Assembly: GCF_056712565.1 (NCBI RefSeq)
Contig: NZ_CM160072.1
Reading direction: 5' to 3' (one strand)
Length of the DNA: 64,000 bases
In this document: positions 1-64,000 of the stretch, in pieces
Numbering within the stretch: the first letter of the stretch is position 1
How the letters are laid out: each line of letters begins with the position of its first letter
The notes under the pieces: model-generated
Told to the model about the DNA's origin: nothing
Seen by the model: the letters and a program-made list of their open reading frames with translations, nothing else
Databases searched by the model: none
Position numbers and translations under genes: made by a program

Positions 1-309
1 CACAACGAGCGTAAGAATCTCGATGTTGTGGAAACCATTTGCGAGCTGCTGGAAGAACTGGCTCCGAATAAGCCGCACGGCGTGGCGCACTATCGTGACC
101 TGATCACCTTTGTCGCTGACCGTCCGGGGCATGATCTGCGTTATGCCATTGATGCTTCGAAAATTGCCCGTGAACTTGGCTGGCTGCCGCAGGAAACCTT
201 TGAAAGTGGAATGCGTAAAACGGTGCAGTGGTATCTGGCTAATGAAAGCTGGTGGAAGCAGGTGCAGGACGGCAGCTATCAGGGCGAGCGTTTAGGTCTG
301 AAAGGCTAA
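1..309 (+). CDS. rffG: dTDP-glucose 4,6-dehydratase, C-terminal part (5' end lies outside window)
   Basis: Open frame from position 1 in phase with ORF 28..309; C-terminal sequence typical of RmlB/RffG; directly precedes rffH as in the ECA cluster. Confidence 0.8.
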
Positions 310-327
310 TTTTCAGCGGAGGCAAAC

Positions 328-1209
328 ATGAAAGGTATTATCTTGGCGGGCGGTTCCGGCACCCGATTGCATCCGATTACGCGCGGCGTATCGAAGCAAC
401 TGTTGCCGATTTACGATAAGCCAATGATTTACTATCCGCTGTCGGTGCTGATGCTAGCCGGTATCCGCGAAATTCTCATCATTACTACGCCGGAAGATAA
501 AGGTTATTTCCAGCGCCTGCTGGGTGACGGCAGTGAGTTCGGTATCCAGCTGGAATACGCCGAACAGCCCAGTCCGGACGGTCTGGCGCAGGCCTTTATC
601 ATCGGTGAAACCTTCCTCAACGGTGAACCTTCTTGTCTGGTGCTGGGCGATAACATCTTCTTCGGACAGGGCTTCAGTCCGAAGCTGCGTCATGTTGCGG
701 CGCGCACGGAAGGGGCGACGGTATTTGGCTATCAGGTGATGGACCCGGAACGCTTTGGCGTGGTGGAGTTTGACGACAATTTCCGCGCTATCTCGCTGGA
801 AGAAAAACCAAAACAGCCGAAATCAAACTGGGCGGTGACCGGGCTTTATTTCTACGACAGTAAAGTCGTGGAGTACGCAAAGCAGGTGAAGCCGTCGGAG
901 CGTGGTGAACTGGAGATTACCTCCATCAACCAGATGTACCTCGAGGCGGGCAACCTGACCGTTGAACTGCTCGGGCGCGGATTTGCCTGGCTGGATACCG
1001 GCACTCACGACAGCCTGATTGAGGCCAGCACTTTTGTGCAGACAGTAGAAAAACGCCAGGGCTTTAAGATTGCCTGCCTGGAAGAGATTGCCTGGCGTAA
1101 CGGCTGGCTCGATGACGAGGGTGTGAAGCGTGCTGCCAGTTCATTAGCGAAAACTGGCTACGGCCAATATCTGCTGGAGTTACTTCGTGCCCGTCCGCGC
1201 CAGTATTGA
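328..1209 (+). CDS. rffH: glucose-1-phosphate thymidylyltransferase
   Basis: 293 aa; N-terminal GGSGTRL nucleotidyltransferase motif; ECA cluster position. Confidence 0.9.
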
Positions 1210-1861
1210 GCCACTAACCTGGGAAAACGCCTTCTTTGGTGTTAACAGCGCCATCGTGCGCATTACGTCTGAAGCACCGCTCCTGACGCCAGACGCGTTA
1301 GCGCCGTGGTCACGGGTGCAGGCCAAAATTGCGGCATCAAATACGGGTGAACTGGATGCTCTGCAACAGCTGGGATTCTCCCTGGTAGAAGGTGAAGTTG
1401 ATTTGGCACTACCCGTGAACAATGTCAGTGATAGCGGTGCAGTAGTGGCACAAGAGACCGATATTCCCGCATTACGTCAGTTAGCCAGCGCCGCATTTGC
1501 GCAAAGCCGTTTTCGTGCGCCGTGGTATGCGCCTGACGCCAGCGGTCGCTTTTATGCACAGTGGATTGAAAATGCCGTGCGCGGCACCTTTGATCATCAA
1601 TGTCTGATTTTACGTGCGGCGTCCGGCGATATTCGCGGTTATGTCTCTTTACGGGAACTCAATGCGACAGATGCGCGAATTGGCCTGCTGGCTGGACGCG
1701 GTGCAGGTGCTGAGCTAATGCAAACGGCGCTAAACTGGGCGTATGCTCGCGGTAAAACAACTTTGCGGGTGGCGACCCAGATGGGCAACACCGCCGCGCT
1801 TAAACGATACATACAAAGTGGTGCGAATGTAGAAAGCACCGCGTACTGGTTATACAGGTGA
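1187..1861 (+). CDS. wecD: dTDP-fucosamine acetyltransferase
   Basis: 224 aa ORF, GTG start overlapping rffH end; ECA cluster synteny. Confidence 0.75.
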
Positions 1862-1865
1862 TCAC

Positions 1866-2996
1866 ATGATTCCATTTAACGCACCGCCGGTGGTGGGAAC
1901 CGAACTCGACTATATGCAGTCGGCAATGGGTAGCGGCAAACTGTGCGGCGATGGTGGTTTTACCCGTCGCTGCCAGCAGTGGCTGGAGCAACGTTTTGGC
2001 AGCGCCAAAGTGTTACTGACGCCATCCTGTACCGCTTCGCTGGAGATGGCGGCGCTGCTGCTCGATATCCAGCCTGGCGATGAAGTGATCATGCCGAGCT
2101 ATACCTTTGTCTCCACCGCCAATGCCTTTGTGCTGCGTGGCGCGAAAATCGTCTTTGTGGATGTTCGCCCGGACACCATGAACATCGACGAAACGCTGAT
2201 TGAAGCGGCGATCACCGACAAAACGCGCGTTATCGTGCCGGTCCATTACGCGGGTGTGGCCTGCGAAATGGACACCATTATGGCGTTGGCGAAGAAGCAT
2301 AATCTGTTTGTGGTGGAAGATGCCGCTCAGGGCGTGATGTCCACTTACAAAGGGCGTGCGCTGGGAACCATTGGTCATATTGGCTGCTTTAGCTTCCATG
2401 AAACCAAAAACTACACGGCGGGTGGTGAAGGCGGCGCGACGCTGATTAACGATAAAGCGTTGATCGAACGAGCCGAGATCATCCGTGAAAAAGGCACAAA
2501 CCGCAGCCAGTTCTTCCGTGGTCAGGTCGATAAATATACCTGGCGCGATATTGGCTCCAGCTATTTGATGTCCGATCTGCAAGCTGCGTACCTGTGGGCG
2601 CAACTGGAAGCTGCGGATCGTATCAACCAGCAACGTCTGGCGCTGTGGCAAAACTACTACGATGCGCTGGCGCCTCTGGCAAAAAATGGGCGTATCGAGC
2701 TGCCGTCGATTCCCGATGGCTGCGTGCAGAACGCGCATATGTTCTACATTAAACTGCGGGATATTGATGACCGGAGCGCATTGATTAACTTTCTGAAAGA
2801 AGCGGAAATCATGGCGGTGTTCCATTACATTCCGCTGCACGGTTGCCCTGCGGGGGAACGCTTTGGTGAGTTCCACGGTGAAGATCGCTACACCACCAAA
2901 GAGAGCGAGCGCCTGCTGCGCCTGCCGTTGTTCTACAACCTGTCGCCCGTCAATCAGCGTACGGTAATTGCGACCTTGTTGAACTACTTCTCCTGA
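1866..2996 (+). CDS. wecE: dTDP-4-amino-4,6-dideoxygalactose transaminase (DegT/DnrJ family)
   Basis: 376 aa; aminotransferase-like sequence; synteny. Confidence 0.85.
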   Translation: MIPFNAPPVVGTELDYMQSAMGSGKLCGDGGFTRRCQQWLEQRFGSAKVLLTPSCTASLEMAALLLDIQPGDEVIMPSYTFVSTANAFVLRGAKIVFVDVRPDTMNIDETLIEAAITDKTRVIVPVHYAGVACEMDTIMALAKKHNLFVVEDAAQGVMSTYKGRALGTIGHIGCFSFHETKNYTAGGEGGATLINDKALIERAEIIREKGTNRSQFFRGQVDKYTWRDIGSSYLMSDLQAAYLWAQLEAADRINQQRLALWQNYYDALAPLAKNGRIELPSIPDGCVQNAHMFYIKLRDIDDRSALINFLKEAEIMAVFHYIPLHGCPAGERFGEFHGEDRYTTKESERLLRLPLFYNLSPVNQRTVIATLLNYFS

Positions 2997-2997
2997 T

Positions 2998-4248
2998 ATG
3001 TCGTTGGCAAAAGCGTCCTTGTGGACGGCGGCCAGTACACTGGTCAAGATTGGTGCCGGGTTACTGGTCGGTAAGTTGCTGGCAGTGTCATTTGGTCCGG
3101 CGGGGCTTGGGCTGGCGGCAAATTTCCGCCAGTTGATTACCGTGCTCGGCGTGCTTGCCGGGGCAGGCATCTTTAACGGCGTAACCAAATACGTTGCCCA
3201 GTATCATGATAATCCCCAACAGCTGCGCCGCGTGGTCGGCACTTCATCAGCGATGGTACTTGGCTTCTCTACGCTAATGGCGCTGGTTTTTGTGCTGGCA
3301 GCTGCGCTAATCAGCCAGGGGTTGTTTGGTAATACCGACTATCAGGGGCTGGTGCGTTTAGTGGCGCTGGTGCAAATGGGGATTGCCTGGGGCAACCTGT
3401 TACTGGCGTTGATGAAAGGCTTTCGCGATGCCGCAGGTAATGCGTTATCTCTGATTGTCGGTAGCTTGATTGGCGTTCTCGCGTACTACGTCAGTTATCG
3501 TTTGGGCGGTTATGAAGGGGCGTTGCTGGGTCTGGCGCTGATTCCCGCGCTGGTGGTAATTCCTGCTGTTATCATGTTGATCAAACGTGGTGTCATCCCG
3601 TTAAGCTATCTGAAACCCAGCTGGGATAACGGTCTGGCAGGGCAGTTGAGCAAATTTACGCTCATGGCGTTGATTACGTCGGTGACCTTGCCTGTTGCTT
3701 ACATCATGATGCGTAAACTGCTGGCGGCGCAGTATAGCTGGGATGAAGTGGGGATCTGGCAAGGGGTGAGCAGTATTTCCGATGCCTACCTGCAATTTAT
3801 TACGGCATCGTTCAGCGTATATTTGCTGCCCACGTTGTCGCGGTTAACGGAAAAGCGCGATATCACCCGGGAAGTGGTTAAATCGCTGAAATTCGTCTTA
3901 CCGGCAGTGGCGGCGGCGAGTTTTACCGTCTGGTTGCTGCGTGATTTTGCTATCTGGCTGCTGTTGTCGAATAAATTTACCGCTATGCGCGATCTCTTTG
4001 CCTGGCAGTTGGTGGGTGATGTGTTAAAAGTGGGCGCTTATGTCTTTGGTTATCTGGTGATCGCCAAAGCGTCACTGCGGTTTTATATTCTGGCGGAAAT
4101 CAGCCAGTTCACTTTATTGATGGTATTTGCCCACTGGCTAATCCCTGCGCATGGCGCACTGGGCGCAGCACAGGCCTATATGGCAACCTATATCGTCTAT
4201 TTTTCTCTTTGTTGTGGCGTGTTTTTACTCTGGCGTAGGTGGGCATGA
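2998..4248 (+). CDS. wzxE: lipid III flippase
   Basis: 416 aa polytopic membrane protein; synteny. Confidence 0.85.
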
Positions 4249-5324
4249 CTGTACTGATTCACGTACTGGGATCGGATATCCCTCACCATAACCGAACCGT
4301 TCTGCGGTTTTTCAACGACGCGCTGGCCGCGACGAGCGGGCACGCGCGCGAGTTTATGGTTGCTGGCAAGGACGACGGCTTAAGTGATAGCTGTCCGGCG
4401 CTTTCTGTGCAATTTTTCCCTGGGAAAAAATCGCTGGCGGAAGCGGTCATCGCGAAAGCAAAAGCTAACCGTCAGCAGCGATTTTTTTTCCACGGTCAGT
4501 TCAATCCCAAACTGTGGCTGGCTCTGCTGAGTGGTGGCATTAAGCCCAGCCAGTTTTTCTGGCATATCTGGGGAGCAGACCTGTATGAGCTTTCCAGTGG
4601 CTTGAGATATAAGCTTTTTTACCCGCTACGTCGCCTGGCGCAAAAGAGAGTCGGCTGTGTATTTGCCACCCGCGGTGATTTGAGCTTTTTTGCCAAAACG
4701 CATCCAAAGGTGCGGGGAGAACTGCTGTACTTCCCGACGCGGATGGACCCTTCTCTTAATACGATGGCGAACGATCGGCAACGTGAAGGAAAAATGACCA
4801 TTCTGGTGGGGAACTCCGGTGACCGCAGCAATGAGCATATTGCTGCCTTGCGCGCCGTTCATCAGCAATTTGGCGATACGGTAAAAGTGGTGGTGCCGAT
4901 GGGATATCCGCCTAATAACGAAGCGTACATCGAGGAAGTTCGTCAGGCGGGACTGGAGTTATTCAGCGAAGAAAACCTACAAGTTCTGAGCGAAAAACTG
5001 GAATTTGACGCCTATCTGACGCTACTTCGCCAGTGCGATCTCGGTTACTTTATTTTTGCCCGCCAGCAGGGCATTGGTACGCTTTGCTTACTGATTCAGG
5101 CGGGCATTCCTTGCGTGCTTAACCGGGAAAATCCGTTCTGGCAGGATATGACGGAACAGCATTTGCCAGTACTGTTTACTACCGATGATCTCAACGAGGA
5201 TATTGTGCGTGAAGCGCAGCGCCAGTTGGCGTCGGTGGATAAAAACACCATTGCCTTCTTTAGCCCTAACTATCTACAAGGCTGGCAGCGGGCGTTGGCG
5301 ATTGCCGCCGGGGAGGTCGCATGA
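4245..5324 (+). CDS. wecF: TDP-Fuc4NAc:lipid II Fuc4NAc transferase
   Basis: Start placed at MTVLIHVLG (ORF track begins 2 codons earlier); 359 aa; synteny. Confidence 0.8.
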
Positions 5325-6673
5325 GTCTGCTGCAATTCAGTGGCCTGTTTGTTGTCTGGCTGCTCTGCACGCTGTTTATTGCCACGCTGACCTGGTTTGA
5401 GTTTCGCCGTGTGCGCTTTAACTTCAATGTCTTCTTTTCATTGCTGTTTTTGCTCACCTTTTTCTTCGGCTTTCCGCTGACCAGCGTGCTGGTATTTCGC
5501 TTTGATGTTGGTGTCGCGCCGCCAGAAATCTTGTTGCAGGCGTTGCTTTCTGCAGGCTGCTTCTACGCGGTTTACTATGTCACCTACAAAACCCGTCTAC
5601 GCAAACGCGTTGCTGATGCACCGCGCCGTCCGCTGTTTACCATGAACCGCGTGGAGACCAATCTCACGTGGGTGATCCTGATGGGCATCGCTCTGGTGAG
5701 CGTCGGCATCTTCTTCATGCACAACGGCTTTTTGCTGTTCCGGCTTAATTCTTACAGTCAGATCTTTTCCAGCGAAGTCTCCGGCGTGGCATTAAAACGC
5801 TTCTTTTACTTTTTCATCCCGGCGATGCTGGTGGTTTATTTTCTGCGCCAGGATAGCAAAGCGTGGCTGTTTTTCCTCGTCAGCACGGTTGCCTTTGGCT
5901 TGTTGACTTACATGATTGTCGGCGGCACTCGCGCCAATATCATCATCGCATTCGCTATCTTCCTGTTTATTGGCATTATTCGCGGCTGGATTTCGTTGTG
6001 GATGCTGGCGGCGGCGGGCGTGCTGGGGATTGTGGGCATGTTCTGGCTGGCGCTAAAACGCTATGGAATGAATGTGAGCGGCGATGAAGCGTTCTATACG
6101 TTTCTCTATCTCACTCGCGACACCTTCTCGCCGTGGGAGAATCTGGCGTTGCTGTTGCAGAACTACGACAACATCGACTTCCAGGGCCTGGCTCCAATTG
6201 TCCGCGATTTCTATGTCTTTATCCCTTCCTGGCTGTGGCCGGGTCGCCCGAGTATGGTGCTGAACTCCGCCAACTACTTTACCTGGGAAGTGCTGAATAA
6301 CCACTCCGGACTGGCGATCTCGCCTACGCTTATAGGCTCACTGGTTGTTATGGGCGGCGCGTTGTTCATCCCGCTCGGGGCGATTGTGGTTGGACTGATT
6401 ATCAAATGGTTCGACTGGCTGTATGAGCTGGGCAACCGCGAGACTAATCGCTATAAGGCTGCGATATTGCACAGTTTCTGCTTCGGGGCGATCTTCAATA
6501 TGATCGTGCTGGCGCGTGAAGGGCTGGATTCGTTTGTCTCACGCGTGGTCTTTTTTATCGTGGTCTTCGGCGCATGTCTGATGATCGCAAAACTGTTGTA
6601 CTGGCTTTTTGAAAGCGCCGGACTCATTCATAAACGAACAAAATCATCGCTCCGGACGCAGGTTGAAGGATAA
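5321..6673 (+). CDS. wzyE: ECA polymerase
   Basis: 450 aa polytopic membrane protein; synteny. Confidence 0.85.
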
Positions 6674-6675
6674 CA

Positions 6676-7416
6676 ATGAATAACAACACCACGGCACCGA
6701 CCTATACGCTGCGTGGCTTACAGTTGATTGGTTGGCGTGATATGCAGCACGCCCTCGATTATCTGTTCGCTGACGGGCAGCTTAAGCAGGGAACGCTGGT
6801 TGCCATTAATGCCGAAAAAATGCTGACCATTGAAGATAACGCTGAGGTCAGGGAGTTAATTAACGCTGCCGAATTTAAATATGCGGATGGCATAAGCGTT
6901 GTACGTTCAGTACGTAAAAAGTACCCGCAGGCGCAGGTTTCCCGCGTTGCTGGGGCCGATCTCTGGGAAGAGCTGATGGCGCGCGCAGGCAAAGAAGGGA
7001 CACAGGTATTTCTTGTGGGCGGTAAACCTGAAGTGCTGGCGCAAACTGAAGCTAAACTGCGCAACCAGTGGAATGTGAATATCGTTGGCAGTCAGGATGG
7101 TTATTTTAAACCCGAGCAGCGTCAGGCGCTGTTTGAACGCATTCATGCCAGCGGAGCGCAAATCGTCACCGTTGCGATGGGAGCGCCAAAGCAGGAGATC
7201 TTCATGCGCGACTGCCGTCTGGTGCATCCAGATGCGCTGTATATGGGCGTTGGCGGGACCTACGATGTTTTCACCGGTCACGTAAAACGCGCACCGAAAA
7301 TCTGGCAAACGCTGGGGCTGGAGTGGCTCTACCGCCTGCTTTCGCAGCCGAGCCGCATTAAGCGTCAGCTTCGTTTGCTGCGTTATTTACGCTGGCATTA
7401 CACCGGCAACCTCTGA
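6676..7416 (+). CDS. wecG: UDP-ManNAcA:lipid I transferase
   Basis: 246 aa; last gene of ECA cluster. Confidence 0.85.
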
Positions 7417-7434
7417 TTTTCCTCTCTTTGTAAA

Positions 7435-7472
7435 GCGACGGAGTGGTCACTTCGTCGCCTGTCTGCTTTTTT
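7435..7472 (+). terminator. possible terminator after wecG
   Basis: gcgacg...cgtcgc inverted repeat followed a few nt later by a T6 run. Confidence 0.35.
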
Positions 7473-7606
7473 ATTACACAAAGCATTCAAATTTTTAATG
7501 CTTTATTTGCCATTTCTCCTGAATTACGAAAACATTCGCAACACTCGATGTACCCATAACGATAAACGGTAACACCGGAAAGCATGCAAACACAACACGA
7601 GGATTT

Positions 7607-8992
7607 ATGGCAGATAACAAACCAGAGCTACAGCGTGGGCTGGAAGCTCGACATATCGAACTCATCGCCCTGGGGGGCACCATTGGCGTCGGCCTGTTTA
7701 TGGGGGCCGCCAGTACCCTGAAATGGGCCGGGCCATCCGTATTGTTGGCCTATATCATCGCCGGGCTGTTCGTCTTTTTCATCATGCGTTCAATGGGCGA
7801 AATGTTGTTCCTCGAACCGGTTACCGGTTCGTTCGCCGTTTACGCGCATCGTTATATGAGCCCGTTCTTTGGTTATCTCACCGCCTGGTCTTACTGGTTT
7901 ATGTGGATGGCGGTGGGGATCTCAGAAATCACCGCCATTGGCGTTTATGTCCAGTTCTGGTTCCCGGAGATGGCGCAGTGGATACCCGCATTGATCGCGG
8001 TGGCGCTGGTGGCGTTGGCGAATCTGGCTGCGGTGAGGTTGTACGGCGAAATCGAGTTCTGGTTCGCGATGATCAAAGTCACCACGATTATCGTGATGAT
8101 TGTCATTGGCCTGGGCGTGATTTTCTTTGGCTTTGGCAATGGCGGGCAGTCGATTGGTTTTAGCAATCTCACAGAGCATGGCGGTTTCTTTGCTGGTGGC
8201 TGGAAAGGGTTCCTGACCGCATTGTGTATTGTGGTGGCGTCCTACCAGGGCGTGGAGCTGATTGGCATTACTGCCGGTGAAGCGAAGAATCCGCAGGTGA
8301 CGCTGCGCAGTGCCGTAGGCAAGGTGCTGTGGCGAATCCTGATTTTCTACGTTGGCGCGATTTTCGTTATCGTTACTATCTTCCCGTGGAATGAAATAGG
8401 CAGCAACGGTAGCCCGTTCGTACTGACTTTCGCCAAAATCGGCATTACCGCAGCGGCGGGCATTATCAACTTTGTGGTTCTGACGGCTGCGCTCTCTGGC
8501 TGTAACAGCGGCATGTACAGTTGCGGACGTATGCTCTACGCACTGGCGAAAAACCGTCAGTTACCGGCGGCAATGGCGAAAGTTTCCCGTCACGGCGTAC
8601 CGGTTGCGGGTGTGGCAGTATCTATTGCTATTCTGCTAATTGGCTCATGCCTGAACTACATCATTCCCAATCCGCAGCGTGTGTTTGTTTACGTCTACAG
8701 TGCCAGCGTGCTTCCGGGGATGGTGCCATGGTTTGTGATATTGATAAGCCAGCTGCGTTTTCGTCGTGCGCATAAAGCAGCAATTGCCAGCCATCCGTTC
8801 CGCTCAATCCTGTTCCCTTGGGCCAACTACGTAACAATGGCATTCCTGATTTGCGTTTTGATCGGCATGTACTTTAATGAAGATACGCGTATGTCGCTGT
8901 TTGTCGGCATCATCTTTATGCTGGTGGTGACGGCGATTTATAAAGTTTTTGGGCTTAATCGCCACGGTAAAGCGCATAAACTGGAGGAATAA
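7607..8992 (+). CDS. yifK: APC-family amino acid permease
   Basis: 461 aa, 12-TM permease sequence; synteny. Confidence 0.85.
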
Positions 8993-9044
8993 GCAGCAAA
9001 ACGCACAAACCGTAACCAAACGCGCAATTTATTTAAAAAGGGAC

Positions 9045-9073
9045 TAGACAGAGGGGTGGGAAGTCCGTATTAT
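9045..9073 (+). promoter_or_regulatory. candidate sigma70 promoter of the tRNA operon
   Basis: TAGACA, 17 bp spacer, TATTAT, then GC-rich discriminator about 20 bp upstream of mature tRNA-Arg. Confidence 0.45.
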
Positions 9074-9094
9074 CCACCCCCGCAACGGCGCTAA

Positions 9095-9171
<77 letters not shown>

Positions 9172-9228
9172 TTTAGTCCCGGCGCTTGAGCTGCGGTGGT
9201 AGTAATACCGCGTAACAAGATTTGTAGT

Positions 9229-9305
9229 GGTGGCTATAGCTCAGTTGGTAGAGCCCTGGATTGTGATTCCAGTTGTCGTGGGTTCGAATCCCATTAGCCA
9301 CCCCA
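9229..9305 (+). tRNA. hisR: tRNA-His (anticodon GUG)
   Basis: Extra 5' G characteristic of tRNA-His; anticodon loop TTGTGAT; ends CCA. Confidence 0.9.
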
Positions 9306-9325
9306 TTATTAGAAGTTGTGACAAT

Positions 9326-9412
9326 GCGAAGGTGGCGGAATTGGTAGACGCGCTAGCTTCAGGTGTTAGTGTCCTTACGGACGTGGGGGTTCAAGTCCCC
9401 CCCCTCGCACCA
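9326..9412 (+). tRNA. leuT: tRNA-Leu (anticodon CAG)
   Basis: 87 nt with long variable arm; anticodon CAG; ends CCA. Confidence 0.9.
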
Positions 9413-9454
9413 CGACTTTAAAGAATTGAACTAAAAATTCAAAAAGCAGTATTT

Positions 9455-9531
9455 CGGCGAGTAGCGCAGCTTGGTAGCGCAACTGGTTTGGGACCAGTGG
9501 GTCGGAGGTTCGAATCCTCTCTCGCCGACCA
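9455..9531 (+). tRNA. proM: tRNA-Pro (anticodon UGG)
   Basis: 77 nt; anticodon loop TTTGGGA; ends CCA. Confidence 0.9.
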
Positions 9532-9537
9532 ATTTTG

Positions 9538-9566
9538 AACCCCGCTTCGGCGGGGTTTTTTGTTTT
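9538..9566 (+). terminator. rho-independent terminator of tRNA operon
   Basis: aaccccgc-ttcg-gcggggtt hairpin followed by a T-run. Confidence 0.8.
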
Positions 9567-9677
9567 CTGTGCATTTCGTCACTTTCCCTTCGCAATAAAC
9601 GCCCGTAATAACGTATTGCGCCACGGTATGATTTCGCCCTTAACTTATTGAAGGATGACTTCAGGCAAGGAGCGACC

Positions 9678-10913
9678 ATGCAGCAACAGGTTCCAACGCG
9701 TGCTTTTCATGTGATGGCGAAACCGAGCGGTTCTGATTGTAATCTGAACTGTGACTACTGTTTTTATCTCGAAAAACAATCCCTTTACCACGAAAAGCCA
9801 GTCACGCATATGGACGATGACACGCTGGAAGCGTATGTCCGTCACTATATCGCTGCCAGCGAAACCCAAAACGAAGTGGCTTTTACCTGGCAGGGCGGCG
9901 AACCAACGTTACTCGGGCTGGATTTTTACCGCCGTGCCGTGGCGCTACAGGCGAAATATGGTGCTGGCAGGAAGATAAGTAATAGCTTCCAGACTAACGG
10001 CGTGCTGCTCGATGACGAATGGTGTGCATTTCTGGCAGAAAATCATTTTCTTGTAGGGTTATCGCTGGATGGTCCGGCTGAGATCCACAATCAATATCGC
10101 GTGACCAAAGGTGGCAGACCAACGCATAAGCTGGTGATGCGTGCTCTGACGCTCCTGCAAAAACATCATGTCGACTATAACGTGCTGGTCTGCGTCAATC
10201 GCACCAGTGCGTTACAACCTTTGCAAGTCTATGATTTTCTGTGTGATGCAGGTGTTGAGTTCATCCAGTTTATTCCGGTGGTCGAGCGCCTGGCTGATGA
10301 AACGGCTGCTCATGCTGGACTTAAGCTACATGCTCCCGGCGATATTCAGGGCGAACTGACGGAATGGTCGGTGTGCCCGCAAGAGTTCGGTGAGTTTCTG
10401 GTGGCGATTTTCGACCACTGGATTAAGCGCGACGTCGGCAAGGTTTTCGTAATGAATATCGAATGGGCGTTCGCCAATTTTGTCGGCGCACCGGGCGCGG
10501 TTTGCCATCATCAGCCAACCTGTGGGCGCTCGGTGATTGTTGAACACAACGGCGATGTTTACGCCTGCGATCACTATGTTTATCCGCAGTATCGACTAGG
10601 GAATATGCTTCAGCAGACGATTGCAGAAATGATTGATTCCCCGCAACAGCAGGCATTTGGTGAAGATAAATTCAAGCAGTTACCGGCACAGTGTCGCAGT
10701 TGCAACGTGTTAAAAGCGTGCTGGGGAGGCTGCCCGAAACACCGCTTTATGCTCGATGCCAGCGGCAAACCCGGGCTGAATTATTTGTGTGCCGGGTATC
10801 AGCGTTATTTCCGCCATCTACCGCCATATCTTAAAGCAATGGCTGATTTGCTGGCGCACGGTCGTCCGGCCAGCGACATTATGCAGGCGCATTTGATGGT
10901 GGTGAATAAGTAG
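9678..10913 (+). CDS. aslB: anaerobic sulfatase-maturating enzyme homolog (radical SAM)
   Basis: CxxxCxxC radical-SAM motif (CNLNCDYC); start placed at ATG 7 nt after an AGGAG, 10 codons inside the ORF-track start. Confidence 0.8.
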   Translation: MQQQVPTRAFHVMAKPSGSDCNLNCDYCFYLEKQSLYHEKPVTHMDDDTLEAYVRHYIAASETQNEVAFTWQGGEPTLLGLDFYRRAVALQAKYGAGRKISNSFQTNGVLLDDEWCAFLAENHFLVGLSLDGPAEIHNQYRVTKGGRPTHKLVMRALTLLQKHHVDYNVLVCVNRTSALQPLQVYDFLCDAGVEFIQFIPVVERLADETAAHAGLKLHAPGDIQGELTEWSVCPQEFGEFLVAIFDHWIKRDVGKVFVMNIEWAFANFVGAPGAVCHHQPTCGRSVIVEHNGDVYACDHYVYPQYRLGNMLQQTIAEMIDSPQQQAFGEDKFKQLPAQCRSCNVLKACWGGCPKHRFMLDASGKPGLNYLCAGYQRYFRHLPPYLKAMADLLAHGRPASDIMQAHLMVVNK

Positions 10914-10939
10914 AAATCGGCGGCCGCCTGCGGTTGATT

Positions 10940-11043
10940 GCCGGATGCGGCGTGAACGCCTTATCCGGCCTACAATCATTGCAAATTCAATAAATTGCAG
11001 CGTTCTGTAGGCTGGATAAGATGCGTCAGCATCGCATCCGGCA
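10940..11043. repeat. REP/BIME palindromic unit pair
   Basis: gccggatgcggcgtgaacgccttatccggcctaca and an inverted copy tgtaggctggataagatgcgtcagcatcgcatccggca. Confidence 0.6.
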
Positions 11044-11070
11044 AAGGCAGATCTCAGCGATAGCGCCGGC

Positions 11071-12726
11071 TTAGTCAGATTTAATCTGCGCGCGTGGTGG
11101 ATATTTTTTCAGGATCTCCATATACGCGTGCATTTCGGTCTGTAGCGGTACACCCATCGGAATATGGCGCACGCCGATAGAGTCGCTTTCCTGCGGATCG
11201 GTGTACAGGTTAAACACCGACGATCCCGCCGTTTGCATTACTGTGCCGGTGAATCCACCCTGATATCCGCTCTGGGTATAAGCGTAAGGTTGCTGAATCA
11301 GGACGTGATACTTGAACTCATCCATACGCACAGCAGAAAGTTTACCGTTGAGGAAGTAGTGCTCGGCCTTACGGTTAGACTGACCATTTGTTCCCAGGAA
11401 GAAAGATGTCTGGTCCACACCATCGATAAAGGTGGTTTTCGGTACTAAATTCGCTACTTTCGCCCCAGGATGCCCCGCCAGATCCAGCGCCGTAGGGAAG
11501 AGATCCGCCAGATCGACAATGCCGTCAGATTTACGCGGTTGGATCATGCCTTTCCAGTAAACGAAGGTTGGCACACGAACGCCGCCTTCCCATGTAGAAC
11601 CTTTCGCACCGCGGAACGGCGTGCGACCGTGCGGCGGAACTTCGGCTTCCGGACCGTTATCAGAGGTGAACACAATCAGCGTGTTATCAAGCTGACCGTT
11701 TTTCTCCAGTGCTTTATACAGATTGGCGAAGATATCGTTCATCTCCACCATGCAGTCGCCGTAAGAGGTGCGCGCCGGAGAGCTACCCGCATATTTGGCG
11801 TTCGGGTAGTTATCGAAGTGACAGCCGCGAGTGCCGTAATAGAGGAAGAAAGGCTTATCACTCTTCGCCATCTTGTCGAGGAACTTAACGCCATATTCCA
11901 TCCAGCGTTGATCCAGGTCTTCCATATATTTCGGCGTAATGTCGGCAATGGCTTCCTGTTCACCGCCGCGCACGGCATGAACGTCATCTTTGCTGAACGG
12001 CAGTTTTTGGATGTATTCAGAACGAGCCGGGCTCAGGGCGACTTCCGGGTTGACATGAACATCACGCCATTCGGTATACATATCGGACACCGAGTTAAAG
12101 CCGCGGAAATCATCAAAGCCAACGTTCTGCGGCTGCGACTCTTTGTTTTCCCCCATATGCCATTTCCCGATAGCCTGGGTGACGTAGCCCTGATCGTGCA
12201 GCAACTGCGGCAGCGTGGTTAACCCTTGCAGACCGCCCGGTTGCCCGTACATTGGCGGCATCAGAATGCCGTGGTGGATGGAGTATTGTCCGGTGAGAAT
12301 CGTGGCGCGGGTTGGGGAAGAACTCGGTTGAGAATACGCCGAAGTTAAAATCAGCCCCTGGCTGGCAACGGCGTCGATATCTGGTGTAGGGTTACCCACC
12401 GCCACGCCGCCGCCGTTAAAGCCAACGTCCATCCAGCCCACATCATCCAGCAAGAAAACAACCACGTTCGGTTTCTTACCGGTTTTTTTCTCAAGTTCCG
12501 CCAGTTTCTGCTGGGTTTCTTTGTCTTGTGCAGGATGCTGCATCACCGGCATCATGTTGTCGGCAATAGTGGTCGCCGGTTTAACCAGATACTGGTTTGG
12601 GTGATCGTATCCGGCAAAGCCTTTGCGTGCGGTGGCGGTTGACGGGGTATCTGCTGCGCTGGCTATGAGAGGAAGAGCTGCGGCGACAGCAACAACAAGA
12701 AGTTTGGGTGAAAACGAAAATTCCAT
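11071..12726 (-). CDS. aslA: arylsulfatase-family protein
   Basis: 551 aa with signal peptide; sulfatase-family sequence; paired with aslB. Confidence 0.85.
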
Positions 12727-13150
12727 GCAAAATGCTCCGGTTTCATGTCGTCAAAATGATGACGTAATTAAGCATTGATAATTGAGATCCCTCTCCCTGA
12801 CAGGATGATTGCATAAATAATAGTGATAAAAATAAATTATTTATTTATCCAGAAAATGAATTGAAAAATCAGGAGAGCATTTTCAATCCTACCTCTGGCG
12901 CAGGTGATATGTAAGGCGGTGATGTTATATCGCGTTGATTATTGATGCTGTTTTTAGTTTTAACGGCAATTAATATATATGTTATTAATTGAATGACTTT
13001 TATTATTCATTATATATATGTGTAGAATTGTGCGCAGGAGAAATATTCACTCAGGAAGTTATTACTCAGGAAGCAAAGAGGATTACAGAATTATCTCATA
13101 ACAAGTGTTAAGGGATGTTATTTCCCGGTTCTCTGTGGCATAATAAACGA

Positions 13151-13357
13151 GTAGATGCTCATTCCATCTCTTATGTTCGCCTTAGTGCCTCATAAACTCC
13201 GGAATGACGCAGAGCCGTTTACGGTGCTTATCGTCCACTGACAGATGTCGCTTATGCCTCATCAGACACCATGGACACAACGTTGAGTGAAGCACCCACT
13301 TGTTGTCATACAGACCTGTTTTAACGCCTGCTCCGTAATAAGAGCAGGCGTTTTTTT
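13151..13357 (+). ncRNA. glmZ: small RNA GlmZ
   Basis: Sequence recognised as GlmZ (begins GTAGATGCTCATTCC), ending in intrinsic terminator aacgcctgctc-cgtaataa-gagcaggcgtttttttt; aslA-hemY intergenic location; TGgCATAAT extended -10 just upstream. Confidence 0.85.
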
Positions 13358-13404
13358 ATATATCAGAAAGGCCCCGGAGGTGCTTGCCTCCGGGTGAGAA
13401 AGAG

Positions 13405-14601
13405 CTACTGTGGCGGGTTGTTCTGCAACGTTAACATCAAACCGTCGCGACGCATCGCTGCGGCTTCTTCCGGCTTGTGCAGTCTGTCCAGCGCGTCGGC
13501 AAGCCATGCGTAATCGTAGGCGTCCGGACGTTGTTTCAGCGCTGCGCGGAAGGCGAGCGATGCTTCCTGCCATTCTCCGTGTTTCATCAGCGACTGACCC
13601 AGTGTGCTCCACAACAGCGGGCGATCGCCCACGTTTTTGATCTGTTGGCGCAGCACTTTTTCCAGCTGTTCCGGGTTATTGGTTTTCAGACGCGGGATCG
13701 GCAGCAGCAGGCGATCGTCATACTGGCGTTTCAGGCCATCGATGATAATTTGCTGGGCAGTATCATGATCGTCACACTCAATAAGATGTTCCGCCATTGC
13801 CACCTGCAAGGCCACCTGATGACGCGTTTTCCGGCTTTGGTTTTTCCACCAGTTACGCAAACCTTCACTACCGTTATCGGCACGCGCCTGATCCATCAGG
13901 CCAATCCATGCCTGTTGTTCCAGCATTGCACGATGTTCTTCATCACCAACATGGGCTTTCGCCATTGATGGGATGATATCCAGCAGCGAACTCCATGCAC
14001 CAGTGCGGATATACGCCTGTTCCGCCAGACGTAATACTTCCGGATGGCGTGGCGTAACTTCCAGCAGCTTATCCACGCCGTGACGTGCTGCATGGTTTTC
14101 ATTACGGGCCAGTTGCAGACGTACACGGGTGATTTCTACCGGAATGGTGTCATTGCCGGCCAGCTCCGCTGCGCGTTCCAGATGTTGGTTGGCGCGTGCT
14201 TCATCACCACGTTGTTGCGCGGCTTCGGCTGCCAGTAGATAGTTCACCACCGGTTGTTCAGCGTGATCGGCATTTTTCGCCATCAGCTTTTCAACTTGCT
14301 GATAATCGCCTTCCGCCAGTTTCAGCAGCGCCTGTTCGGTCTGCTTACGTGCACGGCGACGCTTACGTCCGACAAACCACCCACGGGTGTGCGCGCCTGT
14401 GCGGAAGATTCGCCGCAGTAGCCACTCAATGGCAAACAGCACTACCATCGCCAGAATCAAAATAATCGCGAGGCCCGTGACGCTGGTTTCAATATTGTAG
14501 TTGTCGGTCTGGATCAGCACGTAACCCTGATGGCCGGCAATCATCGGGCCAACCACGATCCCCGCAATCAGCAACACAAAGAGCAATAACACTTTTAGCA
14601 T
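13405..14601 (-). CDS. hemY: HemY (TPR-containing heme biosynthesis-associated protein)
   Basis: 398 aa; N-terminal TM segments; hemCDXY operon synteny. Confidence 0.85.
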   Translation of the reverse strand: MLKVLLLFVLLIAGIVVGPMIAGHQGYVLIQTDNYNIETSVTGLAIILILAMVVLFAIEWLLRRIFRTGAHTRGWFVGRKRRRARKQTEQALLKLAEGDYQQVEKLMAKNADHAEQPVVNYLLAAEAAQQRGDEARANQHLERAAELAGNDTIPVEITRVRLQLARNENHAARHGVDKLLEVTPRHPEVLRLAEQAYIRTGAWSSLLDIIPSMAKAHVGDEEHRAMLEQQAWIGLMDQARADNGSEGLRNWWKNQSRKTRHQVALQVAMAEHLIECDDHDTAQQIIIDGLKRQYDDRLLLPIPRLKTNNPEQLEKVLRQQIKNVGDRPLLWSTLGQSLMKHGEWQEASLAFRAALKQRPDAYDYAWLADALDRLHKPEEAAAMRRDGLMLTLQNNPPQ

Positions 14602-14603
14602 GG

Positions 14604-15797
14604 TTATTCTCCTTGCGGCGCGGCTGCCGGAGCATCAGCTTGCGGTGCAGGTGCAGGTGCAGGTGCAGGTTTAGCTTCCGTTGTCCCTGCTGCCGGTTGT
14701 GCCAGCAGGTTACGCACGCGGGTCTGCATCAATTTTTCCAGCATCGCCTGGCTTTGCAGGGTTTCCGGAAGATCCATCGAGATATTTTGCTGGCTTAACT
14801 GGTCCACCTCGTCGAGGAACGCTTTGGTGGTGGCATCATCAGTATCGTAGTAAGCACGTACCCAGGTGGAGACGTTCTCCAGCGCCTGGCGATAAGTCTC
14901 TTCCTGGTGACGCGGTACAGCTTGTGCTGCGACCAGCAGGCGAGAGCGAATATTTTCGCGCAGATAGATATCCTGATTTGGCGCTAACAGCGGTACGGCG
15001 GTGTCATCACGACGGCGAATCGTAATGAAGTTGTCCATAAAGTTCTGCCAGCTTTTTTGCAGATTGATACGCCATTCGCTGATGGAACTGGAAAGCTCTT
15101 CACCGTCGGAATCCATCGGCGAACCATCGCTGTCATTATCGGCCAGACGCAGATTATCTACCTGATTTGAAAGCTGATTAAGCTTAAGGATGATACCGTC
15201 ATAATCCACCTGCGATACCGCAGAAAGGCTGGCGATATCATCGGTAATTGCCCGGCGAACGGTAATCAGACTCGGGTCATTCATATCCGCCAGGCTGGCG
15301 TCTGCACTTTTCAGCAACGCTGCAGCGGTCGTGACGTCCTGATCGCTCCACAGCTTCCGTCCGGCGAGTTTCACCAGAAAATCGGCCTGGGCCAGCAGCC
15401 AGGTTTTAGCATCGCTGCCGGAAATGGTGGCGACCTTTTGTTGGACTTCATCCAGCTGTTTTGCCAGCGTTTCTTGCTGACGATTCGCCTGCTCAAGCTG
15501 TACAGCTTGTTGCTTGATAATGCCTTCCAGCTCGGCTTTTTGGCTCTCCTGGGCTTTTTGCAGTGCCGTAAGTTGGTTAGCCAGGGCATCGCTGGTGGCA
15601 GTCTGATTGACGGCCTGTTGTTTACCCCAGCCATACAAACCGACGCCCGCCGCCAGAGCAATAGCGATAGCCACCGCGCTGAGAATCAATGCGGTATTGT
15701 TCTTACTCTTTTTTTCTGTTGCGACAGGTTGTGACGTGGTGTCCACGGCCTCCCTGGTCTCTTCAACCACGGCGGAGGTTTTTTCTTGTTCCGTCAT
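14604..15797 (-). CDS. hemX: HemX
   Basis: 397 aa with coiled-coil and C-terminal Pro-Ala repeat; synteny. Confidence 0.8.
14641..14670. repeat. hexanucleotide tandem repeat (GCAGGT x4 plus one variant) inside hemX
   Basis: tgcggt gcaggt gcaggt gcaggt gcaggt; encodes PAPAPAPA on the minus strand. Confidence 0.7.
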
Positions 15798-15818
15798 TAT
15801 GGCTTCCTGTTATGAGAG

Positions 15819-16559
15819 TTATTGTAATGCCCGTAAAAGCGCATCGTTGTCAGCGTTATCGGCGACCTTAATGTCTTGCCAGCCCAGTTCCCGGGCGAGT
15901 TTCGCCAAACGCTCACTGACGACCAATAGTCGACAGCGTAGTAACCAGTGCTCACGATACCATTGTGGGATCAGCGACCAGAGTTGCTGCAACATTTCAC
16001 CGCTGGTAACAACGACCGTCGTCACCTCGCGGGATTGCCAGCGCATCGCTTCTTCTGCACCATCGTAATGGATTGCGCATCGTTGATAACATTCACAAAA
16101 AGTGACCTCAGCACCGCGCGCCGTCAGGGAATCCCCAATTAGCTCACGACCGCCATTGCCACGTAATATCAGCGCACGTTTGCCCGCAATATTTTGTAAT
16201 TCAGGTAATTGTAGCAAGACTTCGCTGATTTCCCGATCCTGCGGGTAGAGAATCTTCTGTCCGCTTACGGTATGTAGTGCCAGCGCGGTGGTGCGTCCAA
16301 TGGCGAAATAATCAGGTAGTCGGGGCCATTTACGATCTTGCTGATGCAGCTGTGATTGGGCAAAAGCAACCGCGTGTTGCGAGAGGGCAAACAACAGATC
16401 GCTCTCTCCCAGCGCTGCCAGTTGATCAGCAAGTTGCGGTAATTGTCGACCCGGAGAAAACTCAATCAGCGGAAAATGCCAGGCCACCTGCCCCAGTGTG
16501 CGCAGACGGCTCACTAACTCTTCTCCTGCGGGAGACGGGCGGGTGACCAGGATACTCAT
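15819..16559 (-). CDS. hemD: uroporphyrinogen-III synthase
   Basis: 246 aa; 4-nt overlap with hemC; synteny. Confidence 0.85.
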
Positions 16560-17497
16560 GCCGGGGCGTCTCCGTTATAGACTTCAGCGAGGATCTCGCG
16601 CGCGCCGTTATTCAGTAGCTCTTCTGCCAGCGAAATCCCCATTTGTTCGGCATCTTGCGGCGCACCGCGGCGTTCACCGCGAATAATCTGCGAACCGTCC
16701 GGCGCGCCGACCAACGCACGCAGCCAGATTTCGCCATCAATAAGCTCGGCGTAGCTACCAATTGGCACCTGACATCCGCCTTCGAGACGGGTATTCATGG
16801 CGCGTTCGGCGGTAACGCGCAGTGCAGTTTCGTGGTGATTCAGCGCGGCGAGCAGCTCGCGAGTGCGTGCATCATCAAGGCGGCATTCAATGCCCACCGC
16901 ACCTTGCCCTACCGCCGGAAGAGAAATCTCGGGTGGCAACGCGGCGCGAATGCGGGACTCCAGACCTAAACGTTTTAGTCCGGCTACGGCAAGAATGATG
17001 GCATCATATTCGCCGTTATCCAGTTTGCTCAGACGAGTGCCGACGTTGCCGCGCAGGGAGCGGATAATCAGATCCGGGCGGCGTTCAGCCAGTTGGCACT
17101 GGCGACGTAAACTGGACGTCCCGACGATACTGCCTGCCGGTAACGCATCCAGACTGTCATAGGTGTTGGATACAAAGGCATCGCGGGGATCTTCGCGCTT
17201 GCAAATGGTGACCAGCCCCAGACCTTGCGGGAATTCAACCGGCACATCTTTCATTGAATGTACGGCGATATCGGCGCGATTTTCGAGGAGCGCGACTTCC
17301 AGCTCTTTCACAAATAAGCCTTTTCCGCCTACTTTCGCCAGCGGCGTATCAAGAATCACATCGCCGCGCGTCACCATCGGTACCAGTTCAACGACCAGGC
17401 CCGGATGGCTCGCCATCAACTTGTCTTTGACATAGTGTGCCTGCCAGAGTGCAAGTGGGCTTTGGCGTGTGGCAATTCTTAAAACATTGTCTAACAT
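16556..17497 (-). CDS. hemC: porphobilinogen deaminase (hydroxymethylbilane synthase)
   Basis: Start placed at [14 protein letters not shown] (313 aa), 7 codons inside the ORF-track start. Confidence 0.85.
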
Positions 17498-17883
17498 GCT
17501 TGTTACCGTCATTATCATCCGTGGTCCATCCTAACATCCTTGCCAGAGCGATGTCAGTGTTGTGGTGAAACGTAGACGCCTGCGCAAACCGTAAAATGAG
17601 GTCTGGCAGTGGATCCTGACAGGCGCTTTGAGCCTTCGTAATAAGGAATTTACAGAGAATAAACGGTGCTACACTTGTATGTAGCGCATCTTTCTTTACG
17701 GTCAATCAGCAAGGTGTTAAATTGATCACGTTTTAGACCATTTTTTCGTCGTGAAACTAAAAAAACCAGGCGCGAAAAGTGGTAACGGTTACCTTTGACA
17801 TACGAAATATCCCGAATGCCGCGTGTTACCGTTGATGTTGGCGGAATCACAGTCATGACGGGTAGCAAATCAGGCGATACGTC

Positions 17884-20430
17884 TTGTACCTCTATATTGA
17901 GACTCTGAAACAGAGACTGGATGCCATAAATCAATTGCGTGTGGATCGCGCGCTTGCTGCTATGGGGCCTGCATTCCAACAGGTCTACAGTCTACTGCCG
18001 ACATTGTTGCACTATCACCATCCGCTAATGCCGGGTTACCTTGATGGTAACGTTCCCAAAGGCATTTGCCTTTACACGCCTGATGAAACTCAACGCCACT
18101 ACCTGAACGAGCTTGAACTGTATCGTGGAATGTCAGTACAGGACCCACCGAAAGGTGAGCTTCCAATTACTGGTGTATACACCATGGGCAGCACCTCGTC
18201 CGTAGGGCAAAGTTGTTCCTCTGACCTGGATATCTGGGTCTGTCATCAATCCTGGCTCGATAGCGAAGAGCGCCAGTTGCTACAACGTAAATGTAGTCTG
18301 CTGGAAAGCTGGGCCGCCTCGCTGGGTGTGGAAGTCAGCTTCTTCCTGATTGATGAAAACCGCTTCCGTCATAATGAAAGCGGCAGCCTGGGGGGCGAAG
18401 ATTGTGGCTCCACCCAGCATATACTGCTGCTTGACGAATTTTATCGTACCGCCGTGCGTCTCGCCGGTAAGCGTATTCTGTGGAATATGGTGCCGTGCGA
18501 CGAAGAAGAGCATTACGACGACTATGTGATGACGCTTTACGCGCAGGGCGTGTTGACGCCAAATGAATGGCTGGATCTTGGTGGCTTAAGCTCGCTTTCT
18601 GCTGAAGAGTACTTTGGTGCCAGCCTTTGGCAGCTCTACAAGAGTATCGATTCCCCATACAAAGCGGTGCTGAAAACACTGCTGCTGGAAGCCTATTCCT
18701 GGGAATACCCGAACCCACGTCTGCTGGCGAAAGATATCAAACAGCGTTTGCACGACGGCGAAATAGTGTCGTTTGGTCTCGACCCGTATTGCATGATGCT
18801 GGAGCGCGTCACTGAATATCTGACGGCGATCGAAGATTTTACTCGTCTGGATTTAGTTCGCCGATGCTTCTATTTAAAAGTTTGCGAAAAACTCAGCCGT
18901 GAACGCGCCTGCGTAGGCTGGCGTCGTGAAGTGTTAAGCCAGTTGGTGAAAGAGTGGGAATGGGACGATGCTCGTCTGGCGATGCTTGATAATCGCGCTA
19001 ACTGGAAGATTGATCAGGTGCGTGAGGCGCACAACGAGTTGCTCGACGCGATGATGCAGAGCTACCGCAATCTGATCCGCTTTGCGCGTCGCAATAACCT
19101 TAGCGTTTCCGCCAGCCCGCAGGATATCGGTGTTCTGACACGTAAACTGTACGCCGCGTTTGAAGCGTTACCGGGTAAAGTGACGCTGGTAAACCCGCAG
19201 ATTTCACCCGATCTCTCGGAACCGAATCTGACCTTTATTTATGTGCCGCCGGGCCGGGCTAACCGTTCAGGTTGGTATCTGTATAACCGCGCGCCAAATA
19301 TTGAGTCGATCATCAGCCATCAGCCGCTGGAATATAACCGTTACCTGAATAAACTGGTGGCGTGGGCATGGTTTAACGGCCTGCTGACCTCGCGCACCCG
19401 CTTGTATATTAAAGGTAACGGCATTGTCGATTTGCCTAAGTTGCAGGAGATGGTCGCCGACGTGTCGCACCATTTCCCGCTGCGCTTACCTGCACCGACA
19501 CCGAAGGCGCTCTACAGCCCGTGTGAGATCCGCCATCTGGCGATTATCGTTAACCTGGAATATGACCCGACAGCTGCGTTCCGCAATCAGGTGGTGCATT
19601 TTGATTTCCGTAAGCTGGATGTCTTCAGCTTTGGCGAGAATCAAAATTGCCTGGTAGGTAGCGTTGACCTGCTGTATCGCAACTCGTGGAACGAAGTGCG
19701 TACGCTGCACTTCAACGGCGAGCAATCGATGATCGAAGCCCTGAAAACTATTCTCGGCAAAATGCATCAGGACGCCGCGCCGCCAGATAGCGTGGAAGTC
19801 TTCTGTTATAGCCAGCATCTGCGCGGCTTAATCCGTACTCGCGTGCAGCAACTGGTTTCTGAGTGTATTGAACTGCGTCTTTCCAGCACCCGCCAGGAAA
19901 CCGGGCGCTTCAAGGCGCTGCGCGTCTCCGGTCAAACCTGGGGCTTGTTCTTCGAACGGCTGAATGTCTCGGTACAGAAACTGGAAAACGCCATCGAGTT
20001 TTATGGCGCTATTTCGCATAACAAACTGCACGGCCTGTCAGTGCAGGTTGAAACCAATCACGTCAAATTACCGGCGGTGGTGGACGGCTTTGCCAGCGAA
20101 GGGATCATCCAGTTTTTCTTCGAAGAAACGCAAGACGAGAATGGCTTTAATATCTACATTCTCGACGAAAGCAACCGGGTTGAGGTGTATCACCACTGCG
20201 AAGGCAGCAAAGAGGAACTGGTGCGTGACGTCAGTCGCTTCTACTCGTCTTCGCACGACCGTTTCACCTACGGCTCAAGCTTCATCAACTTCAACCTGCC
20301 GCAGTTCTATCAGATTGTGAAGGTTGATGGTCGTGAACAGGTGATTCCGTTTCGCACCAAATCTATCGGTAACATGCCACCTGCCAATCAGGAGCATGAC
20401 GCGCCGCTGTTGCAGCAGTATTTTTCGTGA
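17884..20430 (+). CDS. cyaA: adenylate cyclase (class I)
   Basis: 848 aa; TTG initiation codon at 17884; N-terminal [17 protein letters not shown]. Confidence 0.9.
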
Positions 20431-20469
20431 TGAAAGTGCCGGAAAGCGAGGCTTATCCGGCATGCAATC

Positions 20470-20790
20470 TTAGCGGAAACTAACTGTTTCACCCGCCTGC
20501 TGCGTCGCCGCCTGTTCCAGCAAATCCCAGAAGGTTTCACCGCTACGATCGCAAATCCACTCGTCGCCTTTCAGATCAAAATGGTAGCCACCCTGTTTGG
20601 TTGCCAGCCACACCTGGTGCAGTGGTTCCTGGCGGTTGATAATGATTTTGCTGCCGTTCTCAAAGGTAATGGTTAGTACACCGCCGTTGATTTCACAGTC
20701 GATATCGCTGTCGCCATCCCAGTCGTCCAGATGTTCTTCAATGGTCAGCCACAGTTGATCAGCCAGGCGATGAAATTCACTGTCGTTCAT
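20470..20790 (-). CDS. cyaY: frataxin homolog CyaY
   Basis: 106 aa; convergent with cyaA. Confidence 0.9.
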
Positions 20791-20837
20791 TGTTGTATCC
20801 TGTTTTTAAGTGATGGCGGCAGTATAGCGGCATGGGG

Positions 20838-22154
20838 TCAGGGCTTCAAAGTTTGCCCGTCTGCTGCTGCGTTCCGGCATGATTCATCCGTCACCGGAAT
20901 AATAATGTCGCTGTTATGAATTTCACGGACATTCTCTTCTCTGACGCGTGTTTTCGCCGGGCAGTGGGAGGGCGTAATCCTTACCTCTGTATCAGTCCAG
21001 GTATAAACATTGCGATCGTCATAAGCGAAGCGATCGTTTTTAGTTAGCGGACCGTTAACTGGAATAATTTGCACGCTCTTGCGTGACCGTAATTGGCGGA
21101 TAAAGTAAGCATGTTGTTTGCCGCTATTAAATGAGTCATCAATGACCAGGTCTGGCGTATCCAGCGGGATTATCTCAAGCTGGTCTTCACCAAAAGTCGA
21201 TAATTTTGTTACATACAGTCGATCTTTATACTGCGCAATATTGTCAGTAATCAGATGAAATTGTTCAGGTTCAATACCCGGTAGGTCTATCCACTTGCTC
21301 CACTGACGGTCGGGCGTGAGCTGTTTACGCCAGCGAACGCGACTTTCCCCTACTTCAAAAGAGACGTCATCATCTACGGGTATCGCTTTGCCAGATAATT
21401 GACCAAAGGGATAACGATGCAGACCCTTATTGTCGCGAAAAACCAGCAGTGAATGAGGTATCCAGCGAATTATCTCAAATGAGTCTGCATTCGCCGTAAG
21501 GTGAGCGCCATTTAAATAAATATTCTGCCCACTGCGGATAAGCAGATCATTGGAATACAAATTTCTGTTTACACTCATAAGACGTGGATTAATACCCCAC
21601 CATCTTTTTTCTAATACAGTAACATTACTGCTGCTCCCCTGACGTCGACCGGACAAGTAGAGATTTTTACTATCCACCAGCGTGGTAGAGTTACCTTCGA
21701 TAGCTTTTAGTGTCGCCAGATCAACACGTGACGCGCCGCTATTACTTTCGGTACGCTGTCCGTCAAAATAGAGGCTATATTTATCGACCGCGAAGCGGCC
21801 CATAGCCTGAAAGCTGGCAATATCGACAGTGGGTGTTCCCGGTGGATTGCTAACGATTTTGCCACGCCAGAGAATAACGTGGCCGTCTGTCACCCAGTGA
21901 TATTCCTCATTTTCTATGCTTATTTCATCGGAAGGTATATAACCCGTCTTCCCAGAGATATTTTTCACAAGGCGCAAATCGGCCCTGTTCATCTCCGGAA
22001 ATTGGGCAATGATTTTCTTATCCCCCCAATAACCTTTACCGTAAGACATGACACTGTGATCATTGTAATAGTCGAACCCTATGGCCTGTACAGGAGGTGT
22101 CAGAAATGTGTTCCCCAACAGGATGAGTGCAACTGTGATTATTTGACCATTCAT
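20838..22154 (-). CDS. secreted repeat protein with recurring D-K/R-x-(L/V/I)-Y motifs (DKNYY-like), function unknown
   Basis: 438 aa; N-terminal signal peptide; motifs DKYSLYFDG, KNLYLSG, QNIYLNG, DRLYVTK, DRNVYTW; not in K-12 gene order as I recall it. Confidence 0.6.
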   Translation of the reverse strand: MNGQIITVALILLGNTFLTPPVQAIGFDYYNDHSVMSYGKGYWGDKKIIAQFPEMNRADLRLVKNISGKTGYIPSDEISIENEEYHWVTDGHVILWRGKIVSNPPGTPTVDIASFQAMGRFAVDKYSLYFDGQRTESNSGASRVDLATLKAIEGNSTTLVDSKNLYLSGRRQGSSSNVTVLEKRWWGINPRLMSVNRNLYSNDLLIRSGQNIYLNGAHLTANADSFEIIRWIPHSLLVFRDNKGLHRYPFGQLSGKAIPVDDDVSFEVGESRVRWRKQLTPDRQWSKWIDLPGIEPEQFHLITDNIAQYKDRLYVTKLSTFGEDQLEIIPLDTPDLVIDDSFNSGKQHAYFIRQLRSRKSVQIIPVNGPLTKNDRFAYDDRNVYTWTDTEVRITPSHCPAKTRVREENVREIHNSDIIIPVTDESCRNAAADGQTLKP

Positions 22155-23650
22155 TTTGTTGCCTCATTGCGTGGGGCAGGAATAAATTCGCCGTCATCGG
22201 TAATTTTTCCGTCCAGATATCCCGTTTTGTAATTTACGCCATAGCCATATCCCGAATGTTGTTCCTTCCAGATTAAGCGAACTTGTTTCGGATCAGCGGT
22301 GCGGTATCGCCAGAGCTGCGCGCCATCAAAGCTGTAAACGTAGCGGTTATCGCGGGCATACCATCTGCGCAAAAAGGGATGGTCATTAAGATGGGCTTCG
22401 CGTTCATCCGGAGAGCGGTTATCCAGTAAGATCAGCGGTCCGTCAGATTCAAACACGTGTAAACTGGAATGGTTTACCCACCCTTCGGCACGCGTAAGTA
22501 AATAGCCGTGGCGTTTCCCGGCGTTGAAACGTTTGTTGATAATAAGATTGGGGTCATCGAGTTTTACGATCTCCAACTTGCGGTCACCAGACTCTGTTTC
22601 GATGATGGTATAAAGCGAATCCTGATACTGGGCGACAGCATCACTGATGGGGTGGAACTGTTCAGGATCGAGTCCGGATAATTCTTCCTGTTTACAAGCA
22701 GGCCCTTTACGCCAGAACACTTTCTTTTCCTGCAGAGAAAAATCCAGACAGTGCTTTGTTAAATCTTCATCCCACGCCAGATTTTCCTTGTCGAGGACTT
22801 TACGCTACAGCCCGTTTTTATCACGCCAGGTGAAGAGTGAGCCGGGCATCCAGCGCACGACGGAAAAGGTGTCCGGGTCGGCATCCAGTTGTTCTCCGTT
22901 GATCATGATTTTCGTCTGTGTGCGGGCTAGCGTATCCCAGGGGCCAAATGGGGCAGGAAGGCAGGGATTAAATGCTGTAGAGAATTTACCGCGCTGATCC
23001 CATGACTTTTGAGCCAGTACCGTAAAGGTGTCGGGATCATCAAGGCGCTGACCATTTGCGTAAAGATAGTGCTTGTCACGGAGAATCAAACCTAGCCAGT
23101 CTGGTTTCCATTGCGGGTTAAATTCTACCTGACGCAACGTTCGGCGGTTTAGTTGCTGGTTGCTATCGGTGCGTTTGCCTTCGTAATAGAGGCTGTACTT
23201 ATCTGCGGCAAAATCACCCCATGCCTGAAATGACGAGATATCGACTGGCGGTGTGCCTGGAGGGTTTTGCACAATCTCGCCAGCGTAGAGAATAGCGCGA
23301 CCATCGCTATAGTAAGAGTAATGGGGAAGAGTTGCGTTTGCGCCGCTGTAGACAACGTCTGTCATGAGATTGGTAGCCGGGGGCACCGTTTCCCAATCCT
23401 CCAGTTTGGTTGGGTCAATTAGCAAATTCGGTAACAGACGCAGACGCTTGTAGTTAATCTGCGGTAGCGAAAGATTGGTCTTTTCATAAGGGCGCAAATA
23501 CACCACGCCTTTTCCCTGTTTCTGGTAAATATTATGTTCCGGCTCATCAAGCCGACATCCCCATGCCGACGATAAAAACAACGAACAAGACAATAAACAA
23601 ACCACATTGCGATAGTGCATAAAGCCATCCTGGCGCGAGGTGCCGATCAC
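22151..23650 (-). pseudogene. paralog of the adjacent DKNYY-like gene interrupted by one in-frame TAG (minus-strand codon at 22805..22807)
   Basis: ORFs 22805..23650 and 22151..22720 are in the same frame; read-through joins them without further stops and the product aligns along the neighbouring 438 aa protein (EPEQFH, DKYSLY blocks). Confidence 0.6.
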
Positions 23651-23808
23651 GAAACTACCAGCAAAACATAAATCCCCACGTGTAAGCGTTATACTCGCAG
23701 CATTTCCTCACTTTTCAGACTTCATAAAGAGTCGCTAAACGCTTGCTTTTACGCCTTCTCCTGCGATGATAGAAAGCAGAAAGCGATGAACTTTACAGGC
23801 AATCCATA

Positions 23809-24012
23809 ATGAAAAACGTGTTTAAGGCACTCACTGTATTACTTACTCTCTTCAGCCTGACGGGCTGCGGTCTGAAAGGTCCGCTCTATTTCCCGCCTGC
23901 AGATAAAAACGCACCGCCGCCGACCAAACCGGTAGAGACGCAAACGCAATCCACGGTGCCGGACAAAAACGACCGCGCCACTGGCGATGGTCCATCCCAG
24001 GTGAATTACTAA
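23809..24012 (+). CDS. yifL: small lipoprotein YifL
   Basis: 67 aa; lipobox LTGC; immediately upstream of dapF. Confidence 0.8.
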   Translation: MKNVFKALTVLLTLFSLTGCGLKGPLYFPPADKNAPPPTKPVETQTQSTVPDKNDRATGDGPSQVNY

Positions 24013-24048
24013 AAGTCAGTTTCTGTACCCGCGTGATTGGAGTAAATG

Positions 24049-24873
24049 ATGCAGTTCTCGAAAATGCATGGCCTTGGCAACGATTTTATGGTCGTCGACG
24101 CGGTAACGCAGAATGTCTTTTTTTCACCGGAGCTGATTCGTCGCCTGGCGGATCGGCACCTGGGGGTAGGGTTTGACCAATTGCTGGTGGTTGAGCCGCC
24201 GTATGATCCTGAACTGGATTTTCACTATCGCATTTTCAATGCTGATGGCAGTGAAGTGGCGCAGTGCGGCAACGGCGCGCGCTGCTTTGCCCGTTTTGTG
24301 CGCCTGAAAGGGCTGACCAATAAGCGCGATATCCGCGTCAGCACCGCCAACGGGCGGATGGTTCTGACCGTCACCGATGATGATCTGGTCCGCGTAAATA
24401 TGGGCGAACCCAACTTCGAACCTTCCGCCGTGCCGTTTCGCGCTAACAAAGCGGAAAAGACCTATATTATGCGCGCCGCCGAGCAGACAATCTTATGCGG
24501 CGTGGTGTCGATGGGAAATCCACATTGCGTGATTCAGGTCGATGATGTCGATACCGCTGCGGTAGAAACGCTTGGTCCTGTTCTGGAAAGCCACGAACGT
24601 TTCCCGGAGCGCGCCAATATCGGTTTTATGCAAGTGGTTAAGCGCGAGCATATTCGTTTACGCGTTTATGAGCGTGGGGCAGGAGAAACCCAGGCCTGCG
24701 GCAGCGGCGCGTGTGCGGCGGTTGCAGTAGGGATCCAGCAAGGTTTGCTGGCCGAAGAAGTACGCGTGGAGCTCCCCGGCGGTCGTCTTGATATCGCCTG
24801 GAAAGGTCCGGGTCACCCGTTATATATGACTGGCCCGGCGGTACATGTCTACGACGGATTTATTCATCTATGA
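24049..24873 (+). CDS. dapF: diaminopimelate epimerase
   Basis: Start at [13 protein letters not shown] (274 aa); two catalytic Cys motifs (GNGARC, GSGACA). Confidence 0.9.
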
Positions 24874-25577
24874 AGCAACCAGGGGAAGAACTGCAGGAAA
24901 CACTCACGGAGCTTGATGACCGGGCGGTTGTCGATTATCTGATTAAAAATCCTGAGTTTTTTATCCGCAATGCGCGCGCAGTAGAAGCGATACGTGTGCC
25001 GCATCCGGTACGCGGCACCGTTTCGTTGGTCGAGTGGCACATGGCCCGCGCACGTAATCATATTCATGTTCTGGAAGAGAACATGGCGCTGTTGATGGAA
25101 CAGGCAATCGCCAACGAAGGCCTGTTTTATCGTCTACTCTACCTGCAGCGCAGTCTCACCGCCGCCAGCAGTCTCGATGATATGCTGATGCGCTTTCACC
25201 GCTGGGCGCGCGATCTCGGCCTGGCAGGTGCGAGTCTGCGCCTGTTTCCGGATCGCTGGCGCTTAGGTGCGCCGTCGAACCACACTCATCTGGCATTAAG
25301 CCGTCAGTCTTTCGAACCGCTGCGTATTCAGCGTCTGGGGCAGGAACAGCACTATCTGGGGCCGCTTAACGGACCGGAGCTTCTGGTGGTGCTACCGGAA
25401 GCGAAAGCGGTGGGATCGGTGGCGATGTCGATGCTGGGAAGCGATGCTGATTTGGGTGTTGTGCTGTTTACCAGTCGCGATGCCAGTCACTATCAACAAG
25501 GGCAGGGAACGCAGTTACTTCATGAAATTGCACTGATGTTGCCGGAGCTTCTGGCGCGTTGGATTGAACGCGTATGA
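24870..25577 (+). CDS. yigA: DUF484-family protein YigA
   Basis: 235 aa; dapF-yigA-xerC-yigB synteny. Confidence 0.8.
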
Positions 25578-26470
25578 CCGATTTACACACCGATGTAGAA
25601 CGCTACCTACGTTATCTGAGCGTGGAGCGCCAGCTTAGCCCGATAACCCTGCTTAACTACCAGCGACAGCTTGAGGCGATCATCCATTTTGCCAGCGAAA
25701 ATGGCCTGCAAAGCTGGCAGCAATGTGATGTGACGATGGTGCGTAATTTTGCTGTACGCAGTCGCCGTAAAGGGCTGGGAGCTGCAAGTCTGGCGTTACG
25801 GCTTTCTGCGCTACGTAGCTTTTTTGACTGGCTGGTCAGCCAGAATGAACTCAAAGCTAACCCGGCGAAAGGTGTTTCGGCACCGAAAGCGCCGCGTCAT
25901 CTGCCGAAAAACATCGACGTCGATGATATGAATCGGCTGCTGGATATTGATATCAACGATCCCCTCGCCGTGCGCGATCGGGCAATGCTGGAAGTGATGT
26001 ACGGCGCGGGTCTGCGTCTTTCCGAGCTGGTGGGGCTCGATATCAAACACCTCGACCTGGAGTCTGGCGAAGTGTGGGTGATGGGAAAAGGCAGCAAAGA
26101 GCGCCGCCTGCCGATTGGTCGCAACGCCGTGGCGTGGATTGAGCACTGGCTTGATTTGCGCGACCTGTTTGGTAGTGAAGACGACGCGCTTTTTCTGTCG
26201 AAACTGGGCAAACGCATCTCCGCGCGTAATGTGCAGAAACGCTTTGCCGAATGGGGCATAAAACAAGGGCTGAATAATCACGTTCACCCGCATAAATTAC
26301 GTCACTCGTTCGCTACCCATATGCTGGAGTCGAGCGGCGATCTTCGTGGTGTGCAGGAGCTGCTGGGTCATGCCAACCTCTCCACCACGCAAATCTATAC
26401 TCATCTTGATTTTCAACACCTTGCCTCGGTGTACGATGCGGCGCATCCACGCGCCAAACGGGGGAAATAA
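25574..26470 (+). CDS. xerC: tyrosine site-specific recombinase XerC
   Basis: 298 aa; C-terminal RHSFATH...[12 protein letters not shown] catalytic motifs. Confidence 0.9.
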
Positions 26471-27186
26471 TGCGTTTTTACCGGCCTTTGGGGCGCATCT
26501 CGGCGCTCACCTTTGACCTGGATGATACCCTTTACGATAACCGTCCGGTGATTTTGCGCACCGAGCGAGAGGCGCTTACCTTTGTGCAAAATTATCATCC
26601 GGCGCTGCGCAGCTTCCAGAATGAAGATCTGCAACGCCTGCGCCAGGCGGTACGGGAAGCGGAACCCGAGATTTATCACGACGTGACGCGCTGGCGTTTT
26701 CGTTCGATTGAACAAGCGATGCTCGACGCCGGGCTGAGTGCCGAAGAAGCCAGTGCAGGCGCACATGCAGCAATGATCAACTTTGCCAAATGGCGCAGCC
26801 GGATCGACGTCCCGCAGCAAACCCACGACACTTTAAAACAGCTGGCGAAGAAATGGCCGCTGGTGGCGATCACCAACGGTAACGCCCAGCCGGAACTGTT
26901 TGGTTTGGGGCATTATTTTGAGTTTGTGCTGCGCGCTGGCCCGCACGGGCGCTCAAAACCGTTCAGCGATATGTACTTCCTGGCGGCGGAAAAACTCAAC
27001 GTGCCGATCGGCGAGATCTTACATGTCGGGGACGATCTCACCACTGACGTGGGTGGGGCAATTCGCAGCGGAATGCAGGCCTGTTGGATCAGACCGGAAA
27101 ATGGCGATCTGATGCAAACCTGGGACAGCCGTTTACTGCCGCATCTGGAAATTTCCCGGTTGGCATCTCTGACCTCGCTGATATAA
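26470..27186 (+). CDS. yigB: HAD-family phosphatase YigB
   Basis: 238 aa; [11 protein letters not shown] motif I. Confidence 0.85.
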
Positions 27187-27195
27187 TCAGCAAAT

Positions 27196-27211
27196 CTGTA
27201 TATATACCCAG
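27196..27211. promoter_or_regulatory. LexA (SOS) box upstream of uvrD
   Basis: CTGTATATATACCCAG matches CTGT-N8-ACAG-type consensus; about 60 bp upstream of the uvrD start. Confidence 0.6.
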
Positions 27212-27269
27212 CTTTTTGGCGGAGGGCGTTGCGCTTCTCCGCCCAACCTATTTTTACGCGGCGGTGCCA

Positions 27270-29432
27270 ATGGACGTTTCTTACCTGCTCGACAGCCTTA
27301 ATGACAAACAGCGCGAAGCGGTGGCCGCGCCACGCAGCAACCTTCTGGTGCTGGCGGGCGCGGGCAGTGGTAAGACGCGCGTACTGGTGCATCGTATCGC
27401 CTGGCTGATGAGCGTGGAAAACTGCTCGCCATACTCGATTATGGCGGTAACGTTTACCAACAAAGCGGCGGCGGAGATGCGTCATCGTATCGGGCAGCTG
27501 ATGGGCACCAGCCAGGGCGGCATGTGGGTCGGCACCTTCCACGGGCTGGCGCACCGTCTGCTGCGTGCGCACCATATGGACGCCAATCTGCCGCAGGATT
27601 TTCAGATCCTCGACAGCGAGGACCAGCTACGCCTGCTCAAACGCCTAATCAAGGCGATGAACCTCGACGAGAAGCAGTGGCCGCCGCGCCAGGCAATGTG
27701 GTACATCAACAGCCAGAAAGATGAGGGGCTGCGTCCGCATCATATTCAGAGCTACGGTAATCCGGTGGAGCAGACCTGGCAGAAGGTGTATCAGGCGTAT
27801 CAGGAAGCGTGTGACCGCGCGGGCCTGGTGGACTTCGCCGAGCTGCTGCTACGTGCTCACGAGTTGTGGCTTAACAAGCCGCATATCCTTCAGCACTATC
27901 GCGAACGGTTTACCAATATCCTGGTGGACGAATTCCAGGATACCAACAACATTCAGTATGCGTGGATCCGACTGCTGGCAGGCGATACTGGCAAAGTGAT
28001 GATCGTTGGCGATGACGACCAGTCAATCTACGGCTGGCGCGGAGCGCAGGTGGAGAATATTCAGCGTTTCCTCAATGATTTCCCCGGTGCTGAAACTATC
28101 CGTCTGGAGCAGAACTACCGCTCTACCAGCAATATTCTGAGCGCCGCTAACGCCCTGATTGAAAACAATAACGGGCGTCTGGGTAAAAAACTGTGGACCG
28201 ATGGCGCGGACGGTGAGCCTATTTCCCTCTATTGCGCTTTTAACGAACTCGACGAAGCGCGTTTTGTGGTTAACCGCATCAAAACCTGGCAGGACAACGG
28301 CGGGGCGCTTGCCGAGTGCGCCATTCTCTACCGCAGCAACGCCCAGTCGCGTGTGCTGGAAGAGGCGTTATTGCAGGCGAGTATGCCGTATCGTATTTAC
28401 GGCGGGATGCGCTTCTTCGAACGCCAGGAAATCAAAGATGCGCTCTCGTATCTGCGCCTGATTGCCAACCGCAACGACGACGCGGCCTTTGAGCGTGTGG
28501 TTAATACGCCAACGCGGGGTATTGGTGACCGGACGCTGGACGTGGTACGTCAGACATCGCGCGATCGCCAGTTAACACTCTGGCAGGCATGTCGTGAACT
28601 GTTGCAGGAAAAAGCCCTCGCCGGACGTGCTGCCAGCGCCTTACAGCGGTTTATGGAGCTGATCGACGCCTTAGCGCAGGAAACTGCCGATATGCCGCTG
28701 CATGTACAGACTGACCGGGTAATTAAAGACTCCGGCCTGCGCACCATGTACGAGCAGGAGAAGGGCGAAAAAGGTCAGACGCGTATCGAAAACTTAGAGG
28801 AACTGGTGACGGCAACGCGCCAGTTCAGCTACAACGAAGAAGACGAAGATTTAATGCCGCTGCAGGCATTCCTCTCCCATGCGGCGCTGGAAGCGGGCGA
28901 GGGGCAGGCGGATACCTGGCAGGACGCGGTGCAGTTGATGACGCTACACTCGGCGAAAGGTCTGGAATTCCCGCAGGTGTTTATCGTTGGTATGGAAGAG
29001 GGCATGTTCCCAAGCCAGATGTCGCTGGATGAAGGCGGGCGTCTGGAAGAAGAACGCCGTCTGGCCTACGTTGGCGTAACCCGCGCGATGCAGAAACTGA
29101 CGCTGACCTACGCGGAAACCCGCCGTCTATATGGCAAAGAGGTTTACCATCGCCCGTCGCGCTTTATCGGTGAGTTGCCGGAAGAGTGTGTGGAAGAGGT
29201 GCGCCTGCGCGCCACGGTAAGCCGCCCGGTCAGCCATCAACGGATGGGGACGCCGATGGTCGAGAACGACAGCGGCTACAAGCTCGGCCAGCGCGTACGC
29301 CACGCTAAGTTTGGTGAAGGCACCATCGTCAATATGGAAGGCAGCGGTGAGCATAGCCGTTTGCAGGTGGCGTTCCAGGGCCAGGGTATTAAATGGCTGG
29401 TGGCGGCTTACGCCCGGTTGGAGACGGTGTGA
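27270..29432 (+). CDS. uvrD: DNA helicase II
   Basis: Start at MDVSYLLDSLN (720 aa); Walker A GAGSGKT; the ORF-track 782 aa version is an artefactual upstream extension into yigB. Confidence 0.9.
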   Translation: MDVSYLLDSLNDKQREAVAAPRSNLLVLAGAGSGKTRVLVHRIAWLMSVENCSPYSIMAVTFTNKAAAEMRHRIGQLMGTSQGGMWVGTFHGLAHRLLRAHHMDANLPQDFQILDSEDQLRLLKRLIKAMNLDEKQWPPRQAMWYINSQKDEGLRPHHIQSYGNPVEQTWQKVYQAYQEACDRAGLVDFAELLLRAHELWLNKPHILQHYRERFTNILVDEFQDTNNIQYAWIRLLAGDTGKVMIVGDDDQSIYGWRGAQVENIQRFLNDFPGAETIRLEQNYRSTSNILSAANALIENNNGRLGKKLWTDGADGEPISLYCAFNELDEARFVVNRIKTWQDNGGALAECAILYRSNAQSRVLEEALLQASMPYRIYGGMRFFERQEIKDALSYLRLIANRNDDAAFERVVNTPTRGIGDRTLDVVRQTSRDRQLTLWQACRELLQEKALAGRAASALQRFMELIDALAQETADMPLHVQTDRVIKDSGLRTMYEQEKGEKGQTRIENLEELVTATRQFSYNEEDEDLMPLQAFLSHAALEAGEGQADTWQDAVQLMTLHSAKGLEFPQVFIVGMEEGMFPSQMSLDEGGRLEEERRLAYVGVTRAMQKLTLTYAETRRLYGKEVYHRPSRFIGELPEECVEEVRLRATVSRPVSHQRMGTPMVENDSGYKLGQRVRHAKFGEGTIVNMEGSGEHSRLQVAFQGQGIKWLVAAYARLETV

Positions 29433-29476
29433 CGTTGCGGAATGCGGTGCGCCATACCGCATTCCGCATCAGCACC

Positions 29477-30379
29477 TTACTTAGCGCACTTCTTCACATC
29501 AATATTCCAGTCAGCACCAGACGCAACCTGATGTTTCTGCGCGAAATTATCCATATTCAGCGCCACGGAAACATTCAATAAGCTGTTCAGATACACCATC
29601 GGCTGGCCTTCCGGCACATCGCCGAAGCTTGCGACATACGGCATTTTCCCTGCGTATTTTTGCTGGGAACCTTCGGAAATGGTCACACACAACGTGTCGT
29701 TGAGTTTGATTCCTGCCTGATTCAGCAACTCGTCGCTGATATTGCTCCAGACGTTGCCGTACTGAATATCGAGAATCGGGATATTGCCCTTCACTTCACC
29801 TTTTGTTGCTTTGGCTTTCTGATAAGAAAGTTCGACAACTTTTGCAGGAAGCTCTGGCCCCACCTGCTCGAACGTGATCGCCCCGGAAGCCAGACGTGCA
29901 CCGGTGTAGGCATACACGTCACGACCGTGGAAGGTATATGACTTTTCGGAACCTTTCAGACGGTTGGTTTTTTCATCGATTTGCCGGACGCTCTCAATAC
30001 CCAGCGATTCCGCCACCAACGTGAGCGTACCGTTATCTGGTGAAACGAAGTACTGACCATTTTTGGTTTTCAGCACTACCGATTTACGGTCTGTACCAAC
30101 ACCTGGATCGACCACGCTAACAAACACCGAACCTTGCGGCCAGTAACTGGCAGTCTGATACAGGCGGTAAGCGCCTTCCCAGATGTTATACGGTGGAATT
30201 TCGTGTGTTAAATCAAATATTTTAAGATTATGGTCAACGCCGAAAGCGACCCCTTTCATCGCCGAGACGGCGCCATCTTTCAGGCTAAAATCCGTTTGTA
30301 AAATCAAAGCGTTATCCGCATAAGCGGATGATGACCCCAGACAGGTTAATAAAAATAATGTTGCGAGCGTTTTTTTCAT
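29477..30379 (-). CDS. signal-peptide-bearing DUF62-like (SAM hydroxide adenosyltransferase family) protein
   Basis: 300 aa; predicted signal peptide MKKTLATLFLLTCLGSSSAYA; motifs TDFSLKDGAVSAMKGV and VVDPGVGTDR resemble the DUF62/fluorinase family; not in K-12 as I recall. Confidence 0.55.
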   Translation of the reverse strand: MKKTLATLFLLTCLGSSSAYADNALILQTDFSLKDGAVSAMKGVAFGVDHNLKIFDLTHEIPPYNIWEGAYRLYQTASYWPQGSVFVSVVDPGVGTDRKSVVLKTKNGQYFVSPDNGTLTLVAESLGIESVRQIDEKTNRLKGSEKSYTFHGRDVYAYTGARLASGAITFEQVGPELPAKVVELSYQKAKATKGEVKGNIPILDIQYGNVWSNISDELLNQAGIKLNDTLCVTISEGSQQKYAGKMPYVASFGDVPEGQPMVYLNSLLNVSVALNMDNFAQKHQVASGADWNIDVKKCAK

Positions 30380-30461
30380 TTTTGTTTCCCTTCATTTATC
30401 TGATGATTTTCCAGCTGTGTAGCCAGCCCCAGTTTGTCTGGCCTCCTCGAGTGTACAATGT

Positions 30462-31226
30462 TTAACCTTTCTGCTCGACGGAAATCATGGTGACAAAAGG
30501 ATAGCGTTGCCACGGGATTGCCTCGCCTTTCATATACATATGTGAAATTGTGCCATCAAGATAAAGCAGCTGCTCAACGTTCAGTTTCGCTTTGGCATAA
30601 CAGGCAAAATCATAAAAATTTGTCGCCTGCTGGCTCAACAAAAACACGGCGTTCCCATGTTTATTAATCCCAACACCGTTACGAATTTTACGTGAGGCGA
30701 CGTTGGGATGAATACGCGGATTAATTACACCGTTTTCCATCAACAATGGCCCTGACTGCACCGCAAACTGAATCTCTTTACTGGTTTTAAAGGCATCCAG
30801 ACGAACGATGCCGACTTTATCTCCCGCGACATAAAACACTCCGCCAGGACGAATAAAGAAATTCCCTTCACCTGAAGCGAGATTTAACGCCACCTTCTGC
30901 TGACCGTTTTCGATGTACAAACCGAGCGGCGCATAGCTTTCATCATAGATGCCGCCGTTCATCGCCATCTGCACCTGACCCTGACTATTAATATCCGCCA
31001 GCAGAGCATGTAACGTTCCCCACGCTTCGCCATTGGCTTTTTGCCAGTACATTTTCACCCGCTCTGTTTGAGGATTAACGGTATACGCCTGTACGGTCAG
31101 CGTCGGATCTGAGGGTGCGCAATCATCAGCGGCAACAGCAAACAAGGGAAGTAAGGTGAGGGTGAGAAAAATCCGTTTGAGATTCAAGGTGATCATTCCT
31201 TTACCAATGAATAGCCGATGCGCCAT
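30462..31226 (-). CDS. yigE: DUF2233-family exported protein YigE
   Basis: 254 aa with signal peptide; between uvrD and corA. Confidence 0.7.
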   Translation of the reverse strand: MAHRLFIGKGMITLNLKRIFLTLTLLPLFAVAADDCAPSDPTLTVQAYTVNPQTERVKMYWQKANGEAWGTLHALLADINSQGQVQMAMNGGIYDESYAPLGLYIENGQQKVALNLASGEGNFFIRPGGVFYVAGDKVGIVRLDAFKTSKEIQFAVQSGPLLMENGVINPRIHPNVASRKIRNGVGINKHGNAVFLLSQQATNFYDFACYAKAKLNVEQLLYLDGTISHMYMKGEAIPWQRYPFVTMISVEQKG

Positions 31227-31595
31227 TATAGGCCCTGAATGTGGGATTTTTTTATCCTGTTAGCGACCTTGACGAGTACCAAAAAGCGCGAAGTTCAACT
31301 ATTGTTCTGTGGTGTTCTGTTGCGTGTTGACGGCAAAATTTTGCTGGCGTAACATGCGCGCACGATCACTCTAAGAGGACATTCGCCTTGGACACACCCA
31401 GTAGATACTGGCTCATTATCCTGTCATCCAGGATCAACTCCTAAGGCTATCCCTTTTTGCTGATAGCCTTAGCGGTTGTCAGCGACCTCAATTTTTCCCG
31501 TCGCGCTGAGTCAGGCTGTTTAATGGTCTGAAACCCAATTTGTTTCTGTGTGCCCACCGAACTGTCCGATATTTTAAGCATTGGGAGTCCCGGTC

Positions 31596-32546
31596 ATGCT
31601 GAGCGCATTTCAACTGGAAAATAACCGACTGACCCGGCTGGAAGTCGAAGAGTCACAACCCCTTGTAAATGCAGTATGGATTGATCTTGTCGAACCGGAC
31701 GACGACGAGCGACTGCGCGTACAATCTGAACTTGGCCAGAGCCTGGCAACCCGCCCGGAACTGGAAGACATCGAAGCATCGGCACGTTTCTTTGAAGACG
31801 ATGACGGCCTGCATATTCACTCCTTCTTCTTCTTTGAAGATGCGGAAGATCACGCCGGTAACTCCACTGTGGCATTTACCATCCGTGATGGTCGTCTGTT
31901 TACTCTGCGTGAGCGTGAACTGCCCGCTTTTCGTCTGTATCGTATGCGTGCCCGTAGCCAGTCAATGGTGGACGGTAACGCCTACGAGCTGCTGCTGGAT
32001 CTGTTCGAAACCAAAATCGAACAGTTGGCAGATGAAATTGAAAATATCTACAGCGACCTGGAGCAGTTGAGCCGGGTAATTATGGAAGGGCATCAGGGCG
32101 ATGAGTACGACGAGGCGCTCTCCACGCTGGCGGAACTGGAAGATATCGGCTGGAAAGTTCGCCTGTGTCTGATGGATACCCAGCGCGCGCTCAACTTCCT
32201 GGTACGTAAAGCACGCTTACCGGGTGGGCAACTGGAGCAGGCGCGTGAAATCCTGCGAGATATCGAATCCCTGCTGCCGCATAACGAATCCCTGTTCCAG
32301 AAGGTGAACTTCCTGATGCAGGCGGCGATGGGCTTTATCAATATCGAGCAGAACCGCATCATCAAAATCTTCTCGGTGGTATCCGTGGTGTTCCTGCCAC
32401 CGACGCTGGTCGCTTCCAGCTACGGGATGAACTTTGAGTTTATGCCGGAACTGAAGTGGAGCTTCGGCTACCCAGGCGCGATTATCTTTATGATCCTCGC
32501 GGGCCTGGCACCGTATCTGTACTTTAAGCGGAAGAACTGGTTGTAA
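31596..32546 (+). CDS. corA: Mg2+/Co2+ transporter CorA
   Basis: Start at MLSAFQLEN (316 aa); C-terminal YGMNF motif and two TM helices. Confidence 0.9.
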
Positions 32547-32581
32547 TATAAATGCCGGGTAAAGATTGTTCTTTATCCGGC

Positions 32582-33079
32582 TTATTGCTGAAAATTGTCT
32601 TTTTCAAAGTCATGCGGGTTGAACACTCGCTCTATCTTATTTTCCTGGGTTAGTTGATACTCATTGTTATCAGCAATAAAAAAATGAGTATTACGGTAAG
32701 GATATTCATTAATAACCATTAAATAGTTTTTTACGATGCAATTATCATTGCTCTTAATCGTCGGGAAACAGTAGAGATCTTCATACGGCCCTTCGATATA
32801 TTTTTTATAGTCAGTGAAGCCATTACCGATATCAATAACATACCAGGTATGCCAACTATCTTCTGGTAGGGGATTTTGACTTTTAATTTCATCCTGATGC
32901 TTCAGATACCAATTTATTTTATCGCTATCAGTCCATGGCAGATGATCAACGACCAGAAAGACTGAATTGCCAGCATCAGAGTATGTATACAAAATCTGTA
33001 CAGGACGCAATATCCATAAATTATAGATGCAGCATAGAAGAAATAAATATAATATAATTTTCTGGAGTTTTCTTTTCAT
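32582..33079 (-). CDS. small membrane-anchored protein, candidate immunity/partner protein (possibly DUF943-like)
   Basis: 165 aa; N-terminal hydrophobic anchor; very AT-rich codon usage; 4-nt overlap with upstream gene. Confidence 0.5.
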   Translation of the reverse strand: MKRKLQKIILYLFLLCCIYNLWILRPVQILYTYSDAGNSVFLVVDHLPWTDSDKINWYLKHQDEIKSQNPLPEDSWHTWYVIDIGNGFTDYKKYIEGPYEDLYCFPTIKSNDNCIVKNYLMVINEYPYRNTHFFIADNNEYQLTQENKIERVFNPHDFEKDNFQQ

Positions 33080-33924
33080 AGATAATTTTCGATTCTTTCG
33101 ATAGTGTTAAAATTGGTGAAAAAAGGTTTGAAAGCAAAGTCTTTATGCCGTTGTAAAAAGAACCATATGCGAAAAAATCTATACTTGTTGTAAATCTTGT
33201 TTTTTATATCAGTCACATCCAAACCAAAGTGGTCTTGTGCTATGAAATGAATGGTAGCGCTCCAGCCCATAGGATATTTTTGAAAATTTAAAAGAGATAT
33301 TTTTTGAGCTGAGATATCATGAATGCTGATTCCCAGGCCATTAAAATTATCTTTAAAATCATTGAATTTATTTAGTCTTGATGAAAGTAATTCGGTCTTA
33401 ATCTTTTGTAGGAGAAGAGGCCGGTATCCTATCGTAGGTGTTGAAGAAATATCATTTTCGATACATTCTTTGATTACACGTATTGGGCTATTATAATCAT
33501 ATTTGTTTATTCGTTCATGAAAAGATAAGTTCAATTCCTGGCTATGGAAACTGTTGCCATTTTCATATCTAAAATGATCAATCAGATCCTGGATGAGTGT
33601 TTTGTATTGTCCAAAAAAGGAAAACATTTTTGCCAGATCTTTCATTTCTGCAAATAAAATATCAATACATTCACTTTGTGATATTTTTGTTCCAGAAGTT
33701 GGAACACTAAAAGCACCATAAGTAGAATTCGGCCCAGGAAAATGGTATTTAATGAGGCGGTAAGGATCAACTTTTGCAGAGATGTCGCTTAAGCCGAGAG
33801 AGAGAAAATCTTGTTCTTCCATATCCCCATACTGCATATCATCAGCAGAAAAATCATCGAATAAAGTAATAGTTTCGAAAAGTGTACAGGGCATATTAAT
33901 TGATGAGCCTAATATGTTGTTCAT
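33076..33924 (-). CDS. hypothetical protein, candidate toxin/effector-like (possibly DUF3289-like)
   Basis: 282 aa; no signal peptide; AT-rich; translationally coupled to the downstream 165 aa gene; occupies the slot held by yigF/yigG in K-12. Confidence 0.5.
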   Translation of the reverse strand: MNNILGSSINMPCTLFETITLFDDFSADDMQYGDMEEQDFLSLGLSDISAKVDPYRLIKYHFPGPNSTYGAFSVPTSGTKISQSECIDILFAEMKDLAKMFSFFGQYKTLIQDLIDHFRYENGNSFHSQELNLSFHERINKYDYNSPIRVIKECIENDISSTPTIGYRPLLLQKIKTELLSSRLNKFNDFKDNFNGLGISIHDISAQKISLLNFQKYPMGWSATIHFIAQDHFGLDVTDIKNKIYNKYRFFRIWFFLQRHKDFAFKPFFTNFNTIERIENYL

Positions 33925-34234
33925 TTATATTCTCCTTTCTTATAATTAAGGGCAATGTTAATTTGATAAGAAATAATAGGGTAAAAAAATTTTAAAAAAG
34001 AAATGCACTTCACATTTTTTATTACATTCTGAAGATAACTTGGTTAATGATTGGTCTTGCTCATCGCTAATAACATAATGATGAATTTACCAAAAATGAA
34101 ATTTATTAAAGCAAATGAAAATATACAACGACGTCTGGAAATTCTGCCTTTCCTTATGTGAGTCTCCTGTCAGCATGGCAATATGCCCACTCTCATGCAA
34201 GAGTCGGCATATTTTTTCAGAATATATTTATTTT

Positions 34235-35125
34235 TTATTTGGACGTTCTACGCTGCGTATAAATCGCATCCATCACAAAAATTGCCAGCGCCACCCAAAT
34301 AAAGGTGAAAGTTACCATCTTATCGGCACCCGGTTTTTCACCATAAAACGTCACAGCCAGCAGGAACATCAGCGTCGGACCAATGTACTGGAAAAAGCCT
34401 AACGTTGAGAGACGCAGGCGTGTCGCCGCTGCAGTAAAACACAACAGTGGCACGGTGGTGACAATACCGGCGGCGATCAGCAGTAAATTCAGCGACATCG
34501 GGTTTTGCCCCATATGACTGGTTGAGCTGTCGGCAATAGCAAACAGGTAAATCGCCGCCACGGGCAGCAACCACATAGTTTCGATTAACATGCCGGTTTG
34601 CGCTTCAACAGCAATCTTCTTGCGCACCAGGCCGTAGAAAGCAAAACTAAACGCCAGCCCCAGCGCGATGATCGGCAGTGAACCAAAAGTCCACAACTGA
34701 ACCAGCACTCCACATATCGCCAGAATCACCGCCAGCCATTGCATCCGGCGGAATCGCTCGCCGAGGAAAATCATCCCCAGCACAATGTTCACCAGCGGGT
34801 TAATAAAGTAACCAAGGCTCGCTTCCAGCATATGGTGATTGTTCACCGCCCAGATAAACAGTAGCCAGTTGCCGCCAATCAGCACGGCAGAGACTGCCAG
34901 CATAAAAATTTTCTGTGGCGTCTGAATCAGCGTTTTTAAATAGGACCACTGGCGGCAAATGCTCATCAGCACCACCATAAAGAAAAACGACCAGATCACG
35001 CGATGCGTCAGGATCTCATCGGCGGGCACGTAGTAAATCAGTTTGAAGTACGCTGGCGCAATACCCCAAATAAAATAAGCGGCAAGAGCGAGTAATACGC
35101 CCTGCCGCGTTTGTTTTGCATCCAT
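34235..35125 (-). CDS. rarD: EamA-family transporter RarD
   Basis: 296 aa, 10-TM protein; synteny. Confidence 0.85.
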   Translation of the reverse strand: MDAKQTRQGVLLALAAYFIWGIAPAYFKLIYYVPADEILTHRVIWSFFFMVVLMSICRQWSYLKTLIQTPQKIFMLAVSAVLIGGNWLLFIWAVNNHHMLEASLGYFINPLVNIVLGMIFLGERFRRMQWLAVILAICGVLVQLWTFGSLPIIALGLAFSFAFYGLVRKKIAVEAQTGMLIETMWLLPVAAIYLFAIADSSTSHMGQNPMSLNLLLIAAGIVTTVPLLCFTAAATRLRLSTLGFFQYIGPTLMFLLAVTFYGEKPGADKMVTFTFIWVALAIFVMDAIYTQRRTSK

Positions 35126-35176
35126 CGGGAATACTCATTTTTAATTGGTAACAGCAGTTTACCTGCTTTTATGTCT

Positions 35177-35644
35177 TCAACCTACCATATAGGTGGCGGT
35201 GGCACTGGCAATATAAAGCTGTTCTTCATTGTGTAATTCAACGCGGGCGACGGCGACTTTATTGCCTGCACGTAACAGGCTACTGGTAGCAGTAAAACGC
35301 TCGCCTCTGCCTGGGCGCAGATAATCGACGCGAAGATCAATGGTCCCCATCCGCGATAGCCGCTGGCGTAGTTCATCTTCACTGATGGTTTCGTGGCGGG
35401 TTAAGGTACTTCCCACGCACACCAGACCTGCGGCGACATCCAGCGCCGACGCAATGACCCCGCCGTGTAAAATGCTTTGCGCCCAGTTGCCCACCATCAT
35501 CGGCTGATTTTTAAAGGCCAGCTGTGCGAACTCTTTTTCGTAACGCTCCAGTTCCATCCCCAATGCGCGGTTAAATGGTATGTGATAAACAAACATCTCA
35601 CCCACTAATTTGAGGGCTTGTTCAGCGGTCAGTACGGCAGACAT
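35177..35644 (-). CDS. yigI: hotdog-fold thioesterase YigI
   Basis: Start at MSAVLTAEQ (155 aa); synteny. Confidence 0.8.
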
Positions 35645-35808
35645 AACATCCTTACACTTCATTGGTTAATGAAATGTTGATTTTATGCTTCTTTGTTGTT
35701 GGTTTCTACTTTAGGAAGGGATAACTAACGGCTATGGAGTTAAGTATGTAAAATAGCCCGCAGAAAAATATTCACCTTATCAATAATTCGTTACGGAGAA
35801 CACGAGCG

Positions 35809-36678
35809 ATGCGGACTCTGCAGGGCTGGTTGTTGCCGGTGTTTATGTTGCCTATGGCAGTATATGCACAAGAGGCAACGGTGAAAGAGGTGCATGACGC
35901 GCCAGCGGTGCGTGGCAGTATTATCGCCAATATGCTGCAGGAGCATGACAATCCGTTCACCCTTTATCCTTATGACACCAACTACATCATCTACACCCAA
36001 ACCAGCGATCTGAATAAAGAAGCGATTGCCAGTTACGACTGGGCGGAAAACGCGCGTAAGGATGAAGTAAAGTTCCAGTTGAGCCTGGCGTTTCCGCTGT
36101 GGCGTGGGATTTTGGGGCCAAACTCTGTACTGGGCGCCTCCTACACACAGAAATCCTGGTGGCAGCTTTCTAATAGCGATGAGTCATCACCGTTTCGTGA
36201 AACTAACTACGAACCGCAATTGTTCCTCGGTTTTGCCACGGATTACAACTTTGCTGGCTGGACGCTGCGCGATGTGGAAATGGGCTACAACCACGACTCA
36301 AACGGGCGTTCAGACCCGACTTCCCGCAGCTGGAACCGCCTTTATACCCGCCTGATGGCAGAAAACGGTAACTGGCTGGTAGAGGTGAAGCCGTGGTATG
36401 TGGTGGGGAATACGGACGATAACCCGGACATCACCAAATATATGGGTTACTACCAGCTTAAAATCGGCTATCACCTCGGTGATGCGGTACTGAGCGCGAA
36501 AGGGCAGTACAACTGGAACACCGGTTACGGCGGCGCGGAGTTAGGCTTAAGCTACCCGATCACCAAACATGTGCGCCTTTATACTCAGGTTTACAGCGGT
36601 TACGGCGAATCGCTCATCGACTATAACTTCAACCAGACCCGCGTTGGTGTGGGAGTTATGCTAAACGACCTGTTTTGA
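35809..36678 (+). CDS. pldA: outer membrane phospholipase A
   Basis: 289 aa with signal peptide; OMPLA sequence. Confidence 0.9.
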   Translation: MRTLQGWLLPVFMLPMAVYAQEATVKEVHDAPAVRGSIIANMLQEHDNPFTLYPYDTNYIIYTQTSDLNKEAIASYDWAENARKDEVKFQLSLAFPLWRGILGPNSVLGASYTQKSWWQLSNSDESSPFRETNYEPQLFLGFATDYNFAGWTLRDVEMGYNHDSNGRSDPTSRSWNRLYTRLMAENGNWLVEVKPWYVVGNTDDNPDITKYMGYYQLKIGYHLGDAVLSAKGQYNWNTGYGGAELGLSYPITKHVRLYTQVYSGYGESLIDYNFNQTRVGVGVMLNDLF

Positions 36679-36753
36679 TGAATGGTTGGCAAATCTGGAA
36701 TCCAGCATCCAGGATTACCCTCTCAGAGACTAAAAGCATTGCAGTTTCTCGCG

Positions 36754-36783
36754 CAGGCGCTGAAAATAGCGCCTGTTTTTATT
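36754..36783 (+). terminator. rho-independent terminator after pldA
   Basis: caggcgct-gaaaat-agcgcctg hairpin followed by tttttatt. Confidence 0.6.
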
Positions 36784-36802
36784 TCAGGCAATCGGGGTGA
36801 AT

Positions 36803-38632
36803 GTGGCGCAGGCGGAAGTGTTGAATCTGGAGTCCGGAGCTAAACAGGTTTTACAAGAAACCTTTGGCTACCAACAGTTTCGCCCCGGCCAGGAAGAGAT
36901 TATCGACACCGTACTTTCCGGTCGCGATTGCCTGGTCGTCATGCCCACTGGTGGCGGAAAATCCCTTTGCTATCAAATCCCTGCCTTATTGCTAAACGGC
37001 CTTACCGTGGTTGTTTCACCGCTGATTTCCTTGATGAAAGATCAGGTGGATCAACTGCAAGCCAACGGCGTGGCGGCGGCGTGCCTTAACTCGACGCAAA
37101 CCCGCGAGCAGCAACTTGAAGTTATGACAGGCTGTCGCACCGGGCAAATCCGCCTGCTTTATATCGCGCCGGAACGCCTGATGCTGGATAACTTTCTTGA
37201 GCATCTGGCGCACTGGAATCCGGTGTTATTAGCCGTTGATGAAGCGCACTGTATCTCCCAATGGGGCCACGATTTCCGCCCGGAATACGCTGCCCTCGGT
37301 CAGCTGCGTCAGCGTTTTCCGACGCTGCCGTTTATGGCGCTGACTGCCACCGCCGACGACACCACGCGCCAGGATATCGTGCGCCTGCTGGGGCTGAACG
37401 ATCCGCTAATTCAAATCAGCAGTTTTGACCGTCCGAATATTCGCTACATGCTGATGGAGAAATTCAAACCGCTCGATCAGTTGATGCGTTATGTACAGGA
37501 ACAACGCGGTAAGTCGGGGATTATTTACTGTAATAGTCGTGCGAAAGTAGAAGACACCGCTGCGCGCCTGCAAAGCAAGGGAATTAGCGCGGCGGCCTAT
37601 CATGCCGGGCTGGAAAATAATGTTCGCGCTGATGTGCAGGAAAAATTCCAGCGCGATGACCTGCAAATTGTGGTGGCGACGGTGGCGTTCGGCATGGGCA
37701 TCAACAAGCCTAACGTTCGCTTCGTGGTGCATTTTGATATTCCGCGCAATATCGAATCCTATTATCAGGAAACTGGACGCGCCGGGCGTGATGGCCTGCC
37801 CGCGGAAGCGATGCTGTTTTACGATCCGGCTGATATGGCGTGGCTGCGCCGTTGTCTGGAAGAGAAGCCGCAGGGGCAGTTGCAGGATATCGAACGTCAT
37901 AAACTCAATGCGATGGGCGCGTTTGCCGAAGCGCAAACTTGTCGTCGTTTGGTATTGCTGAACTATTTTGGCGAAGGGCGTCAGGAGCCGTGCGGGAACT
38001 GCGATATCTGCCTCGATCCGCCGAAACAGTACGACGGTTCAACCGATGCTCAGATTGCCCTTTCCACCATTGGTCGTGTGAATCAGCGGTTTGGGATGGG
38101 TTATGTGGTGGAAGTGATTCGCGGTGCTAATAACCAGCGTATCCGCGACTATGGTCATGACAAACTGAAAGTCTATGGCATGGGCCGTGATAAAAGCCAT
38201 GAACATTGGGTGAGCGTGATCCGCCAGCTGATTCACCTCGGCCTGGTGACGCAAAATATTGCCCAGCATTCTGCCCTACAACTGACAGAGGCTGCGCGTC
38301 CGGTGCTGCGCGGCGAATCCTCTTTGCAACTTGCCGTGCCGCGTATCGTGGCGCTCAAACCGAAAGCGATGCAGAAATCGTTCGGCGGCAACTATGATCG
38401 CAAACTGTTCGCCAAATTACGCAAACTGCGTAAATCGATTGCCGATGAAAGCAATGTCCCGCCGTACGTGGTGTTTAACGACGCAACCTTGATTGAGATG
38501 GCGGAGCAGATGCCGATCACCGCCAGCGAAATGCTCAGCGTTAACGGCGTTGGTATGCGCAAGCTGGAACGCTTTGGCAAACCGTTTATGGCGCTGATTC
38601 GTGCGCATGTCGATGGTGACGACGAAGAGTAG
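36803..38632 (+). CDS. recQ: ATP-dependent DNA helicase RecQ
   Basis: GTG start giving [12 protein letters not shown] (609 aa); helicase motifs, zinc-binding and HRDC regions. Confidence 0.9.
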
Positions 38633-38695
38633 TCAGCAGCATAAAAAAGTGCCAGGATGAAGACTCCGTAAACGTTTCCCCCGCGAGTCTAATGT

Positions 38696-39316
38696 ATGTT
38701 GATGTTATTCCTCACCGTCGCCATGGTGCACATTGTGGCGCTTATGAGCCCCGGTCCCGATTTCTTTTTTGTCTCTCAGACCGCTGTTAGTCGTTCCCGT
38801 AAAGAAGCGATGATGGGCGTGCTGGGCATTACCTGCGGCGTAATGGTTTGGGCTGGGATTGCGTTGCTTGGCCTACATTTGATTATCGAAAAAATGGCCT
38901 GGCTGCATACGCTGATTATGGTGGGCGGTGGCCTGTATCTCTGCTGGATGGGTTACCAGATGCTACGTGGTGCACTGAAAAAAGAGGTTGTTTCTGCCCC
39001 TGCGCCACAAGTCGAACTGGCGAAAAGCGGGCGCAGTTTTCTTAAGGGCTTACTGACCAATCTCGCGAACCCTAAAGCGATTATCTACTTTGGTTCGGTG
39101 TTCTCGCTGTTTGTCGGTGATAATGTCGGCACCACCGAACGCTGGGGCATTTTCGCGTTGATTATTGTCGAAACACTGGCGTGGTTTACCGTCGTTGCCA
39201 GCCTGTTTGCTCTGCCGCAAATGCGCCGTGGTTATCAACGTCTGGCGAAGTGGATTGATGGTTTTGCCGGGGCGTTATTTGCCGGATTTGGCATTCATTT
39301 GATTATTTCGCGTTAA
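38696..39316 (+). CDS. rhtC: threonine efflux protein (LysE family)
   Basis: 206 aa; synteny. Confidence 0.85.
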   Translation: MLMLFLTVAMVHIVALMSPGPDFFFVSQTAVSRSRKEAMMGVLGITCGVMVWAGIALLGLHLIIEKMAWLHTLIMVGGGLYLCWMGYQMLRGALKKEVVSAPAPQVELAKSGRSFLKGLLTNLANPKAIIYFGSVFSLFVGDNVGTTERWGIFALIIVETLAWFTVVASLFALPQMRRGYQRLAKWIDGFAGALFAGFGIHLIISR

Positions 39317-39339
39317 TGCCAGATGCGTCATCAGAGTAA

Positions 39340-39369
39340 GTCGGATAAGGCGTTTACGCCGCATCCGAC
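39340..39369. repeat. REP-like palindrome between rhtC and rhtB
   Basis: gtcggataaggcgtttacgccgcatccgac. Confidence 0.5.
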
Positions 39370-39376
39370 ATTATTT

Positions 39377-39997
39377 TCACGCATGCCTCGCCGATGCTAA
39401 CAGCGCTCCCACCAGCATAAATAACGAGCCGAAAATCTTATTCAGCGCCTTCATCTGCTTTGGTCCTTTAATCCATAGAGCAATCCGTTGAGCAAGGGTG
39501 GCGTAACCGATCATCACAATAATATCGACCACAATAGTGGTGACGCCGAGCACGATATACTGCATCAGTTGTGGCTGCTGCGGCATGATGAATTGCGGAA
39601 ATAGCGCCGCCAGAAACACAATACTTTTGGGATTGGTGAGATTCACAAAAACTGCGCGCTGGAACAAATGTCGACGCGATTGAGTGGAGGCCAGCGATTT
39701 AAGATCAATTGCGCCAGCGGCGCGCCATTGCTGTATTCCCAGCCAAATCAAGTAAGCTGCGCCTGCCCACTTCAACACTTCAAACGCAATCACTGAGCGG
39801 GAAAATAGCGTCCCCAACCCCACGCCAACCAGCACAATATGAATCGCCAGTCCGGTCTGAAGCCCAGCAATAGACGCCACCGCGCCGCGATAACCGTGGT
39901 TGAGCGAGGTGGTCATGGTGTTGATTGCGCCAGAGCCTGGCGACAGGCTTAAAATGATCGATGTCAGCAGGTAGGCAAACCACCATTCTAAGGTCAT
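39377..39997 (-). CDS. rhtB: homoserine/homoserine lactone efflux protein (LysE family)
   Basis: 206 aa; synteny. Confidence 0.85.
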
Positions 39998-40107
39998 GAT
40001 GAACTCCCGGTGTGTCTATTTTTGTGCCACAATACGCTACTGTCGCAGCGTTGTGTCAGGCACGCTTAAAAAAACGATTTTACGTGGTTTAAGAGGCAGA
40101 TTACCCG

Positions 40108-41130
40108 ATGTTTCAGCAGCAAAAAGACTGGGAAACAAGAGAAAACGCGTTTGCTGCTTTTACCATGGGACCGCTGACTGATTTCTGGCGTCAGCGTGAT
40201 GAAGCAGAGTTTACTGGTGTGGATGACATTCCGGTTCGCTTTGTCCGTTTTCGCGCACAGCACCATGACCGGGTGGTAGTCATCTGTCCGGGGCGTATTG
40301 AGAGCTACGTAAAATATGCGGAACTGGCCTACGACCTGTTCCATTTGGGGTTTGATGTTTTAATCATCGACCATCGCGGGCAGGGACGTTCCGGTCGCCT
40401 GTTAGGCGATCCACATCTCGGGCATGTTAATCGCTTTAATGATTATGTTGATGATCTGGCGGCATTCTGGCAACAGGAGGTTCAGCCCGGTCCGTGGCGT
40501 AAACGCTATATACTGGCACATTCGATGGGCGGTGCGATCTCCACATTATTTCTGCAACGCCATCCAGGTGTATGTGACGCCATTGCGCTAACTGCGCCAA
40601 TGTTTGGGATTGTGATTCGTATGCCGTCATTTATGGCACGGCAGATCCTCAATTGGGCCGAAGCGCATCCACGTTTCCGTGATGGCTATGCGATAGGCAC
40701 CGGGCGCTGGCGCGCGTTGCCGTTTGCTATCAACGTACTGACCCACAGCAGACAGCGATATCGACGTAACTTACGTTTCTATGCTGATGACCCAACGATT
40801 CGCGTCGGTGGGCCGACCTACCATTGGGTACGCGAAAGTATTCTGGCTGGCGAACAGGTGTTAGCCGGTGCGGGTGATGACGCCACGCCAACGCTTCTCT
40901 TACAAGCTGAAGAGGAACGCGTGGTGGATAACCGCATGCACGACCGTTTTTGTGAACTACGCACCGCTGCGGGCCATCCTGTCGAAGGAGGACGGCCGTT
41001 GGTAATTAAAGGTGCGTACCATGAGATCCTTTTTGAAAAGGACGCAATGCGCTCAGTCGCGCTCCACGCTATCGTTGATTTTTTCAACAGGCATAACTCA
41101 CCCAGCGGAAACCGCTCTACAGAGGTTTAA
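40108..41130 (+). CDS. pldB: lysophospholipase L2
   Basis: 340 aa; alpha/beta hydrolase with GHSMGG. Confidence 0.85.
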   Translation: MFQQQKDWETRENAFAAFTMGPLTDFWRQRDEAEFTGVDDIPVRFVRFRAQHHDRVVVICPGRIESYVKYAELAYDLFHLGFDVLIIDHRGQGRSGRLLGDPHLGHVNRFNDYVDDLAAFWQQEVQPGPWRKRYILAHSMGGAISTLFLQRHPGVCDAIALTAPMFGIVIRMPSFMARQILNWAEAHPRFRDGYAIGTGRWRALPFAINVLTHSRQRYRRNLRFYADDPTIRVGGPTYHWVRESILAGEQVLAGAGDDATPTLLLQAEEERVVDNRMHDRFCELRTAAGHPVEGGRPLVIKGAYHEILFEKDAMRSVALHAIVDFFNRHNSPSGNRSTEV

Positions 41131-41137
41131 ATTTCTT

Positions 41138-41938
41138 ATGTACCAGGTTGTTGCGTCTGATTTAGATGGCACGTTACTTTCTCCCGACCATACGTTATCC
41201 CCTTACGCCAAAGAAACTCTGAAGCTGCTCACCGCGCGCGGCATCAACTTTGTGTTTGCGACCGGTCGTCACCACGTTGATGTGGGGCAAATTCGCGATA
41301 ATCTGGAGATTAAGTCTTACATGATTACCTCCAATGGCGCGCGCGTTCACGACCTCGATGGCAACCTGATTTTTGCTCATAACCTGGATCGCGACATTGC
41401 CAGTGACCTGTTTGGCGTAGTCAACGACAATCCGGACATCATTACTAACGTTTATCGCGACGACGAATGGTTTATGAATCGCCATCGCCCGGAAGAGATG
41501 CGCTTTTTTAAAGAAGCGGTGTTCAAATATGCGCTGTATGAGCCGGGATTGCTGGAGCCGGAAGGCGTCAGCAAAGTGTTCTTCACCTGCGATTCCCATG
41601 AAAAACTTCTGCCACTGGAGCAAGCGATTAACGCTCGCTGGGGCGATCGCGTCAATGTCAGTTTCTCTACCTTAACCTGCCTGGAAGTCATGGCTGGCGG
41701 CGTTTCAAAAGGCCATGCGCTGGAAGCGGTGGCTAAGAAACTGGGCTACAGTCTGAAGGATTGTATTGCGTTTGGTGATGGGATGAACGACGCCGAAATG
41801 CTGTCGATGGCGGGGAAAGGCTGCATTATGGGCAGTGCGCACCAGCGTCTGAAAGATCTGCATCCAGAGCTGGAAGTGATTGGTACTAACGCCGAAGACG
41901 CAGTGCCGCATTATCTGCGTAAGCTCTATTTATCGTAA
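41138..41938 (+). CDS. yigL: HAD-family sugar phosphatase YigL
   Basis: Start at MYQVVASDLDGTLL (266 aa); Cof-type HAD motifs. Confidence 0.85.
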   Translation: MYQVVASDLDGTLLSPDHTLSPYAKETLKLLTARGINFVFATGRHHVDVGQIRDNLEIKSYMITSNGARVHDLDGNLIFAHNLDRDIASDLFGVVNDNPDIITNVYRDDEWFMNRHRPEEMRFFKEAVFKYALYEPGLLEPEGVSKVFFTCDSHEKLLPLEQAINARWGDRVNVSFSTLTCLEVMAGGVSKGHALEAVAKKLGYSLKDCIAFGDGMNDAEMLSMAGKGCIMGSAHQRLKDLHPELEVIGTNAEDAVPHYLRKLYLS

Positions 41939-42013
41939 TCGTTCTTTATTTGGTCAGTTGTCAACCTGATACTTCGCTACAATGGCTACTCGTTAATCAA
42001 AGAGTTTTCCATT

Positions 42014-42913
42014 GTGGCGCTACTTATCATCACCACGATTCTGTGGGCCTTCTCCTTTAGCTTTTATGGCGAGTACCTTGCGGGGCACGTCGATAGCTAT
42101 TTTGCGGTGCTGGTGCGCGTTGGCCTGGCGGCACTCGTTTTTCTGCCGTTTCTGCGTACCCGTGGCAATAGCCTGAAAACGGTCGGCCTGTATATGCTGG
42201 TGGGCGCGATGCAGCTCGGTGTGATGTATATGCTGAGTTTCCGCGCCTATCTCTACCTGACGGTCTCCGAACTGTTGCTGTTCACCGTACTGACGCCGCT
42301 CTACATCACGCTGATTTATGACATCATGAGTAAGCGCCGTCTGCGCTGGGGCTATGCCTTTAGCGCCTTGCTGGCGGTGATTGGTGCCGGGATTATTCGC
42401 TATGATCAGGTCACCGACCATTTCTGGACTGGCTTATTGCTGGTGCAACTCTCCAATATCACTTTTGCCATCGGCATGGTGGGTTACAAACGTCTGATGG
42501 AAACTCGCCCGATGCCGCAGCATAACGCCTTTGCGTGGTTCTATCTTGGCGCGTTCCTGGTGGCAGTGATTGCATGGTTCTTGCTGGGAAATGCGCAGAA
42601 AATGCCGCAAACCACGTTGCAATGGGGCATTCTGGTGTTTCTTGGTGTGGTGGCTTCCGGGATTGGCTACTTTATGTGGAACTACGGCGCGACGCAGGTG
42701 GACGCCGGAACGCTGGGCATTATGAATAATATGCACGTTCCGGCAGGGCTGCTGGTAAACCTGGCTATCTGGCACCAACAGCCGCACTGGCCAACGTTTA
42801 TTACAGGCGCGCTGGTGATCCTGGCCTCACTGTGGGTGCATCGTAAGTGGGTCGCTCCGCGCTCTTCACAAACGGCAGATGATCGCAGGCGTGATTGCGC
42901 GCTGAACGAATAA
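42014..42913 (+). CDS. yigM: EamA-family transporter YigM (biotin transporter BioP)
   Basis: 299 aa; GTG start; 3' end overlaps the convergent metR by about 113 bp. Confidence 0.75.
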
Positions 42914-43754
42914 ACGCTTCCGTAATCGGCTGACGCTGCTCGCCATCGCGCACGGCGGCGTACAGTCGGCTCCACAAGCCTTCGCCCAGGGTTTTGGTGA
43001 CCACCAGACCCTGGCGTTCAAAACTCTCCACCACCCAATGCGGTAGTGCGGCAATACCCATCCGTGCGGCAACCATCTGAATCAACAATAAGGTGTTATC
43101 GACGCTTTTCAGTGACGGGCTGACGCCTGCTGGCTGAAGAAAATGCCGCCAGACATCCAGTCGGCTACGCTGCACCGGATAAATCAACAGCGTTTCGCTG
43201 GCGAGGTCTTCCGGCGTGATTCGCGTTTTCGCCGCCAGTGGATGGTCAGGTGCTAACACCAGACGCACTTCATAGTCGAACATCGGCGAATAATGCAGGC
43301 CACTGCGCGGCAGAATATCGGAGGTCATCACCAGATCCAGCTCACCCTGCTGCAACGCGGGCTGCGGGTCAAACGTCACGCCCGATTTAAAATCCATCTC
43401 CACCTGCGGCCAGTTCTTATGGAAATTTTCTAACGCGGGCGTCAGCCACTGAATACAGCTATGGCACTCAATGGCAATGCGCAGGCGCGTCTGCTGCGGT
43501 TCATTGCAGGCTTGCAGTGCCTGGCTGATTTGCGGCAGCACCTGATTCGCCAGTTGCAACAGGATTTCTCCCTGCGGTGTAAACCGAAGCGGCTGGCTTT
43601 TACGCACAAATAGCCGGAAGCCAAGGCGTTGTTCCAGATCGCTAAACTGGTGAGACAGGGCGGATTGCGTTTGATGCAACGTCGCCGCAGCGGCTGCGAG
43701 TGAGCCGCAGTTCCGCAACGCTTGTAGCGTTTTCAGGTGTTTTACTTCGATCAT
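42801..43754 (-). CDS. metR: LysR-family regulator MetR
   Basis: 317 aa; N-terminal HTH; divergent from metE. Confidence 0.9.
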
Positions 43755-43871
43755 GAAAGTCCTTCACTTCGGCATGAATAATTTGCGCTTGAGGAATATA
43801 CAGTAACCGCCAATTATGGATGTGTAAACATCTGGACGGCTAAATACTAAAAATTCCATAAGGGGCATATA
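43755..43871. promoter_or_regulatory. metR/metE divergent control region with putative MetJ boxes
   Basis: Tandem 8-bp units aaacatct-ggacggct near 43825..43840 resemble AGACGTCT met boxes. Confidence 0.45.
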
Positions 43872-46133
43872 ATGACAATTCTTAATCACACCCTCGGTTT
43901 CCCTCGCGTTGGCCTGCGTCGCGAGCTGAAAAAAGCGCAAGAGAGTTATTGGGCGGGGAACTCCACGCGTGAAGAACTGCTGGCGGTAGGGCGTGAATTG
44001 CGTGCTCGTCACTGGGATCAACAAAAGCAAGCGGGTATCGACCTGCTGCCGGTGGGCGATTTTGCCTGGTACGATCATGTACTGACCACCAGTCTGCTGC
44101 TGGGTAATGTTCCGCAACGTCATCAGAACAACGATGGTTCGGTAGATATCGACACCCTGTTCCGTATTGGTCGTGGACGTGCACCGACTGGCGAACCTGC
44201 GGCGGCAGCGGAAATGACCAAATGGTTTAACACCAACTATCACTACATGGTGCCGGAGTTCGTTAAAGGCCAACAGTTCAAACTGACCTGGACGCAGCTG
44301 CTGGAGGAAGTGGACGAGGCGCTGGCGCTGGGCCACAAGGTGAAACCTGTGCTGCTGGGGCCGATTACCTACCTGTGGCTGGGTAAAGTGAAAGGTGAAC
44401 AGTTTGATCGCCTGAGCCTGCTGAACGACATTCTGCCGGTTTATCAGCAAGTGCTGGCAGAACTGGCGAAACGCGGCATCGAGTGGGTACAGATTGATGA
44501 ACCCGCGTTGGTACTGGAACTGCCGCAGGCGTGGCTGAACGCATACAAACCCGCTTACGACGCGCTCCAGGGACAGGTGAAACTGCTGCTGACCACCTAT
44601 TTTGAAGGCGTAACGCCAAATCTCGACACGATTACTGCGCTGCCTGTTCAGGGTCTGCATGTCGATCTTGTACATGGTAAAGATGACGTTGCTGAACTGC
44701 ACAAGCGTCTGCCTTCTGACTGGCTGCTGTCTGCGGGTCTTATCAATGGTCGTAACGTCTGGCGCGCCGATCTTACCGAGAAATATGCGCAAATTAAGGA
44801 CATTGTCGGCAAACGCGATTTGTGGGTGGCATCTTCCTGCTCGTTGCTGCACAGCCCCATCGACCTGAGCGTGGAAACGCGTCTTGATGCAGAAGTGAAA
44901 AGCTGGTTTGCCTTCGCCCTGCAAAAATGTCATGAACTGGCATTGCTGCGCGATGCGCTAAACAGTGGTGATACGGCAGCTCTGGCAGAGTGGAGCGCTC
45001 CGATTCAGGCGCGTCGTCACTCTACTCGTGTACATAATCCGGCAGTAGAAAAGCGTCTGGCGGCGATCACCGCCCAGGACAGTCAGCGTGCGAATGTCTA
45101 TGAAGTGCGTGCTGAAGCCCAGCGTGCGCGTTTTAAACTGCCCGCATGGCCGACCACCACGATTGGTTCCTTCCCGCAAACCACGGAGATTCGTACCCTG
45201 CGTCTGGATTTTAAAAAGGGTAATCTCGACGCCAATAACTACCGCACGGGCATTGCGGAACATATCAAGCAGGCCATTGTTGAGCAGGAACGTTTGGGAC
45301 TGGATGTGCTGGTACATGGCGAGGCCGAGCGTAATGACATGGTGGAATACTTTGGCGAGCACCTCGACGGGTTTGTCTTTACGCAAAACGGTTGGGTACA
45401 GAGCTACGGTTCCCGCTGCGTGAAGCCACCGATTGTTATTGGTGACGTTAGTCGTCCGGCGCCGATTACCGTGGAGTGGGCAAAATATGCGCAATCCCTG
45501 ACTGATAAACCGGTGAAAGGGATGTTGACCGGCCCGGTGACTATTCTCTGCTGGTCGTTCCCGCGTGAAGATGTCAGCCGTGAAACCATCGCCAAACAAA
45601 TTGCGCTGGCGCTGCGTGATGAAGTCGCGGACCTGGAAGCCGCTGGAATTGGCATCATTCAGATTGACGAACCGGCATTGCGCGAAGGTTTACCACTGCG
45701 TCGCAGCGACTGGGATGCCTATCTCCAGTGGGGCGTGGAGGCTTTCCGTATCAACGCCGCCGTGGCGAAAGATGACACACAAATCCACACTCACATGTGT
45801 TACTGCGAGTTCAACGACATCATGGATTCGATTGCGGCGCTGGACGCAGACGTCATCACCATCGAAACCTCGCGTTCCGACATGGAGTTGCTGGAGTCGT
45901 TTGAAGAGTTTGATTATCCAAATGAAATCGGTCCTGGCGTCTATGACATTCACTCGCCAAACGTACCGAGCGTGGAATGGATTGAAGCCTTGCTGAAGAA
46001 AGCGGCAAAACGCATTCCGGCAGAGCGTCTGTGGGTCAACCCGGACTGTGGCCTGAAAACGCGCGGCTGGCCAGAAACCCGCGCGGCACTGGCGAACATG
46101 GTGCAGGCGGCGCAGAATTTGCGTCGGGGATGA
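43872..46133 (+). CDS. metE: cobalamin-independent methionine synthase
   Basis: 753 aa; [20 protein letters not shown]-terminus. Confidence 0.9.
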
Positions 46134-46172
46134 TGAGTATTAACGAGTCATTGTAAATTGCAGTACGATAAT

Positions 46173-46199
46173 GGCTTCCAGTACTGGAAGCCATTTTGC
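46173..46199 (+). terminator. probable metE terminator
   Basis: Perfect 20-nt palindrome ggcttccagtactggaagcc followed by attttgc. Confidence 0.5.
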
Positions 46200-46301
46200 A
46201 TGAGTGCCAGATTGAAGCAGATCTTCAGGAGTAGAAATAACCGAATCGTTTTTTTCGCAAAACACAGTTTTGAGTGATTCCGTTCAGTAATCAACGCTAC
46301 G

Positions 46302-46562
46302 TTATTTATTCTCACGTTGCACGAGATTGTATCCCTTTTCACTAACGTGGTAGTGAGGCATAGACTTATGCCCGCTATCCTCAATAATAACCAAACCTTC
46401 GTTAGCTAATTTGTTAACAATATTAACAACATTACCGAATCCTGGTATTTGCCTTATGGATAGTGTGCGATCGAGATTCATCCAGTTCCAGTTTATATCT
46501 TTCTCAGTCATAACGTTCAGCACGTTAAGTTCATTTTTAGTGATCACGATATTCTGTACCAA
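46302..46562 (-). CDS. small protein, candidate orphan immunity protein (paralog 2)
   Basis: 86 aa; high identity to the adjacent 85 aa protein by eye; AT-rich. Confidence 0.5.
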   Translation of the reverse strand: MVQNIVITKNELNVLNVMTEKDINWNWMNLDRTLSIRQIPGFGNVVNIVNKLANEGLVIIEDSGHKSMPHYHVSEKGYNLVQRENK

Positions 46563-46621
46563 AATTGATGAGTATCTTATTGAAAGATCACAATGTAAAT
46601 CATGCTCCTGTAATGGCTGGA

Positions 46622-46879
46622 TCAGAAGAGGTTGTCTTGTTGTTCTTTGATAAGATTCAATCCATATTGAGAAACTCTGTAGCGTGGTTTAGAGTTGCCC
46701 TCACCATTTACGATATCAACCAACCCATGATTAACCAGCTTTGTTACGATATTCGCTACGTTGCCAAATTCTGGAATATTTCGTATAGCTAAAGTACGAT
46801 CCAGCACCATCCAGCTCCAGTCAATATCTTTCTCAGCCATAACTTTCAGCACGTTAAATTCAACTATCGTAATCGTCAT
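46622..46879 (-). CDS. small protein, candidate cognate immunity protein (paralog 1)
   Basis: 85 aa; start overlaps the stop of the upstream toxin-domain ORF by 4 nt. Confidence 0.5.
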   Translation of the reverse strand: MTITIVEFNVLKVMAEKDIDWSWMVLDRTLAIRNIPEFGNVANIVTKLVNHGLVDIVNGEGNSKPRYRVSQYGLNLIKEQQDNLF

Positions 46880-48054
46880 TTTTTTGCATCCGGATGAAAT
46901 AAGTCAGTATCTTTAATTTTAAAGTCTTCTAGAGTTGCAGTATGTGCATTATTCCATAATTCATATCCATCTAAACCATTCGGTTCACCTGTTTCCCATC
47001 CTAAATTACAATAACGCTGATACTCGCGGCATTCATGAGTATAGTAGTTCAGATCGTATTTTTCAGGAAGCAATTCTTTATTTGCTATTTTTTTTAGCCT
47101 TGAAATCATTACATCATTAGCTGGATCATGATCAAATCTGGAGATATGCTTTTCAACAATAGCGATACCTTCCCTATTGATTGTTACGCCATCTATCGTC
47201 AGGTTTTCTATTGGACCACCGGCAAGGTCGGGATTAAATGGTCTTCCTGATACTGCTCCTCTGGCTCCGAAATGCTCAAATGATTCCAAATCAGGGAATC
47301 TCATTCTTCCCAGAACAACTCCAGCAACTATTGAAGCACCAGCGATGAGTAACCCTTTGTTATCCATAACTTGATCGTAACCAGCAGGTGCATCTCCTCC
47401 CAACTTGTTTGCTGTTTCCCTGAATCCTTCGATATTCCCATTGTATATGCCGCCAGCAGCAAGCAGTCTGCCAACCGCTTTACTATTGAGTGTTTTGAGG
47501 CCATTATTATCTTTAGTTTTTTGCCGTGGTATAAACAGACGGTTGTAGTTATCGGGAAATGCCAAATGACTAAATTCAGTATTAGCAATCAGATGCCTGG
47601 AGAGTATATATTCATAACTGACAGTGATGGTTTCTGTATCCAGATTGTTCTCAGTAAACAGGTGATTGATTGCTGATAAGAGCGCGCCGCGGAGTTGAAT
47701 GTTGTAATATTTCTCCTATCGACCAAATCTATTGATCCGATAGAAGTCAAACTCCATGAACAACTGCTCGTTATTGTTAATAGCGTTAATAAGTAACGGG
47801 GAGCTTTTGTCAATCAACTTACAGAAACTAAGGCCATGTAATTGTGACCCTTTGCCTGTATTCGTAATACTATTAGATAGCGAGAACGCGAAGATTTCAT
47901 CTTCATGGCCAATCTGCCAGCGATTACCTATTGATGCGCTCGTTCCGCAACGAGAGGAAATACATCCTTGTTGTTCTCCGGTTATGGTCAGGTAAATTTC
48001 ATCACTCATCTTTGATGAACTCTCTTTATTGCTTGATGTTTTAAAAATAAACAA
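46876..48054 (-). pseudogene. Hcp (T6SS tube protein) fused to a C-terminal extension domain, interrupted by in-frame TAG at 47716..47718
   Basis: N-terminal ORF matches Hcp (YLTITGEQQG..., LSFCKLIDKSSP); the frame continues past one TAG through the rest of the Hcp fold into the 229 aa domain; likely true start MSDEIYL at 48009. Confidence 0.6.
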
Positions 48055-48493
48055 TATTGCTATTTGTTTATAATTATTTACTCCTCAAGTTAATGGATTT
48101 AAATATGGGAAATAAAATGTTTCACTTTAGACCAGTTTTCATGAGGAAAATCTGTAATCATTAATAATAAACATGAATATTTTGCAGTGATTAATATTTG
48201 TTATGAATATAATCTATAACAATGAAGAGTTATCAGTTGTTCGGTGTATAGCCAGAGACGAGTTCAGTTTGTGATTTTTACAGGGCAGTTACAGCCGCAA
48301 AATTTTATGGCTGATTTCACCTTCCCCTCAAGCTTATCTTTCTTAAAAAGAGAAATAATTCTTAAATTCAAATAGTTATATACAATCTACTCTCTTTCTT
48401 GTGACTAGCTTCACATTTCATACTGATGCATTGGAATGAAATAAAATTTCATGAGATTTTGTGTTTGAGAAAAATTATTTCATTAGGTGTGAA

Positions 48494-49051
48494 ATGGACG
48501 CAAAGCTGTACATCACTGAGATCATCAATGAATTAACCTTCGTTAAGGACTCTATCCGTGAGGATGACTGCACCAAATTGATCGACGCTATTCAGCAAAG
48601 CCAGCGCGTTTTCTGCTATGGCCTGGGGCGTGCCGGCTTTTCCATGAAAGCCTTCACCATGCGCCTGATGCATATGGGCAAAGAGGTTTACTTCCTGACG
48701 GAAACCATTACGCCGAACTTTGGGCCTGGCGATCTGTTTATCGTTTCTTCCGCTTCCGGTGAGACAGCACAACTGGTGGCACTGGCGAAAAAAGCACGTC
48801 AGTTTGGCGGCGCTGTGGCGGTGTTAACCACGAATCGACACGCCACTATCACCGAGTTTGTCGACGTCATCGTGCAAATCAATGCCCCTTCCAAAAATCA
48901 AAAAGATTCTGTTTTCCGCTCGGCACAGCCGATGGCGTCGTTGTATGAGCAAGCTTTGCTGGTGATTGCCGATGCATTAGTGATGAAGATGGCTGCTGAA
49001 AGCGGTGCGCCGGAAAGTGAACTGTTTAAGCGCCACGCCAATCTGGAATAG
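48494..49051 (+). CDS. SIS-domain protein (6-phospho-3-hexuloisomerase-like sugar-phosphate isomerase)
   Basis: About 185 aa from ATG at 48494 preceded by AGGTG; SIS phosphosugar-binding pattern. Confidence 0.55.
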   Translation: MDAKLYITEIINELTFVKDSIREDDCTKLIDAIQQSQRVFCYGLGRAGFSMKAFTMRLMHMGKEVYFLTETITPNFGPGDLFIVSSASGETAQLVALAKKARQFGGAVAVLTTNRHATITEFVDVIVQINAPSKNQKDSVFRSAQPMASLYEQALLVIADALVMKMAAESGAPESELFKRHANLE

Positions 49052-49092
49052 TCGTCGCCGTTATTTGCTCGATACCCTACAGGAGAATAAAA

Positions 49093-50601
49093 ATGAGCAA
49101 AAAAATAACATCCTTGTTTAACTTCAAGAAGTTGCAGAAATTTTCTTCTGCTCTGATGTTACCAATCGCCATTCTTCCGGCGGCGGGTTTGATTTTAGCC
49201 ATCGGGATTTCATTTAACATTGAGCTGCTGGCGAATTGCGGCGGCCTGATTTTCGCCAACCTTCCTTTGCTGTTTTGTGTCGGTATTGTGATTGGCCTGA
49301 CAGGTGATGGTTCTTCATCACTTTCAGCGATTATCAGCTACATGATCATGAATGCCACGATGGGAACGCAACTTGGCATTACCGCGGAGTCCGTTGCAGC
49401 CAGTAACGGTGACTATGCGATGATCCTCGGGGTACCGACGTTACAAACGGGAGTGTTTGGCGGTTTGATTGTCGCCATCTTTGTTTATCTGCTCTATACC
49501 CGCTTCCACAATATTGAATTGCCTCAGTTTCTTGGTTTCTTCGGTGGAAAACGCTTTGTACCGATTATTACGGCGGTGGCGGCAATTATTGTCGGCTATT
49601 TATTGCCGTGGCTGTGGATACCGGTACAAAAAGGTCTGGCGTCGCTTTCAACGCTGGTGACCAGTGGGCATAACGCGAACTTCGCGGCCTTTATTTACGC
49701 CGTTGGCGAACGTTCGCTGATTCCTTTTGGCCTGCATCATATCTGGAACGTGCCGTTTTATTACAACTTTGGCGACTACATGACCAAATCCGGGCAACTG
49801 GTGACGGGCGATATTCCGGTGTTCTTTGCCCAATTGCGCGACGGTGTTCCGTTGACGGCGGGGTTGTTTATGACAGGTCGTTTCCCAATCATGATGTTTG
49901 CGTTACCTGCCGCCGCGTTGGCGATGTATCAGGAAGCAAAACCGGAACGTAAGGCGCTGATTAAAGGCCTTTTACTCTCCGGTGCGCTGACCACATTTGT
50001 TACCGGGATTACGGAGCCGCTGGAATATGCATTTTTGTTTGCAGCTCCGGTTCTCTACATCATTCACATCTTCTTATATGCCACTTCATTTGTGCTGATG
50101 AACATCCTGAATGTGCACATTGGTCATCCTTTTGCTGGCGGTCTTATTGATTTCGTACTGAATGGCGTTATGCCAAACCGCACGCCGTGGTATCTGGTGT
50201 TCCTGGCAGGCGCGGGCTATGCAGCGATTTACTACACCGTATTTCGGGTACTGATCCGCAAGTTGAATCTGAAAACACCGGGACGTGAGGATGAAGAGAT
50301 TGCCGTTGCAACCACATTAACGCGCGAAGAACGTCCATACCAAATCATCGAGGCAGTAGGTGGTTTCGACAATATCGAAGATGTGGATGCCTGCGCAACA
50401 CGCCTGAGGCTGGCGCTGGTAGACGATAAGAAAGTGAATGAAAAACGGCTGAAGGAGTTGGGGGCTGCGGGTTTAGTGAAACTGGGTGATGGCGGTGTAC
50501 AGGTGATATTTGGCGGCAAATCGCAAATCCTGCGCGACGAAATCAAAACCGTAATGAGCAGACCGCGCCCGACAGAAATGACAGTGGCCTGTGCTAACTA
50601 A
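49093..50601 (+). CDS. PTS glucose-family EIICB component
   Basis: 502 aa; polytopic EIIC followed by C-terminal EIIB with CATRLR phosphorylation motif; AGGAG 7 nt upstream. Confidence 0.75.
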   Translation: MSKKITSLFNFKKLQKFSSALMLPIAILPAAGLILAIGISFNIELLANCGGLIFANLPLLFCVGIVIGLTGDGSSSLSAIISYMIMNATMGTQLGITAESVAASNGDYAMILGVPTLQTGVFGGLIVAIFVYLLYTRFHNIELPQFLGFFGGKRFVPIITAVAAIIVGYLLPWLWIPVQKGLASLSTLVTSGHNANFAAFIYAVGERSLIPFGLHHIWNVPFYYNFGDYMTKSGQLVTGDIPVFFAQLRDGVPLTAGLFMTGRFPIMMFALPAAALAMYQEAKPERKALIKGLLLSGALTTFVTGITEPLEYAFLFAAPVLYIIHIFLYATSFVLMNILNVHIGHPFAGGLIDFVLNGVMPNRTPWYLVFLAGAGYAAIYYTVFRVLIRKLNLKTPGREDEEIAVATTLTREERPYQIIEAVGGFDNIEDVDACATRLRLALVDDKKVNEKRLKELGAAGLVKLGDGGVQVIFGGKSQILRDEIKTVMSRPRPTEMTVACAN

Positions 50602-50651
50602 TTCGAGATTAGCGGGCTGGTTTCAGCCCGCCAGACAGAGAGAGCTGAAGT

Positions 50652-52649
50652 ATGAATTCACAATTACTGGCTAACGCCATCCGAATGTTAAGTGTTGATG
50701 CGATCCAGAAAGCGAACTCCGGTCATCCGGGCGCGCCGATGGGGATGGCGGATATTGCCGAAGTGGTCTGGCGTCGTCACCTGCGTCATAACCCAAAAAA
50801 TCCGCAGTGGTTTAACCGCGACCGCTATATTCAGTCGAACGGGCACGGTTCCATGTTGATTTACGCTTTGCTGCATCTTACAGGCTACGACCTGTCGATG
50901 GATGATATTCGCGACTTTCGTCAGCTCCACTCCCGCACGCCAGGTCATCCAGAATATGGTTATACGCCGGGTGTTGAAACCACCACCGGCCCGTTGGGGC
51001 AGGGCGTAGCTAATGCGGTGGGGATGGCGATTGCGGAGAAGGCGCTGGCGGCAGAATTTAACAAACCGGGCTTTAATATTGTTGATCATCACACATGGCT
51101 ATTTTTGGGTGATGGCTGCCTGATGGAAGGGATCTCCCACGAGGCCTGTGGTCTTGCAGGAACGCTGAAGCTCGGCAATCTGATTGCTATCTGGGACGAT
51201 AACGGTATTTCGATCGATGGTCACGTAGAAGGCTGGTTTGCTGAAGATACGGCTGCCCGTTTTCGTGCCTACGGCTGGCATGTCATTGAAGGCGTTGATG
51301 GTCACGATCCAGAAGAGGTAGATGCTGCGGTGCGTGAAGCGAAAAGCGTCACGGATAAGCCCAGTCTGCTGTGCTGCAAAACGATTATCGGTTTTGGTTC
51401 GCCAAATAAAGCCAACAGCCACGATTGCCACGGCTCGGCGCTGGGTGCAGATGAAGTGGCGCTGGTGCGTGAACGTCTGCAATGGCCGTATGCCCCTTTC
51501 GAAATTCCTGGTGAAATTTATGCCGCATGGGATGCGACCGAGAAAGGCGCGCAGGTTCAACAGGAATGGGATGCACTGTTTGCTGACTACGCGAAGCAGT
51601 GGCCGGAACTGGCGGCGGAGTTTACTCGTCGCATGAAGGGTGATTTGCCTGCTGGCTGGGCCGAGAATATGCAGAAATATGTGCACGATCTGCAATCCCA
51701 TCCGGCGGCGCTGGCAACCCGTCAGGTCAGCCAGAAATGCCTCAATCACTTCGCGGATATGCTGCCGGAACTGATGGGCGGCTCGGCGGACTTGTCGCCC
51801 TCTAACCTGACTCGCCATCAGAAATCGGTTGATTTCACCGGGGAAAATCCGGCGGGGAATTACATCTCCTATGGCGTGCGTGAATTTGGTATGTCGGCCA
51901 TCATGAACGGTCTTGCGCTGCATGGTGGGTTTATCCCTTACGGCGGTACTTTCCTGATGTTTATGGAATATGCGCGTAATGCACTGCGCATGGCGGCGCT
52001 GATGAAGATCCGCTCGGTGTTTGTTTATACCCACGATACCATCGGCCTGGGCGAAGACGGCCCGACACATCAGCCCGTTGAGCAACTGGCGTCGCTGCGT
52101 CTGACGCCGAATATGGAAACCTGGCGCGGTTGCGATCAGGTGGAAGTGGCGGTAGCCTGGCAACAGGCGATTGAGCGCAAAGATGGCCCAACGTCGTTGG
52201 TATTAACGCGCCAACCTCTGGCGCAACAGCCGCGCACCGCTGCACAGTTGGCAGAGATTGCGCGTGGTGGTTATGTACTGAGTGATTGTGACGGTCAGCC
52301 TGAGATGATCCTCATTTCTGCGGGTTCAGAGATTGAGTTAGTGGTCAGCGCCGCAAAAGCGTTAACGGAAGAAGGGCGTAAAGTTCGCGTGGTTTCCATG
52401 CCGTGTACCGAGCGTTTCGATAATCAGGATGCGGCGTACAAAGAGTCGGTATTGCCAAAAGCTGTACGCAAACGTCTGGCGGTAGAAGCCAGCATCGCCG
52501 GATTCTGGGAACGCTACGTCGGCCTGGACGGTAAAGTGATCGGCATGACGAGCTTTGGTGAGTCTGCTCCGGCGAATGTGTTGTTCAAACACTTTGGTTT
52601 TACGCCGGAAAATGTCCTGGCGCAGGCGCGTGAGCTACTGAACAGCTAA
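50652..52649 (+). CDS. transketolase paralog
   Basis: 665 aa; collinear with TktA by eye ([29 protein letters not shown], ThDP-binding regions). Confidence 0.85.
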
Positions 52650-52678
52650 ACCTGCACAAGGGGTGAAAGGATGACCTT

Positions 52679-53524
52679 TTACCCCTTGAAACGGGAGCCA
52701 AGAAACTCTTCACGGGTGCGGTATTTCTCGTAATGCGCCTTGTTTTTATACATAAACAACAGCACCAGCATATCAATAACGCCCATTGCCGGAACGCGAG
52801 TGGAGTCGAAGGCTTCAAAGAAGATTTTATCGCTGACCGCGGTATTGAGTTGATGGGTGGAGAGTTTTGATAACGGAGATTTAATATAGTTAGTGATACA
52901 AACGGATTTGGCACCGCGCTCTTTCACCACTTTAAAGATATCGACCATTAAGTTGGTGCTGCCAGAGTTAGAAATACCAATCGCCAGGTCACGTTTCCCC
53001 ATAGAATATGCCGCATTAATTTGCATTTCCGGGCTGACGTGAACAACGGTTTTTAATCCGAGTTGGCTGAATTTATAAGCACCATAAACGGCCAGAGGGT
53101 TTGAATTTCCGGCAGCAAAAAAGAAAATAGTGTCGCAATTAGCAAGTAGTTTGAGAATGGACTCAAGCACTTCGGCATTAAAAAATTGCGTTGATTGTAT
53201 TAAATCTTCGGCCTGTTTTTTTAATAAAAATGTGGCCAGCGACGTTATATCGGTAAAATCGGTATTATCAGGATAGCTATTGTCAGGATTAATGACTTCT
53301 TTTGCTAATGCAATTTTTAAATGGTAATAACCCTGATAACCTAATTTCTTACAGGTGCGTACGATAGTCGCTTCACTGGCATGGCTTTTTTCTGATAGTT
53401 CAGTGACACTATAGTTCACGACTTCATGTGCGTGGCTAAGAATATAGTCAGCGACCTTTTTTTCCGCCTGATGCAGTGTAGGGTAATTGCTTTGAATCAG
53501 ACTTTTTACGGTTATGTTATTCAT
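52679..53524 (-). CDS. RpiR/MurR-family transcriptional regulator (HTH plus SIS domain)
   Basis: 281 aa; N-terminal HTH, C-terminal SIS; convergent with the PTS-SIS-transketolase genes. Confidence 0.7.
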   Translation of the reverse strand: MNNITVKSLIQSNYPTLHQAEKKVADYILSHAHEVVNYSVTELSEKSHASEATIVRTCKKLGYQGYYHLKIALAKEVINPDNSYPDNTDFTDITSLATFLLKKQAEDLIQSTQFFNAEVLESILKLLANCDTIFFFAAGNSNPLAVYGAYKFSQLGLKTVVHVSPEMQINAAYSMGKRDLAIGISNSGSTNLMVDIFKVVKERGAKSVCITNYIKSPLSKLSTHQLNTAVSDKIFFEAFDSTRVPAMGVIDMLVLLFMYKNKAHYEKYRTREEFLGSRFKG

Positions 53525-53724
53525 AATTAGTAAATTTCATTCTGACAGAAAGTGCTGATTATAACATAGTTTTCAGGCGTGGATAGGTGTGAAAAAAATG
53601 AAGGTGTGCAGTGAACGTAATGATTAACAGACCGGTTAATTTTCATGAATTACGTCAACTGCACAAAAATAATTTAAACGGGTGCTCTAATTAAAGCAAA
53701 ACTTATATTTTTATCATTGTATTG

Positions 53725-54630
53725 TCAATTAAATACAAATTGTGTCATTAATTGTGGGTTTCTTAAATATTCTATGCACCACTGACAGGCTTTGCCCATA
53801 CCATCGGAACGAGCGGCAAGAAATAACTTGGTGGCGTGTTTATGTTCGCGCATTGGCTTTTTAAGCAATTTACCGCTGTTCAATAACGGCAATGCCAGAT
53901 GATGTGGAATATAACCAATACCGACGTTTTGTTCTATTAAGGCGATTGCCGTAGCGAAGTCAGGAACAAAAATGGGTTTTTGTCCTTCCAACAACCAGGC
54001 TTGCATCGGGGGGAAGTTAACGGAGGTATCGCGGATACAAATCGCTGGATAGTGACGCAATTCACTGTTTTCTAATGGATGCCGCTTCGCTGCCAGTGGG
54101 TGGAGTGGGCTGACGACAAAATCCCATTCCATTTGTCCGACCGGTTCGCTAATGATGCCTTCACTGCTTGGTACTGCATGAGGAGCACCGTAGACCAGAT
54201 CAGCACGCTTACTGTACAGCGCATCCCAGCAGCCGTTGTATACCTCAAGATCTACCGTCAGTGTTGTTGATGTGAATTGCCGTTCAAAATCTCGAATAAA
54301 TGCCACCAGCAAATCACCAGGAATAATATTGTTCACCGCAATTGTCAGTTCACGCTCAATACCATCGTGAATCAGCACTGTGTTGCGCTTTAATGCTTCC
54401 AGGTCGCCAAGAATAGTTTTGCTATGTTCGATGAAGTAACTTCCCGCTGGCGATAATTCAATATAGCGTCCCTTACGAATGAACAGTTCAACGCCCAGGC
54501 TCTCTTCCGCTTTCTTGATGGTGTAACTGATGGCGGAAGGGACTTTATTTAACTGCTCGGCTGCGGTGGTAATGCTCTGGTGTCTGGCGACCAGATGAAT
54601 AACACGAAGCGTTTCGTCTGAGATGAACAT
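53725..54630 (-). CDS. LysR-family transcriptional regulator
   Basis: 301 aa; N-terminal LysR-type HTH. Confidence 0.75.
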   Translation of the reverse strand: MFISDETLRVIHLVARHQSITTAAEQLNKVPSAISYTIKKAEESLGVELFIRKGRYIELSPAGSYFIEHSKTILGDLEALKRNTVLIHDGIERELTIAVNNIIPGDLLVAFIRDFERQFTSTTLTVDLEVYNGCWDALYSKRADLVYGAPHAVPSSEGIISEPVGQMEWDFVVSPLHPLAAKRHPLENSELRHYPAICIRDTSVNFPPMQAWLLEGQKPIFVPDFATAIALIEQNVGIGYIPHHLALPLLNSGKLLKKPMREHKHATKLFLAARSDGMGKACQWCIEYLRNPQLMTQFVFN

Positions 54631-54707
54631 AAGGCTCCCTGGTCAGTGGTAAAGTGGCTGAATCTCTCCAGATTCAGCCGTAATCATTGCCTGAGTATAC
54701 CCAGGAA

Positions 54708-55931
54708 TTAGCGGTGTTGACTTGCCCGACTGAGAATCGCATACGCGATACATGCCACCAGAATCGAGTCTACCGAAGGGATCGTCGTCAGGGTGAATAA
54801 GCCTTTTACGGTCATAAAGCCAACCGCTGCGCCTATGATCCATGCTGCGAATGTCAGCACTTTAATCTGTGACTCCTGGGCTAACACTGACTCTTGATAG
54901 CCATTACGGCGATAAAGGAAAAAGTCAGCGATATAAATTCCGGCAACGGGTGGCGTGGCGATACCCAGGAACAGCAGAAACGGAATAAACCACGCCATAA
55001 TATCCATACTGCCTACGATGGCGGAAAGGATACCCAGCGCCACGGTAATCTGCCATTTGGGAAAGCGGGTAAGCAGTGTGGAAACCACCAGCGTGCCCTG
55101 GAACATATTGCCCGCGTTACCGGTGACGCAGGCGAAAATCAACAACAGCGCCGCAGGCAGAACCGCACCGAATACCGCCATCGCACCCAGTAAAGATCCC
55201 TGACCACTAATGGCGCTCGGCGTTGCACCCGCCCAGTAGAGCAGAGGGTAGGCAACCAGAAACGTCACGCCTGCGGCAATCAGCGCATGTTTGCGGTTAT
55301 GCACAAAACTACCGAAATCAGGCAGTGTGGCAACCAGCACAATAATGGTGCCAACAACGGTGGAAACGGCGACACCTGTATTCATCTCCACAATCGCCGC
55401 TGGTACTGCCACTTCGGTATGGGTTGCCACATAGAGGATGTAACACAGCACCAGCGCGATAACCGGCACGGCAACCTGGGCAATTTTTCCCAGAACGGCA
55501 AAGCCAAATGCCGTAGAGGCGACAAAAATGACACAGCCAGCCGCCACTAACAGTGCCAGTGGAACTTCCAGTCCATGTTGAGCCAGTAAGTCATGTACCG
55601 AATGACCAAACATATTGGCGGTAACGGCAATCCAGCCGAACAGACTTATCGCCATCAAAATGTTAATGGCGATGGCCCCTTTTTCGCCAAACGAATATTT
55701 CACAATGCCATACGTTGGCAGGCGGGCTTTTTCTCCCACGCTAATGGTGATGGCTGAAAGTAAGGTCAGAATGACGCCGCCTAACAATACGACGCTAATT
55801 AAACTGCCGCTGGAAAGTTGATTGCCGAGGCTTGAGGATGACAACAGCACAGGTGTGACGGCAATACCCAGCAAAATCATGGCAATACGCAATCCTGATG
55901 CCGTATTCAGATTCTCTTCTTTTTTACGCAT
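54708..55931 (-). CDS. NCS1-family nucleobase permease (CodB-like)
   Basis: 407 aa, about 12 TM; resembles cytosine permease CodB around GIYIADFFLYRRNG. Confidence 0.65.
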   Translation of the reverse strand: MRKKEENLNTASGLRIAMILLGIAVTPVLLSSSSLGNQLSSGSLISVVLLGGVILTLLSAITISVGEKARLPTYGIVKYSFGEKGAIAINILMAISLFGWIAVTANMFGHSVHDLLAQHGLEVPLALLVAAGCVIFVASTAFGFAVLGKIAQVAVPVIALVLCYILYVATHTEVAVPAAIVEMNTGVAVSTVVGTIIVLVATLPDFGSFVHNRKHALIAAGVTFLVAYPLLYWAGATPSAISGQGSLLGAMAVFGAVLPAALLLIFACVTGNAGNMFQGTLVVSTLLTRFPKWQITVALGILSAIVGSMDIMAWFIPFLLFLGIATPPVAGIYIADFFLYRRNGYQESVLAQESQIKVLTFAAWIIGAAVGFMTVKGLFTLTTIPSVDSILVACIAYAILSRASQHR

Positions 55932-55956
55932 AGTATGTTCCCTTTATAAATGCGCG

Positions 55957-56346
55957 TTACACAGTATGAAAATGCCCGGTGTATTTGCGCCAGCTACCCA
56001 GTTCTGTAATTTCCCGTTGGCCTTCGGTCAGCCAGTTTTCTGCCAGTACGCCCAGCACTTCGCTACCATCGGCAAGTTTGATTTTGCCAATTGCCAGCCC
56101 AGCGGGTTCGCTCATTAACAGAGCGGCAAAACTGGCCAGCGGTAATTGCCAAATTTCTACGTCGACGTGTGTTCCTCCTTCATTCACGCGAATCATTCCC
56201 GGATGGCGATCATTAATACTCCACAACCGGTAATGGGCGTCAGTTCGGTCTTCACGGACAAAAATACCGCCCGCTTTTTGCATATTTGGGTTGAGTTCCA
56301 GGCCGCGCATCAGCGTTCCGTTAACGGCTAAAAGCGTTGTAGTCAT
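55957..56346 (-). CDS. gamma-glutamylcyclotransferase-like (AIG2 / allophanate hydrolase C-terminal domain-like) protein
   Basis: 129 aa; LAVNGTLMRG N-terminal motif typical of GGCT-fold proteins. Confidence 0.5.
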   Translation of the reverse strand: MTTTLLAVNGTLMRGLELNPNMQKAGGIFVREDRTDAHYRLWSINDRHPGMIRVNEGGTHVDVEIWQLPLASFAALLMSEPAGLAIGKIKLADGSEVLGVLAENWLTEGQREITELGSWRKYTGHFHTV

Positions 56347-56362
56347 TGTGTTCTCCAGAGAA

Positions 56363-57319
56363 TTAAAGGGTTATCCATGTACCGCTCTGATGCGCCAGGG
56401 CTGCTTTTATGGTTTGCGGTGAAGTAATCAGGCCGCTGGCCTGTTTGCCTTGTTGCTGGCTGGCATTGATGAAATCAACAATGGCTTCCACTTTGGGTTG
56501 CATACTGCCGACACCAAACTGACCTTCCCGCAACAGCGTTTGCGCTTCGGCAACGCTGATAGCGTCGAGCCACTGTTGTTGTGGTGTACCAAAGTTAATC
56601 GCTACTTTTTCTACACCGGTGGGGATCACCAGCAGATCTGCGCCTAACTGACTGGCGAGCAGCGCGGAGGCCAGATCTTTATCGATCACGGCTTCTACAC
56701 CTTTCAGTTGTTGCCCGTCTCGCACCACCGGAATACCGCCGCCGCCGCAGGCAATAACCAGATATCCCTGGCGCACCAGGTGAGCGATGGTGTCGTGCTC
56801 AATAATTTCCAGTGGTGCAGGAGAGGGAACTGTACGCCGCCAACCACGCCCGGCGTCCTCCATCAGCGTCCAGCCGAGTTGTTGTTGGCGTTGTTGGGCC
56901 GTTGCTTCATCGAGAAACGCGCCAATTGGTTTACTGGGGCTGGCGAAAGCATCGTCATGTGGGCTGACTCGCGTTTGTGTCACCAGGGCAATTACCGGTT
57001 TGTTTATGCCACGGCGAGCCAATTCGTTATGCAGCGCTTTCTGGAACATGTAGCCAATTGCACCTTGTGTATCACCCACGGCGTAATCAAGTGGAACCGG
57101 AGAAACTTCGTTACTGGCGAGTTCAGAGCGGCGCAGAATAAAGCCCACCTGCGGGCCATTACCGTGGGTTAGTACCAGGTCCCATCCGGCTTCAACCATA
57201 TCAACGATATGTTGCACGCTTTCCATCACTGCAACATATTGATCGGGAATACTATTGCGTTGCTCGTCCTGAATGAGCGCATTGCCGCCAACCGCGACGA
57301 CAGCCAGTGGCTTAACCAT
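56363..57319 (-). CDS. carbamate kinase
   Basis: Start at MVKPLAVVAVGGNAL (318 aa), overlapping the upstream stop; carbamate kinase family pattern. Confidence 0.75.
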   Translation of the reverse strand: MVKPLAVVAVGGNALIQDEQRNSIPDQYVAVMESVQHIVDMVEAGWDLVLTHGNGPQVGFILRRSELASNEVSPVPLDYAVGDTQGAIGYMFQKALHNELARRGINKPVIALVTQTRVSPHDDAFASPSKPIGAFLDEATAQQRQQQLGWTLMEDAGRGWRRTVPSPAPLEIIEHDTIAHLVRQGYLVIACGGGGIPVVRDGQQLKGVEAVIDKDLASALLASQLGADLLVIPTGVEKVAINFGTPQQQWLDAISVAEAQTLLREGQFGVGSMQPKVEAIVDFINASQQQGKQASGLITSPQTIKAALAHQSGTWITL

Positions 57320-58736
57320 GATGGTTCTCCTTTGCGACGATCTCCGCCAGTGCACGTACAGCGGCGACAAAACAGGCCATCGGCGCAGTGGTGATCCCGG
57401 CACCAATTTGCCCGACCCCCGCTTGTTTGTGGGCGATACCCGTATTGATGACCGGTAAAATGCCGCGATCGGTCACTTTACGCGCATCAATTCCTGCTGC
57501 GGTGGGGGCAAAATTGAGGGCTGGAAGTGTAAATGCGGGGTTACCGCCGAGGGTGATGGCTTGCATCCGACGGCTGTTATTGGTGGCATCGGCAGGGGTG
57601 CCTCCCACAAATTTGACGATCGCCGGAGACGACGCCATCGCGAAGCCACCCATACCTGCGGTTTCAGTAATTGCGCTATCACCCAGGTCAGCAGCAGCGT
57701 CGTCAACGCCAAATCCGGGGAAGAACAGACCTTCAACGGCATTGGCAGGAGCCTGGAACCAGCGATCGCTAGTACCGGAAAGCCGAATACCAAAACTCAC
57801 CCCGTTACGCGCCATCACCGTAACCATTGAACTGAACGGTACATTGGCGGCGGCATCCATCATTGCTTTACAGGCGGCCATCGACAGATTGAGGAAGAAG
57901 TGATCGTTACCGGTGATAAATGCCACGACGCGCTGGATATGTTCCTGTGGAAGAGAGCAGGCCAGCAATGCCGGGAGCAGGCGCTTAATCAGCAAACCGG
58001 TAGCGGCAGCATTGCGGTTATGAACTTCATCCCCCATATGCAGCGCCTGCGCCATTAATGGCTTGAGTTCCAGCTCGCCGTGTTGTGCGATTGCTGCTTT
58101 CATTGCCGGCGCCAGTTCATCGCGCATCCAGGCCAGACGATTGAGAACTTCATCGTTATTGGCGCCAAAACGGAGAACCTTACCCAGACCTTCATTGAAA
58201 TTGCTAAAAGTACGATGGCCGTTGGTTTTGTTTTCTACCACCCATAACGGCATCGACGGGCTGATGATGCCTGCCATTGGGCCAACCGCGTGATAATGAT
58301 GACAAGGGGCAAGGTCGATTTCGCCTGCGTTTATTTGGTTTTCAGCGTCTTGCTGGCTGGTGGCCCAACCTTCGTACAGCATGGCACCAATAATCGCCCC
58401 TTTTACCGGACCACACATCTCTTCCCAGGCAATCGGCGGGCCAGAGTGCAAAATACGTTTTTGTTCAGCCATTGCTGGAATGGCCTCTTTAGCGAGCATG
58501 ACATCCACCAGCATGGGCTGTGCTTCGAGATAACGTGTCATGGCGATTTGGTTGGCATTTTCTACCAGGGGATGACGTAGCAACGATGCCAGATCCAATC
58601 CAGCGTCAATATCGCCTTGTGCTGGTGGCTGCCAGTTGAGTGCAATTGCGCTTCCCCCGGCATGTTGAATATTGTCAGCAAAACTGTGTAGTCCCGCGTT
58701 CACAACCTTCAAAGGCTGATTAAATAAGGTATTCAT
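57312..58736 (-). CDS. DUF1116-family protein (YlbE-like)
   Basis: 474 aa; start immediately follows the FdrA-like stop; assignment mainly from size and operon context. Confidence 0.5.
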   Translation of the reverse strand: MNTLFNQPLKVVNAGLHSFADNIQHAGGSAIALNWQPPAQGDIDAGLDLASLLRHPLVENANQIAMTRYLEAQPMLVDVMLAKEAIPAMAEQKRILHSGPPIAWEEMCGPVKGAIIGAMLYEGWATSQQDAENQINAGEIDLAPCHHYHAVGPMAGIISPSMPLWVVENKTNGHRTFSNFNEGLGKVLRFGANNDEVLNRLAWMRDELAPAMKAAIAQHGELELKPLMAQALHMGDEVHNRNAAATGLLIKRLLPALLACSLPQEHIQRVVAFITGNDHFFLNLSMAACKAMMDAAANVPFSSMVTVMARNGVSFGIRLSGTSDRWFQAPANAVEGLFFPGFGVDDAAADLGDSAITETAGMGGFAMASSPAIVKFVGGTPADATNNSRRMQAITLGGNPAFTLPALNFAPTAAGIDARKVTDRGILPVINTGIAHKQAGVGQIGAGITTAPMACFVAAVRALAEIVAKENHHG

Positions 58737-60292
58737 GCGTTTAGCCCCTTTTTCTGCAACTGAGTCTGTGCAACGGTGCTGGCCCATAGCGCCGCCTGTG
58801 CATTGCTGCTGGCGATGATGACCCCTGCATTTTGTAGTGCTCTTATCTGCTGACTGCGTATTTGCGGATCAGCTTCCGTTCCGCAAACGTGCGCAATCAG
58901 CAACGGTGCGTTATTCATGTCGATGTGTGAAAGTTGGTCCAGTAATTCGCTGGCAGGCGCCGTGGAAGCGCCATAACCAAGTACCAGGTCGAATAACACG
59001 ACGGCAGTGTGTGAGTCGTTGAGTTCGTTGAGCAGACGTTGATTGCGCAGAGTCGGGTCGATCATTGGATGCGGTTTGCCACGGGTGAAATCATCGTCGC
59101 CCATATCGATCAACGTGTGATCTTCGCTTTGCCAGATATTTGCCAGAGCACGATTACCCGCAACTGGCGTATTGGAAGCTGCGCTGAATCCCTTTTGTTG
59201 GCAGATAAGTTGCGCTTCGTAGCAGAAGGTTCCTCCGGCGAAAACACCGCGTATCGCCTGGCGATGGGCTGGCAGGCGCTGACAGGCGTTTTGTAACATT
59301 GTGAGATCGGCGCAGGAAATCTCGGTCTCGACAGCCGGAAGTGGCTGAGCATTCAGTAACGCTACGGCGATATTTGCGGCGCTGGCAAGTGTGGTGGCCG
59401 CGGTGATATTGGGACGTGCCAGATCATGCGGATTCGCACCGAGGAAATTCACCACCACGGGTTTTCCACAAGCCTCGGCGCGCTCCAGAATAGTCTGGGC
59501 AACGATCGGTGAAGGCGGTTTTGAAATCAGCACAATCACGCGAGTTTCATCGTCTTGCGCCAGCGCATCTAAAGCGAAGAGCATCGATATTCCACCAATC
59601 TCTTCACTGAGATCATGCCCACCGGTTCCCAACGCCTGAGAAATACCCGCTCCGAGCTGGTCGATTCGGCAAGTCACTTCCTGTAGCCCGGTGCCTGACG
59701 CGCCAATAACACCAATTGCTCCGCGTTTCACCACATTAGCGAAGCCTAACGGAATGCCGTTAACAATGGCGGTTCCACAGTCAGGTCCCATTACGATGCG
59801 CTGACGTTCTCGGGCAAGCGTTTTGATAGATTTTTCCTGCCCGATACTGACGTTATCGCTGAACATCATCACGTTCATTCCGAGGTTTAACGCTTTAATT
59901 GCTTCGGCGGCGGCGTAGTCTCCCGGTACAGAAATGAGTGCCAGGTTGGCTTCGGGTTCGGCTTCCAGTGCCATTTCCAGGCTGACCTTTTCCGGTGTTT
60001 TAATGCCACTATCCGTTTCATCATCGGGTTTGCTGGTCAGACGTTGCTGGGCCAGTACCAGTGCTTCATTGCAAATATCTTCTTCACCCATGACTGCAAT
60101 CACTAAATCATTGGGACTGGCGTTGATTTCGTTACCCAGACCCGCATCGCGCAATTGTTCGAGATTATTGGGCGTTCCCATGACGACCGAGGCCTGTTGA
60201 ATACCGGGCAACTTGCTGATTTGCGCGGAAATCTGCATCAGAGAAACTGAGTCCTGATAAAGATTACTGAAAACTTTATATTTAACTTTCAT
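58733..60292 (-). CDS. FdrA-family protein (succinyl-CoA synthetase alpha-like fold)
   Basis: 519 aa; blocks YQDSVSLM, MMFSDNV, MGPDCGT, GVIGASGTG, PHPMIDPTLRNQ match E. coli FdrA. Confidence 0.75.
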   Translation of the reverse strand: MKVKYKVFSNLYQDSVSLMQISAQISKLPGIQQASVVMGTPNNLEQLRDAGLGNEINASPNDLVIAVMGEEDICNEALVLAQQRLTSKPDDETDSGIKTPEKVSLEMALEAEPEANLALISVPGDYAAAEAIKALNLGMNVMMFSDNVSIGQEKSIKTLARERQRIVMGPDCGTAIVNGIPLGFANVVKRGAIGVIGASGTGLQEVTCRIDQLGAGISQALGTGGHDLSEEIGGISMLFALDALAQDDETRVIVLISKPPSPIVAQTILERAEACGKPVVVNFLGANPHDLARPNITAATTLASAANIAVALLNAQPLPAVETEISCADLTMLQNACQRLPAHRQAIRGVFAGGTFCYEAQLICQQKGFSAASNTPVAGNRALANIWQSEDHTLIDMGDDDFTRGKPHPMIDPTLRNQRLLNELNDSHTAVVLFDLVLGYGASTAPASELLDQLSHIDMNNAPLLIAHVCGTEADPQIRSQQIRALQNAGVIIASSNAQAALWASTVAQTQLQKKGLNA

Positions 60293-60386
60293 GCTGTTAC
60301 GCCTGTTTCATTCCGCCCGATAGCAAAATTCGGGCAAAGCATCCCCGTGTAGCCCCATAAACGGGCTACGGGAGAAAAGGTTGAAA

Positions 60387-61247
60387 TCAATTCATGGTGT
60401 TCAGGGTTCGAAAGCCATGCAGCATTCCTGCAAGGCAATCTACTCCTGACGTTGCGCCAAATTGCATGACCTGTTCTGCACAGGATGCGATTGTCATTGC
60501 CGATGCGCTCCCAACCAGTTGTGCGAGTAACTGGCAAATCGGTTCTGAAAAATGTCCCTGAAGCGCACGCTCCAGATAATGACGACTGATATCCGTGGTG
60601 TTGTGCGCATGTTGATCAATTGCCTGCTGCAACCGGTATTGATGATCGGCAAGTGGTGCAGGGAGTTGCCATAACCAGAGCGCTGCCAGATAGCCCAACA
60701 AATAGTCATCTCCATCGGGCGTTAAGCCTTTACCAAAGCCGATCAGTTGTGGCACCTGGCGTTCCAGCGCATCTGGATGCTCCATAATTGCTAATCCCTG
60801 GTGCGTGAGACTATCCGGCAGGTGCAATGTGCTTTGAACGTTATGTTCCAGACAAAATAAAAGCCGTTGCGATGCCATCGTTGGGTAGTGCTGGAAAACC
60901 AAAGGGAATGCCTCAAGTGTCAGCATTCTCCCCACAAATGGCGACTGCCAGAGCGTTGCGTTTTCGAGCGCCACACAAAATCGAGGTGTCCGCAGTAAGC
61001 CTTGGGTTAACTGAATGGGATCTGAATGGGCAATCTCTCTTCGCCAGTCCCAACATTCAGGTAGCCAGACTCTGGCAGCATCAGGGAGATTCAGATACGT
61101 TTGCGCACACAACAGAGTGATGAATGTTCCCGCGTCTGAATACAGATTTACCGCATGTTTAAAAGCGCTATGTAGACGTAAATCTTGCGTTTCATTCTGC
61201 GGGAAAAGATATCCCAACGACGATGCGCAAAGCGTAACCTGTACCAT
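60387..61247 (-). CDS. hypothetical protein, possibly DUF2877 (YlbF-like)
   Basis: 286 aa; assignment inferred from position beside FdrA-like and DUF1116-like genes, not from a recognised motif. Confidence 0.4.
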   Translation of the reverse strand: MVQVTLCASSLGYLFPQNETQDLRLHSAFKHAVNLYSDAGTFITLLCAQTYLNLPDAARVWLPECWDWRREIAHSDPIQLTQGLLRTPRFCVALENATLWQSPFVGRMLTLEAFPLVFQHYPTMASQRLLFCLEHNVQSTLHLPDSLTHQGLAIMEHPDALERQVPQLIGFGKGLTPDGDDYLLGYLAALWLWQLPAPLADHQYRLQQAIDQHAHNTTDISRHYLERALQGHFSEPICQLLAQLVGSASAMTIASCAEQVMQFGATSGVDCLAGMLHGFRTLNTMN

Positions 61248-61252
61248 CGGCG

Positions 61253-61921
61253 TTAGCCTTCCAGACCTGCAATAATGGCTTTGGAATCAGTAACCCAACC
61301 GAAAATGGCACCTTGTGCTTTGATCATCTCGAGGGCGTATTTCTGGAATTCCGGGAAATAGGAGCCGACACAATCTTCCGGGATAATGCATTCATAGCCA
61401 CGATCATTTGCTTCGCGCACGGTGGTGGTTACGCAAACTTCGGTTGTTACACCACAAACTATCAGCGTCTTGATACCGTGGTTTTGCAAAATCAGATGTA
61501 AGTCGGTTTGATAAAACGCGCCTTTGCCAGGCTTATCAATCACCGGTTCGCCTGCCACCGGGTACAGTTCAGGAATGATGTCATGACCTGCTTCACCTCT
61601 GACCAGAATGCGTCCCATCGGTCCTGGTTCACCAATAAAGGTTTTTCCGCCGCGCGTCAGTTTGGCTGGCGGGCAGTCGCTTAAGTCTGCACGATGGCCT
61701 TCACGAGTATGAATAACCATAATTCCTTTTTGACGTGCGGCTGCCAGCACCTCTGTACATGGTGCGATAGCCGTGCGTACCAGTGAAACATCATTGCCCA
61801 GAGCCTCACCGAAGCCCCCTGCTTCGACAAAGTCACGCTGCATGTCGATCATGACCAGTGCAGTTGTGCGCGGATCAAAAGGTAATTCAAAGGGTTGAGC
61901 CTGAAAAATGGATTGCGTCAT
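61253..61921 (-). CDS. isochorismatase-family cysteine hydrolase (RutB/biuret hydrolase-like amidohydrolase)
   Basis: 222 aa; VMIDMQRDF start and VCGVTTEVCV catalytic-Cys region typical of the family; first gene of the operon. Confidence 0.7.
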   Translation of the reverse strand: MTQSIFQAQPFELPFDPRTTALVMIDMQRDFVEAGGFGEALGNDVSLVRTAIAPCTEVLAAARQKGIMVIHTREGHRADLSDCPPAKLTRGGKTFIGEPGPMGRILVRGEAGHDIIPELYPVAGEPVIDKPGKGAFYQTDLHLILQNHGIKTLIVCGVTTEVCVTTTVREANDRGYECIIPEDCVGSYFPEFQKYALEMIKAQGAIFGWVTDSKAIIAGLEG

Positions 61922-62177
61922 GGTAAATCTCCTGTCTGATGTTTAAACGATCCAGTTGTTCTGAGAACGAGTATTCAGGAGAAAAGCGACACAAAACAGG
62001 AAAAAAGTTTGCCGCACAGCAACGAAATTTTTGCATTCAGCAGGTGGTGTGATGACGAATGTGAAGGGAGTCAAAGAGTGGCATACAGCAACAAATTTTT
62101 TGATGCTGTATGGTTTTGAGATTAAAAAAATCGTTGAAATTGTGTGAGCTTAATCATCAGATTTAGCGACTATGGCG

Positions 62178-62987
62178 TTACTTTTTAACACCATACTGTG
62201 TAAACCATTCCAACATTCGCTGCCAGCCGTCTTTCGCAGATTCGGCATGATAGCTCGGACGATAATCGGCGTTGAACGCATGCCCTGCATCCGGGTACAC
62301 GATAATCTCTGCTTTCGCGTTTGCTGCCCGCAGCGCCTGGCGCATCGTTTCCACGCTCTCTTGCGGAATGCTGTTATCCTGGCCGCCATATAAGCCGAGA
62401 ACCGGAGCGTTAAGATCGGTTGCGATATCAACAGGTTGTTTCGGTGAATTCAGCGACTTATCGCCCGTCAGTTTGCCGTACCACGCCACTGCGGCTTTTA
62501 GCTGTGGATTATGCGCGGCATACAGCCAGGTGATACGTCCACCCCAGCAGAATCCGGTGATCATTAAACGATGAACATCGCCGCCGTTGCGGGAAGCCCA
62601 ACTGGCGACATGATCGAGATCGGCCAGCACCTGCGAGTCAGGCACTTTTGCTACCAGACCGCTAAGCAACGTGGGGATATCGGCAAAATCATTCGGATCG
62701 CCTTCGCGGAAGTAAAGTTCAGGTGCGATAGCCAGATACCCCTCCAGCGCCAGACGGCGACAAATGTCGCGGATATGTTCATGCACGCCAAAAATTTCCT
62801 GCACTACAATGACCACTGGCAGTGGGCCATCGCTTTGCTTTGGTCTGGCATGGTAAGCAGGCATGTTATCCCCTTGTGAAGGGATAGAGGTGAAGCCCGC
62901 CACAATCGCGTCGTCCGGAGTCTGAACGATGGTCGAAGCGAGAGGCGATGCAGCAGGTGCAAATCCAGATTGTTGTGTTGTTGCCAT
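62178..62987 (-). CDS. ysgA: dienelactone hydrolase-family protein
   Basis: Start placed at MATTQQSGF with GGAG about 8 nt upstream; conserved neighbour of udp. Confidence 0.7.
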   Translation of the reverse strand: MATTQQSGFAPAASPLASTIVQTPDDAIVAGFTSIPSQGDNMPAYHARPKQSDGPLPVVIVVQEIFGVHEHIRDICRRLALEGYLAIAPELYFREGDPNDFADIPTLLSGLVAKVPDSQVLADLDHVASWASRNGGDVHRLMITGFCWGGRITWLYAAHNPQLKAAVAWYGKLTGDKSLNSPKQPVDIATDLNAPVLGLYGGQDNSIPQESVETMRQALRAANAKAEIIVYPDAGHAFNADYRPSYHAESAKDGWQRMLEWFTQYGVKK

Positions 62988-63107
62988 GGTATTCTCCGTA
63001 CCCTTATAAAAATGTTGCGCAATGTTAACTATAGTCAGCATGCAACAAATCACATTGCCTGAATCGGCTCATCTTTTATGCAGTCCTGCAGAATGAAGAG
63101 TGATTTA

Positions 63108-63174
63108 TGTGATTTGCATCACTTTTGATGGGTAAATTTATGCAACACATTTTCGTCATGGTGATGAGTATCAC
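63108..63174. promoter_or_regulatory. udp promoter region with two CRP sites (CytR/CRP-type architecture)
   Basis: TGTGAtttgcaTCACT at 63108..63123 and gGTGAtgagtaTCACg at 63159..63174, centres about 51 bp apart. Confidence 0.6.
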
Positions 63175-63248
63175 GAAAAAATGTTAAACCCTTCGGTAAA
63201 GTGTCTTTTTGCTTCTTCTGACTAAACCGATTCACAGAGGAGTTGTAT

Positions 63249-64000
63249 ATGTCCAAGTCTGATGTTTTTCATCTCGGCCTCACTAAAAACGATTTACAAG
63301 GGGCTACGCTTGCCATCGTCCCTGGCGACCCGGATCGTGTGGAAAAGATCGCCGCGCTGATGGATAAGCCGGTTAAGCTGGCATCTCACCGCGAATTCAC
63401 CACCTGGCGTGCAGAGCTGGATGGTAAACCTGTTATCGTCTGCTCTACCGGTATCGGCGGCCCGTCTACCTCTATTGCTGTTGAAGAGCTGGCACAGCTG
63501 GGCATTCGCACCTTCCTGCGTATCGGTACAACGGGCGCTATTCAGCCGCATATTAATGTGGGTGATGTCCTGGTTACCACGGCGTCTGTTCGTCTGGATG
63601 GCGCGAGCCTGCACTTCGCACCGCTGGAATTCCCGGCTGTCGCTGATTTCGAATGTACGACTGCGCTGGTTGAAGCTGCGAAATCCATTGGCGCGACGAC
63701 TCACGTTGGCGTGACAGCTTCTTCTGATACCTTCTACCCAGGTCAGGAACGTTACGATACTTACTCTGGTCGCGTAGTTCGTCACTTTAAAGGTTCTATG
63801 GAAGAGTGGCAGGCGATGGGCGTAATGAACTATGAAATGGAATCTGCAACCCTGCTGACCATGTGTGCAAGTCAGGGCCTGCGTGCCGGTATGGTAGCGG
63901 GGGTTATCGTTAACCGCACCCAGCAAGAGATCCCGAATGCTGAGACGATGAAACAAACCGAAAGCCATGCGGTGAAAATCGTGGTGGAAGCGGCGCGTCG
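63249..64000 (+). CDS. udp: uridine phosphorylase (3' end beyond window)
   Basis: ATG at 63249; [31 protein letters not shown]; open to end of window. Confidence 0.85.

Follow-up and report, generated by a model that had tools for sequence, protein, structure and literature searches.

The 64,000-nt stretch of DNA analysed here (the window; NCBI RefSeq assembly GCF_056712565.1, contig NZ_CM160072.1) carries the gene for the small RNA GlmZ at 13151..13357 on the + strand. On either side lie genes of the - strand, aslA for the arylsulfatase AslA (11071-12726) and hemY for HemY (13405-14601; NCBIfam equivalog, 830 bits), and these two flanking reading frames bear out the original prediction, made from the sequence alone, that glmZ sits in the aslA-hemY intergenic region. 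The end of hemY is 47 bp downstream of glmZ on the opposite strand, and hemX and hemD come after hemY in the strain's record. The conserved synteny in which glmZ is convergent with the hemCDXY cluster, described previously (PMC3045617), is present in the window. Together with its flanks, glmZ takes up a spacer of 678 bp (12727-13404), the first 424 bp of which (12727-13150) separate it from aslA. Upstream of aslB, Rfam identifies a cluster of four tRNA genes on the + strand (9095-9528), which we take, by position on the K-12 map, to be argX-hisR-leuT-proM.

The assignment of a 207-nt primary transcript to 13151..13357 draws on the match to Rfam family RF00083, identity to the K-12 gene, conservation and the predicted fold. 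In a cmscan search at gathering thresholds, GlmZ_SraJ (RF00083, Rfam 15) was the best Rfam match in the window, running from 13151 to 13357 (+) and matching the predicted coordinates to the base. The covariance-model search that had been proposed as a check, with the absence of a hit as the refuting outcome, was strongly positive: at 218.4 bits (E 3.4e-56), the match exceeds the gathering score of 60, and it spans positions 1-214 of the 214-position model without truncation. At the same thresholds, the four tRNAs at 9095-9528 were the only other Rfam matches in the whole window. By alignment, all 207 of 207 nt are identical to glmZ of K-12 MG1655 extended to its terminator, and the length is that of the published primary transcript (PMC4152352). 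The entire aslA-hemY spacer is 100% identical to that of E. coli DSM 30083 (= ATCC 11775). We regard it as almost certain that 13151-13357 (+) is glmZ of E. coli ATCC 11775, encoding the Hfq-dependent sRNA GlmZ with a sigma70 promoter, and nothing was found that speaks against this reading. What the locus holds is the GlmZ gene as already known, not a variant, and intact as had been claimed, and biologically it adds nothing to published work; its usual location and its letter-for-letter identity to the laboratory-strain copy make this an ordinary though correct finding.

The significance of the locus is limited to annotation. As had been pointed out, protein-only annotation would miss the gene, and the 678 bp between aslA and hemY would look empty. 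The RefSeq (PGAP) record of the type strain ATCC 11775, NZ_CP033092.2, has no feature between aslA and hemY and hence lacks glmZ, and a glmZ feature at this locus is absent from all 22 RefSeq records among the matches listed. In K-12 (NC_000913.3), glmZ is annotated at 3986432-3986603, a 172-nt feature that ends before the terminator hairpin and leaves out 35 of the 207 nt delimited by the terminator. The gene product has a key role in activating glmS post-transcriptionally, and hence in the synthesis of cell-envelope precursors.

Conservation within the species is close to universal. Of 5426 complete E. coli genomes, 5425 have a match to the aslA-hemY spacer and 5424 carry GlmZ itself at an identity of at least 99%. 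In most of these genomes the spacer as a whole is just 95-99% identical, and the GlmZ RNA is therefore under tighter constraint than its surroundings. A departure was observed in E. coli O9:H10 Res13-Lact-PEB21-38-A (NZ_CP062851.1), where the match starts at GlmZ nt 7; as judged from this alignment, the glmZ promoter and first 6 nt appear to be missing or displaced.

Transcription of glmZ is predicted to start from a sigma70 promoter immediately upstream of the gene. The sigma70-like extended -10 element of the original prediction, TGGCATAAT (TGgCATAAT; 13136..13144, + strand), was read from the sequence and is present and correctly placed, in agreement with a comparison against 68 other glmZ promoters and with published work (PMC3045617); it is kept in K-12, in Escherichia albertii (L009) and in a divergent Escherichia (L070). 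Relative to +1 at G13151, the TG falls at -15/-14 and the hexamer CATAAT, with 5/6 matches to TATAAT, at -12 to -7, with the start site 7 nt downstream. A weak -35 element, ATGTTA (13115..13120, + strand; 3/6 matches to TTGACA), was found by a spacing scan at an 18-nt spacer, the sole spacing between 15 and 19 nt that gives three -35 matches. We infer that this is the -35 element described in K-12, which has 'three bases matching the consensus' and whose mutation drastically lowered expression (PMC3045617). Mutation of the K-12 -10 element abolished expression and sequence upstream of -40 was dispensable, and Gopel et al. (2011) concluded that K-12 glmZ has a single constitutive sigma70 promoter (PMC3045617). 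That study assigns function to the -35 and -10 elements and does not use the term 'extended -10', so that the TG at -15/-14 is to be read as a sequence observation. With its threshold of at least 4/6 matches in the -35 element, a generic sigma70 scan passed over this promoter, which was recognized by manual inspection and with the help of published work.

A single position from -40 to +32 distinguishes the window from K-12: at -23 (13128), in the promoter spacer, the window has G and K-12 has A. Further substitutions relative to K-12 are scattered upstream in the intergenic region, in sequence that published deletions show to be dispensable (PMC3045617). The window groups with E. albertii and the divergent Escherichia in having ATGTTA, an 18-nt spacer and TGgCATAAT in common, and ATGTTA is conserved in both of these despite variable spacer sequence; all three lack sigma54 and GlrR elements. 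The spacer sequence varies in E. albertii and the divergent Escherichia also, with its length constant at 18 nt. Some 75-100 nt upstream of glmZ, at 13051-13077, there is a direct repeat (ACTCAGGAAG-ttatt-ACTCAGGAAG) that is kept in K-12. The region that holds it is dispensable for glmZ expression according to the published K-12 deletions (PMC3045617), and the repeat could be part of aslA regulation.

One alternative to a promoter of this kind is that glmZ has retained the sigma54/GlrR control known from Salmonella or Yersinia, by way of a degenerate -24/-12 element. The window does hold GG at 13127-13128 (-24/-23) and GC at 13138-13139 (-13/-12), the GG being created by the G at -23, which is lineage-specific by comparison with the A of K-12; however, the spacing from GG to GC is one base short of the sigma54 consensus. 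In the 40 nt upstream of glmZ, no match to TGGCAC-N5-TTGCW with up to three mismatches was found on the + strand. The best in-range 16-mer has five of the 11 specified bases wrong and is out of register, and five mismatches is the commonest score of shuffled upstream sequence, i.e. chance level. This position-restricted scan, for which 68 homologous promoters served as positive controls, replaced a whole-window scan with up to three mismatches that was uninformative (315 matches against 348 expected). Sigma54 promoters need an enhancer-binding activator, but the 424-bp aslA-glmZ spacer (12727-13150) holds no GlrR site (TGTCN10GACA) with up to two mismatches. In K-12, moreover, GlrR does not bind the glmZ fragment from -424 to +32, to which the window is ~96% identical over that stretch, and glmZ expression is unaffected when glrR or rpoN is deleted (PMC3045617). 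We consider continued sigma54 control very improbable. The original prediction had likewise seen no convincing sigma54 -24/-12 element, a view that agrees with the contrast to 68 relatives and with the published K-12 work (PMC3045617).

Relatives were surveyed with a GlmZ-specific pattern scan in one genome per species, which gave at least 120 loci, with ~40 chance matches in unrelated phyla; a locus was kept only if the RNA downstream contained GTTGAGTG, which removed the chance loci. Among the loci listed, 71 further GlmZ loci remained, 68 of them preceded by 300 nt or more of sequence. Salmonella and Y. pseudotuberculosis were not among the loci listed, and Citrobacter, Enterobacter and other Yersinia species served as stand-ins. 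Membership of RF00083 was confirmed at 187-219 bits for 16 loci, including all 13 without a sigma54 element. In other Enterobacterales, TGGCAC-N5-TGCA (up to two mismatches) stands exactly at the expected position in 55 of the 68 glmZ loci listed. At least two GlrR sites with up to one mismatch accompany it in 52 of these 55 sigma54-type loci listed, typically near -150, -214 and -246.

Outside Escherichia, glmZ genes that lack a good sigma54 element and keep TG-n-(A/C/G)ATAAT were observed in some Citrobacter, Superficieibacter, Pseudocitrobacter, Kluyvera, Pluralibacter and Phytobacter. The eleven loci without a good sigma54 element (L007, L010, L041, L055, L063, L076, L077, L094, L113, L122 and L123) for the most part also lack GlrR sites. 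With several non-Escherichia loci in this state, sigma54 control seems to have been lost more than once.

The gene order upstream of glmZ may record how the Escherichia promoter region arose. Many other Enterobacterales have the four-tRNA cluster conserved next to glmZ on its upstream side. A distance of 300-500 bp separates proM from glmZ in Enterobacter, Citrobacter and Yersinia (L011, L096 and L068), and the intervening spacer holds GlrR sites, whereas in the window the 3.6-kb aslB-aslA segment stands between proM and glmZ. Compared over 9529-9569 and 13140-13160, the window resembles the spacers of these relatives for the first 41 nt after proM (to 9569) and again from ~11 nt before the start of glmZ. 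In relatives, the proM-glmZ spacer contains three GlrR sites, IHF sites and the -24 element. From these alignments, it can be proposed tentatively, and with slightly more doubt than confidence, that aslB-aslA replaced the proM-glmZ spacer of ~290 bp and left an unregulated, sigma70-only promoter built on the ancestral overlapping extended -10 element. If this replacement did occur, one insertion uncoupled GlmZ synthesis from envelope signalling by QseE/QseF (GlrK/GlrR). Such a reading concerns evolutionary history and implies no new function; its outcome, a sigma70-only promoter with a variable upstream region, was already described by Gopel et al. (PMC3045617).

The GlmZ transcript is predicted to fold into two stem-loops, followed by a single-stranded linker and a terminator hairpin. 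The minimum free energy of the GlmZ fold is -60.8 kcal/mol, with z = -3.3 against shuffled sequences (ViennaRNA). A 5' stem-loop (SL1) occupies GlmZ nt 1-66 (13151..13216, + strand) according to the Rfam structure line, and its helix core is found in both the minimum free energy and centroid folds. The central stem-loop (SL2), GGUGCUU...AAGCACC, is placed by the Rfam structure line at nt 73-146 (13223..13296, + strand) and corresponds to the element bound by RapZ (PMC4152352). The Rfam structure line and the fold leave a single-stranded linker at nt ~147-172 (~13297-13322, + strand). A Rho-independent terminator follows at nt 173-207 (13323..13357, + strand), where the terminator scan, the Rfam structure line and both folds place the hairpin that had been predicted within the 207 nt of GlmZ. 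It consists of an 11-bp stem (13323-13333 with 13342-13352; 7 G-C pairs), an 8-nt loop and a run of TTTTTTT. Between this terminator and the stop codon of hemY, at 13372-13397, there is another G+C-rich hairpin, CCCCGGAGG...CCTCCGGG. Read on the - strand, it is probably the hemY terminator, although it has a poor T-run and was not called by the terminator scan.

The linker holds the predicted pairing site for glmS at GlmZ nt 150-169 (UUGUUGUC...ACCUGU; 13300..13319, + strand), and glmU-glmS with an intact leader is present in the same genome record. When GlmZ nt 146-175 was paired by RNAduplex with positions -70 to +3 of the same-strain glmS (L003), nt 150-157 and 164-169/170 were predicted to form 8+7 = 15 bp with glmS -40 to -22 at -19.2 kcal/mol. 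Shuffled linkers reached -19.2 kcal/mol or better in 82 of 2000 cases, which makes the duplex energy alone modestly unusual. A whole-molecule duplex of full-length GlmZ with the entire glmU-glmS spacer was worse than that of shuffles and uninformative. The predicted complementarity of the linker is coincident with the published GlmZ target site on glmS, which extends from -41 to -19 and has 15 pairing nt (PMC4152352). RapZ-directed RNase E cleavage shortens the 207-nt primary transcript of GlmZ to ~151 nt, and the pairing site is lost (PMC4152352).

The pairing site also bears on whether the locus could encode the paralogue GlmY or a GlmY-like decoy of RapZ. Rfam places GlmY and GlmZ in the same clan (CL00011), the RNAs have two 5' stem-loops in common, and a lower-scoring overlapping match of the same clan is suppressed in the Rfam scan. 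Nevertheless, GlmZ_SraJ won the clan competition at full length with 218.4 bits, the locus adjoins hemY and not glrK, and the linker has the 15 glmS-complementary nt that GlmY lacks (PMC4152352). Identity to K-12 glmZ, together with the glmS pairing site, rules out the GlmY reading, whose probability we put close to nil. Equally negligible is the notion that the region is mainly hemY or aslA 3' UTR, terminator or regulatory DNA, or codes for a small protein, with the RNA match incidental: hemY does end 47 bp downstream on the opposite strand, the GlmZ terminator could be bidirectional and short open reading frames of 26-37 aa lie inside the region, but a match of E 3e-56 over the full RF00083 model cannot be incidental, hemY has a hairpin of its own at about 13372-13397, and experiments in K-12 have demonstrated the transcript (PMC3045617, PMC4152352). 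No open reading frame inside 13151-13357 exceeds 37 aa, and nothing about the short ones, such as a ribosome-binding site or conservation of length, suggests coding, and a small protein was rejected on the size of these frames.

With the locus read as glmZ, its mechanism can be inferred from K-12, where the RNA is identical and the promoter has one base different (-23) between -40 and +32. The expression of K-12 GlmZ, its binding to RapZ and Hfq, its cleavage by RNase E at ~nt 151 and its activation of glmS are known (PMC4152352). By analogy, glmZ in this strain would be transcribed constitutively from the single sigma70 promoter, and full-length GlmZ would pair, with Hfq, to the 5' UTR of glmS. 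Pairing would open the hairpin that hides the glmS ribosome-binding site, so that glmS is activated and stabilized. When glucosamine-6-phosphate is plentiful, RapZ bound to the central stem-loop would recruit RNase E, which would cut GlmZ at ~nt 151 and remove the pairing site. Under scarcity of glucosamine-6-phosphate, the decoy GlmY would be expected to sequester RapZ, allowing full-length GlmZ to accumulate.

Among known systems, the closest is GlmZ of K-12 itself (SraJ/RyiA, b4456; RF00083), with which the window agrees in the 207-nt sequence, the location between aslA and hemY, the orientation, the terminator, the glmS pairing site and the -35 and extended -10 elements. The RapZ decoy GlmY (RF00128) is of the same clan and has the same two 5' stem-loops, the part recognized by RapZ (PMC4152352). 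Unlike GlmZ, it is without the glmS-complementary linker, adjoins glrK-glrR and has overlapping sigma54/sigma70 promoters in E. coli (PMC3045617, PMC4152352). The glmZ genes of other Enterobacterales encode a homologous RNA (187-219 bits) with the same start, GTAGATGCTCAT, as in the window, and differ in their promoters: those of Salmonella, Enterobacter and Citrobacter have overlapping sigma54 and sigma70 promoters, and those of Yersinia and Serratia have sigma54 promoters only. Promoters of the Enterobacter type carry a TG-n-(A/C)ATAAT extended -10 element at the same position as the window. What sets the sigma54-type relatives apart is a -24/-12 element (TGGCAC-N5-TGCA) accompanied by two or three GlrR sites; the window has neither.

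Follow-up and report, generated by a model that had tools for sequence, protein, structure and literature searches.

CVN014, a repeat locus with a 6 bp unit typed in the generic E. coli MLVA assays GECM-7 and GECM-10, was reportedly first described by Lindstedt et al. in 2007 (J Microbiol Methods) as part of a generic E. coli MLVA scheme. It has served for the routine typing of E. coli since 2007, and that it is polymorphic is well established. One study named CVN014 the “most variable locus” of its assay (PMC3877011), and in non-O157 STEC it was the most polymorphic locus, with 9 alleles in the range 4–15 and a Nei diversity of 0.83 (PMC3519732). Alleles 2, 3, 4, 5, 6, 7, 8, 10 and 11 have been recorded inside ST131 alone (PMC3407997), and Swedish ESBL isolates show a distribution of 2–12 (PMC5217547). 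The typing papers examined here, all subsequent to the 2007 description, make no mention of CVN014 lying within hemX or of its coding for Pro-Ala. A full-text literature search combining hemX with VNTR or “tandem repeat” returned unrelated mentions only.

Three other kinds of repeat share some properties with the hemX array described here. Pro-Ala-rich extended linkers are found in the OmpA hinge, in TonB and in the lipoyl-domain linkers of E2 proteins. These linkers resemble the hemX array in their alternating Pro-Ala sequence and their predicted non-globular, extended form, with no homology implied. They differ in that they join two modules that are folded or functional, whereas in HemX the array is followed by 12 non-conserved residues and by no obvious module to tether. 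The contingency loci of Haemophilus, Neisseria and Campylobacter are presumed, as is the hemX array, to change by slipped-strand mispairing in a simple-sequence repeat. However, their units are not multiples of 3, or they are promoter repeats, and they switch genes on or off; the 6-nt unit in hemX keeps every allele in frame and alters protein length only. STTR5 of Salmonella Typhimurium is a 6-bp in-gene repeat. Like the hemX array, it is a hexanucleotide in a coding region, is variable among close isolates and serves as an epidemiological marker, but its gene and unit are different ones. Ranges for STTR5 have been published (PMC5183578).

The host protein, HemX, carries the legacy name “uroporphyrinogen-III C-methyltransferase” (Sasarman 1988, cited in PMC2704936), and a review calls it poorly characterised (PMC2704936). 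A search of HemX against Pfam found no methyltransferase domain. More recently, HemX has been described as a distant homologue of Mic60 that is without the mitofilin domain (bioRxiv 10.1101/2022.06.14.496148), and deletion of hemX makes cells less sensitive to gentamicin (PMC12282077). The protein encoded here matches the HemX family (PF04375), and its hemC-hemD-hemX-hemY operon is as described for gammaproteobacteria (bioRxiv 10.1101/2022.06.14.496148). The repeat, by contrast, stands outside the domain that defines the family and is missing from most of the members examined.

The array was found in a 64-kb stretch of E. coli DNA, referred to below as the window; the features of the locus are collected in Table 1. 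Four GCAGGT units stand head to tail without error at 14647–14670 on the plus strand (GCAGGTGCAGGTGCAGGTGCAGGT, 0 mismatches; the surrounding sequence near 14640 is ttgcggtgcaggtgcaggtgcaggtgcaggttt). With up to 2 mismatches allowed, GCAGGTGCAGGTGCAGGTGCAGGT has no other site in the window, and 0 of 100 dinucleotide-preserving shuffles of the window gave a match to the four-unit tract. Tandem Repeats Finder reports a tract of 27 nt at 14644–14670 (period 6, 4.5 copies, 100% matches), which is the sole period-6 array across the 64 kb. In the minus-strand reading frame, the sequence is AAA (CCT GCA)x4 CCG CAA, or K-(PA)4-P-Q; the four-unit array is (Pro-Ala)4 at residues 377–384 of the 397 of HemX, and the whole repeat spans 377–385. 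It lies C-terminal to the Pfam HemX domain (130–363) and ends 12 residues short of the C-terminus. The original prediction had placed four perfect GCAGGT units and one variant at 14641–14670, encoding a Pro-Ala repeat near the HemX C-terminus. The four units and their position in the protein are borne out, but the variant TGCGGT (14641–14646) encodes Pro-Gln, not Pro-Ala. Of the 15 E. coli alleles read, 14 keep the CCG CAA that follows the array, as do the other Escherichia loci; CCA CAA takes its place in one locus (L011) and in the Citrobacter loci. A plus-strand ORF of 61 aa at 14613–14798, containing the string CRCRCRCR, was rejected as a gene and is a by-product of reading the repeat antisense within hemX.

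Table 1. Features of the hemX-hemY junction and its repeat array (positions in the window)
Feature	Position	Strand	Evidence
hemX CDS, 397 aa + stop	14604..15797	-	ORF, Pfam PF04375
hemY CDS, 398 aa, HemY_N + TPR repeats, translationally coupled to hemX	13405..14601	-	ORF, Pfam
hemY Shine-Dalgarno AAGGAG within the last hemX codons CAA GGA GAA (QGE)	14609..14614	-	sequence; QGE and [AG]GGAG conserved, 77 species
In-frame array (CCT GCA)x4, Pro-Ala x4	14646..14669	-	sequence, TRF, translation
Degenerate unit CCG CAA (Pro-Gln), 3' of the array on the coding strand	14640..14645	-	sequence
CVN014-F primer site, TCCCCGCAATCAGCAAMACAAAGA, inside hemY 5' end	14559..14582	+	exact match; PMC8143711 Table 1
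CVN014-R primer site, GCAGCRGGGACAACGGAAGC	14674..14693	-	exact match to complement; PMC8143711 Table 1

The gene is hemX. The protein matches Pfam PF04375 with E = 3.8e-108 and 361 bits (gathering cut-off 25.9) over residues 130–363, covering positions 2–235 of the 236 of the profile, and the RefSeq annotation is hemX at the corresponding position in every matching E. coli genome. The surrounding genes are those of the E. coli hemC-hemD-hemX-hemY operon, and cyaA lies upstream in divergent orientation. The hemX stop codon TAA (14604–14606) is followed by two bases and then by the hemY ATG (14599–14601). From the end of the array, it is 31 nt to the hemY Shine-Dalgarno sequence and 39 nt to the hemX stop. 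On the far side of hemY, a gap of about 680 bp that extends to a sulfatase-like gene (11071..12726, minus strand) is occupied by GlmZ (SraJ), a known E. coli sRNA unrelated to the repeat (Rfam RF00083, full-length model, 13151–13357, plus strand, 218 bits, E = 2.8e-57). A short imperfect tandem duplication of 15 nt (13044–13073, 1.9 copies, score 53) lies in the intergenic sequence just upstream of glmZ.

HemX is laid out as an N-terminal transmembrane segment at about residues 36–57, a long helix, the HemX domain and an Ala/Pro-rich tail (367–397). A Lys-rich segment precedes its single N-terminal hydrophobic stretch, and the positive-inside rule applied to a protein with one N-terminal transmembrane segment indicates that the bulk of HemX, including the tail, should be periplasmic. 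An AlphaFold2 model built from a 42-sequence alignment of close HemX relatives shows residues 367–397 as coil with a pLDDT of 27–33; the mean pLDDT of the whole model is 55 and its pTM 0.39, and the transmembrane helix is unmodelled. This model hints that the tail may be disordered.

The hemX array is CVN014, a VNTR locus already in use for E. coli typing, with the same 6 bp unit and no difference in sequence. A statement linking the two is absent from the literature found, and the identification was made because the published primers match. Both primers, TCCCCGCAATCAGCAAMACAAAGA and GCAGCRGGGACAACGGAAGC, and the sizing formula (product-111)/6 come from PMC8143711. The amplicon of the window, 14559–14693, is 135 bp, so that (135-111)/6 gives allele 4; the same formula gives 2 for K-12 and 13 for O157:H7 Z1830. 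In all 14 of the 14 sequences that retain both primer sites, the formula returns integers from 1 to 14 that equal the units counted. Since CVN014 is already known, the gene and protein context given here annotates an established marker and is not a new feature. One strain among those read, E. coli N96 (L004, NZ_CM169999.1), has three units and a divergent flank in which a 9-nt deletion turns AAGTTEAK into AAEAK, for a HemX of 392 aa. The change in its flank deletes the CVN014 reverse-primer site and would yield a null allele in PCR.

The proposal that HemX length varies among strains in 2-residue steps was followed up in complete E. coli genomes, where queries of 201 nt and 211 nt centred on the array found the locus in 5425 of 5426. 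Alleles were counted in two rank-spread listings of matches that gave 39 + 59 = 98 usable rows for the 5425 genomes; identity bands were unusable as copy numbers, with long alleles split in two pieces and flanking SNPs shifting the bands. In all 98 rows, the matched length was that of the query plus or minus a multiple of 6 nt, giving 14 alleles of 1–14 units. The prediction is thus supported, and copy number is far from invariant. Because rows were taken systematically along the BLAST ranking rather than at random, and the collection is biased toward clinical and laboratory strains, the following frequencies are rough: 1 row with one unit, 16 with two, 5 with three, 4 with four, 14 with five, 16 with six, 10 with seven, 10 with eight, 4 with nine, 5 with ten, 4 with eleven, 1 with twelve, 7 with thirteen and 1 with fourteen, for a Nei diversity of about 0.89. 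The distribution resembles that of the Swedish ESBL isolates (PMC5217547). It is uneven, with peaks at 2, 5–8 and 13 units, which may reflect only clonal structure and sampling bias of the collection. Several K-12 laboratory strains are among the 16 of 98 rows with two units, the K-12-type allele, and given that frequency, short arrays may be quite stable.

Arrays were also read at the level of sequence, in 14 fetched records and the window. The 15 sequences make up the full ladder from 1 to 14 units, and each array is pure CCTGCA, is in frame and leads to the same stop. Annotated HemX proteins accordingly measure 391 aa with one unit, 393 aa with two (K-12), 415 aa with 13 (O157:H7 Z1830) and 417 aa with 14. 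The 14 fetched records hold 14 different HemX accessions, and in 12 of them HemY is one identical protein, WP_000921791.1. When the alleles are sorted by flanking SNP haplotype, CATCAGC is joined to arrays of 4, 5, 6, 7 and 10 units, TATCAGC to arrays of 2, 3, 8, 11 and 13, and TATCACC to arrays of 1, 9, 12 and 14. With four or five array lengths on each flanking haplotype, and alleles from 2 to 11 inside ST131, the array appears to change faster than its flanks.

The window has the CATCAGC haplotype, as do ST131 strain 4993 and UPEC strain BH100, and it is 100% identical to BH100 over 201 nt; HemX of K-12 and of O157:H7 carries QADTP, unlike the flanking haplotype of the window. The shared flanking haplotype suggests that the window lineage is related to these extraintestinal pathogenic strains. 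Of roughly 5,500 matches across the E. coli collection, one falls on a record classed as a plasmid; this record could be a piece of chromosome, a replicon labelled wrongly or a plasmid that carries hemXY.

A wider view came from a scan of species-representative genomes, which gave 80 Enterobacteriaceae hemX loci, 77 of them with a full ORF. In these 77 species, the tail that follows the conserved RVRNL[LM]AQ is 17–52 aa long (median 24) and consists of 36% Ala and 25% Pro, and no column of it is conserved save the terminal QGE. The protein ends in QGE in 74 of the 77, and one extra Gln follows QGE in the other 3. At the DNA level, CA[AG] GG[AG] GA[AG] also serves as the hemY ribosome-binding site in all 77 species; the codons CAA GGA GAA form the hemY Shine-Dalgarno sequence 2–4 nt before the hemY start (14599–14615 on the minus strand of the window; loci L007–L086 in other genomes). 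The conservation of QGE is probably due to this overlapping ribosome-binding site rather than to HemX function. Comparison of these sequences suggests that the tail is dispensable in sequence, being conserved in composition and otherwise free to vary.

Pure CCTGCA arrays occur at the matching hemX position in several of these genomes: 6 units in Escherichia albertii and 7 in each of two other Escherichia representatives, 9, 14 and 13 in Citrobacter sp. NCU1, Awk 4 and R56 (L024, L025 and L026), and 3 in Raoultella ornithinolytica. The remaining Citrobacter, the Salmonella loci and Klebsiella pneumoniae have 0–1 units, with one in Citrobacter sedlakii and none in hemX of Salmonella enterica subsp. 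arizonae or K. pneumoniae. The two loci of Salmonella arizonae and diarizonae have no long period-6 tract in hemX, 8 nt being the most found. These data indicate that the microsatellite is not restricted to E. coli and that it grew from an Ala-Pro-rich proto-sequence in some lineages. Expansion in the Citrobacter clade is either parallel to that in Escherichia or shared with it. Its recurrence at the same position could mean that the site is a mutational hotspot or that a long tail is favoured by selection.

The array has the properties of a microsatellite: identical units stand head to tail, alleles differ by whole units and the flanks are otherwise collinear. It is very probably an in-frame hexanucleotide microsatellite, (CCTGCA)n, at the 3' end of hemX, driven by slippage and largely neutral, and it is identical to CVN014. 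Replication slippage is the most likely cause of its changes in length, with unequal recombination among the identical units as a possible second route. Within the unit lies the palindrome TGCA, and in long arrays imperfect hairpins can form, with 4-bp stems and 2x2 mismatches between them. Folded as DNA, the two strands of a 13-unit array give -14.9 and -18.1 kcal/mol (z = -5.5 and -2.5), and those of a 4-unit array only -3.2 and -3.8 kcal/mol. Structures of this kind could stabilise slipped intermediates, above all when the allele is long. With each step, the low-complexity C-terminal tail, which is rich in Ala and Pro and lies outside the HemX domain, would gain or lose one Pro-Ala dipeptide, and the hemY ribosome-binding site downstream would stay untouched. 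The variation in length is most likely neutral or nearly so.

Three other explanations are less likely. Coding-region simple-sequence repeats are the classic basis of phase variation, and a repeat within hemX could be read as an on/off contingency locus; repeats are also error-prone in assemblies, so that the differences in length could be artefacts of sequencing or assembly. With a unit of 6 nt, every allele stays in frame, and the result is a length polymorphism rather than on/off phase variation; each of the 98 sampled lengths differs by a multiple of 6, and the 15 alleles read all keep the frame up to the same stop. Artefact is countered by the variation in length seen both in complete-level assemblies and by independent capillary fragment analysis in many laboratories. 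The chance that the array is a phase-variable switch or an artefact is therefore negligible. A second proposal looks to hemY, with array length altering mRNA structure or ribosome traffic near the hemX-hemY junction and so modulating coupling and the dosage of HemY. In its favour, 31 nt separate the array from the Shine-Dalgarno sequence downstream and 39 nt separate it from the hemX stop, imperfect hairpins are possible in long arrays, and E. coli prefers other codons than CCT and GCA for Pro and Ala. However, the hairpins are weak and would be unwound by ribosomes translating hemX, no two of the alleles read differ at the ribosome-binding site, the stop or the start, and alternating Pro-Ala is not known as a strong stalling motif. 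Such an effect on hemY is very unlikely.

A different type of proposal places the effect in the protein. If the Pro-Ala array were a stiff spacer, its length would set the periplasmic reach or spacing of the HemX C-terminus, and slippage would supply functionally distinct HemX variants for selection to tune. This would fit with the use of Pro-Ala repeats as extended linkers in other envelope proteins, with the Ala/Pro-rich tail retained in 77 of 77 species even though its sequence is not kept, and with the long CCTGCA arrays in two genera. The change in gentamicin sensitivity on deletion of hemX further indicates that HemX has a measurable phenotype (PMC12282077). Past the array, however, only QGE is conserved, which the hemY ribosome-binding site explains, leaving no obvious element to position. 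Moreover, alleles 1 to 14 are all present in successful lineages, and the ST131 clone carries alleles 2–11 with no phenotype reported (PMC3407997). Adaptive length tuning is improbable. A bolder form of the idea, to which we give a slightly smaller chance still, is a heritable and reversible tuning knob, in which the length of a stiff periplasmic Pro-Ala rod on HemX, as a Mic60-like protein of the inner membrane, modulates a haem- or respiration-linked envelope phenotype. If this were true, aminoglycoside uptake would be an example of such a phenotype, and the expansions in Escherichia and Citrobacter would reflect selection and not only a hotspot.

What is added here is that the marker is tied to the hemX frame, as a Pro-Ala dipeptide repeat from residue 377, outside the HemX domain. 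MLVA alleles at this locus are readable in silico from genomes, the window being allele 4, and the differences in HemX length among database entries (391–417 aa) come almost entirely from the CVN014 array. If the function of HemX is worked out, the natural alleles of 1–14 Pro-Ala units would be a ready-made linker-length series.

What the first reader, a model, noticed from the sequence alone, without database searches (positions are those of the whole stretch)
20838..23650. Tandem DKNYY-like secreted repeat proteins inserted between cyaY and yifL
Seen in sequence: two paralogous minus-strand genes with signal peptides and recurring D-K/R-x-(L/V/I)-Y motifs; the second is split by a single in-frame TAG and the two overlap by 4 nt. 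As I recall, K-12 has only a short intergenic region between cyaY and yifL. Function is unknown.
Basis: partly seen in the sequence, partly recalled or inferred. Interest (0 to 1): 0.5.

Follow-up and report, generated by a model that had tools for sequence, protein, structure and literature searches.

The report
Old envelope gene pair, one broken
Two related genes for exported proteins of unknown function lie between cyaY and lptM (yifL) in this E. coli type strain; they are an old, annotated, variable locus that K-12 lost by deletion rather than a new insertion, and one copy carries a recent stop codon.

Summary
The window is E. coli ATCC 11775. It carries two minus-strand paralogues (36% identity, E=1e-61): g1 (20838-22154, 438 aa, intact) and g2 (22151-23620/23650). 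g2 has a single in-frame TAG at 22805-22807, and the two genes share a 4-nt ATGA overlap.

The "inserted" interpretation is wrong. K-12 keeps both ends of the locus and lacks exactly 20915-23463, a clean 2549-bp deletion whose junction occurs in at least 1924 of 5426 complete genomes. The same lptM-[g2][g1]-cyaY arrangement occurs in Citrobacter and Atlantibacter, as a fused gene in Salmonella, and as four tandem copies in Klebsiella spallanzanii.

The TAG is a CAG>TAG change found in 80 genomes (S88 and APEC K1 strains); 1038 genomes have CAG.

The most likely reading is a lipoprotein (g2) plus a soluble periplasmic paralogue (g1), both non-enzymatic binding scaffolds. An orphan immunity or inhibitor role is speculative. 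Already annotated; low interest.

The parts
20838..22154 (-). g1: intact 438-aa gene (WP_001014285.1), a predicted soluble periplasmic paralogue
   Evidence: ORF found and RefSeq CDS. The AF2 model is all-beta with pLDDT 79.8. dN/dS against strain PBS4 is 0.28.
22083..22154 (-). g1 signal peptide (residues 1-24, ...PPVQA|IG), Sec/SPase I type
   Evidence: Sequence. Orthologues keep a hydrophobic core followed by A-x-A. The AF2 model gives a low-confidence N-terminal helix at residues 3-14. No SignalP was run.
21390..21905 (-). g1 N-domain (residues 84-255): about four degenerate DKNYY-type repeats
   Evidence: hhalign against an independent DKNYY alignment gives probability 98.8%, E=6.3e-17. 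Pfam PF13644 matches residues 73-244 at E=0.014.
20955..21371 (-). g1 C-domain (residues 262-400): family-specific, weakly DKNYY-like
   Evidence: hhalign against DKNYY gives probability 82%, E=1e-5. N-domain versus C-domain is not significant, E=0.12. There is no Pfam hit.
22151..23620 (-). g2: pseudogene of a 489-aa predicted lipoprotein paralogue (the ORF caller extends it to GTG 23650)
   Evidence: RefSeq lists it as 'DKNYY family protein, internal stop'. Translation. The intact orthologue in PBS4 is 502 aa from the GTG start.
22805..22807 (-). Premature TAG (codon 272 from ATG 23620), derived from CAG (Gln), at the N-domain/C-domain boundary
   Evidence: The TAG 45-mer occurs in 80 genomes and the CAG 45-mer in 1038. 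It aligns to g1 residue ~246, just before the pLDDT dip at residues 251-260.
23555..23620 (-). g2 signal peptide ending in Cys22 (…LSSAWG|C), a lipoprotein-type signal with a non-canonical lipobox
   Evidence: Homologues have LAC, QAC or TAC followed by Cys at the same position. UniProt names many homologues 'Lipoprotein'.
22151..22154 (-). ATGA overlap between the g2 stop and the g1 start; a GAGG Shine-Dalgarno lies 7 nt upstream of the ATG
   Evidence: Sequence. The same 4-nt overlap occurs in PBS4 and Citrobacter.
20915..23463 (.). Segment missing in K-12, O157:H7 and most E. coli (a 2549-bp deletion)
   Evidence: blastn of the window against L003, L018 (MG1655) and L019. The junction 44-mer is present in 1924 genomes.
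20821..20849 (-). Promoter-like site TTGAAG-17-TATACT upstream of cyaY, overlapping the end of g1 and retained by the K-12 deletion
   Evidence: Consensus scan only. The sequence is present in K-12.
23621..23808 (.). Divergent intergenic region between g2 and lptM. In some E. coli this region plus the g2 5' end is duplicated around an inserted DUF3304 gene

Best explanation
This is an ancestral but dispensable two-gene cell-envelope locus of Enterobacteriaceae. It sits next to lptM and upstream of cyaY.

The upstream gene, g2, encodes a lipoprotein. The downstream gene, g1, encodes a soluble periplasmic paralogue. Each protein is an all-beta protein built from roughly four clear and about three weaker degenerate DKNYY-type repeats. 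The most likely role is a non-enzymatic binding scaffold working in the periplasm or at the outer membrane, probably as a pair, because the two genes stay adjacent or overlapping across genera.

In ATCC 11775 and 79 related genomes, g2 was recently cut short by a CAG>TAG mutation at the boundary between its two domains. At most a truncated N-domain lipoprotein can be made. g1 is left intact but may be less expressed through polarity. Most E. coli, including K-12, lost the whole locus by one 2549-bp deletion that spared the cyaY promoter region.

Shown here: the anatomy, the paralogy, the allele counts, the deletion, the synteny, the DKNYY kinship and purifying selection.

Inferred: export and lipidation, pairing of the two proteins, the binding role, and polarity.
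For: - Identity of the window and its annotation.
- Paralogy.
- TAG versus CAG: 80 versus 1038 genomes.
- Clean deletion with both stubs retained. Junction found in 1924 genomes.
- Synteny in Citrobacter, Atlantibacter, Salmonella as a fused 670-aa gene and K. spallanzanii as four paralogues beside lptM. A lipoprotein plus periplasmic pair also occurs at an unrelated locus.
- Both genes are under purifying selection: omega 0.28 for g1 and 0.18 for g2, against <=0.04 for the flanking genes.
- Signal peptide and lipobox Cys are conserved. A conserved Cys pair in g1 (C398, C426) fits an oxidising compartment.
- DKNYY link.
- The AF2 model is all-beta, pLDDT 79.8.
- No hit to any enzyme, defence or phage family.
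Against: - No experiment or paper bears on function. The only paper in the library containing 'DKNYY' merely lists such a gene.
- Export was judged by eye. The g2 lipobox (A-W-G-C) is non-canonical.
- The g1 signal peptide has no positive charge in its N-region.
- Invariant residues include H348 and several Asp and Arg, so an enzymatic role is not excluded.
- No promoter consensus was found upstream of g2.
- Interaction between g1 and g2 was not tested.
Confidence: 0.75

Rival explanations
1. Orphan immunity or inhibitor module. The exported paralogues bind and neutralise periplasm-acting toxins from competitors, such as T6SS effectors, colicin-like toxins or lytic enzymes, and the locus collects such protective genes.
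For: - The proteins are exported, beta-rich and have no enzyme signature.
- Copy number varies from 0 to 4 at one locus within and between species.
- Allelic divergence is deep: g2 dS is 0.46 and aa identity 87% between two E. coli strains, and g1 alleles of 55-61% identity exist, at least one of them labelled E. coli.
- Loss and pseudogenisation are frequent.
- In many E. coli a DUF3304 gene is inserted directly beside g2. DUF3304 is the domain of Tli1 immunity proteins against the T6SS lipase Tle1.
- One distant homologue lies near an Rhs toxin/orphan array.
Against: - No toxin gene is adjacent in any locus examined.
- No DKNYY protein is reported as an immunity protein in the searchable literature.
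- There is no sequence similarity to DUF3304.
- Overall omega is below 1, so there is no evidence of an arms race.
- At 440-500 aa, the proteins are larger than typical immunity proteins.
Confidence: 0.15
2. One reading: a horizontally acquired island inserted between cyaY and yifL in this lineage.
For: - The genes are absent from K-12.
- GC content is lower than in the flanks: g1 45.7% and g2 49.3% against 51-56%; GC3 0.45 and 0.52 against ~0.59.
Against: - K-12 keeps the 3' 77 bp of g1 and the 5' ~157 bp of g2.
- The gene pair is syntenic in four other genera.
- No integrase, tRNA or mobile-element feature lies in the 3.7 kb examined.
Confidence: 0.03
3. Decaying relic. Neither gene does anything in this strain; g2 is dead and g1 is merely not yet mutated.
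For: - g2 carries a nonsense mutation.
- About three quarters of E. coli genomes lack the locus entirely.
- Truncated g1 forms are common in E. coli and Shigella.
- Selection is relaxed compared with the neighbouring genes.
Against: - Omega of 0.18-0.28 indicates long-term constraint.
- g1 is full length with its own Shine-Dalgarno sequence.
- The locus has been retained across genera.
Confidence: 0.2
4. Surface-exposed lipoprotein or adhesin, or a target of phage or host immunity, whose variation is driven by outside selection.
For: - g2 has a lipoprotein signal.
- There are strongly divergent alleles and presence/absence polymorphism.
- True DKNYY proteins sometimes carry SLH cell-surface domains.
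Against: - There is no evidence of surface exposure.
- g1 has no anchor.
- Omega is below 1.
Confidence: 0.1
5. The TAG is a sequencing error, or is read through, so g2 is functional.
For: It is a single-base difference from the intact allele.
Against: The identical TAG 45-mer occurs in 80 independent complete genomes. Wild E. coli is not expected to suppress amber codons (general knowledge).
Confidence: 0.02

Closest known systems
Pfam PF13644 DKNYY family (multi-repeat proteins of unknown function)
   Same: They share a repeat unit of the form ...(a)D-p-x-x-F-x-x-l...y-x-x-D-K-x-x-(V/L)-Y-y-x-G.... The N-domain aligns to about four units (hhalign 98.8%). The top structural neighbour in the AFDB sample is a DKNYY protein.
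   Different: - The window's own proteins fall below Pfam significance.
- There are only about 2 clear DKxxLY motifs per protein.
- The proteins have a family-specific leader segment and C-domain.
- The subfamily is small: 110 representatives among 1.84 billion proteins. Every named source organism seen among its closer members belongs to Enterobacterales.
- It is organised as a lipoprotein plus periplasmic pair.
Tli1 / DUF3304 immunity proteins against T6SS Tle1 phospholipases
   Same: Both are exported beta-rich envelope proteins found in variable tandem arrays. A DUF3304 gene sits directly beside g2 in many E. coli.
   Different: There is no sequence relationship, no Tle1 or VgrG gene nearby, and a much larger protein. 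The DUF3304 gene is absent from this window.
The cyaY-lptM gap of K-12 MG1655 (yzcX/b3808 region)
   Same: It is the same chromosomal position and holds the remnants of g1 and g2.
   Different: In MG1655, yzcX is annotated on the opposite strand, overlapping cyaY and the deletion scar. PGAP instead calls the minus-strand stub a DKNYY pseudogene.
Beta-propeller repeat proteins (WD40, sialidase-like)

Membership tests
Pfam DKNYY (PF13644) | Significant match of the protein itself to the PF13644 HMM | tested here: not met
   g1 gives E=0.014 and 0.065. The intact g2 orthologue gives E=10. NCBIfam gives no hit.
Pfam DKNYY (PF13644) | Family-level homology (profile to profile, and reciprocal retrieval of true members) | tested here: met
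   - 6 of 19 homologues hit PF13644 at E<=1e-3, best 5.4e-6.
- The weakest full-length hits of the family profile search (21 checked, E 4e-9 to 1e-3) all carry PF13644, best E=1e-31.
- hhalign of the N-domain gives probability 98.8%, E=6.3e-17; the C-domain gives 82%, E=1e-5.
Pfam DKNYY (PF13644) | Tandem repeats carrying a D-K-N-Y-Y-like motif | tested here: inconclusive
   The strict motif occurs 1 and 0 times. The relaxed motif occurs 4 times in each protein against ~0.7-0.9 expected. N-domain versus C-domain self-similarity is not significant.
Pfam DKNYY (PF13644) | Fold similar to DKNYY models | tested here: met
Bacterial lipoproteins (g2) | Signal peptide ending in a lipobox with an invariant Cys | tested here: inconclusive
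   The Cys is conserved at the end of the hydrophobic region in all g2-type homologues. Distant homologues have canonical L-A-C or Q-A-C. E. coli, Salmonella and Citrobacter have A-W-G-C, which is outside the usual lipobox pattern. No LipoP run and no experiment.
Sec-exported periplasmic proteins (g1) | N-terminal signal peptide with an A-x-A cleavage site | tested here: inconclusive
   The N-terminus reads MNGQIITVALILLGNTFLTPPVQA|IG and is conserved in orthologues. A conserved Cys pair is present. It was read by eye only.
Beta-propeller fold | Strong structural match to solved propellers | tested here: not met
T6SS immunity proteins | Adjacent cognate effector gene, or membership of a known immunity family | tested here: not met
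   No effector gene lies in any of about 10 neighbourhoods examined. g1 and g2 are not DUF3304.
Known anti-phage defence or phage protein families | Match to PADLOC or PHROGs models | tested here: not met
   There are 0 hits at E<=0.1.
Genomic island / horizontal insertion | The empty site in relatives lacks remnants, and the locus is absent from related genera | tested here: not met
   The K-12 site holds both gene stubs. The locus is syntenic in Citrobacter, Atlantibacter, Salmonella and Klebsiella spallanzanii.

The most novel reading that the evidence does not exclude
The lipoprotein/periplasmic DKNYY-like pair next to lptM is an orphan immunity or inhibitor module against periplasm-acting toxins of competitors. 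The cyaY-lptM gap would then be a hot spot where Enterobacteriaceae collect such protective envelope genes, including Tli1-type DUF3304 genes. This would give the first function to any DKNYY-family protein.
Probability: 0.12. Interest if true: 0.6.

Novelty: already known. Interest (0 to 1): 0.2.

Why it matters
There are two modest points of value.

1. It corrects the direction of the event. K-12, O157:H7 and most other E. coli carry a deletion scar here, not a plain intergenic region. The MG1655 ORF yzcX (b3808) runs across that scar.

2. It defines a small subfamily of DKNYY-like envelope proteins, so far seen only in Enterobacterales. They come as a lipoprotein plus a periplasmic paralogue. 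Copy number at one locus varies from 0 to 4, and in many strains a T6SS-immunity-type gene has inserted beside them.

If a function were found, such as immunity, inhibition or envelope binding, it would be the first for the DKNYY family. Nothing seen here is surprising to a specialist.

Tried and rejected
- NCBIfam, PADLOC and PHROGs scans of g1, g2, the DUF3304 neighbour and the Salmonella 129-aa ORF gave no hits.
- A profile search of PDB sequences gave nothing at E<=10.
- Foldseek against AFDB50 returned only the family's own unannotated members, labelled 'Lipoprotein' or 'DKNYY family protein'.
- Internal N-domain versus C-domain similarity by hhalign was not significant.
- Gene-neighbourhood analysis of distant homologues found no recurrent partner other than paralogues.
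- Literature searches found nothing on function. 'DKNYY' returned one irrelevant paper. 'cyaY' plus 'yifL' returned one paper, judged irrelevant from its title and abstract and not opened. CFT073 locus-tag guesses returned none.
- Modelling a g2-g1 complex was considered and dropped, because the structure tool returns no interface metrics or coordinates.
- A genome-contig scan was not run, because synteny in five genera already settled the ancestral-versus-inserted question.
- My initial recollection that yzcX is the g2 stub was wrong. In MG1655 it is an opposite-strand ORF.
Full report
**What is there**

The window is 100% identical over 20400-24100 to the chromosome of E. coli ATCC 11775 (DSM 30083), the type strain (H1). 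On the minus strand, between cyaY (20470-20790) and the plus-strand lptM/yifL (23809-24012), lie two ORFs.

- g1 spans 20838-22154 and encodes 438 aa. It is intact. RefSeq lists it as WP_001014285.1, 'hypothetical protein'.
- g2 spans 22151-23620. The mechanical ORF caller extends it to a GTG at 23650. RefSeq annotates it as a 'DKNYY family protein' pseudogene with an internal stop.

Translation of g2 shows one in-frame TAG, at 22805-22807. The g2 stop and the g1 start overlap as ATGA at 22151-22154. A GAGG sits 7 nt before the g1 ATG.

g1 and the intact g2 orthologue of strain PBS4 are 36% identical over 325 residues, E=1e-61. The anatomical observation is therefore confirmed.

**The TAG**

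In PBS4 the codon is CAG, Gln. I used 45-mers centred on this base, so that every 28-nt megablast seed must cover it.

- The TAG allele is present in 80 of 5426 complete E. coli genomes, including S88 and APEC O1:K1:H7 and O2:K1:H4 strains.
- The CAG allele is present in 1038 genomes, including UTI89, ATCC 25922 and a Nissle (EcN) derivative.

The stop is therefore real, inherited and confined to a minority lineage. It is a recent C>T nonsense mutation.

The stop aligns to g1 residue ~246, just before a dip in model confidence at residues 251-260 that separates two domains. The residual ORF therefore still encodes the signal peptide plus the whole N-domain. The downstream 189-codon ORF (22151-22720) has no export signal. 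A polar effect on g1 is possible but untested.

**Not an insertion**

Only 1393 of 5426 genomes hold at least 80% of the 3.7-kb query.

K-12 strains, including MG1655, align to the window up to 20914 and resume at 23464, with the two points adjacent in K-12. K-12 therefore has a clean 2549-bp internal deletion. It keeps the last 77 bp of g1 and the first ~157 bp of g2. PGAP calls the latter stub a DKNYY pseudogene.

A 44-mer across the junction is found in 1924 genomes, including O157:H7. Essentially the same junction occurs in TUM14668, a strain whose flanks are 97-99% identical to the window.

The retained g1 tail carries a promoter-like TTGAAG-17-TATACT site upstream of cyaY (consensus scan only). 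This may explain why that boundary is tolerated.

**Synteny in other genera**

- Citrobacter has lptM-[490 aa][435 aa]-cyaY, with the same 4-nt overlap.
- Atlantibacter has lptM-[497][424]-cyaY.
- Salmonella enterica carries a 670-aa fusion of g2 with the C-domain of g1 at the same place.
- Klebsiella spallanzanii has four tandem paralogues beside lptM.

Within E. coli there are further forms:

- the pair plus an inserted DUF3304 gene;
- a 685-aa fused gene plus DUF3304;
- a fused gene plus a second pair;
- two full pairs.

The locus is therefore ancestral and structurally unstable, and K-12 is the derived state. The somewhat lower GC (g1 45.7%, g2 49.3%, flanks 51-56%) is the only feature that hints at foreign origin.

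**Are they real genes?**

Between the window and PBS4, dN/dS is 0.28 for g1 and 0.18 for g2, against 0-0.04 for cyaA, cyaY, lptM, dapF and yigA. This indicates purifying but relaxed selection.

g2 is unusually divergent between the two strains (86% nt identity, dS 0.46). g1 alleles of only 55-61% identity also turn up; one is labelled E. coli in UniProt, one comes from Citrobacter, and the rest are unnamed. Truncated g1 forms are common in E. coli and Shigella.

**Family assignment**

The window's proteins fail Pfam significance directly: g1 matches PF13644 at E=0.014 and the g2 orthologue at E=10. NCBIfam gives nothing.

At family level the link is sound:

- 6 of 19 homologues hit PF13644 at E<=1e-3.
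- A profile of the 19 homologues, searched against 1.84 billion representative proteins, finds only 110 proteins. Of the weakest full-length hits, 21 were checked (E 4e-9 to 1e-3) and all carry PF13644.
- hhalign of the g1-family N-domain (residues 84-255) against a DKNYY alignment built independently from those proteins gives 98.8% probability, E=6e-17, over about four repeat units. The C-domain (residues 262-400) gives 82%, E=1e-5.

This is a divergent, small DKNYY subfamily with its own C-domain; every named source organism among its closer members belongs to Enterobacterales.

**Fold**

The AlphaFold2 model of g1 (19-sequence alignment) has mean pLDDT 79.8 and pTM 0.67, and is entirely beta apart from the signal-peptide helix.

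**Localisation (inferred)**

g1-type proteins have a hydrophobic N-terminus ending in A-x-A (VQA|IG here). They also share a conserved C-terminal Cys pair (C398 and C426), which fits an oxidising compartment.

g2-type proteins have a Cys at the end of the hydrophobic stretch. Distant homologues show canonical lipoboxes (L-A-C, Q-A-C, T-A-C). The Escherichia, Salmonella and Citrobacter clade has A-W-G-C. UniProt labels many of them 'Lipoprotein'.

The +2 residue is Arg rather than Asp. By the usual Lol sorting rule (general knowledge), this suggests outer-membrane anchoring.

**Function**

Nothing is known. The only paper in the library containing 'DKNYY' merely lists such a gene. No enzyme, defence or phage family matches. 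Distant homologues have no recurrent neighbour except paralogues.

The explanation I commit to is a dispensable envelope pair, made of a lipoprotein and a soluble periplasmic paralogue, that acts as a non-enzymatic binding scaffold. The lipoprotein is inactivated in this strain.

A more specific idea is that these are orphan immunity or inhibitor proteins against periplasm-acting toxins. The points in its favour are:

- variable copy number;
- deep allelic divergence;
- frequent loss;
- export of both proteins;
- the DUF3304 gene inserted directly beside g2 in many E. coli. DUF3304 is the domain of Tli1 immunity proteins against the T6SS lipase Tle1.

Against it, no toxin gene is adjacent anywhere and omega is below 1. 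I put it at about 0.12-0.15.

**Verdict**

The genes are already annotated in RefSeq and UniProt and occur in more than a thousand complete genomes. Interest is low.

Noticed in passing
L002 4666-4834 and 5749-5917 (equivalent to window 23561-23729): In PBS4 and many other E. coli, a ~0.9-kb segment carrying a DUF3304 (Tli1-type) gene sits between g2 and lptM. It is flanked by a ~170-bp direct duplication of the g2 upstream region plus its signal-peptide codons, which leaves a 32-codon stub ORF. The window, Citrobacter and Atlantibacter lack this insertion.
   Followed up: partly
L018 (MG1655) 851-1336; equivalent region of the window ~20581-20914 plus 23464-23620: The MG1655 gene yzcX (b3808) is annotated on the plus strand. 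It overlaps cyaY antisense and runs across the deletion scar, so it looks like an ORF created or extended by the deletion rather than a conserved gene.
   Followed up: partly
window 20821-20849 (-): A sigma-70-like site, TTGAAG-17-TATACT, lies upstream of cyaY and overlaps the last codons of g1. The K-12 deletion ends just upstream of it.
   Followed up: no
L004 8001-10381; L015 1937-3994; L014 2937-4964: Salmonella enterica and some E. coli carry a 670-685-aa in-frame fusion of g2 with only the C-domain of g1. In Salmonella it is followed by a 129-aa ORF with a weak DUF3021 hit.
   Followed up: partly
L016 4509-9990; L020 3437-9034; L012 604-5178: Arrays of three or four tandem paralogues occur in Klebsiella spallanzanii, E. 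coli CP61_Sichuan and an unidentified metagenomic contig. This suggests repeated duplication of the lipoprotein/periplasmic pair.
   Followed up: no
L019 (TUM14668) versus window: The K-12-type deletion junction also occurs on a background whose flanks are 97-99% identical to the window. The deletion allele has therefore either spread by recombination or is old and shared across lineages.
   Followed up: no

Follow-up and report, generated by a model that had tools for sequence, protein, structure and literature searches.

Two genes in the 64,000-nucleotide stretch of Escherichia coli DNA analysed here, hereafter the window, are each broken by one in-frame TAG codon. One belongs to the DKNYY family and the other encodes an Hcp (TssD) protein with a long C-terminal extension. 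The question is what these two amber codons represent. The original prediction left three possibilities side by side: coincidental nonsense decay, sequencing errors, and conditional expression by read-through or suppression. Here, both genes are compared with their counterparts among 5426 complete E. coli genomes, and the three possibilities are weighed against each other.

The window and its two pseudogenes

The nearest complete genome is that of ATCC 11775 (NZ_CP033092.2, 4751536-4815535, reverse complement), which is 99.984% identical to the window. The differences between the two are four SNPs and one 6-nt repeat indel, and the chromosome segment is E. coli phylogroup B2, ST95-like. The indel is located at 14644..14649 of the window, where the copy number of a GGTGCA tandem repeat differs by 6 nt from that of ATCC 11775; coordinate mapping places it in frame inside hemX.

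The ATCC 11775 counterpart of the window contains 64 RefSeq features, and exactly two of these, the DKNYY gene and the Hcp fusion, are pseudogenes. Both bear the RefSeq note 'internal stop' (Table 1). This agrees with the claim that these were the only two disrupted genes in the window. The claim that both stops are real in-frame TAG codons on the minus strand was likewise borne out by translation, in which the TAG is the sole interruption of the long minus-strand frame: codon 272 in the DKNYY gene and codon 98 in the Hcp fusion. In terms of known classes, the two loci are like other 'internal stop' pseudogenes of RefSeq/PGAP, a flag that they carry in ATCC 11775, DE17 and other genomes. Both pseudogenes are already recorded in public annotation.

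Table 1. Features of the window discussed in the text, and the corresponding pseudogenes of ATCC 11775
Feature	Position or locus	Strand	Remarks
argX-hisR-leuT-proM tRNA cluster	9095..9531	+	Sole tRNA genes in the window; ARAGORN anticodons ccg, gtg, cag, tgg
Downstream DKNYY paralogue, intact	20838..22154	-	438 aa; PF13644 25.0 bits, cutoff 25
DKNYY-family gene, pseudogene via one internal stop	22151..23620	-	489 codons; translation, Pfam, RefSeq
Amber codon 272 of the DKNYY gene	22805..22807	-	CTA on the plus strand, TAG on the minus strand
85-aa ORF, intact	46622..46879	-	ATGA overlap with the stop of the Hcp fusion
Hcp (TssD) with ~230-aa C-terminal extension, Hcp-ET type, pseudogene via one internal stop	46876..48009	-	377 codons
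Extension of the Hcp fusion	46876..47565	-	
Amber codon 98 of the Hcp fusion	47716..47718	-	Inside the Hcp domain; CTA on the plus strand, TAG on the minus strand
DKNYY pseudogene in ATCC 11775	EAS44_RS24520		RefSeq 'DKNYY family protein, internal stop'
Hcp fusion pseudogene in ATCC 11775	EAS44_RS25680		RefSeq 'tssD, internal stop'

The DKNYY gene and the lptM-cyaY slot

The product of the DKNYY gene has a lipoprotein-like N-terminal signal peptide, and its family assignment was scored on the intact DE17 orthologue, which reaches 26.5 bits against Pfam PF13644 (cutoff 25). The intact 438-aa protein encoded directly downstream is a paralogue, with 37% identity over 324 aa (E 2e-61), and both paralogues pass the gathering threshold of PF13644 marginally. 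The ATG of the downstream gene overlaps the natural stop of the DKNYY gene in the sequence ATGA. A literature search for 'DKNYY' returned nothing relevant. Compared with strain HS, the gene in the window shows 34 synonymous and 17 non-synonymous differences, and the codon comparison indicates that purifying selection acted on it in its past.

The pair of paralogues occupies a variable slot flanked by lptM and cyaY. Both interrupted genes had been called accessory, and for the DKNYY gene this holds, with matches at 80% coverage or more in 1398 of the 5426 complete E. coli genomes. In about 3,500-4,000 of the 5426 genomes the match is confined to the first ~187 nt of the gene. In K-12 it is reduced to a 179-nt remnant that is annotated 'frameshifted; internal stop; incomplete'. 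The slot (window 20838..23650) is a hypervariable accessory site whose contents differ by strain: the DKNYY pair here, the same pair with a DUF3304 gene ahead of it in other strains, and the 179-nt stub in K-12. Elsewhere in the window, between rarD and corA, lies a gene pair annotated as YPO3983-family and DUF943 (32582..33924, minus strand), which may be another small accessory insertion.

The Hcp fusion and its extension

The N-terminal part of the second gene is an Hcp domain. It is matched by PF05638 over residues 6-135 (E 3e-14) and by TIGR03344 over residues 1-147 of 377 (126.7 bits, cutoff 58.9), and also by PDB Hcp chains. This gene is accessory as well: it is found at 80% coverage or more in 818 of the 5426 complete genomes, and about 846 of them have the locus.

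The gene is an orphan fusion of Hcp with a putative toxin. Fusions of Hcp with a C-terminal extension toxin, termed Hcp-ET, were described by Ma et al. (2017), here as summarised in later articles (PMC6730261, PMC6099711). The gene in the window resembles them in several respects. An N-terminal Hcp/TssD domain is followed by a C-terminal extension of ~230 aa, and the Hcp match stops at residue 147 of 377, so that the protein continues well beyond the 60 aa past the Hcp core by which the class is recognised. A small ORF overlaps the stop of the fusion at the place where an immunity gene would sit. Furthermore, homologues of the extension are also joined to other N-terminal modules, as polymorphic toxins would be. 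Two features differ from Hcp-ET: the extension has no recognised toxin domain, and the gene here is broken within the Hcp domain.

Regarding the extension itself, searches gave no Pfam match even at E<=10, no NCBIfam match and, with sequence and profile searches alike, no PDB match. AlphaFold2 was also tried as a way of naming the toxin domain; from an alignment of 29 sequences the mean pLDDT was 44.9, and the model was unusable. Enterobacterales contain more than 600 homologues of the extension, in which the N-terminal partner is Hcp, PF26362 or another module, and a few sources call them 'HNH endonuclease' or 'colicin'. Invariant residues are H140, the run E178-C179-R180-E181, W204 and H208, in the numbering of a 229-aa query fragment. 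The extension seems to be a polymorphic-toxin domain that is uncharacterised and falls outside the five described Hcp-ET clans.

The 85-aa ORF gave no family match in Pfam or NCBIfam, and its position makes it a putative cognate immunity gene. Its protein (WP_000156431.1) is annotated beside TAG and TGG alleles of the Hcp fusion alike. One of the only four SNPs that separate the window from ATCC 11775 lies in this ORF, at 46770, where GGA>GAA gives the missense change G37E.

Ancestral codons and the chance of a shared stop type

Comparison with orthologues, which the original prediction had proposed as a means of finding the ancestral codon, gave a clear answer at both sites. At the DKNYY site, all six intact orthologues (DE17, Nissle, 09-02E, HS, 2013C-4187 and RM11626) carry CAG for Gln272. 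Over 2100 nt of the DKNYY region, DE17 differs from the window in one base, and this is the base that makes the stop. At the Hcp site, TGG for Trp98 is found in all eight non-TAG alleles (ERP001, SCU-124, CU37RT-2, 21AR0173, YDC107, MLI121, A30 and Z142-6), and the stop-making base is again the sole difference across the Hcp fusion between ERP001 and the window. Thus, the TAG apart, each frame equals base for base an annotated intact gene, that of DE17 for DKNYY and that of ERP001 for the Hcp fusion. Among the sampled alleles, all those two or more positions away from the window have a sense codon at the site, including every allele more than 1% diverged, and no diverged orthologue sampled has a conserved stop at either site.

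Since the intact orthologues carry CAG and TGG, both stops are single G:C>A:T transitions. On the coding strand, the DKNYY stop is a C>T change (CAG to TAG) and the Hcp stop a G>A change (TGG to TAG). The G:C>A:T transition is the commonest spontaneous base change. The Hcp alleles also form a series, from SCU-124 (G293, G502) through ERP001 (G293, A502) to the window (A293, A502), which polarises the Hcp TAG as the latest change. Deamination of 5-methylcytosine at a Dcm hot spot (CCWGG) was considered for the two mutations and rejected, as neither strand of the ancestral contexts GGGCTGCAGCGT and GGTCGATGGGAG contains CCWGG.

Chance can account for both stops being TAG. Over all single-step nonsense targets of the ancestral genes, the probability that a stop is TAG is 0.41-0.48 for the DKNYY gene and 0.25-0.28 for the Hcp fusion. 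The joint probability that both are TAG is 0.10-0.13, or 0.22 when G:C>A:T transitions alone are counted, and two nonsense hits would share one stop type, whichever it is, with a probability of about 0.33. Two amber stops in one window therefore need no special mechanism.

Distribution of the stops and order of events

The DKNYY region is present in 1332 genomes, of which 80 have the exact 61-mer around the TAG; for the Hcp region the corresponding numbers are 845 and 256. For each gene, at least 30 genomes among the matches listed are 100% identical to the window across the whole gene. The two alleles differ in their distribution among strains. For example, Nissle, DE17 and ATCC 25922 have the Hcp TAG together with a DKNYY gene that is annotated as intact, and in Nissle and DE17 the CAG itself was read. 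Every DKNYY-TAG genome that could be cross-checked, by comparison, also has the Hcp TAG. Because the cross-checked DKNYY-TAG genomes nest within the carriers of the Hcp TAG, the Hcp stop is placed earlier and the DKNYY stop later, in a sub-lineage. From these distributions we infer that the two stops arose independently and at different times. We assign the strains that share the Hcp TAG ancestor to ST73, ST95 and related lineages.

The original prediction held that lesions of other types in the same genes would point to ordinary pseudogene decay. In the window itself there are none, but close relatives do contain frameshifts and deletions. A 1-nt deletion ~300 nt downstream of the Hcp TAG, outside any homopolymer, occurs in 22 genomes; all of those cross-checked against the TAG lists carry the TAG, and several are in both the DKNYY and the Hcp list. 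The Hcp fusion of Z142-6 has a 22-nt deletion and a further indel, and the DKNYY gene of EC190486 is frameshifted by a 1-nt deletion. For dN/dS downstream of the stops, only 0-1 substitutions since the stops arose are available; the one event that is informative, the frameshift in 22 genomes, speaks against continued purifying selection there. In the sampled B2 genomes the sequence of pseudogene build-up would be W98* in the Hcp-toxin gene, then Q272* in the DKNYY gene, and then the Hcp frameshift.

Explanation of the two stops

Very probably, the two TAG codons are ordinary nonsense mutations without any connection to each other, each of which abolished the function of a dispensable accessory gene on an E. 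coli B2 chromosome. In the proposed course of events, the Hcp fusion would have been inactivated in the shared ancestor of several lineages by the change of Trp98, and the lipoprotein-like DKNYY gene later, in a narrower sub-lineage, by the change of Gln272. RF1 would be expected to terminate translation at each UAG. The predicted Hcp product is then a 97-aa fragment in which one third of the Hcp barrel would be missing together with the entire toxin-like extension, and the predicted DKNYY product is a fragment of 271 aa. Since the natural stop of each gene overlaps the start of the next (ATGA), early termination would probably also loosen the translational coupling between each pseudogene and its neighbour, the 438-aa paralogue or the putative immunity gene, whose expression may fall as a result. 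That the frames look otherwise intact is put down to the very recent origin of the mutations, since each allele lies 0-1 nt away from an intact ancestor, and not to constraint. The spread of the TAG alleles may be owed to drift, to the success of the clones that carry them (hitch-hiking or clonal expansion), or to selection that favoured loss. Of the three possibilities that had been left open, coincidental nonsense decay is thus the one upheld, on the derived single transitions, the unlike strain distributions and the additional lesions in relatives; sequencing error is refuted, and read-through or suppression is unsupported.

An error of sequencing or assembly in the source record has a practically negligible probability. 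Assembly artefacts can be single-base substitutions, yet here the same TAG 61-mers come back in complete assemblies that many laboratories made independently, 80 for the DKNYY gene and 256 for the Hcp fusion, and the full-length identity of at least 30 listed matches for each gene speaks against an artefact in the same way. Natural recoding of UAG, whether through pyrrolysine or through a supE- or supF-type amber suppressor tRNA resident in the genome, is exceedingly improbable and has the shared stop type in its favour, nothing more. Suppressors such as supE44 (glnV CUA) and supF (tyrT CUA) read UAG and would permit expression of amber-interrupted genes; both, however, are missing from the nearest complete genome, that of ATCC 11775. 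ARAGORN found no tRNA with a CUA anticodon in the window. Outside the window, the search covered the glnV and tyrT classes in the near-identical ATCC 11775. The gln tRNA operon is wild type there, its tRNA-Gln anticodons being ttg, ttg and ctg only (one CUG copy). The tyrT anticodon is wild type as well, and the best tRNA-Tyr match is one mismatch away from the supF allele. Across the 5426 genomes the supF allele occurs in none and the supE allele in 155; among the 40 matches listed for the latter, all are K-12 laboratory derivatives. Moreover, a suppressor that inserts Gln could not bring back Trp98. Pyrrolysine decoding is similar in that a UAG stands in frame within an otherwise intact ORF, but it differs in that the orthologues here have Gln or Trp codons with no conserved UAG, and no pyl-type tRNA is found in the window. 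It requires pylT and pylSBCD, genes that E. coli is not known to have. As a separate observation on the tRNA genes of ATCC 11775, its metT tRNA operon (L025 6611..7204) contains three tRNA-Gln genes, and the median number of matching places across E. coli genomes is four.

It is also improbable that leaky termination turns each stop into an attenuator, with low-level near-cognate read-through giving a reduced dose of product and a short-lived, reversible down-regulation. Apart from the TAG both frames are intact, as this would demand, but alleles 0-1 nt from their ancestors suffice to explain the intact frames. The DKNYY stop is followed by C, reportedly a comparatively weak termination context; the Hcp stop is followed by G, and these unlike 3' contexts (TAG-C and TAG-G) have no common motif. 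Basal read-through of UAG in wild-type E. coli is low, well under a few percent. The stop is unconserved in any diverged orthologue, and no suppressor tRNA was found in the window or in the glnV and tyrT classes of ATCC 11775. In addition, the 22 genomes with the frameshift downstream of the Hcp TAG carry the TAG wherever cross-checked, and therefore any read-through product would be destroyed in them. The attenuator does agree with a general proposal by Belinky et al. (2021; PMC7918605), according to which many bacterial in-frame stops are short-lived population polymorphisms, perhaps read through and later reverted. The stops described here are similar to these within-species nonsense polymorphisms in having one in-frame stop with the rest of the gene intact, and in a stop that is common to close relatives, with almost no flanking mismatches, and limited to a shallow clade. 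Nothing material differs from the cases of Belinky et al. (PMC7918605); there is no sign here of read-through or reversion, and the secondary frameshift counts against both. Both stops thus fit the 'short-lived polymorphism' of that study (PMC7918605), and nothing here indicates read-through. A stronger form, which we consider very improbable, makes one or both UAGs reversible one-base switches, off or dim, that let through a trickle of full-length product, with ERP001 and DE17 as revertants and not ancestors. If this were true, the cell could keep, for example, a low and safe dose of the Hcp toxin, a single step would return TAG to TGG or CAG, and lineages would flip the switches back and forth. 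Real read-through would imply natural amber suppression in a wild, pathogenic strain of E. coli and would be notable, but the evidence speaks against it.

Adaptive inactivation is a refinement of the preferred explanation by ordinary nonsense mutation, not exclusive of it, and seems unlikely. On this view, selection in extra-intestinal B2 clones would have favoured losing the orphan Hcp toxin, and perhaps the DKNYY protein as well, with the immunity gene kept as protection against toxin-firing kin. The Hcp TAG is indeed common among genomes with the locus (256 of 845) and is present in several well-known clones, but clonal expansion of ST73/ST95-type lineages in the collection explains this frequency equally well. 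Parallel nonsense mutations at high frequency in the same gene were not found. The 85-aa ORF is intact and identical beside TAG and TGG alleles, as a kept immunity gene would be, whereas the window's own copy of this putative immunity ORF has the missense change G37E. Lastly, the DKNYY locus has been repeatedly lost or broken across the species, which is consistent with selection for its loss.

Consequences for annotation

The practical value of these results lies in annotation, where both loci should stay pseudogenes. The PGAP product name ('DKNYY family protein' as opposed to 'hypothetical protein') was tried as a proxy for the pseudogene state and proved unreliable: the genes so named in A25 and Z0117EC0040 are intact. 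Regarding the Hcp fusion, the 229-aa and 142-aa 'proteins' in public databases are gene-caller ORF fragments downstream of the TAG or the frameshift, and thus artefacts.

Follow-up and report, generated by a model that had tools for sequence, protein, structure and literature searches.

The window, the 64,000-nucleotide stretch of DNA analysed here, carries between uvrD and yigE an E. coli gene that very probably encodes an exported, hydrolase-type member of the DUF62 family, as judged from its leader, domains and active-site residues. We read its product as an exported periplasmic SAM-type hydrolase used in scavenging, and give this combined reading a probability of about 0.5. The family annotation was already known, as was Helicobacter pylori HP0709 as an uncharacterised locus; new here are the exported clade to which both proteins belong, the origin of HP0709 and a mechanism hypothesis for it.

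A DUF62 gene with a predicted signal peptide

The open reading frame (ORF) list gives a 300-aa minus-strand ORF with an ATG start at window positions 29477..30379, exactly where the earlier note had placed it between uvrD and yigE. RefSeq names the gene 'SAM hydrolase/SAM-dependent halogenase family protein' (counterparts WP_000751617.1-like and the UTI89_RS21145 orthologue), and it is carried by BL21(DE3), UTI89, S88, Nissle/EcN, JJ1886 and O157:H7. The coding features are as follows.

29477..30379, minus strand: predicted exported DUF62 / SAM hydroxide adenosyltransferase family CDS, 300 codons plus stop (ORF list, Pfam, RefSeq)
30387..30392, minus strand: Shine-Dalgarno-like AAGGGA, at -13 to -8 of the first ATG (upstream sequence)
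30317..30379, minus strand: predicted Sec-type (signal peptidase I) signal peptide MKKTLATLFLLTCLGSSSAYA, codons 1-21, predicted cleavage between AYA and DN (sequence anatomy)
29480..30316, minus strand: predicted mature enzyme, residues 22-300, with the N-domain at 26-174 and the C-domain at 198-291 (Pfam, AlphaFold2, Foldseek)

The gene lies downstream of yigE (30462..31226, minus strand), from which it is separated by an 82-bp spacer. No convincing match to a sigma-70 promoter was found in this spacer and its RNA structure was not significant (z = -1.1); co-transcription with yigE is possible. A link to yigE was rejected, the adjacency being confined to Escherichia and absent both in H. pylori and in an enterobacterial metagenomic contig (L087). 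On the other side the gene is convergent with uvrD, whose stop codon is at 29430-29432, and the two are separated by an inverted repeat.

29436..29468, no strand: 13-bp perfect inverted repeat TGCGGAATGCGGT / ACCGCATTCCGCA with a 7-nt spacer (between the convergent uvrD and DUF62 genes)

The earlier note had reported this repeat at 29437..29469; the repeat is real, with the coordinates one base off, and its 13-bp arms occupy 29436-29448 and 29456-29468. As an RNA hairpin it has a dG of -32.6 kcal/mol, and comparison with shuffled sequences gives z = -5.6. K-12 has a REP arm homologous to the left arm of the repeat, and from its sequence the hairpin looks REP-derived. It was rejected as an intrinsic terminator: very stable as it is, it has no T-tract on either strand and the terminator scan made no call. 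A role as a terminator or mRNA stabiliser is possible.

The N-terminal extension, MKKTLATLFLLTCLGSSSAYA followed by DNAL, carries two Lys ahead of a 12-residue hydrophobic core, with Ala at both -3 and -1 and an acidic residue at +1. Parsed as MKK / TLATLFLLTCLG / SSSAYA before the D, it has the anatomy that the Sec/SPase I sequence criteria describe: a basic n-region, 10-15 hydrophobic residues in the h-region, and a small residue at each of -3 and -1. None of the solved homologues starts before query residue 23 (range 23-29), which makes the first 21-25 residues an extension, and in the AlphaFold2 model residues 2-14 are a detached helix (pLDDT 55-63) with the globular part starting at residue 24. 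We then looked at the leader across the exported clade, defined by a one-genome-per-species scan as 80 loci at 56-97% identity to the query (81 with the query, 56-100%). A heuristic scan found a charged n-region and hydrophobic core just before 'ALVxQTDFG' in 76/81 species, the hydrophobic 10-mer having a median Kyte-Doolittle hydropathy of 2.6 in these, and 5/81 members have lipobox-like (lipoprotein-signal) variants. Similarly, many of the 150 nearest 50%-identity cluster representatives have N-terminal extensions resembling a signal peptide or lipoprotein signal, while a minority begin right at the domain, like the characterised cytoplasmic enzymes. In the E. coli-H. pylori comparison, dN is 0.232 for the leader and 0.048 for the mature part, i.e. 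the leader evolves about five times faster, as signal peptides usually do. The signal peptide that the earlier note had seen ahead of the DUF62 domain is therefore upheld, both by its n/h/c anatomy and as a trait common to the whole clade.

Two other readings of this N-terminus were weighed. The leader could be artefactual or unused, leaving an ordinary cytoplasmic (R)-SAM hydrolase made from an internal start; the earlier note had named a wrong start codon as the finding that would undo its signal peptide. Initiation at the in-frame TTG at codon 25 would give M-ILQTDF..., like the N-termini of the cytoplasmic homologues, but this TTG has no Shine-Dalgarno sequence whereas the first ATG has AAGGGA, and the remaining alternative, the ATG at codon 41, would leave out the invariant D30. 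Moreover, it is the hydrophobic character of the leader, not its sequence, that is kept in the 76/81 species, several relatives being lipobox-like, and the leader, when E. coli and H. pylori are compared, is under different constraint in a frame that stays open with no indels. The wrong-start objection fails on this evidence and a cytoplasmic product is very improbable. Equally improbable is a membrane-anchored lipoprotein acylated at Cys13 (LLTC). A hydrophobic run does precede Cys13 and lipobox-like sequences occur in some relatives (5/81), yet LLT-C has Thr at -1, a residue that does not fit the standard lipobox [LVI][ASTVI][GAS]C, and the lipobox test was negative. Only ~10% of clade members have Cys13, some H. 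pylori alleles lack it, and the canonical AXA site comes after it. Export through a cleavable signal peptide thus stands as the preferred reading. A search of the accessible literature found no paper describing exported or periplasmic DUF62 proteins or DUF62 proteins with signal peptides, and no activity or localisation data on any exported DUF62 member.

The predicted mature protein has two Cys residues.

29687..29689, minus strand: codon C231, mature-protein Cys, candidate disulfide partner of C298 (co-occurrence in the clade)
29486..29488, minus strand: codon C298, candidate disulfide partner of C231 (co-occurrence in the clade)

Of the clade members, 35 have both C231 and C298 and 46 have neither; no member has just one of the two, and the pair is absent from cytoplasmic relatives. 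All 35 carriers fall in one proteobacterial subclade, so the pair probably reflects a single evolutionary event. This co-occurrence is compatible with a periplasmic disulfide.

Fold and active-site residues

The earlier note had assigned the protein to DUF62 and proposed an HMM search as a check. That search gave full-length profile matches to Pfam SAM_HAT_N (PF01887; residues 26-174, E=4.8e-53, model positions 2-145 of 145) and SAM_HAT_C (PF20257; residues 198-291, E=3.9e-18, model positions 1-83 of 84), confirming the assignment. Sixteen solved DUF62, chlorinase or fluorinase sequences match the protein, the best being Thermotoga maritima 2ZBU (7.5e-44), with SalL, PH0463, MJ1651 and FlA among the further PDB sequence matches. 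The AlphaFold2 monomer model (56-sequence alignment) has a mean pLDDT of 92.5, and its best 40 Foldseek PDB matches are all DUF62, chlorinase or fluorinase structures, with a target-normalised TM of 0.91 to 2ZBU and SalL, 0.88 to PH0463 and 0.80-0.84 to fluorinases. The hydrolases PH0463 (1WU8/2WR8), MJ1651 (2F4N/22UY), Salinispora SaDUF62/StDUF62 and T. maritima 2ZBU are 30-34% identical to the window protein and share with it the two-domain fold (TM 0.86-0.91), the catalytic triad and the ribose-binding Asp. They differ in being cytoplasmic and leaderless, whereas the window protein, a member of a separate clade, has a Cys pair and a signal peptide predicted to be cleaved.

An Asp-Arg-His triad is strictly conserved in DUF62 hydrolases and absent from halogenases, and in PH0463 the triad that activates the nucleophilic water is D68/R75/H127 (PMC10491745). 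In a profile alignment with 1WU8/2WR8, these three residues fall on D91, R98 and H151 of the window protein.

30107..30109, minus strand: codon D91, putative triad Asp, = PH0463 D68 (alignment to 1WU8/2WR8; kept in 81/81)
30086..30088, minus strand: codon R98, putative triad Arg, = PH0463 R75 (same PH0463 alignment; kept in 81/81)
29927..29929, minus strand: codon H151, putative triad His, = PH0463 H127 (PH0463 alignment; kept in 76/81)
30290..30292, minus strand: codon D30, putative ribose 2'/3'-OH-binding Asp, = SalL D11 (alignment to SalL 2Q6O)

D30 is Asp in 80/81 exported sequences (with one gap) and in 27/27 cytoplasmic ones, and is invariant in a further alignment. Conserved in the exported clade are also D204 and N209 of the adenine motif D-x-x-[FY]-G-N, together with D35 (= SalL D16, kept in 98%) and S266 (= SalL S242, kept in 79/81). 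Every catalytic and ligand-contacting residue that could be mapped is retained, a point in favour of unchanged chemistry with SAM or a very close analogue as the substrate. At the same time K42, Y207, N209, P201 and Y186 are fixed in the exported clade and different in cytoplasmic relatives.

Fluorinase FlA (1RQP) and chlorinase SalL (2Q6I) have the same fold as the window protein, and the halogenases catalyse an SN2 adenosyl transfer at C5' of SAM, a chemistry common to DUF62 (PMC10491745). Nevertheless, a halogenase reading was rejected. Halogenases lack the triad, and the window protein has it where SalL has Y70 (at the D91 site) and W129-Y130-G131 (Gly131 lying near H151); the fluorinase model TIGR04507 scored 84.3 bits against a cut-off of 400. 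On its residues, the window protein is a hydrolase-type DUF62 protein and not a halogenase.

The proposed function of DUF62 is the cytoplasmic removal of the inactive (R)-epimer of SAM (PMC10491745; bioRxiv 2025.08.29.672840). The window protein scored far below the cut-offs of the NCBIfam (R)-SAM hydrolase equivalogs NF058624 (131.8 against 350 bits) and NF053629 (114.7 against 470 bits), so it is placed in the superfamily but in no characterised equivalog, and its substrate specificity may differ. The cytoplasmic site of these equivalogs is also at odds with its conserved predicted signal peptide. These scores give some weight to an enzyme at the same location that acts on another substrate, such as 5'-chloro- or 5'-fluoro-5'-deoxyadenosine, decarboxylated SAM, or an adenosyl-sulfonium natural product or antimetabolite, and serves detoxification or catabolism and not SAM scavenging. 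Members of the DUF62/halogenase family interconvert 5'-halo-deoxyadenosines and SAM, the clade-specific Y207, N209 (both in the adenine motif) and K42 lie near known ligand motifs, and members of the clade are frequent among soil and water bacteria (Chitinophaga, Verrucomicrobia, Aeromonas). However, D35 and S266, which contact methionine in halogenase structures, are retained, the hydrolase triad is intact, and there are no linked biosynthetic or catabolic partner genes. We consider such a substrate unlikely, though not negligibly so, and SAM-type chemistry, as read from the retained residues, moderately probable.

The exported clade and transfer to Helicobacter

The exported clade spans at least 81 species and about 8 phyla, the leader being found in Proteobacteria, Bacteroidota, Verrucomicrobiota, Synergistota, Firmicutes, Fusobacteriota, Thermotogota and Planctomycetota. 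Its taxa are Escherichia, Helicobacter, Aeromonas, Pasteurellaceae, Edwardsiella, Thorsellia, Neisseriales, Chitinophagaceae, Cytophagales, Verrucomicrobiota, Synergistota, Tissierellia, Fusobacteriales, Thermotogota and Planctomycetota. When the flanking ORFs of the 81 loci were clustered, no neighbour family recurred across genera. A GGDEF protein, a DEAD helicase, a cytochrome-c-peroxidase-like protein and an RNase T2 recur in Aeromonas only, and the Chitinophaga loci have other recurrent neighbours that are likewise genus-confined; recurrence within a genus only gives no operon-based clue. PADLOC found no defence signature for the DUF62 protein or its neighbours, and an anti-phage defence reading was rejected on this ground. 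Fusions are rare and join the protein to other hydrolases (Y_phosphatase3 of the tyrosine-phosphatase family, an alpha/beta-hydrolase and a D-Ala-D-Ala dipeptidase). Taken with the missing cross-genus neighbours and defence signature, this suggests that the enzyme acts alone.

The gene is present in 2413/5426 complete E. coli genomes (~44%), B2, O157:H7 and BL21 included, at 95-100% nucleotide identity. Essentially all carriers have a single chromosomal copy, with one extra match on a plasmid. K-12 lacks it at the uvrD locus, in agreement with the earlier note, and blastn located the difference.

29451..30460, no strand: 1010-bp segment (gene plus 5' region), replaced in K-12 by 127 bp with a REP pair (blastn, K-12 locus against the window)

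H. pylori HP0709 (jhp0648) and the H. acinonychis orthologue show 88-89% amino acid and 83% nucleotide identity to the window gene with no indels. HP0709 has the same length and signal peptide architecture as the window protein and differs in genomic context (uvrA-hopE-rsmH-HP0708-HP0709-homologue of HP0710). It is near-universal in H. pylori, its 90%-identity cluster holding 2579 sequences. After Helicobacter, the next relatives are in Aeromonas, Edwardsiella, Pasteurellaceae and Neisseriales, at 66-76% identity, and in a neighbour-joining tree the Helicobacter sequences fall within the enterobacterial branch, beside E. coli. The short metagenomic contig L087 represents a third lineage, at 88% amino acid identity, in which the gene is again convergent with the uvrD 3' end. 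Synonymous divergence (dS) from E. coli is 2.6 for both the L087 gene and its uvrD fragment and 1.0 for the H. pylori gene; together with the synteny, this points to transfer from the Escherichia lineage to Helicobacter. In the simplest reading, the gene was passed down vertically at the uvrD locus in Enterobacteriaceae, several E. coli lineages, K-12 among them, lost it, and an ancestor of H. pylori and H. acinonychis received it from the Escherichia lineage. By these sequence comparisons, HP0709 is a xenologue of the window gene. The gene has 42.9% GC against 37.6% for its flanks in H. pylori, and 48.1% against 51% in E. coli; the partial adjustment toward H. pylori suggests that the transfer is old. 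A dN/dS of 0.058 between E. coli and H. pylori and of 0.047 within Escherichia implies a gene that is functional in both hosts and under strong purifying selection. Our search of the accessible literature found no origin or mechanism for HP0709/jhp0648.

HP0709 is listed in the H. pylori outer-membrane-vesicle proteome (PMC8756444), which is weak evidence of localisation because the same proteome also lists ribosomal proteins. Its seroreactivity (PMC11394471) likewise bears indirectly on where the protein resides. Other data on HP0709 bear on whether the enzyme acts on the host as a colonisation or virulence factor, by producing extracellular adenosine, which is immunosuppressive, or by local SAM depletion. 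A non-synonymous HP0709 SNP is a gastric-cancer GWAS hit (PMC6090961), and the protein is seroreactive, with antibodies inversely associated with atrophic gastritis (odds ratio 0.30; PMC11394471). HP0709 also became near-universal in H. pylori after an interphylum acquisition, and host-associated carriers comprise H. pylori, ExPEC/B2 E. coli, Aeromonas and Pasteurellaceae. Bacterial surface enzymes that raise adenosine and manipulate the host are known, for example from PMC7549952. Nonetheless, most clade members are free-living environmental bacteria, there is no sign of secretion past the periplasm, the GWAS and serology data are correlative, and carriers include commensal and laboratory strains too, Nissle/EcN and BL21(DE3) among them. 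A host-directed function is improbable on this balance.

Proposed chemistry and role

Under the preferred reading, that of a periplasmic SAM-type hydrolase used in scavenging, the protein would be exported through Sec to become a soluble periplasmic DUF62 enzyme, probably assembling as a trimer like its relatives, whose active sites lie where subunits meet. Asp91-Arg98-His151 would activate a water molecule for attack on C5' of an adenosyl-sulfonium substrate, either SAM or a close analogue such as the (R)-sulfonium epimer or decarboxylated SAM, giving, in the case of SAM, adenosine and L-methionine. Environmental or host SAM that cannot be imported would in this way be turned into two importable products. 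The earlier note had argued that an exported member of the family implies a different substrate or role. On the substrate half of that claim, the retained residues favour SAM or a near analogue; the role half holds, since the compartment differs and the role cannot be cytoplasmic (R)-SAM repair.

SAM import is not known in E. coli. With the enzyme outside the cytoplasm and no conserved partners, this makes scavenging the likeliest role, although we regard the role as speculative and put it at somewhat less than even odds. The UshA 5'-nucleotidase and CpdB offer a probable functional parallel as exported hydrolases that make importable adenosine. In E. coli these two serve periplasmic nucleotide scavenging, converting a non-importable adenosine compound to adenosine; they have no sequence or fold relation to the window protein, and their substrate is a phosphoester where that of the window protein would be a sulfonium. 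Against a role in bulk nutrition, the DUF62 hydrolases that have been characterised turn over very slowly, and outside cells free SAM is both scarce and, at neutral pH, unstable. H. pylori, for its part, needs exogenous methionine. It also cannot make purines de novo (PMC13328217). It could therefore use both products of SAM hydrolysis, which would provide a selective reason to keep the captured gene.

A broader proposal is that exported DUF62 proteins are widespread, unrecognised extracytoplasmic SAM cleavers that, in host-adapted bacteria, harvest host SAM for adenosine and methionine and thereby raise local adenosine. We think this quite unlikely; if true, it would explain both the fixation of the captured gene in H. 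pylori and the association of an HP0709 allele with gastric cancer risk.

DUF62 is currently explained by cytoplasmic (R)-SAM repair, an explanation into which a large exported clade does not fit. The BL21 Gold host in which DUF62 enzymes are expressed has a relative, BL21(DE3), that itself carries this gene. For H. pylori, HP0709 gains a testable biochemical hypothesis and an evolutionary origin, that of capture from the Escherichia lineage. For the family, the exported clade suggests that bacteria act on extracellular SAM, or on a close analogue, outside the cytoplasm.

Relationship to the Helicobacter pylori gene

The DUF62 gene of the window (29477-30379) was compared with its counterpart in H. 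pylori, which is found at loci L002-L005 and L009.

L002:6001-6903, H. pylori DUF62 gene (HP0709), counterpart of window 29477-30379

The two proteins share 89% amino-acid identity and their genes 83% nucleotide identity. In the DUF62 tree, the Helicobacter copy is nested within the enterobacterial branch, and dS for this gene is 1.0 when E. coli is set against H. pylori but 2.6 when it is set against a different enterobacterium. Taken together, the identity, the nesting and the dS values indicate an interphylum transfer of the gene, with the Escherichia lineage as donor and H. pylori/H. acinonychis as recipient.

Gene order and the junction with uvrD

The gene lies directly downstream of yigE on the same strand.

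30462-31226, minus strand, yigE (annotation: phosphodiester glycosidase (DUF2233) family protein)

Judged by its sequence, the N-terminus of YigE, like that of the DUF62 protein, looks like a signal peptide. Since the spacer between the genes is 82 bp and no terminator was predicted within it, yigE and the DUF62 gene may be co-transcribed. This pairing is restricted to Escherichia. A further enterobacterial lineage carries the gene on a Logan contig from ERR11042197.

L087:1-1842, DUF62 gene of the further lineage (88% amino-acid identity), neighbouring a uvrD 3' end

Here, a hydrophobic ORF of 70 aa lies between the DUF62 gene and the uvrD 3' end, and no yigE was found upstream of the DUF62 gene in contig stretch 1-1842. 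In K-12, the site of the gene (L006:347-491) is occupied by a REP pair, GCCGGATGCGGTG ... ACGCCGCATCCGGCA. Homology between the left arm of the hairpin in the window (29436-29468) and the REP arm of K-12 places the predicted junction of a deletion or replacement at the locus within a REP-like element.

ORFs around corA

31388-31444, plus strand, ysgD/CorL-family small ORF upstream of corA (18 codons, TTG start; RefSeq annotation)
32582-33924, minus strand, overlapping ORF pair in the corA-rarD interval (DUF943 family protein and YPO3983 family protein; UTI89 annotation)

Neither ORF of the latter pair had a PADLOC match. With a GC content of only 33% for this segment in a window of 51%, the two ORFs look like an accessory pair that was acquired separately.

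Fusion proteins and the BL21 copy

Fusions of exported DUF62 proteins with other hydrolase domains are rare.

L067:5971-7887, Fervidobacterium DUF62 fusion, duplicated SAM_HAT_C and a Y_phosphatase3 domain
P0161, exported DUF62 fusion with an alpha/beta-hydrolase
P0204, exported DUF62 fusion with a Peptidase_M15 (D-Ala-D-Ala dipeptidase) domain

BL21(DE3) also carries the exported DUF62 gene.

NC_012971.2 3890480-3891379, exported DUF62 gene of BL21(DE3), 95% nucleotide identity

In a published (R)-SAM hydrolase study, E. coli BL21 Gold was the host for enzyme expression; an endogenous homologue in BL21-lineage hosts is worth bearing in mind for crude-extract assays.

Follow-up and report, generated by a model that had tools for sequence, protein, structure and literature searches.

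The interval between the core genes corA and rarD in the window (the whole 64,000-nt stretch of DNA that was analysed) raises the question of what two overlapping AT-rich genes on the minus strand encode, and how they came to lie at a site where E. coli K-12 carries yigF and yigG. The sequence of this region occurs with 100% identity in the E. coli type strain DSM 30083 = ATCC 11775 (chromosome NZ_CP033092.2), and RefSeq annotation already names the pair as DUF3289 and DUF943 proteins. From the letters alone, the initial annotation had described a soluble 282-aa and an N-terminally anchored 165-aa protein encoded by overlapping genes of markedly lower GC than their neighbours, had named yigF and yigG as the K-12 content of the interval, and had suspected a toxin/effector-immunity pair of the DUF3289/DUF943 type. 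These points were borne out: the coordinates are exact and the overlap is the 4-bp ATGA (Table 1); the GC content is 0.329 for the effector gene and 0.335 for the immunity gene (0.32 for the module), against 0.531 for corA, 0.506 for rarD and 0.510 for the whole window; the topology prediction, by hydropathy and the count of Lys and Arg residues, agrees; yigF and yigG are seen in K-12; and an HMM search returned both families, in agreement with RefSeq. Based on the results presented below, it is likely, with a probability of about 0.8, that the two genes form an orphan T6SS effector-immunity pair consisting of a DUF3289 toxin and a DUF943 immunity protein.

Table 1. Features of the corA-rarD interval (positions are those of the window)
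Feature	Position	Strand	Remarks
Putative effector (toxin) gene	33076..33924	-	282 aa, 33 kDa, ATG start; DUF3289 / YPO3983-family domain at residues 10-278; soluble, without signal peptide
Putative immunity gene	32582..33079	-	165 aa, ATG start; DUF943; N-terminal inner-membrane anchor, then a beta-rich domain, predicted periplasmic
ATGA overlap of effector stop and immunity start	33076..33079	-	4 bp; direct sequence reading
Shine-Dalgarno AAGGAG	33932..33937	-	7 nt 5' of the effector ATG; direct sequence reading
Transmembrane anchor of immunity protein	33008..33058	-	Codons 8-24 (IILYLFLLCCIYNLWIL), preceded by MKRKLQK; hydropathy maximum 1.87 at residue 8
Effector codons 230-239, QDHFGLDVTD	33208..33237	-	Most conserved motif of the family; candidate active site
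Hairpin with 12-bp stem, between convergent corA and immunity genes	32554..32581		Candidate bidirectional terminator (terminator-like scan)
Whole AT-rich module, absent from K-12	32547..34090	-	About 1.54 kb; BLAST breakpoints against K-12 and strains 201609 and 121
yigG 5' remnant	34091..~34178	-	~88 bp, roughly the first 30 codons; translation matches YigG ...YIFSFILINFIF
corA	31596..32546	+	Flanking core gene; annotation
rarD	34235..35125	-	Flanking core gene, upstream on the same strand as the pair; ORF list and annotation

The larger protein matches Pfam DUF3289 (PF11692) with an E-value of 3.2e-82 over model positions 2-270 of 272, and the smaller one matches DUF943 (PF06092) with an E-value of 3.5e-27 over positions 2-150 of 151; given these E-values, the reading frames are not chance. 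The 282-aa protein also scores 394.3 bits against the NCBIfam model TIGR03034 "YPO3983 family" (positions 1-274 of 274; cut-off 156.45 bits), and the NCBIfam search with the 165-aa protein returned no model. On direct reading, the TGA stop of the effector gene and the start of the immunity gene share ctATGAaa, an overlap consistent with translational coupling. The 282-aa protein lacks a hydrophobic segment, the Kyte-Doolittle mean over 19 residues reaching at most 1.17, and carries no PAAR, MIX, PIX or WHIX delivery module, its architecture being DUF3289 only. With 440 clusters at 50% identity, the family is of moderate size, and its members are either stand-alone proteins of ~280 aa or longer proteins with an N-terminal extension before the domain, one of which shows a faint precomputed PAAR_motif match N-terminal to DUF3289. 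No housekeeping enzyme was matched by the 282-aa protein. A known anti-phage system was considered and rejected, as the PADLOC defence models matched neither protein.

Conservation within the DUF3289 family was read from an alignment of 50 homologues with identities down to 25%. Residues H232, F233, G234 and D239 are invariant among them, and Q230, D231, L235 and D236 are at least 90% conserved. These residues lie in a very strong C-terminal core, H202-D203 ... Q230-D-H-F-G-L-D236-x-x-D239 ... W254..L257-Q258 ... P267, and an N-terminal acidic motif (D24, D29, G33 and D34) is conserved as well. The effector in the window keeps every one of these positions, namely H202, D203, Q230, D231, H232, F233, G234, L235, D236, D239, W254, L257, Q258 and P267 in the core and all four residues of the acidic motif. 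The acidic/histidine cluster made up of QDHFGLDxxD and H202-D203 is a plausible candidate metal-dependent active site and may thus have a catalytic role.

The 165-aa protein has the features of a membrane-anchored protein. Four Lys or Arg residues within positions 1-7 precede a hydrophobic stretch of 17 residues (8-24), and by the positive-inside rule the N-terminus is predicted to lie inside and the C-terminus outside. In a DUF943 alignment of 23 sequences, partly taken from genes adjoining DUF3289 homologues, C104 and C114 are near-invariant, and such a Cys pair would fit an oxidising, periplasmic location. Since the immunity domain is predicted to be periplasmic, the periplasm is probably the site at which the toxin acts.

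Structure models match both proteins to one solved complex. The AlphaFold2 model of the effector, built on the 50-homologue alignment, has a pLDDT of 90.5, and that of the immunity protein, for which the 23-sequence alignment was used, has a pLDDT of 89.7 and consists of an N-terminal helix (residues 2-23) and a beta-rich domain. Their best fold matches are the effector and immunity chains, respectively, of the T6SS complex 9JDI, which implies that the two E. coli proteins are homologous to the halves of one solved T6SS complex; its depositors designate the DUF3289 chain as effector and the partner chain as immunity protein. For the effector, the match to the solved Bacteroides fragilis structure is visible in the sequence too, with E-values of 2e-5 in a single-sequence search and 1e-25 in a profile search, and PDB sequence searches with DUF943 gave only noise (best E-value 0.049).

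Published work on relatives assigns the roles in the same way, with one exception. A PAAR-DUF3289 protein of Yersinia pseudotuberculosis is toxic in the E. coli periplasm, where it rounds the cells, and the neighbouring DUF943 protein rescues them (Geller et al. 2024, PMC11148199). In the WHIX paper, an orphan DUF3289 protein was found within the T6SS-dependent secretome of Aeromonas jandaei, and a strain lacking this protein and the downstream gene was sensitised to T6SS attack, the competition assays showing a true effector-immunity pair (PMC12135965). These two papers and the 9JDI fold matches together support the toxin/effector-immunity reading of the initial annotation. The exception is a 2021 preprint from the group later behind PMC11148199, in which over-expression in E. 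coli showed an Aeromonas DUF943 protein, but not its DUF3289 neighbour, to be toxic (10.1101/2021.10.07.463556); the preprint assigned the roles the other way round, and on this reading DUF943 would be a membrane-acting toxin and DUF3289 a non-toxic T6SS adaptor or chaperone that loads it. However, the same laboratory later obtained the Yersinia result described above (PMC11148199), and the Aeromonas DUF3289 protein is itself secreted and acts as an effector (PMC12135965). The naming of the chains by the 9JDI depositors, to which both of our models match, also speaks against such a reversal, as does the occurrence of one to three DUF943 copies behind one DUF3289 gene, an arrangement characteristic of immunity genes. 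Moreover, membrane-anchored proteins are often non-specifically toxic when over-expressed, which counts against the reversal too. The later data supersede the role assignment of the preprint, and we regard reversed roles as highly improbable and already largely refuted.

Both structure searches gave colicin M-like proteins as the next recognisable folds below 9JDI. Geller et al. had proposed a colicin M-like action on lipid II from a Foldseek match to PaeM (4G76), and noted themselves that both secretion and mechanism had yet to be proven (PMC11148199). The DUF3289 profile reached only the B. fragilis entries among the PDB sequences and not colicin M; Cmi, the colicin M immunity protein, was absent among the fold matches of the DUF943 model; and no biochemical demonstration of lipid II cleavage by a DUF3289 protein was found in the accessible family literature. 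The fold searches thus give weak support to a colicin M-like lipid II mechanism for the effector.

The same fold matches bear on the possibility that the effector is a colicin M-type bacteriocin, or another contact-independent toxin, which would be released without a T6SS (by lysis, in vesicles or otherwise) and for which DUF943 would be the counterpart of Cmi. In addition to the fold matches, this would agree with the presence of some carriers without a detectable T6SS-1 or T6SS-2 tssC (described below) and with the predicted topology of DUF943, which is similar to that of Cmi, a periplasmic domain on an N-terminal membrane anchor. However, the E. coli protein has no receptor-binding or translocation domain, the whole of it being a DUF3289 domain of the kind fused behind PAAR in other species, and, judging from the ORFs and annotation of the locus, no lysis gene, SOS box or plasmid context is present around the pair. 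The missing Cmi match and the T6SS dependence established by experiment for family members (PMC12135965) point in the same direction, and a bacteriocin of this type is therefore improbable.

Under the orphan effector-immunity reading, a T6SS would be expected in the host, and ATCC 11775 possesses one. A cluster adjoining the metV tRNA genes (1,028,535-1,058,279 of NZ_CP033092.2) contains tssA, B, C, E, F, G, H, J, K and L, ImcF/TssM, Hcp, a DUF2345 VgrG and two PAAR proteins; according to the annotation, it is complete with zero pseudogene flags, and the metV T6SS can be taken as intact on this basis. An NCBIfam search named none of the unannotated genes within the cluster. A joint query of the module and the CFT073 tssC matched two places in ATCC 11775, whereas the module region alone matched one. 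At the locus itself, the neighbours of the pair are corA and rarD, and no delivery linkage (vgrG, hcp or PAAR) was found. The absence of an adjacent T6SS gene, with the cluster about 1.16 Mb off, is a point against the orphan-pair reading; because of this distance, the pair is an orphan. Orphan effectors are an accepted class (PMC12135965), and the absent T6SS linkage therefore does not exclude membership of the pair in that class. In other bacteria, DUF3289 occurs as the C-terminal toxin on PAAR and PIX effectors and is also found beside VgrG, and in Klebsiella the T6SS co-occurs with DUF3289 and DUF943 clusters (PMC12469244).

The corA-rarD interval was compared across E. coli genomes, and 2,625 of the 5,426 complete genomes (~48%) carry at least 80% of positions 32400-34400 of the window; the carriers include ST95-type ExPEC (S88 and APEC O1), O157:H7 and O104:H4. 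Four arrangements were seen. K-12 has corA-yigF-yigG-rarD. In strain 201609, corA is followed by the immunity gene, the effector gene, a duplicate of the last 147 bp of corA (a corA pseudogene in the annotation), yigF, yigG and rarD, and strain 121 has the same order but with other DNA in place of yigF and yigG. In the window, the module extends up to 34090 and is joined straight to a point 88 nt inside yigG, from which 34091-35300 aligns to K-12 onward; at the other end, the K-12 homology stops at the corA stop codon (32546), so the hairpin at 32554..32581 is part of the inserted module and not K-12-type DNA. The rarD-effector spacer was compared with the corA 3' end within the window and no similarity was found; the 147-bp duplicate has therefore been deleted in this lineage. 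No convincing microhomology was seen in the sequence of the deletion junction.

Based on these arrangements, the module was first inserted at the corA stop codon, with a duplication of the last 147 bp of corA, and a later deletion of roughly 0.9 kb in the window lineage removed the duplicate, yigF and most of yigG. The replacement of yigF and yigG by the module, as described in the initial annotation, thus holds as an end state; as an event, it is an insertion followed by a deletion, because some strains keep the module, yigF, yigG and the corA duplicate together. Orthology of the pair with YigF and YigG was also considered and rejected, since the proteins belong to different Pfam families (YigF is DUF2628) and only the ~88-bp yigG 5' remnant lies upstream of the module.

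A homologous pair occupies the same rarD/corA site in Salmonella enterica (subspecies houtenae, arizonae, salamae and diarizonae by source names), with 63% amino-acid identity for the effector, a module GC of 0.40 and no trace of yigF or yigG, and the DNA homology between the Salmonella and E. coli loci continues through the module. In other genera, all eight loci examined have DUF3289 followed by one to three DUF943 genes; the pair lies between unrelated housekeeping genes, sometimes as a tandem duplicate or with two or three DUF943 genes, and T6SS genes were beside it in none of the eight. One of these loci encodes the protein with the faint PAAR_motif match mentioned above. Within E. coli, the comparison with strain 201609 shows an uneven divergence. 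The immunity gene is 98.6% identical in nucleotides, the first ~240 effector codons (33200-33924) and the upstream region are ~85% identical, and the last ~90 codons of the effector, with its conserved C-terminal core, are ~99-100% identical; in strain 121, the C-terminus of the immunity protein has diverged. The module thus reads as a mosaic within E. coli with two diverged effector alleles, and such recombination-driven diversification is typical of toxin-immunity loci.

The co-occurrence of the module with a T6SS was surveyed by megablast with a query made up of the module, 1 kb of T6SS-1 tssC and 1 kb of T6SS-2 tssC, and 60 evenly spaced ranks were read. In this small sample, for which the sensitivity of megablast is limited, T6SS-3 was not probed and kinship was ignored, a second matching place was present in 32 of the 40 module carriers and the module was alone in the other 8; the second match was read as a T6SS-1- or T6SS-2-type tssC and could occasionally be a module paralogue. 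A further 19 rows had tssC without the module, and 1,494 genomes had no match at all. Such a tssC is commoner in carriers (~80%) than in non-carriers (an estimated ~46%), kinship again being ignored, and roughly one carrier in five may have no T6SS-1- or T6SS-2-type tssC.

These results raise the possibility that the pair is retained chiefly because it serves defence, or that it is a relic in decay, with the DUF943 protein giving immunity against foreign DUF3289 toxins and the effector being silent or undeliverable in many hosts. The AT-rich DNA is likely to be repressed by H-NS, so that the effector would be silent, and a scan upstream of the effector gave no convincing sigma-70 promoter, the count of sites being no higher than in shuffled sequence and none of them being well placed. 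The 8 of 40 sampled carriers without a detected T6SS-1 or T6SS-2 tssC, the better conservation of the immunity protein across E. coli lineages than of most of the effector (96% versus 84% amino-acid identity, the latter with strain 201609 and for the whole effector), the extra immunity-only copies in other genera, and the IS1 insertion and truncated effector genes of some strains would all agree with such a role. However, the effector reading frame in the window is intact, has a strong Shine-Dalgarno sequence and keeps all family-invariant residues, the host T6SS is complete, and the near-identity of the effector C-terminal core between lineages suggests purifying selection on the toxin too. 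Upkeep mainly for defence, or decay, is accordingly unlikely. It is also rather doubtful, though conceivable, that in some hosts the pair works independently of the T6SS, as a self-maintaining toxin/immunity module or as a community "password" under which the retention of immunity is selected for, or that 33-kDa effectors made of a toxin domain alone use an unknown loading route; T6SS-independent working is considered because the pair lies at corA-rarD in about half of E. coli and in Salmonella, and about one-fifth of the carriers have no detectable T6SS-1 or T6SS-2.

If the two genes are an orphan T6SS effector-immunity pair, the following mechanism may be proposed, in which periplasmic toxicity, rescue by DUF943 and T6SS-dependent delivery are carried over from what is published on relatives in Yersinia, Aeromonas and Bacteroides. 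The DUF3289 protein would be made in the cytoplasm without an export signal and hence would be harmless to its producer there. It would then be loaded onto the metV-linked T6SS and injected into the periplasm of Gram-negative neighbours, where it would damage cell-wall synthesis, so that the cells round up and lyse; as the target, the literature proposes the lipid II precursor, attacked in the manner of colicin M. The DUF943 protein, co-translated with the toxin and anchored in the inner membrane so that its domain lies on the periplasmic side, would bind and block toxin arriving from sister cells. Secretion by the metV T6SS and the exact biochemical target are what we infer for the E. coli effector, and so is the loading route of an effector consisting of the toxin domain only. 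A protein of 33 kDa is large for a cargo of the Hcp lumen, and this size and the lack of a delivery module count against the orphan-pair reading, as do the 8 of 40 sampled carriers without a detected T6SS-1 or T6SS-2 tssC.

The family, its role and the crystal structure of a relative have already been published (2024-2025), and the pair is already named in the ATCC 11775 genome by RefSeq, so that no new category is described here; no publication dealing with the corA-rarD pair of E. coli was found. What is added is the matching of both proteins to the 9JDI chains, the intact but distant T6SS, the insertion with corA duplication and subsequent deletion, the synteny with Salmonella, the allelic mosaic and the finding that no T6SS was detectable in a minority of carriers. 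A predicted T6SS toxin directed at the cell wall thus lies, together with its antidote, at a fixed core-genome site in the type strain of E. coli and in about half of the sequenced genomes of the species. The pair could shape strain-on-strain competition in the gut, and it offers a simple E. coli model for the loading of effectors without a delivery domain and for the cleavage target of DUF3289.

Among known systems, T6EC1/T6IC1 of Y. pseudotuberculosis IP32881 agrees with the E. coli pair in both Pfam families and in their order, the immunity gene lying directly downstream, and T6IC1 has the same predicted topology as the E. coli immunity protein (a short cytoplasmic N-terminus, one TM helix and a periplasmic domain). 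According to the Yersinia data, T6EC1 acts in the periplasm and rounds cells; its toxin is, however, joined to a PAAR spike tip, and its gene belongs to a T6SS operon, whereas the E. coli effector consists of the toxin domain only and is encoded between core genes. The solved relative of the E. coli pair is BtpeA-BtpiA of B. fragilis (PDB 9JDI, 9JG8/9JG9), reportedly described by Li et al. in 2025 (Cell Host Microbe 33:1901). The colicin M family (ColM, PaeM and syringacin M) with Cmi is the proposed mechanistic analogue, a periplasmic lipid II-destroying enzyme with a membrane-anchored periplasmic immunity protein; the catalytic signature of such lipid II phosphodiesterases is DxYD(x5)HR. Finally, WP_042032936.1 of A. 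jandaei DSM 7311 is, like the E. coli effector, an orphan DUF3289 protein, and it is secreted by the T6SS and pairs with the gene directly downstream; in contrast to the E. coli immunity protein, its partner, which is 95 aa long, has a signal peptide as well as three TM helices and does not belong to DUF943 (PMC12135965).

In strains 201609 and 121, which have kept both the effector-immunity module and yigF/yigG, the upstream region of the effector gene is immediately followed by a second, directly repeated copy of the corA 3' end (147 bp), which RefSeq labels a partial corA pseudogene. Changes have built up at the 5' end of this distal copy, and the window carries no counterpart to the duplicate. 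The corA duplicate is a mark of the module's mode of entry into the corA-rarD locus.

Among E. coli lineages, identity shifts abruptly within the effector gene itself (window 33200-34090 versus 32550-33200). When compared with strain 201609, the first ~240 effector codons and the upstream region share ~85% identity, against ~99-100% for the last ~40 codons together with the immunity gene. From these alignments, the shift looks like a recombination breakpoint, and the N-terminal two-thirds of the effector may be matched to another T6SS carrier or subject to diversifying selection.

Some strains contain an IS1 element inside the matched corA-rarD interval (EC21, NZ_CP060899.1; hit H15), and in others the effector gene encodes only ~245-253 aa (short homologues P0035-P0038); this suggests that the toxin gene occasionally decays.

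Two further genes were noted in the window. The S-adenosyl-L-methionine hydroxide adenosyltransferase family gene has an ordinary GC content (~0.50), and its product bears an N-terminal signal-like sequence. The 18-codon ORF ysgD (YsgD/CorL family), annotated by RefSeq, corresponds to the leader peptide region of corA and has no relation to the module.

Features in the window and in the compared loci
Feature	Locus	Coordinates	Strand	Placement or source
Adenosyltransferase family gene, 300 aa	window	29477-30379	-	between uvrD and yigE
ysgD	window	31388-31444	+	upstream of corA
corA 3'-end duplicate	L002	3212-3358		strain 201609
corA 3'-end duplicate	L003	3209-3355		strain 121
Putative extra effector-immunity genes	L016	9034-11940; 16912-21603		ATCC 11775, metV T6SS cluster
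tssF, annotated frameshifted	L005	39165-40923		CFT073
Multi-copy DUF3289/DUF943 loci	L013	8001-15175		other genera, GCA_053570825.1
	L008	6499-9319		other genera
	L012			other genera

In the metV T6SS cluster of ATCC 11775, a gene encoding a 525-aa protein with a PAAR domain precedes two small hypothetical genes. The cluster also contains a gene of the esterase/lipase family, near which lies an immunity gene of the Tli4 family, and several unnamed ORFs, for which NCBIfam returned no names. These genes probably constitute additional effector-immunity pairs. The tssF gene of the homologous cluster in CFT073 is annotated as frameshifted, whereas that of ATCC 11775 is intact, so T6SS competence may vary among strains that share the same module.

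In other genera, DUF3289 loci occur two near each other or as tandem pairs, and a single effector gene may be followed by an array of two or three DUF943 genes; these repeated loci and arrays look like expansions of orphan immunity genes.
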